A stretch of 18,540 nucleotides of DNA from Chthoniobacteraceae bacterium (GTDB lineage Bacteria > Verrucomicrobiota > Verrucomicrobiia > Chthoniobacterales > Chthoniobacteraceae). Each line of letters begins with the position of its first letter. Within the stretch, counting starts at the first letter, position 1. Shown here in pieces: positions 1-18,540 of this stretch. The position numbers and the translations under genes were made by a program. Under the pieces are notes generated by a model. It had not been told where the DNA came from, did not search any database, and worked only from the letters and a program-made list of their open reading frames with translations. The stretch is taken from positions 1 through 18,540 of the forward strand of contig JANNWY010000032.1 in assembly GCA_031409335.1 (NCBI GenBank). The letters run 5' to 3'.

Positions 1-52
1 GGGCGACCCGGGCTTTGAATGCGGCTTCATGCCGCTTGCGTTTGCTCTTCAT
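1..52 (-). CDS. IS3-family transposase OrfA, N-terminal 17 codons (partial)
   Basis: ATG at 52 reads MKSKRKRHEAAFKARVA, matching the R-x-x-H-x-x-x-FKA-x-VAL start of IS3 OrfA HTH proteins. It is not in the ORF track because it is cut by the window edge. Confidence 0.8.
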   Translation of the reverse strand, partial: MKSKRKRHEAAFKARVA

Positions 53-140
53 TTTCGGTGGTTTTATGCTGCGTTTTTACACGCGCTCCCACCGCCATTT
101 TATAGCTTAACCTCTGGCCCGATTTTCGGGGTCCACCTCA
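1..140 (-). mobile_element. IS3-family element, left end (runs off the window start)
   Basis: The minus strand begins TGAGGTGGACCCCGAAAATCGGGCCA at 140, matching the 5'-TG terminus and GACCCC motif typical of IS3-family IRL. An orfA-type reading frame starts 88 nt further in. Confidence 0.8.
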
Positions 141-383
141 CCTCTCGGTACCCCCGCGCTTCAACTGGCGATCAAGCAGTTGAGCCAGTCTCTGCAGGGC
201 ACCGCATTCGATCCGCGGCTCCTCCGAGCGAACGCGGGCGCACACCACCTCGTCGAGCATCCATGCAGGAACCCCACGCCTCGTGGTATCCGGCATCCGG
301 AGAAAAACGATGTCCCTGAGCCCACCGGCAGCACCACACACTTCGATGTCTTGCCAGAAGAGCGGATGATACGGGTAAAGCAC
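138..383 (-). CDS. Small accessory protein (Y4bD/Y4pK- or DUF5372-like) of a putative serine-recombinase element; 3' end may be clipped by IS3
   Basis: The motifs (HTAHIG)..LYPYHPLF..PD...VPAWMLD..C...PR....L..L..LL match, from recall, small ORFs found upstream of large serine recombinases. The stop TGA (140-138) is supplied by the IS3 terminus. Confidence 0.55.
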   Translation of the reverse strand: MLYPYHPLFWQDIEVCGAAGGLRDIVFLRMPDTTRRGVPAWMLDEVVCARVRSEEPRIECGALQRLAQLLDRQLKRGGTER

Positions 384-420
384 CCGCGAAAAACCTCCGA
401 TGTGAGCAGTGTGGAGCGTG

Positions 421-630
421 CCTCTTGGTCATCAACCACGTTCCCGTCCCGTCGAAGTAGAGCACCTTCAAGCGCGTGCGCCGCTTGTTGGTGAAGACAA
501 AGAGCGCCCCCTCCCGCAAATCCTCGCCCAGCTTTCCACTCACCAGCCCCTCCAGCCCGCTGAAGCTCTTGCGCAAATCCACCGGCTCCAGCGCCACGAA
601 CACCTTCAACCCACCCGTAAAACTCAGCAT
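421..630 (-). pseudogene. tnpB: IS66 accessory protein TnpB, 5' part, interrupted after ...WLMTKR
   Basis: It reads MLSF..VFVALEPVDLRKSFSGL..LFVFTNKRRTRLKVLYFDGTGTWLMTKR, and homology stops where LE-x-G-x-F is expected. The ATG at 630 overlaps the tnpA stop (ATGCTGA). Confidence 0.9.
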
Positions 631-1070
631 CGCGCGCGAACGGCTTGTGCGATCAACGCCACCAACTCCGCCGCCATCGGCAACTCGGCAGGCGATCCCA
701 CCGACAACTGGCACCCACCCGGCAACTCGATGACCACACCTCCTTGCGCCCTCCGCGCCTCCTCACACCCGCCCGGGCCACCCTCCACCAGCGCCTCAAA
801 CCAGCGCACCGGACCCCGACTCTCCGCCAAACCATTCCCATCCGATGCCTCGCACCCCGGCGGCTTGACCAGCGCCCGCCGCCGGCGCCGCGCCTGCACC
901 CAATTCGCAAACGTCGAATACTTGAGCCCCGCCAGCTGCGCAAACCGCTTCGCACTCGCCCCACTCCTCTCAAACTCATCCAGCAGCGCCTCCCGCCGCC
1001 CTGCCGATACCAACACACGCCCGCGGGCGTCCTGCTTGAGCGTTTCTGGTTCCCGCGTCGTAGCTGTCAT
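624..1070 (-). CDS. tnpA: IS66 accessory protein TnpA (HTH)
   Basis: It has an N-terminal HTH (EFERSGASAKRFAQLAGLKYSTFANW) and a C-terminal VIELPGG motif. It lies between the IS66 IRL and tnpB, with the typical stop/start overlap. Confidence 0.85.
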   Translation of the reverse strand: MTATTREPETLKQDARGRVLVSAGRREALLDEFERSGASAKRFAQLAGLKYSTFANWVQARRRRRALVKPPGCEASDGNGLAESRGPVRWFEALVEGGPGGCEEARRAQGGVVIELPGGCQLSVGSPAELPMAAELVALIAQAVRARC

Positions 1071-1183
1071 AGACCCCCATCCTCTGACATTTACGACCAG
1101 CCCCGATAGGGGCGCTCGCGCGGACGCTTACAGCGGGACGTTAACCCAATGGGTGAGAGTCGCCTTTGTCGGAAGTGCCTCTG

Positions 1184-1213
1184 AATCCGCGTCAATCCGT
1201 GCAATCCGCGGTT
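1184..1213. repeat. Three 9-bp-period repeats (AATCCGYG core)
   Basis: The sequence is aatccgcgtc/aatccgtgc/aatccgcggtt. It resembles the dispersed ATCCGYG REP-like repeats I recall near GxxExxY genes in PVC-group genomes. Confidence 0.5.
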
Positions 1214-1519
1214 TCCAATTCCGGATTTAAGGTAATGTGCTGGCGAGCTGTTTGCGGGGTGCGCTGGTCCACGACTTGGGGGCAGGCAGTGAATGGGGCG
1301 CTGCAAGGGATGGCGAGTGAGTCGGTGACTTTCACGCTGCCGCTGGCAGCGAGGGCAGTAGGGTATCGGAGTCTGGCGGCGGCGGAGGTGGGCGAAACGA
1401 CGGCGGTGCGTGGCAACGGGAACGGACATGGCCGTTCGGTGCTGGCGGGTGCGGCGGCGTGATTTCTGGCGCCGGTGAAGCGGGGTAGGTGGTGCGAGCC
1501 GCCTGCCGCCGAATTTCGT

Positions 1520-2977
1520 TCAACCCGTCGGCAGATTCTGTTCTTCGGTGACGTTGTAGCGGGTCTTGATGCGTTCGCGCGCGGCTTCGACGGCGGCGCG
1601 TTCGAGGACGAGCGGACGGCCTGCGCCGACAAATTTGATGACAAAATAATCCGGCTTCTCCGCGAATGCCGCGGCGACGTCTTTCAGCGACTTGATCTTC
1701 TTGTCATTGATTTCATCGACGATCTGCTCGCGGAACTCGCTGAGATAGGTGTTCAGCGGGTCGGCGAGGATGGATGTGAGGACGATGATGTCGGGGTGTT
1801 CCTCATAGATTTCCTTCGAAATGAAATACTGGAAGTAGTAGTCGATGCGCGGATTTTGGAAGTTGTAGGCACCGATCAGATTGCGCGTGAGCGGCTGGAA
1901 AAGCAGCCCGCCAAACAGCACGTAATGCGGCTGCTCGTCGTAGCGGCTCGCCTGAATGTTGTATTGCCACGCGCCGGTGAATTTCACTTCGACTTCGGCG
2001 GGTTTCCCATCGCGCAGGATCGAAAACTTCGCGGAGTCCGCGAGGAATTTTCGCTCCGCGACTTCCGCCATCGGCACGCGCTCACCCTCGAGTTCGATGA
2101 AGCCATCACTCGCCACACTGAGCCCATCGACGGCGAGGATGACATCGCCCTTTTTCAATAAACCCGCCGCGACCCCGCCGCTCAGCACGTTCGTGACGAA
2201 CACGCCGCGATCATCGTCCGCAAGCCCGAGCGCCTTGCGCATCGACTTGTTCGGCGTGGGAAAAGTGCCGATCGAGAGGTCCATGTAACGATCGTATTTC
2301 CCGTCCTTCACATCCTGCAGGAAGTGTTTGATGACGGGCGTCGGGATCATGTAGCCGACGTTTTGCGCGACATCGCCGCTGTATCCCTGAAAGGCGACGC
2401 CGACGACTTTGCCATCCTGCAAAACCGGGCCGCCGCTGTTGCCGGGATTGATCGCCGCGTCGATTTGGATGGTGAGATGCGAGTCCACGATCGAGTGCGA
2501 GTAAGTGCGAAAATCCACGCGCGACACGACGCCCTGGGTGACACTCATGCGCTCGCCGCCGATCGGGTAGCCGAACACGGACACGGTCGATTCCAGCTCC
2601 GGGATGCCGCCGATCGCGAGCGGTTTGGTGTATTTGAAAAACTCGGGATCCTCGACCTTGAGCAGCGCGAGATCGCAGTCGTGGGCGATGTGCTCGACGG
2701 TCGCGATGTATTTCTTCGGATCGTTCTCCTTCTCCAAAGTGATGAAGCGCGCATTACTGACGACATGGGCATTCGTGACCAGCCGGTCGCCTTCCACCAC
2801 CCAGCCCGTGCCCGAGCCGCCGCCGCTGGTTCCGGGCAGCCACGGGATGCGGTAGTTGGCTTCCTGCGCGGTGGTATTGATGCGGGCGACGCTCTTCCTG
2901 AGTTCGTTCGGCTGCGCAAGGGCCGAGGCGGCTGCGAGAAGGGCGGGGACGATGACTTGCCAGGTGCGATGGAGCAT
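1520..2977 (-). CDS. Secreted trypsin-like serine protease of the HtrA/Deg family with two PDZ-type domains (plant Deg2/Deg9-like)
   Basis: It has a signal peptide (..LLAAASALA|Q) and catalytic triad motifs TNAHVV, HDCDLA and QIDAAINPGNSGGP. A PDZ domain (LLKKGDVILAVDG) is followed by a second domain with YVLFGGLLFQPL, as in Deg2-type proteases. Confidence 0.93.
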   Translation of the reverse strand: MLHRTWQVIVPALLAAASALAQPNELRKSVARINTTAQEANYRIPWLPGTSGGGSGTGWVVEGDRLVTNAHVVSNARFITLEKENDPKKYIATVEHIAHDCDLALLKVEDPEFFKYTKPLAIGGIPELESTVSVFGYPIGGERMSVTQGVVSRVDFRTYSHSIVDSHLTIQIDAAINPGNSGGPVLQDGKVVGVAFQGYSGDVAQNVGYMIPTPVIKHFLQDVKDGKYDRYMDLSIGTFPTPNKSMRKALGLADDDRGVFVTNVLSGGVAAGLLKKGDVILAVDGLSVASDGFIELEGERVPMAEVAERKFLADSAKFSILRDGKPAEVEVKFTGAWQYNIQASRYDEQPHYVLFGGLLFQPLTRNLIGAYNFQNPRIDYYFQYFISKEIYEEHPDIIVLTSILADPLNTYLSEFREQIVDEINDKKIKSLKDVAAAFAEKPDYFVIKFVGAGRPLVLERAAVEAARERIKTRYNVTEEQNLPTG

Positions 2978-3076
2978 GAGGCGGGGAAGATGCGCAGCCG
3001 CCCTGCCGCTGTAAACAGGTTTGTCGGCGCGCGCCGCGGGTGCGGGATTTTTCCTGACGGGTGAAGTTTGCGCGGT

Positions 3077-6000
3077 CTATGCGCGGCGGCGGCGCAGGCC
3101 GAGCAGTGTGGCGATGCCGCCGAGGAGCAGCACAGCGCTGCCGGGCTCGGGGATGGCTCCCACCGCGAGTTCGCCGCTGCCTGCCGCGGCGAGCGATGGC
3201 GCGCCGGGAGGCGAGTTGAGGCTGGAAAGTTCATAGTATCCGCCGCTGTCGATTGTAAGACTATCCAGCACCTGGCCCACTTCATCGTCGAGCCATCCGC
3301 CGCTCAGGACGCGGATGGATAAGTAACCATTCACTCCATCGCCCACTTGAGCCTGTAGCGTGACCTTGTCGGTATCGTTGAACAAGGTTGCGTCGCCTTT
3401 GATGGTGAGCACGGTTCCAAGTTGCCCATCGGTGGAACTGACATCGCTTCCCGAAAACACGTTGCCGGCGGCGACCTTCACCCGGAAGCCGTTCGAGTCG
3501 ATCGTTCCGCCGGGGCCTTCCAGCAAGATCGCCGAATGAATGCCGTTGTTCGTGAAGCCCCGGATGAAGTCGGCCTGATCCGCGCGCGCCTGGAGCGTTC
3601 CTCCGTTGAACGTGAGGGTGGCCGCGCTGGTGCCGGAGTTGACGAAGCTCGTGTTGAGCCGGCCTCCATTCAGGTTCACCGTTCCGGTGCCGCCCTCGCC
3701 GACGATCACGCTGCTTTCCGCGGTCACGACGCCGGTCCCGCTTACTTTCAACTCGCCGGTGCCGCCGCCGATCCAGCCGACGCTGATAAAGTCGGCGGTC
3801 GCGTTGCCGCCGGAGATATCCCAAAGCCCGCTGCCGCCACCGTTTTCACCAAGGCGAATCCCGCCAGCGCCGCCGAGGGTGCTGGATGCGGTCGAGTTAA
3901 ATTGCCCGCCAGTCTGGGTGACGGTGCCGATGCCGCTGAGGCTGCCGATGATGGTGTGATTCAAGCCGCGCTTGTTGATGACGCCGCCGCTGAAATTGAG
4001 CGCGCCAGTCGCCCCATCGCGGCCCACGGCGATCCAGTTGCCCGCGTTGACGGTGCCCGCGCTCATATTGAAGGTGGCGTTCGACCCGGCTGCCTGCCCG
4101 ACCCACAGTTCGCCATCGACGGTCAGCGTGCCAGGGCCGTTTAGTTCCATGAGGTTCGCGCCGGCTGTGGTGCCGATCTCGAAATTGCCCGTGGTGCGAG
4201 TCGTGCCGCCGGATTGTCGCCATGTGCCAACGCTCGCGCCGCCAATGTTCACGGTCGCCGCGGTGATCGTGCCAGCGGTCTGATTCAGCGTGCCAGATGC
4301 TGTGGTATTACCATCCCGACCGCCTAGGGTGATGGCACCCGTCGCCGTGATCGCACCACCGGAAACCGTTGCCGCACTGGTCGCGCCGCCATTGCGGCTT
4401 GGCACTTCAAAGTTGCTCGTATTGAGAATGCCCGTGCCGCTGATCGTCGCGGTTCCGATGTTGTCGGCCCCGGTTTCAAAACCACCGTTGGCATTGTAGG
4501 TGCCGCCGCTGAGATTGAATTGTCCCGCGCTGCCCAATCCAACCGCGGTCCACGAGCTGACGTTCACCGTGCCGCTGGTCTGGTTGTAGCTGGCGCTGGT
4601 GCCGCCCTGCCCGACATTGATCCGCAGCGGGTTGACGAGTGCGCCTCCCGAGACCGTCATGGCACCGGTGCCGCTCGGGGCGATGTCCACCTGCTGAAGG
4701 CTGGTCGCTCCGCCACTGATGGCAAAGGAGCCGCCGCCGCCCTGCCCGACAAAGGTCGTGCCGCTGGCGGTGAATGTCCCGCCAGTGACGTTCACCGTAC
4801 CGATGCTGCCTGCTCCGCTGGCGATGTTGACCGGTCCTGGGATCACCGTCGTCGCGGTCCCTGCATTGGTGAACGAAGCGTTGCTTCCGGTGTCGGCAGC
4901 GACGCTAAGACTCGCCGTGCCATTCACGGTGCCTTGGTTGATGAATGGGCCGTTGACCGTGGTGGCTCCCGTATGGGTCGCGCTGCCAGTGTACGTGAGC
5001 GTTCCCGTCCCATCGGCCCTGAGCGTGCCAGTGCCGCTGATGCTATTGGCGACACTCGCGGCGTTGGCACGATTCAGGATAAGCTGTGTCCCGGCGCCGA
5101 GCGTGACCGGGCCGGAGCCCAGCGAGCCGGAGGCACCGCCGTTGCCGACATTGAGCGTGCCACTGTTCACGCTGGTGCTCCCATAGCTGTTCGCGCCCGT
5201 GAGGACGACCGTGCCCGCGTCGGTGACATTGAGGCTGCCAGTGCCAGAGACAGCGCCGGAAAGTGTGAGCGTCGAGCCCGCGACCGCGGCGGCGTTTGTG
5301 GCTGCGATGAGTGAAAGCGGCGCGGCGATCGTGTGGCTGCCCTGCACCTGGCTGATGAGCGGGGTGCCCGAGCCATTGTTGAGCGTGATGGTGTTACCCG
5401 CACCACCGCTGAGAAGGTATGGGTTGGCACCATTGTCGAAAACGATCACACCCACGGTTTTCGCACCATCCACGGTGACGGTCTTCGTGCCTGCCGTTTC
5501 CAGCGCAACGACGGGGAAGGTGGCGATCGCGCCGAAGCTGTCCGGCACGCCTGCCGTCCAATTGCCGGTCCCACTCCACAAGCCACTGCCATTGGTCTTC
5601 CATGAGGTGATGACCGTGTCGGCGATGCTCAGTTCGATGGTCGTCGCACCGGGGTTGTTGGCGATGGAATAGAGTTTCCCAACCTGGCTGTTGGCGATCG
5701 TGAAACCACTGACCAGCGTGCCGGTGAAGGCAGTGGTGTAGTCGAAAAGTGTGTAAGTCCCATTCGCGGTGAACGCCGTCGTCCCGCCGGTCTGGTAAAG
5801 GAAAAGTCCCGTGCTGGTGAGTCCGAGGCCGCTGGCATTGCCGATGGCGATGATGTCGTGGCCCCCGTTGAGCGTGGCTCCCGCTCCGAATTCAAAATCC
5901 ACATTGCTGCCCGCGTTGAGCGCGAGCGTGGGGACGGTGAGGGTGCCTGCGGCAAGGCTGAGCGCGGTGAGATGTCCGCCACTGTTCACCGCAAATGCGC

Positions 6001-7897
6001 CGGGGTAGCTGCCGCTCGCGGCGAGCACACCCGCGTTCGCATTCGTCGTGCCGGTGTAAAGATTCGTGCCGGTCAGCGAGAGCGTGCCGCCGCCGATTTT
6101 CGTCAGGCCGCCATTGGTCGCCGCGCTGCCGCCGGAGAGGGTGAGAATGCTGCCGGGCGTGCTCACATCGAAGGTCGCGCTCTTACCGGGGTTGATCGTG
6201 AAATTGCGATCCATCGCGGCGGTGCCCCCGGTGTAGCGCAGCGCGCCGCCATCAAAGACAAGGTTCGTCGCAGCGCTCGACGATGCGCCGAGGGTGCTGG
6301 CCCCGCCGCCATTTGCCACCGCGGGCACACTCAGCGTCCCCGCGGCGATAGTCGTCACGCCGCCATAAGTGCTCCCAGCGGAAGTGAGGGTGAGCGTGCC
6401 GCTGCCCAATTTGGTGATGCCGCCCGCGCCGTCGAACGAGTTGGTCGCGGTCGGCGTGTTGCCATTCGAGTCGAAGACGAGTCCGCCAGCCTGCAGCTCG
6501 CTATTGCCCGTGGTGAATGCGTTGAAAAAGTTTCCGTTGCCCGAAATCGCCCGCACGGTGCCGCCGTTGAAATTGACGTTTGCGGTGCCCGCCCCAGCAA
6601 TGAACGCGGCGGCTTGCACGACCCCGCCATTGAGCTGCACGGTGCCCGCCGAGCCCGCATTCGACGCGATCACAAATTGATCGAGCCCCGCGATGTTTCC
6701 CCCCGTGACGGTCAAGGTACCGGCGCCGCTATTCCCGATGTAGAGCCGCATGGTGCCCGTGGCCGGGGCGAACGTGCCGCCGTTGACGTTCAGCGTTCCA
6801 TTCGAGCCAGCGTTCTGGCCGACGAACGCCCAGCCTGTGTTCATCGTCACCGTCCCACTGTTGAGGTTGACCGTGCCGGTGCCGCCGAGTCCGACGAAAA
6901 GATCCTCGCTCAACGTCGCGGCGGCGTTGTCGTTGAAATGCACGAAGCCCGTGGAGCCGGCCGTATCGGCCACACTCAGCCGACGGAGTCGCGCCACCGA
7001 GTTTCCGTTCATGGTGAATGTGCCGGTGCCCACACCGCTGCGCCCGACCAGCAAGTTACCCTTGTTGGTGCTGCGATTGTTCGTATCCACGATGGCTTGA
7101 TCGTTGAGCCGGCTGCTGCCGCTCATGGTGAAAGCGCCGGTGCCGCCGGCCTGGCCGAGCGCCAGGACATTGGTGTGGTTCTGATTCCATGTGCCGCCGC
7201 TCATGTTGAAAGTGCCGCTGCCGCCGGTGTCCTGGCCGATCACGCTAAAGGCGGTCGTATTCCAAATACCGCCGGTCATATTGACGAGGCCCGTAGCCCC
7301 GCCTCTTCCGACGTAACTCTCAAAAGAATTGAGCGTGCCGCTTTCAAAATTCAGGAACCCTTGCGACCCGCTGTCCACGCCCACATAGACGCCGTTGTCA
7401 TTCGCCCCGCTCGTGAAATTCAGCGCACCACTGGTGTTGATGTTGAGCGTTCCCGTGCCCCCGCCTCTGCCGACATAAAGTCGATTTCCGTAGTTCAAAG
7501 TTCCCAAGCCCTGCGCAAAGCCGGTCACGCCTCCACCCGCGGTGTTGGTATCGGCGAGATTGTAGGTCCCCGTCCCGCCGCTGTCGCCGATGAAGGTCCA
7601 GTTCGCCGAGCCAGTGCTGTGCGTGCCGGTCCGATGGTCCACGCGCCCTGAGTTGCCCGCTCCCTGGCCGACGAGCGTGTCCACCACCGAAGTCGTGTTC
7701 GCGGAGATGATGGGAAAGCTGCCGGCACCCACATTCACGATCGCGTTCTGCCCCGTCGGATAGACGTCGCCCGACCAGTTCAGCGGATCATTCCAATCCT
7801 GGCTCGTATCCCCGACCCAGTCCGCGGCGATGCTCCGGGTGAGTGCGGTGAAGAGGGCGGCGATGCCGCTGGCAAGGATGCGATGTTGCATTTTCAT
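3077..7897 (-). CDS. Large PEP-CTERM surface protein with autotransporter-associated beta-strand repeats (about 1606 aa)
   Basis: The likely start is ATG 7897 (MKMQHRILASGIAALFTALTRSIAA, a signal peptide) rather than 7954. It contains Gly/Thr/Asn-rich repeats such as GLTKIGGGTLSLTGTNLYTGTT. The C-terminus IPEPGSAVLLLGGIATLLGLRRRRA is PEP + TM helix + Arg cluster. Confidence 0.93.
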   Translation of the reverse strand: MKMQHRILASGIAALFTALTRSIAADWVGDTSQDWNDPLNWSGDVYPTGQNAIVNVGAGSFPIISANTTSVVDTLVGQGAGNSGRVDHRTGTHSTGSANWTFIGDSGGTGTYNLADTNTAGGGVTGFAQGLGTLNYGNRLYVGRGGGTGTLNINTSGALNFTSGANDNGVYVGVDSGSQGFLNFESGTLNSFESYVGRGGATGLVNMTGGIWNTTAFSVIGQDTGGSGTFNMSGGTWNQNHTNVLALGQAGGTGAFTMSGSSRLNDQAIVDTNNRSTNKGNLLVGRSGVGTGTFTMNGNSVARLRRLSVADTAGSTGFVHFNDNAAATLSEDLFVGLGGTGTVNLNSGTVTMNTGWAFVGQNAGSNGTLNVNGGTFAPATGTMRLYIGNSGAGTLTVTGGNIAGLDQFVIASNAGSAGTVQLNGGVVQAAAFIAGAGTANVNFNGGTVRAISGNGNFFNAFTTGNSELQAGGLVFDSNGNTPTATNSFDGAGGITKLGSGTLTLTSAGSTYGGVTTIAAGTLSVPAVANGGGASTLGASSSAATNLVFDGGALRYTGGTAAMDRNFTINPGKSATFDVSTPGSILTLSGGSAATNGGLTKIGGGTLSLTGTNLYTGTTNANAGVLAASGSYPGAFAVNSGGHLTALSLAAGTLTVPTLALNAGSNVDFEFGAGATLNGGHDIIAIGNASGLGLTSTGLFLYQTGGTTAFTANGTYTLFDYTTAFTGTLVSGFTIANSQVGKLYSIANNPGATTIELSIADTVITSWKTNGSGLWSGTGNWTAGVPDSFGAIATFPVVALETAGTKTVTVDGAKTVGVIVFDNGANPYLLSGGAGNTITLNNGSGTPLISQVQGSHTIAAPLSLIAATNAAAVAGSTLTLSGAVSGTGSLNVTDAGTVVLTGANSYGSTSVNSGTLNVGNGGASGSLGSGPVTLGAGTQLILNRANAASVANSISGTGTLRADGTGTLTYTGSATHTGATTVNGPFINQGTVNGTASLSVAADTGSNASFTNAGTATTVIPGPVNIASGAGSIGTVNVTGGTFTASGTTFVGQGGGGSFAISGGATSLQQVDIAPSGTGAMTVSGGALVNPLRINVGQGGTSASYNQTSGTVNVSSWTAVGLGSAGQFNLSGGTYNANGGFETGADNIGTATISGTGILNTSNFEVPSRNGGATSAATVSGGAITATGAITLGGRDGNTTASGTLNQTAGTITAATVNIGGASVGTWRQSGGTTRTTGNFEIGTTAGANLMELNGPGTLTVDGELWVGQAAGSNATFNMSAGTVNAGNWIAVGRDGATGALNFSGGVINKRGLNHTIIGSLSGIGTVTQTGGQFNSTASSTLGGAGGIRLGENGGGSGLWDISGGNATADFISVGWIGGGTGELKVSGTGVVTAESSVIVGEGGTGTVNLNGGRLNTSFVNSGTSAATLTFNGGTLQARADQADFIRGFTNNGIHSAILLEGPGGTIDSNGFRVKVAAGNVFSGSDVSSTDGQLGTVLTIKGDATLFNDTDKVTLQAQVGDGVNGYLSIRVLSGGWLDDEVGQVLDSLTIDSGGYYELSSLNSPPGAPSLAAAGSGELAVGAIPEPGSAVLLLGGIATLLGLRRRRA

Positions 7898-7982
7898 GGG
7901 AAGGATTGGTTGGGGTCGATTGGGCAGGGGAGGCGATCCGAAACGGTTCGCCACTTCCCGAATTAAGTCCGGGATGCGCCGT

Positions 7983-8003
7983 TGCGCAATGAGTCATTGT
8001 GCA
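7983..8003. promoter_or_regulatory. 21-bp near-perfect palindrome, candidate operator
   Basis: TGCGCAATGA-G-TCATTGTGCA (9 of 10 pairs) lies about 85 bp upstream of the likely start of the large PEP-CTERM gene. Confidence 0.5.
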
Positions 8004-8060
8004 TAAATGTGCATCGCTCGTCCGATTGCTAAATCAGGCTGCTCTCCCGCTGCGCTCCAA

Positions 8061-8100
8061 GGATCAGAAGGTTCCGCGTTCGAGTCCCGGCAAGTTCACC
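8061..8100 (+). pseudogene. Degenerate 3' half of a tRNA, resembling tRNA-Arg(ACG); possible att remnant
   Basis: GGATCAGAAGGTT-CCGCG-TTCGAGT-CCCGG-CAAGTTC-ACC gives the 3' anticodon stem, variable loop, T-arm (one mismatch) and acceptor strand. No matching 5' half or D-arm lies upstream on this strand. Confidence 0.6.
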
Positions 8101-9082
8101 GCCAAGGCTGCGGGTGACACGGTCGCGCGGCCTGTTCGTCGAAGAATTCCACCACTCGGCGCTCGGACCATGGCTGGGTCCCGCGCGCGAAATCCAGGAA
8201 GCCGACGTGACCGCCGGACTCGGGTGTTTCGAGGAAGACGGCGGAGTTCGCCTCGGCTTCGGTGAAAGGCATGGAGTCTTCGGTGAGAAACGGATCATTG
8301 CGCGCGTTGAGGATGAAGGTGGGGACGGTGATGCGTGGCAGGAATTGGCGGGCACTGGCGCGCTGCCAATAGTCCTCGGCATCGCGGAAACCATGGAGCG
8401 GCGCGGTGTAACGCCCATCGAACTCCTGAAAACTGCGAATCGCGCGGATGCCATCGGTGTTCAACTGTCCCGGAAATTTCAATGCCTTGGCCTCGATCTT
8501 CGCGATGAGCGGGACGATGAATCGCCGGAGGTAAACGCGATTGCCCCAGTGCTCGTCGAGCTTGCGCGCGCTCGACGCGAGATCGAGCGGAACCGAAATC
8601 GCCGCCGCGGAAAAAATCGCGGGATGTGGCGGCGCTTCGCCGAGGTATTTGAGCGTCACATTTCCCCCAAGGCTAAAGCCAATGAGCGCGATCCGGGAGT
8701 AGTCTGAAACTGCGTGCGCGATGATTGCCGCCAGGTCGGCGGTGTCGCCGCTGTGATATGCCCGCACCAACCGATTCGGTTCGCCGCCACAACCGCGAAA
8801 ATTCCATGCAAGTACATCCCACCCGGCAGCGTGCAACGTCGCCGCCATGCCCCGTACGTATTTTTGCGAGGAACTGCCTTCCAGGCCATGCGAGATGATT
8901 GCGAGCCTGTCGCCGCCGTCGCGGCTCCAGTCGAGATCGAGAAAATCGCCGTCCGAAAGCTCGATCCGGGAGCGTGCGAATGCCTGCGGAATACTGCGTG
9001 GCAGCAGGACGGGCAGGATCGTCTGCACATGCCCGTTCGCGAGGAGTCTGGGCGGGCGAAAGTGCGAAGTGAGGACTGGCAT
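8096..9082 (-). CDS. YheT-family alpha/beta-fold hydrolase (predicted esterase/lipase)
   Basis: Motifs are NGHVQTI, LSDGDFLDLDW, HGLEGSS, NFRGCGG, nucleophile GFSLGGN, Asp in NARNDP and His in GGHVGF. Confidence 0.92.
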   Translation of the reverse strand: MPVLTSHFRPPRLLANGHVQTILPVLLPRSIPQAFARSRIELSDGDFLDLDWSRDGGDRLAIISHGLEGSSSQKYVRGMAATLHAAGWDVLAWNFRGCGGEPNRLVRAYHSGDTADLAAIIAHAVSDYSRIALIGFSLGGNVTLKYLGEAPPHPAIFSAAAISVPLDLASSARKLDEHWGNRVYLRRFIVPLIAKIEAKALKFPGQLNTDGIRAIRSFQEFDGRYTAPLHGFRDAEDYWQRASARQFLPRITVPTFILNARNDPFLTEDSMPFTEAEANSAVFLETPESGGHVGFLDFARGTQPWSERRVVEFFDEQAARPCHPQPWR

Positions 9083-9143
9083 GGCTGCGGGAGATCAAGA
9101 CGCCTTTAGCGTCATCGTGCAATCCCGCGGCAAGGCAGAAAGT

Positions 9144-11957
9144 CTATCTCGCAGAGCGCCGGCGACCGAGGATTCCCAAAGCGCCAAGCGCCAGCAGGCC
9201 CAGCGATGCCGGCTCGGGGACTGGCTGCACCGGGTTGATGGAACCTTCAATCAAACCGTCGGCGGCGGCGAAGGCTGGCGAGCCGAGCGTCACCACGCCG
9301 GTCGCACTGATGTCGAGCGAAGCGAGGGTCTGACTCACGCTAAATTCCGTGCTTCCCGCGACGGTGACACTCGATCCGCTGGCATTCGCGTTGACGTTGA
9401 GGAGCGCTCCGACGCCATTGGTGATCGTGGCATTGGACAGTGCCGAATTGAGTGTAGTCCGGCCCTCGTTGGCCGCCAGGACGGAATACGATTGCAAACC
9501 GCTGATGCTGACCGTGCCGACACCGGTCTTGGTCAAAGTCCGCACGCCACCGGATTCGATGATCGCGGAGCGAATCGCAATGTCGCCCGCGCCGCCGATG
9601 CTGGTGTCCGCGGCAAGAGTGACGGAGGAAAGCGTCACCGTGCCGGGCGTCGCATTGCCACTGTCGAAAGTGTAAGTCGGCGTGCCCGTGTAGCCGGAGC
9701 CAGCGGCAGTCATCGCCACCCCGCTCACTGTGAACTCGGTCGAGTTGCCGACGCCACTCCCGGACAGGGTTCCCGAAGTGAAGGTTCCGGCCCCAAAAAC
9801 GATCACGGGATCGGTGGCGTAGCCTATGCCTGCATTGGTGATGTTAATCCCAGTCAGCGTGCCCGTCGCCCCACCGCTCAGGATGGCAGTCGCCGTCGCA
9901 CCGGAGCCCGATCCTCCGCTGATCGTCACCGTTGGCGCGGTCGTATAGGTCTTATCACCAAAATCCAGCGTAAAGCTGGCGGCGGTAACACCGAGCGCCG
10001 CAGTCGCCGCAGCTCCCGAGCCGGTTCCGTTGAAGGTGATAGCCGGTGCCGTGGCATAGCCGGAGCCTGTCCCGACAAGGGCGGCCACCTGCGCCCCCGC
10101 GATGCCGTTGCCGATCGTCGCGAGAGTACCGGAGGTATTGACCAGCGCCCCGCCCGCACCGATACCGGCGCCATTGAGGACGAAGGGTTCGTTGACGATA
10201 CCCGCGCCATTCAGGTCGAGCGTGAAGCCAGCGACCACGGTGGTCGATCCAGTCGCGAGAGTTTGTATCCCACCAAAGCCGAGCGCCGAGGCGTTTCCGA
10301 GCTTCAGCGTGCCGCCACTCACCGTCGTCCCGCCGACATGGGTATTTGCGCCAGAAAGGGTGTGGGTGCCAGGCCCAGTCTTGGTCACGGAACCGAAGCC
10401 ACTGATCACGCCACCATAGCTATCGTTGCCGAAGCGATTGAAGACCAACGAGCCATTGTTGATGATGCTCGCACTATTGGAAATAGTCCCATCGTTCCCC
10501 GCCAACCCATTCCCCAACTGGAGAGTGCCCGCCCCGATAGTAGTCGTCCCACTATACGTATTGCCTGCGGTTAGCGTCCATCTGCCTCCCTGAAGTTTCG
10601 TCAAGCCGCCCGAGCCGAGTGCAATAACGCCCGTAATCGTGCCACCGCCTCCGGTCGTAATCCCACCACCTTGCAGCGTGAGATTCTGATTCGCCAACCC
10701 GGTAAAAGCGGCGGGGTTGTTATACAGCACCGTGGAGGTACCGGAAACCGTGACGGTCGCGTCCGCAGTCAGGGTCACGGGGCTGCTGATCGTCGGATTC
10801 GAGGCATTCTGGACGGTAATAGCACCGCCGCCGCCGCCGCCGCCGCCAGCGATCTGCAGCGATTCGTTTAAGGTAAAAGTGCTGGCCGTGCCATCAATTC
10901 GCAGTTCGCCGCCAGGCAGGACCTGAGTGTCGCCCGCGACACTGCCCAAAGCATTCGCATTCCCCGCGACCACGATGCCGAGGTTGATAAAGGTGATGCC
11001 GTTGTAGTCGTTGATCCCCCTCAGATTGACTGTGCCAGTCGTCAGATGGCTCAACGAGCCATCGCCAGTGATGACTCCCGGAATCGTCATGTTGCCGACA
11101 ATGGCACCGCCGCCCACGCCGAGCGTAATCCCACGATTGACATGCAGGAGGGAATTGGCCGCGGTAAAGCTGGTCCCAATCGACCCGCCGTTTGACAAGG
11201 TAATCGCGTCCGCCAACGGAGCGGCGGGCACGGCTCCAAACCCGCGTTCATCCGAAGTACTGCTGGCGAATCCGAGACGGAACAAACCCTGGTTCACGAC
11301 CAGTTTCGCATAGGTCGTGTTTGGCAGACCCAATCCCTGATAGCGGAACTCTCCACTCCCGGTTTTCGTGAGGACGTTCCCCGGCCCTTTGATGGTTCCG
11401 CCAAAGATGGTGGAACTGCTTCCCGTATTTGCTGTCTCCACCGTCCCGCCCAGCGCGCCTACATTGATGGTGAAATTCGCGCTTACAAATGAGGAACCCA
11501 CACCATTTGCGGTGCTATGCATCGTGCCGCCTTCCAAGTTCAAACTGGCTCCCACTGTCGCGGTGATACTGAGCGTGCTGGGAATGGACAGTTTCGCGCC
11601 GCTATTGATCAGGATGGTCCCTGCCCCAACGGCAACCGCCGAGCCCGCGAGCGAAACCGAACCTTCTTCAACCGTAAGACCCGCTGCCGTTTGCACTCCG
11701 CTCAAAGTGACCACAAATGGATTGATGGCATCCGTCCCTGCCGAAAAGACCGCCGTGTCTCCCGCAACCCAATCCAACGGGAGAATTTCCCCAGCCGCGT
11801 CCGAACTCCAGAATTGGGTACCTCCCCAGAAGCCATCCGGTATAGGGCCAGCGCCCGGCATGACATCGTTCGTATCCCAATAAACCGTGGCTGCGGAAAG
11901 GCTAAACGGTGCGGCGACGGTCAGTAGTGCGGCGAGGATGAGAGGCGATCTTTTCAT
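9144..11957 (-). CDS. PEP-CTERM surface protein with autotransporter-associated beta-strand repeats (937 aa)
   Basis: It has the signal peptide MKRSPLILAALLTVAAPFSLSA and repeats such as GLTKLQGGRWTLTAGNTYSGTTTI and SVTKTGPGTHTLSGANTHVGGTTV. The C-terminus is VPEPASLGLLALGALGILGRRRSAR. Confidence 0.93.
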   Translation of the reverse strand: MKRSPLILAALLTVAAPFSLSAATVYWDTNDVMPGAGPIPDGFWGGTQFWSSDAAGEILPLDWVAGDTAVFSAGTDAINPFVVTLSGVQTAAGLTVEEGSVSLAGSAVAVGAGTILINSGAKLSIPSTLSITATVGASLNLEGGTMHSTANGVGSSFVSANFTINVGALGGTVETANTGSSSTIFGGTIKGPGNVLTKTGSGEFRYQGLGLPNTTYAKLVVNQGLFRLGFASSTSDERGFGAVPAAPLADAITLSNGGSIGTSFTAANSLLHVNRGITLGVGGGAIVGNMTIPGVITGDGSLSHLTTGTVNLRGINDYNGITFINLGIVVAGNANALGSVAGDTQVLPGGELRIDGTASTFTLNESLQIAGGGGGGGGAITVQNASNPTISSPVTLTADATVTVSGTSTVLYNNPAAFTGLANQNLTLQGGGITTGGGGTITGVIALGSGGLTKLQGGRWTLTAGNTYSGTTTIGAGTLQLGNGLAGNDGTISNSASIINNGSLVFNRFGNDSYGGVISGFGSVTKTGPGTHTLSGANTHVGGTTVSGGTLKLGNASALGFGGIQTLATGSTTVVAGFTLDLNGAGIVNEPFVLNGAGIGAGGALVNTSGTLATIGNGIAGAQVAALVGTGSGYATAPAITFNGTGSGAAATAALGVTAASFTLDFGDKTYTTAPTVTISGGSGSGATATAILSGGATGTLTGINITNAGIGYATDPVIVFGAGTFTSGTLSGSGVGNSTEFTVSGVAMTAAGSGYTGTPTYTFDSGNATPGTVTLSSVTLAADTSIGGAGDIAIRSAIIESGGVRTLTKTGVGTVSISGLQSYSVLAANEGRTTLNSALSNATITNGVGALLNVNANASGSSVTVAGSTEFSVSQTLASLDISATGVVTLGSPAFAAADGLIEGSINPVQPVPEPASLGLLALGALGILGRRRSAR
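10825..10847. repeat. (CCG)7 trinucleotide run encoding a Gly8 tract
   Basis: ccgccgccgccgccgccgccgcc lies in frame within the 937-aa gene (IAGGGGGGGGAI). Confidence 0.8.
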
Positions 11958-12001
11958 GTGTTAGTAGAGGTTGATTGAGCATGACATGCGGTCCCTTTTC
12001 A

Positions 12002-12167
12002 GTCCGAGGAAGCTGCCTCGGACCCAATTAGCTTGGCTAACAAAGCAGCCGCCACTTTCGGCGGAAGAAGCCAGCGCGCGGCGGCACTGAACTGCGTAAA
12101 TGTTTTCAAAGCTTATTTCAGGTTAGCCAAGTCGAACGATTAGCCGCATTTCAGGTTCTTCGTCAAT
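12002..12167 (-). promoter_or_regulatory. Candidate promoter/leader of the 937-aa gene, with repeats and hairpins
   Basis: The minus strand has TTGACG-N16-GCTAAT at about 12166-12139. Also present are a direct repeat ATTTCAGGTT (12115-12124, 12148-12157), an inverted pair CTTGGCTAAC/GTTAGCCAAG (12032-12041, 12122-12131) and a hairpin GTCCGAGG-N6-CCTCGGAC (12002-12023). Confidence 0.45.
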
Positions 12168-12229
12168 ATGCGATTCTGGAAATTTTGGGATCTGCGGTTC
12201 CTAACCACTCGCCCGCGGGCGGCCGTGGG

Positions 12230-14794
12230 TTACTTTGTGAAATGCACCCTGATCAAACGCCTCGGGTGAGTCGGGTCATTCGTGAGGTAAAGGTCGCGGA
12301 CTTCGACGGTGCGCGTTGCACCAGTTCCGGTTTCGACCACACTCACGCCACCCAGCAGCGGAGCCATCGCGCCGCCATTGACGCTGGCTGAAAGGTTCGT
12401 CCATGGGCCGGCCAAGTTGTCAGCACCTTGCACGGTGATCGTGATGTCGGTATTGGCGAGGGTGCGGGTGAAGGTGAGGGCAAGCCTGCTACCGATGGCG
12501 CTCACTTGCAGGAGCGGTGTCTGCGCGGCGGCAGTGGGGTTTCCTCCGAGGGCATATTCGACGAGGTTCACGAGGTGGTCTTTGTCGAAATCCGCGAGGA
12601 ATCCGGCGACGGCAGGGTCGTTCACGGCTGCGGGGAAATGGGCGAGCTGCCACGTCTGCCATGGACTTGGAGTGATGCGAGTGAGCACGACATCGTTGCC
12701 AGTCCCGCCGGTGTAACTGATGCGCCACCACTGGCTGTCTTCATAGAACTCCGTATTCTGCGGCAGGCCGGCGAAACTTCCGCTGATGGCTGCGTTGCTG
12801 GGACCGATTTCGAGGATGCGGAAAGTGGAGCCGGCGGGAAGGGCGGGGACGGCGACGAGATCGAGCGCGCCGGCGAGCGTGACGGTGCTGGTGGCATGGG
12901 TTAGCGCAAGCTGGTCGTATTGGACGCCAAAGATGGTGCCATTCAGACGGGCGCGGAGGGTGCCCGCCGCGTTCACGGCGAGGTTGCCATTGACCGTGCG
13001 GGCACCGGTGCCGGTGCCGAGCGCGAGGATGCCGCTGATCACGGTCAGCCCACTGTTGAGGCTGCCAGCAAGTTCGAGCCGGCCGGCCTGCACGGTCGTG
13101 CCGCCGCTGTAGGTGTTGGCTGCATTCAGGCTCATCGTCCCGGCGCCAGCTTTGGTGAGTGCGCCATTCGTGATCGGGACGTTCACGGACAAATCCAGCT
13201 CGGCCACACCGTTGGCGACAATGAAAGAACGGGCAGCTCCGCTGAGATCGAGCAGGCCGGACGCGCCAGTGCCAGACCCATTGGCGATCGTGGCGGTGGC
13301 GTCGGAAAGGAAGTTGAAATTCACATCCCCCGCGACGGCGATTCTAGCGGGCGTGGTGCCGTGCGGCATGAGGTGGATGGCATTGAACGTTAGCGAACCT
13401 CCCACAAGCGTGAACGTTTGCGCTGCATCGACCTGGAACGTGTGAATACTAAGAGCGCCGCTGCCACTTAGCGTGACGGGACCGGAGAATTGCGCCGCAA
13501 TCAGTGTGGAATCCCACGACGGGATGTAGCCAGCGGTTAGTGATCCGCCGGTAACATTCAATGTCTCGCGCACGTATAGCTTGCGGACAGTGTGCGCGCC
13601 GGAGGCGAGGGTGACGGTGACGTTTGCGCTGGGTCGGTCGAGGATGACGGTGTCGTTGCTGCCCGGCAGGCGCGTCGCGGGCAGCGTCAGCGGCCCGATG
13701 CGTGCCATTTGCCCCGGACCCTGCACAGGTGCGAACGGCATCAGCCCGCTGTTCCAGTTCGTCAGCGTCGTCCATTGCCCGTCGCTGTTGGCTACCCATA
13801 GCGCCGGAACGAGGGAGTCTTTCAAAAATTCGATGCCACCCTGCGCCACATCCACATCAATGTTGGCTCCGCCATTCGCATAACCATTGAGCCGTGCGGT
13901 GCTCGCATACTGCCAGAATTTCCATGGGTGCGTCGGATTCGGAGCGTCGTCCCACGGCCCGTAGATCGCCGCGAATGTATCCTTCGGGTGAGCATTCTGC
14001 ACGTCGATCGCGCTCGGGTTCGCCTGATTCGGCCAGCGCGCGCTCCACAGCGAAGATCCCGCCACGACCTGATTGCGCAGCGAAGACGCGGCATTTCCCA
14101 GCACATTCGAAGCGTAGTTCCCATTGGTATAAATGACGGGGCGGATACCCATCACCGCATAGACCCGGTCGGAAAAATCAATGCAGAATTGCGCCATCTG
14201 ATCATCCGTCCGGCTGCCATCCCCAGCTTCCAAGTCATGCACTGGCAGCAGGTAGCCGGGACGCATCCACGCGCCTGCCATCTGGATCAAATGATCGGCT
14301 TCGTCCGTGCCGGTGTTGGCAATGCCGCCGGAGCCGGGCGTGCTCGCGATCACGTCTGGCCGGGAAAAGTGATACGAGCCAGCGAACAGACCCTCAGCCG
14401 TGGCGCGCGTGATGTTTTGGACGAAATAGGGATCGTCGTAGCGATGCGCAAACGTGTTCAGACCGTTGGTGTTGTTTGGATCGCTTTGATTGTAAAAGCC
14501 AGTCGTCCCGCCCCGGCTGGCCCGGATGAAAACGAAATCCCGACCGTCACCAAAGACCCCTCCGACTTGCTGATCGGTGGGACGATGCAGCGTCTCCCAG
14601 TTCGCGGCGGTGATGTTTTGCTGATAGTACGAAATGTCGATGCCCAGCGCGCGCTGCTGCTGCGCCCGTGCGGAAACAGCCGCAGTCACGAGCACCGCCG
14701 CGACTGCCGCAGTCGCGATTCTTCCTGCGACGATGCGGCCGCCCAATCGAGCCCGATTGGAGCCTTTTCTCTGGAGGGAGGGAGTTGGCAGCAT
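12230..14794 (-). CDS. Secreted GH25 lysozyme/muramidase fused to an autotransporter-associated beta-strand region and a C-terminal domain
   Basis: GH25 motifs occur in order: GIDISYYQ, FVFIRASRG, GSYHFSRP, PVHDLE (DxE), PVIYTN, LWSARW, WKFWQY, DVD. These are followed by ALTKAGAGTMSLNAANTYSGGTTV and a C-terminal DFDKDHLVNLVEYALGGNP domain. There is a signal-like stretch ..VAAVLVTAAVSARA|Q. The start is uncertain (14794 or 14830). Confidence 0.88.
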   Translation of the reverse strand: MLPTPSLQRKGSNRARLGGRIVAGRIATAAVAAVLVTAAVSARAQQQRALGIDISYYQQNITAANWETLHRPTDQQVGGVFGDGRDFVFIRASRGGTTGFYNQSDPNNTNGLNTFAHRYDDPYFVQNITRATAEGLFAGSYHFSRPDVIASTPGSGGIANTGTDEADHLIQMAGAWMRPGYLLPVHDLEAGDGSRTDDQMAQFCIDFSDRVYAVMGIRPVIYTNGNYASNVLGNAASSLRNQVVAGSSLWSARWPNQANPSAIDVQNAHPKDTFAAIYGPWDDAPNPTHPWKFWQYASTARLNGYANGGANIDVDVAQGGIEFLKDSLVPALWVANSDGQWTTLTNWNSGLMPFAPVQGPGQMARIGPLTLPATRLPGSNDTVILDRPSANVTVTLASGAHTVRKLYVRETLNVTGGSLTAGYIPSWDSTLIAAQFSGPVTLSGSGALSIHTFQVDAAQTFTLVGGSLTFNAIHLMPHGTTPARIAVAGDVNFNFLSDATATIANGSGTGASGLLDLSGAARSFIVANGVAELDLSVNVPITNGALTKAGAGTMSLNAANTYSGGTTVQAGRLELAGSLNSGLTVISGILALGTGTGARTVNGNLAVNAAGTLRARLNGTIFGVQYDQLALTHATSTVTLAGALDLVAVPALPAGSTFRILEIGPSNAAISGSFAGLPQNTEFYEDSQWWRISYTGGTGNDVVLTRITPSPWQTWQLAHFPAAVNDPAVAGFLADFDKDHLVNLVEYALGGNPTAAAQTPLLQVSAIGSRLALTFTRTLANTDITITVQGADNLAGPWTNLSASVNGGAMAPLLGGVSVVETGTGATRTVEVRDLYLTNDPTHPRRLIRVHFTK

Positions 14795-14997
14795 TTTAGT
14801 CCGCGTATAGCCGCCACAAGGTTCCGCCACAAGTGGAATGTCTCTTCAAATCGCTGGAACGAACAAATTTTCGGCAGAGCCAAAGGCCAGACGGCCCGTT
14901 CCGCGGAACGCTGCGACAAAAAAGCGCGATCAAGCGCTCAATCGGCTATTCGCATATGCAATCCTCTCGGTTCTAGAGCTGACCCCGGGCTCACTCA

Positions 14998-15225
14998 CGG
15001 CGGCGCAACCTCACCAAGCTGGGGATCAACCCCGGCGAAGTGCATCGCGCCAGCCGCAGCCGCAAAGGGTATTTGCGCATGAGCCAAAACAGCCTCGTGC
15101 GCTACGCCCTGAACAACCGTTACCTGAAGGCACAGGGAGTGCCTGAACTGAGAGACATCTGGATCCGACTGCACTACGGGGACAAACCCGAGCCACAAGG
15201 CAAAGGCACGTCCCGCAAAGTCTAA
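14998..15225 (+). pseudogene. ltrA: C-terminal (maturase/X domain) fragment of a class C group II intron-encoded protein
   Basis: It reads RRRNLTKLGINPGEVHRASRSRKGYLRMSQNSLVRYALNNRYLKAQGVPELRDIWIRLHYG..*. An in-frame stop lies upstream at 14980, and there are no RT domains. Confidence 0.85.
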
Positions 15226-15304
15226 TTGGAACCGCCCGGTGTGGACCCGCACGCCGGGTGGTGTGGGAGGGGTGGCAGGCGCAATCCTGCCACCCCGACC
15301 CGAT
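14998..15304 (+). mobile_element. Group IIC intron, 3' remnant (ORF end, DV, DVI)
   Basis: A short DV, ACCGCCCGGTGTGGACCCGCACGCCGGGTGGT (15231-15262), carries the CGC triad. The DVI stem is GGGGTGGCAGG/CCTGCCACCCC with a bulged A at 15298, and the terminus CCCGAT ends at 15304. Confidence 0.9.
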
Positions 15305-15309
15305 TAGGC
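15305..15309 (-). other. Remnant of an attC inverse core site R'' (GCCTA|AC), split by the IIC intron
   Basis: On the minus strand, GCCTA lies 13 nt after the stop of the HEAT gene. The intron 3' exon TAGGC fits IIC-attC insertion at GT^TRRRY on the attC bottom strand. Confidence 0.6.
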
Positions 15310-15322
15310 GTTACGGTCGAGC

Positions 15323-15823
15323 TCATGGAGGCGTTTGGAGTCGCTTCTGGGCAAAGGCGCTAATCTTTGGGTTGGGACTCTCGACAAGCTGCCGCAGGCG
15401 GTCAAATGCCTCGGGCGTGCCAATGCGAGCAAGCGCCCAAGTGCATTTGCGCGGCAAGGCGAAGTTCTCGTCGTAATCGAGGTGGGCGAAATGCGCGTGA
15501 GCGGCAAGATACAGGGCGCCAATGCTGCGAGGGTCTTTGAGGTCTTCGAGTGCGAGAGCGATGTCCTCGTGGCGGGTGTGAAAGTCAGCGAGCAACAACT
15601 CCCATAGCAGAGGAACATAATCGGCAGACGGTTGAAACCGAAAGATAAGGCCGAGAGCGAACTCAACGTCGTTTGCGCTCCGGTCGTCGCGAGCCTGCTC
15701 TAATAGACGGATTGTGTCGTTGGGTGTCTGGCTGAAGTCGCCTCCGAAAGCGGAGAACAACTCGCCCTCGGGAATCCTTTGGACGGCGAACTGCAAACAA
15801 GCCTCACGCTGTGCTTCGGTCAT
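15323..15823 (-). CDS. HEAT-repeat protein (166 aa), probable integron gene cassette, possibly immunity-like
   Basis: The start is ATG 15823 (MTEAQREACL..); the ORF-track extension to 15979 is intron DV/DVI sequence. It has HEAT-like helical pairs HEDIALALEDLKDPRSIGALY and RKCTWALARIGTPEAFDRLRQL. Confidence 0.8.
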   Translation of the reverse strand: MTEAQREACLQFAVQRIPEGELFSAFGGDFSQTPNDTIRLLEQARDDRSANDVEFALGLIFRFQPSADYVPLLWELLLADFHTRHEDIALALEDLKDPRSIGALYLAAHAHFAHLDYDENFALPRKCTWALARIGTPEAFDRLRQLVESPNPKISAFAQKRLQTPP

Positions 15824-15860
15824 ATTGGTGTCGTTCTCTGGATGCGCGTAGCGACGCGCT

Positions 15861-17126
15861 ATAGAGTAGGCGAGAAGCGATTGCGGGGGCAAGCTCTTTG
15901 CTGGCGCTGCCGTTTTCGCTTCCGACCCCTCATCAAACCGTGCAGGCGGTTTTCCCGCACACGGCTTTCCGAGTTCCATTCATCGCTTTGGCCTTGGGCT
16001 TTCATGCAGCGGTCCACGCCGCACGGCGCGTCGGGGTCCAGAGTCCGTAGTGGGTTTCGAGTTGCTCGTTGGGGTAGTGTTTGTGGAGGCCGCCGCGGCT
16101 GCCGTGCTTGCGCCACAGCCAGCGGCGCAGCCGGTTGCAGGTCCAGTAAGCGCTGCCGGCTCATCACCCCGGCGCTGTTGCCATAATGGAAGTAACCGCT
16201 CCAGCCCCGCATCACGGCATTGACCTCGCGCACCACTTCCCCAATGGCTCGCCATTGGGTGTGATGGTTGAGGATGCGGCTCACTTTCCCGCGCAGGGAC
16301 CGGCAGCTTTCGCCGGAGGCTTCGACGTGCGGATAGCTCCGCCCGCTTTGGCTCCGCCGCACCTTGACGGTGAACTCAAGAAGGCGGATGGCTTCCTGGG
16401 TCACGTTCACGGTGCGGGTCTTGAGGGCGTTGAGCGTGAGCCCACGGCCTGCAAGCCAGCTTTCGATCTCTTGGCGGATGGGTGCGCCTTGTCCCGCGGG
16501 ACTTAAGACCACGAAGCCATCGGCATAACGAATCAGGCGATGACGACCCCGGCTACTTTCATTGATTTGATGATCCAGAGGATTGAGATAGATGTTCGCC
16601 AGTAAAGGCGAGATCACCCCGCCCTGCGGCGTCCCCTGTCGATTCGGCGTTACTTTCCTTCTCCCTTCCCGGTCCTCTCCCACGATGGGCGCTCTTAGCC
16701 ATGCCTTGATTAGGGCCAGGATCGCCCCATCGCTCACGCGCCGGACCACTTTCTGCATTAACTGCCGATGCGGGATCGTATCGAAGAACTTCGATAAGTC
16801 CGCATCCAGCACTTCCACGCGGCCCATGCGGACGGACTCGCGGTTGGCTTCCATCGCCTGCTGCGCCCGGCGCTTCGGCCGGAACCCATGGGACTGATCG
16901 TGAAAATCAGCCTCATAGATCGGCATCAGCACCAGATACACTGCACTTTGCACTACCCGGTCTTTCACGGTGGGGATCCCCAAGGGGCGTTGCCCACCGC
17001 CGCTGCGCTTGGCGATCCAGGCGCGACGCACCGGCGCGGGCCGGCAAGTCTTTGCCTGAAACTCTCCACGCAACGCTTCGAGCCATTGCTCTCTACTCTG
17101 GGCCGTGGCGGTGATCGTCCGAAGAC
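15861..17126 (-). mobile_element. Group II intron, non-IIC (probably bacterial class E), 5'-truncated by IS30
   Basis: DV is AAGCCGTGTGCGGGAAAACCGCCTGCACGGTTT (15968-15935, AGC triad). DVI has a GAAGCGA/TCGCTTC stem, a bulged A at 15867 and the terminus CTCTAT at 15861. The RT ORF lies upstream. The class call is from recall of DV style. Confidence 0.88.
16002..17126 (-). pseudogene. ltrA: Group II intron reverse transcriptase/maturase, inactivated
   Basis: RT motifs are RPLGIPTVKDRVVQ, SHGFRP, DADLSKFFDTIPH and GTPQGGVISPLLANIYL. YADD has become YADG and FLGF has become LLEF. After a frameshift near 16150 the frame continues YWTCNRLRRWLWRKH..YGLW..AAWTAA* to TGA 16004-16002. The N-terminus is missing and there is no endonuclease domain. 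Confidence 0.92.
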
Positions 17127-17220
17127 GGCGAATTCACAGAGTAAGTGCAACATGGGAAAAATGGCGTTGGGTGAAAGAAGAAGGTCTGGATATGTGGGGA
17201 AATCTGGCAGGAGGATGGCA

Positions 17221-18198
17221 ATGAACTACGAGCAACTCAATGCAGAAGAACGAAGTGCGCTGGCGGCGCTGCGGAGGTTGGGGCTGAGCCTGGCGGAAAT
17301 TGGCCGGCAACTGGGGCGGCACCGGAGCACCGTGGGGCGGGAATTGAAACGCAACGCGGCACCCTACGATGGGTGGTATCGACCGGCGCGAGCGGAGGAG
17401 CGAGCGGTGGCGAGGCGGAAGCGGTCGCGCCGCAACAGCCAGTTTGAGCGAGAGCAATGGGAGCGTGTGGAAGAGTTGTTGAGGAAGGAGAGGAGTCCCG
17501 AGCAGGTGTCCGGGCACCTGGCGCGGACGCGGGAACTGGCGATCAGCCACGAGACGATCTACCGGCATGTGTGGCGGGATCTGAAGAAGGGCGGGACGCT
17601 GCTCCTGCACCTGCGGTGCGCGCGCAGGCAGTGTCGGAAACGCTACGGGCGGCACGACAGCCGCGGGCGGCTGGCCGGGAAGCGGATGATCGGGGAGCGG
17701 ATGATCGGGGAGCGCCCGGCGTCGGTGGAGAAGCGGCTGCGGATGGGGCACTGGGAGATCGACACCGTGCTGGGACAAAGCCTTGGGGAAAGCAGCGACT
17801 GCATCCTGACGCTGCTCGAGCGCAAGAGCGGCTACGTGCTCATCGGGAAGCTGGCGGCGCGGACGGCCGCGGAGGCCACCCGGGCGACGCGCAAACTCTT
17901 GCAGCGCCACCCCGGACGCTGCCAGACGATCACCTCCGACAACGGGACGGAGTTCCATGGCTACCGGGACATGGAGGCCGCCTGCGGACTGAAGTTCTAC
18001 TTCGCGACACCGCATCACAGTTGGGAGCGAGGGACCAATGAAAACACCAATGGCCTGATCCGGCAGTATCTGCCCAAGGGACAAAGCATGACTGGACTAA
18101 CCCAAAAGGAATGCGATGCCATCGCTGACAAACTAAACAACCAACCGAGAAAAAGACATGAATACAAAACACCCAATGAGTGCTTCCTTCGCCGCTAA
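17221..18198 (+). CDS. IS30-family DDE transposase
   Basis: It has the HTH MNYEQLNAEER..EIGRQLGRHRSTVGRELKRN, plus ISHETIYR and the DDE motifs GHWEIDTV, TITSDNGTEF and WERGTNENTNGLIRQYLPKG. The start is 17221 or 17215, not 16888. Confidence 0.95.
   Translation: MNYEQLNAEERSALAALRRLGLSLAEIGRQLGRHRSTVGRELKRNAAPYDGWYRPARAEERAVARRKRSRRNSQFEREQWERVEELLRKERSPEQVSGHLARTRELAISHETIYRHVWRDLKKGGTLLLHLRCARRQCRKRYGRHDSRGRLAGKRMIGERMIGERPASVEKRLRMGHWEIDTVLGQSLGESSDCILTLLERKSGYVLIGKLAARTAAEATRATRKLLQRHPGRCQTITSDNGTEFHGYRDMEAACGLKFYFATPHHSWERGTNENTNGLIRQYLPKGQSMTGLTQKECDAIADKLNNQPRKRHEYKTPNECFLRR
17681..17714 (+). repeat. 15-bp in-frame tandem duplication in the IS30 transposase
   Basis: AGCGGATGATCGGGG occurs twice followed by AGCG, giving RMIGE-RMIGE-R. 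Confidence 0.9.
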
Positions 18199-18375
18199 CC
18201 CATGTTGCACTTCAAAGTTGAGCCTAGGCGGTTGCCGCTGGGGTGGCAAGCCCGGGCAAGGAAAGGCCGCACGTGGAGAAACTGCCGCCCGTGGCCGTGA
18301 CCTGTGCTGGGAAGCAACGAGCCACACCGGACGACCAAGGCTGTGCAATGGCGAGACTCATGACTGGACTGCAAC

Positions 18376-18540
18376 TACTGACACGTCTTTAGGATAGATG
18401 ACAAGTAACGAATGTGCCATGTTTTTGACATGGCGAAGCAAGACGGACGGAAACTCGATCACAAGTCACTGGAAACACTCCGGCTCATGGCGGTGCGACG
18501 TGTGGTCGAGGACGGCGAGAGTCCCAGCGAGGTGATGCGT
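18376..18540 (+). mobile_element. IS630-family element, left end (runs off the window end)
   Basis: A TA followed by CTGACACGTCTTTAGGATAGATGACA resembles IS630 termini and precedes a transposase start. The exact boundary is tentative. Confidence 0.6.
18430..18540 (+). CDS. IS630-family transposase, N-terminus (partial)
   Basis: ATG 18430 reads MAKQDGRKLDHKSLETLRLMAVRRVVEDGESPSEVMR, the DGRKL..LE..R..AV..V..GESP HTH start of IS630 transposases. Confidence 0.85.
   Translation, partial: MAKQDGRKLDHKSLETLRLMAVRRVVEDGESPSEVMR

Follow-up and report, generated by a model that had tools for sequence, protein, structure and literature searches.

Invasion of integron attC sites by group II introns has been described as the speciality of one lineage of class C introns, which reads a hairpin of bottom-strand DNA; the portions of PMC3001079 and PMC4424553 covered here both tie attC targeting to class C introns. 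The view taken in an earlier note on this DNA, that attC introns are IIC and use the bottom strand only, was nevertheless incomplete. In the parts of PMC7923331 (Sonbol and Siam 2021) covered here, UHB.I2, an IIB1/CL1 intron, has the orientation of the cassettes and immediately follows an attC, class E fragments H.ha.F1/F2 lie in a CALIN, and a top-strand attC IIC intron of Enterobacter cloacae is cited. A model of Leon and Roy, as given in the same parts of PMC7923331 and PMC3001079, has a gene joined to attC via homologous copies of an intron, one of which follows a terminator. No class F or verrucomicrobial attC-targeting intron was found in the literature searched, which consisted mostly of papers available without subscription, and the portions of the class F literature covered (PMC3552965, PMC8919778) mention no attC targeting.

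We describe here a lineage of class F-like introns which, as judged from the exons and predicted RNA pairing of its members, is very probably aimed at R' on the top strand of attC. It was recognized from a decayed locus in a Chthoniobacteraceae bacterium.

The stranded cassette and intron 1

The window, that is the whole 18,540-nt stretch analysed, is one entire contig of a 7.9-Mb assembly with 62% GC. A single gene between two convergent group II introns of different classes had been reported, and this layout was borne out by Rfam matches to domains V and VI (DV/DVI) on opposite strands, at 15230-15304 (+; 34.2 bits with E 0.0017, the gathering score being 40) and at 15969-15861 (−; 48.3 bits). 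Also as reported, the 556 bp of 15305-15860 hold one 166-aa ORF only, the 501-bp gene (15823-15323, −), and the letters of the intron 2 3' exon and the 20 nt up to the ATG agreed. T15861 is more simply read as the first exon base (homologous introns end in CTCTAC, followed by TAGGCG), and the span then measures 557 bp. Compared with its clade, the intron 2 junction lacks the terminal intron C and carries an additional C at +4. In runs X1 and X2, contigs spanned the 15861 junction with zero letter differences, and X1 also spanned 15304; both are runs of one study and either may be the source sample. The features are:

14971..14986, + strand: motif at the left edge of what remains of intron 1; 14+ bp of it recur once elsewhere in the genome, at C5
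14987..15304, + strand: intron 1, IIC (IIC-attC-type), 3' remnant with its 3' end at 15304
15305..15310, − strand: R'' of the cassette's own attC (CGCCTA on the cassette strand), cut by intron 1, 12 nt past the stop
15323..15823, − strand: gene of a HEAT/PBS-lyase-like repeat protein, intact, 166 aa, with HEAT_2/HEAT_PBS matches
15824..15854, − strand: 5' spacer of the cassette, holding GCTACGCG and one hairpin arm; resembles the spacers after attC C268 and intron copy L253
15855..15861, − strand: what is left of R' in the upstream attC (its 3' part), TAG-C-GCG; the prediction from R'' is TAGGCG, shorter by one base
15861, − strand: predicted IBS3 (T15861)
15862..17126, − strand: intron 2, class F-like IIB, last 1265 of ~2000 nt, 91% identical to the full-length copy L030
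17127..18224, + strand: IS30-family element (NF033563, 276.6 bits)

The motif at 14971..14986 is possibly a mobile-element end that would mark a deletion point. The left inverted repeat of the IS30 element adjoins the break of intron 2 exactly, and no intron sequence was found on the far side of this element (17127..18224). Beyond it, 18225-18540 holds what we take to be more IS fragments, and the small ORFs at the contig start (172-1070) are presumably IS66-like. Beside the stranded cassette, 12230-14830 (−) encodes a protein with a GH25 lysozyme-like domain and passenger-associated transport repeats.

The 501-bp HEAT gene forms the core of an integron cassette. It is the one ORF between an R' remnant and an R'' that are mutually complementary over 7 bases with one insertion: on the cassette strand TAG-C-GCG stands 38 bases before the ATG, and CGCCTA lies twelve bases past the stop, followed by intron 1. 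Since both ends of the span hold a complementary attC core, the gene was already a cassette before the introns came. The remainder of its own attC beyond R'' is lost. The HEAT protein has 23 other homologues of 39-86% identity, covering 98-100% of the ORF; a search of 350 further genomes of the order and of viral contigs gave none. The proposed lack of room for a promoter held up, with no sigma-70-like site on the gene strand in 14800-17300, as expected for a cassette.

The host encodes an integron integrase, intI, at C166:399-1334, on another contig than the window (416 bits against a cut-off of 265), together with an attI-like site, assigned by eye, and a first cassette. Six intact host attC have an identical 18-base right arm and a seventh differs at one base. 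Complete foldable attC with R and L boxes were found in five host sites and in one rejoined intron-bearing site (L003); folding was judged by z scores in place of a published attC covariance model, and the attC bodies that flanked the cassette in the window are lost. The earlier note had taken GCTACGCG for the core site of R'. It is the spacer after R', seen likewise behind the intact host attC C268, and the presence of GCTACGCGC in the spacer following one intact host attC identifies the candidate as spacer. The GCGCGT-N4-ACGCGC hairpin described at the junction is real over 31 nt (z −2.8) but not significant over 62 nt (z −1.0). As a targeting signal the 6-bp hairpin was rejected, because its outer pairs need the extra C peculiar to the window copy; it could come from a template switch at a quasi-palindrome.

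Intron 1 survives as ~318 bases with an IEP tail (~79 codons, stop at 15223-15225), a short DV with a CGC triad, and DVI. The best matches of the tail (80 aa) are IIC introns, with 47-67% identity to those of related genomes and 38-39% to L095/L097, and by eye it is close to UHB.F1. The intron lies opposite to the cassette inside R'', its 3' exon TAGGCG complementing CGCCTA. The 3' flanks of its IIC relatives are R''-like ends on the opposite strand, and the flank seen in the window also follows the relative L146. Among the relatives matched through DV, two copies in L259 have TTGT and attC-like 5' exons, and L258 has CATGT and an ambiguous exon. Intron 1 agrees with group IIC-attC introns (S.ma.I2, UHB.F1) in every remaining feature; its 5' exon is lost.

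Class and structure of intron 2

Intron 2 is dead and 5'-truncated. The remnant retains DV with an AGC triad and a long DVI at 15969-15862, and an RT/X ORF with YADG at ~16516-16527 and a 1-nt frameshift near 16150, whereas DI-DIII with all EBS elements are missing; the 5' half was not found in the host assembly. Its relatives match Rfam D1D4-6, whereas the IIC loci match D1D4-1/-3. The RT falls outside the class C clade and the intron is co-oriented with the cassette, so that it is not IIC-attC in RT, ribozyme or strand.

The RT phylogeny suggested in the earlier note confirmed a non-IIC intron grouping with class F references, not with the class E-like RT proposed there. In a 32-row tree the intron 2 clade was recovered at 100/100, inside a set with the class F introns B.th.I3, Ni.ha.I1 and the pBIL intron (98/89), with the D, E, C, B, CL1 and g1 references outside. 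Grouping with E was rejected (AU p=0.0014, with two labelled E references and one relative). A quick tree of 87 rows gave weaker class F grouping (83-86 SH-aLRT). Class labels were taken from PMC3552965 Table S2 and PMC8919778 Table 3 for three F and two E references; the trees held neither class A nor CL2 references, and no g4/g5 reference among F. The covered portion of PMC3552965 doubts that class F forms one clade, and given this dispute and the weaker deep support we describe intron 2 as F-like. Its close RT relatives come from Verrucomicrobiota; in the part of PMC8919778 Table 3 covered, seven of the nine verrucomicrobial rows seen, of 34, are F.

With class F g2-g5 (Ni.ha.I1, B.th.I3, pBIL) the clade shares IIB-type RNA, the position in the RT tree, an intron length of about 1.95-2.0 kb and an RT-X protein of ~440 aa without En, as far as these features are given in the portions of PMC3552965 and PMC8919778 covered. 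The ~440-aa IEP of the clade matched the Pfam families RVT_1 and GIIM only, with no endonuclease domain. IIB-type exon recognition (EBS1, EBS3) was found in the full-length relatives and is missing from the window remnant. The clade is nevertheless only 34-42% identical to the class F references and forms a separate, well-supported clade.

Insertion site and predicted target pairing

A non-IIC lineage entering the top strand of attC had been proposed from the window alone, and collecting homologues and rejoining their exons bore this out. The insertion is not just before R', as had been thought: the intron splits R' at GT|T, the clade site being GT|TRRRY inside top-strand R'. In all five full-length copies (L001-L004, L030) the 5' exon is an attC right arm ending in GGTCGT, and the 3' exon reads TAGGC in four and CAGGC in one. 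Their differing attC bodies and downstream genes suggest separate insertions; the clade copies, drawn from a small number of related genomes plus five metagenome contigs, are not independent of one another. The insertion point lies one base past what we take to be the G/TT crossover position and mirrors the IIC-attC site in R''.

The 3' flanks of truncated copies agreed. Among 14 readable clade flanks (identity to L030 of 82% or more in DV/DVI; window left out), 13 are cassette starts, ten of them with an R'-type hexamer and three with small junction changes. Eight of the ten hexamers match T[AC]GGC[GT], a pattern with a background of 0.2% that was drawn from the same data. The one exception, C118 in the host, is 96% identical to intron 2 and is flanked by an ordinary gene fragment, of which no intron-free paralogue was found in the host genome. 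Two copies outside this count have no R'-type start: L254, a cassette start with an altered junction, and the degenerate L227. The sisters L005, L111 and L239 are not at attC.

Rejoining the exons of L003 gave a 126-bp attC whose bottom strand folds with z −5.6, compared with −2.4 to −4.0 for intact host sites, and rejoined L004 folds with z −2.8. Only these two of the five rejoined sites are complete; L002 ends at a contig edge, L001 and L030 have no clear left arm, and fixed-window folds of the L001, L002 and L030 group gave z of −0.7, 1.1 and −1.7. A 13-base junction pattern gave chance matches only in 401 genomes (30 loci read and the host's own, no intron), viral contigs held neither an RT relative nor the junction motif, and no precise intron-free form was found at contig joints.

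Some observations concern the junctions themselves. Small indels and substitutions cluster at the 3' junctions of truncated copies (window 15855-15862, L110:1941, L232:1715, L243:1720, L254, C118). The intact 3' junction makes CTAG, a word under-represented in the host (ratio 0.40), and most junction variants destroy it. Two 3' remnants in L231 (471 and 1609) combine a clade-type ORF tail and DV with a sister-lineage DVI and a TAGGCG start, each fused to a truncated attC, and are probably chimeras.

Derivation of the EBS/IBS pairing from full-length copies, also suggested in the earlier note, gave a predicted EBS1 that pairs 7-8 nt with the exon end in all five. Their Id3 loop is invariant, whereas the Id3 stem changes compensatorily. 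Over 14 EBS1 types, 80 of 84 loop-exon positions pair (permutation mean 35, maximum 64; 0/100000 reach 80). This permutation used one row per EBS1 type, with the register fixed from L003 and the L032 boundary shifted by one base after inspection; it left out rows without a parsed Id3 or with a loop of fewer than 16 letters, and the lineages are kin. The EBS3 base is complementary to the first base of the 3' exon in 10/12 (p 0.0009), with an A-C mismatch in L001. An EBS2, judged by eye, probably pairs 5/6 with the L' region, and in L031 and L032 it co-varies with the exon.

When the 14 pairing positions were scored over the host genome, 38 of ~15.8 million positions reached at least 13/14. Six of these are attC and the other 32 are not, so that pairing alone is insufficient for specificity. 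We consider that it accounts for most of it, with IEP contacts, DNA structure or selection supplying the remainder. Sister lineages of 55-70% identity have different EBS1 loops and different targets, and attC targeting seems not to extend beyond a clade of 75-94% identity; 20 RT protein clusters (P0027-P0045, P0047) are 78-94% identical to this clade. Since the sisters aim at other sequences, the retargeting to attC looks recent.

Compared with IIC-attC introns, the clade uses the same register, GT|T in the core, and likewise has no endonuclease domain. It differs in being co-oriented with cassettes, splitting top-strand R', having an AGC triad, a long DVI and an RT outside class C, and in its 7-8-nt EBS1 and probable EBS2. 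UHB.I2 and H.ha.F1/F2 are likewise non-IIC and cassette-oriented, but according to the covered parts of PMC7923331 they belong to other RT classes and are single or fragmentary cases with exons poorly conserved among homologues; the clade has one common insertion base with a matching EBS, a comparison made without the exact register of UHB.I2. The E. cloacae intron shares the top-strand attC insertion but has a class C RT and an IIC ribozyme (PMC7923331, same parts). Class C introns resembling the E. cloacae-type lineage were also seen in top-strand attC R' in several Gammaproteobacteria (L090-L098), and in L095 one attC carries both a top-strand intron in R' (5230, +) and a bottom-strand IIC-attC intron in R'' (6538, −).

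Origin of the locus and further observations

What remains in the window is the decayed product of a double hit to an ordinary cassette. We consider it highly likely that each attC flanking the HEAT cassette was hit by a different intron: the downstream one by an IIC-attC-type intron in bottom-strand R'', the upstream one by a IIB intron of class F-like type, with intact relatives located at GT|T in top-strand R', a site they would find by the predicted RNA-DNA pairing. Before intron entry the cassette would have had a GTTAGGCG-like R' start and an attC upstream. The bottom-strand IIC-attC-type intron would have entered R'' of the downstream attC and the class F-like IIB intron the top-strand R' of the upstream attC, and the split sites would no longer recombine. 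Later deletions may then have taken the 5' halves of both introns and both attC bodies. Introns that enter the top strand upstream and the bottom strand downstream necessarily point at the gene, so that their convergence needs no special cause. As caveats to this reading, the window's own 5' exon and EBS are gone, its target being deduced from relatives, and its junction departs from the clade form by two 1-nt changes.

One refinement, compatible with the double hit, to which we give somewhat less than an even chance, is that the attC hairpin or IEP contacts confer the real specificity and pairing is merely needed, as in IIC-attC introns. It would explain why 13 of the 14 flanks are cassette starts when only six of the 38 top-scoring host sites are attC, a skew that selection against insertions into genes explains as well. 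Sisters, too, are found at structured DNA (the inverted-repeat element of the L034 group, and in L005 the hairpin by an IS91-like transposase), but the sister group L041-L066 uses many unstructured-looking flanks, and the sites of L001 and L030 are without a clear left arm, possibly through later decay.

It is improbable that intron 2 of the window never entered an attC and abuts a cassette start by chance, with an ectopic site or a deletion joint on its 3' side. C118 shows that non-attC flanks occur, likewise without the terminal C, and the window junction is not of the standard clade form. The flank, however, aligns over 7 bases, allowing one insertion, with the complement of R'' of the same cassette and is nearly equal to the L002 and L253 flanks, and the spacing to the ATG is typical of cassettes. 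Least probable, and by a long way short of likely, is an intermediate of intron-mediated cassette formation after Leon and Roy. A promoterless gene bounded by two RT-encoding introns, and now lying next to ordinary chromosomal genes in place of an array, invites this idea, and the earlier note had thought the layout to fit a role of intron RTs in cassette formation. This did not hold: the model needs homologous copies of one intron, whereas here unrelated classes face each other, both of them dead, and complementary R'/R'' cores of attC with a typical spacer are already present at both ends. The window locus itself gives no evidence on the origin of cassettes.

Under the double hit, the actual finding is the lineage. 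A class F clade reaching the mirror top-strand position with ~14 RNA-DNA pairs, while its sisters aim elsewhere, would make attC cores a recurrent niche entered via RNA retargeting. It predicts arrays in which split attC sites, overlooked by attC finders, keep cassettes frozen, and the intact clade copies, with a known target and predicted pairs, offer a directly testable system. A bolder extension, which we regard as unlikely, makes the clade an array editor that independently redirected its three exon-binding sites to the conserved arm of attC in verrucomicrobial integrons. Its insertion in R', a single base away from the crossover, would lock cassettes in place while splicing keeps them expressed, and together with bottom-strand IIC introns the clade would free a cassette from integron control or, via RT, return intron-free junctions to DNA.

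Further retroelements were seen in the host and in related arrays. In L034-L036, L060, L062, L067 and L087 a sister class F-like intron is inserted at one or the other end of an inverted-repeat element of 290 bp with TA flanks (L034:4960-5242); it has EBS1 GCCCGG and an odd GCAGC 5' end in common with the L031/L038/L071/L072 group. A hairpin element lies inside attC R'' in several arrays (L231, L244, L254, L239:107), and the sister intron at L005:1950 lies within the same type of hairpin, beside an IS91-like transposase end. The genome of L045 has at least 19 copies at short CTCTTG/A-like sites, and at L045:5247-9124 two identical introns stand in direct tandem. In the host, C7:14163-14862 is a 700-nt ORF-less sister intron with its own EBS1/EBS3 and a non-attC flank, and C324 holds a truncated copy. 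Host C149:33600-35900 combines an RT, an Avd-like gene, a template-like repeat and a sulfatase-modifying-factor-like target, which we take to be a diversity-generating retroelement-like system.
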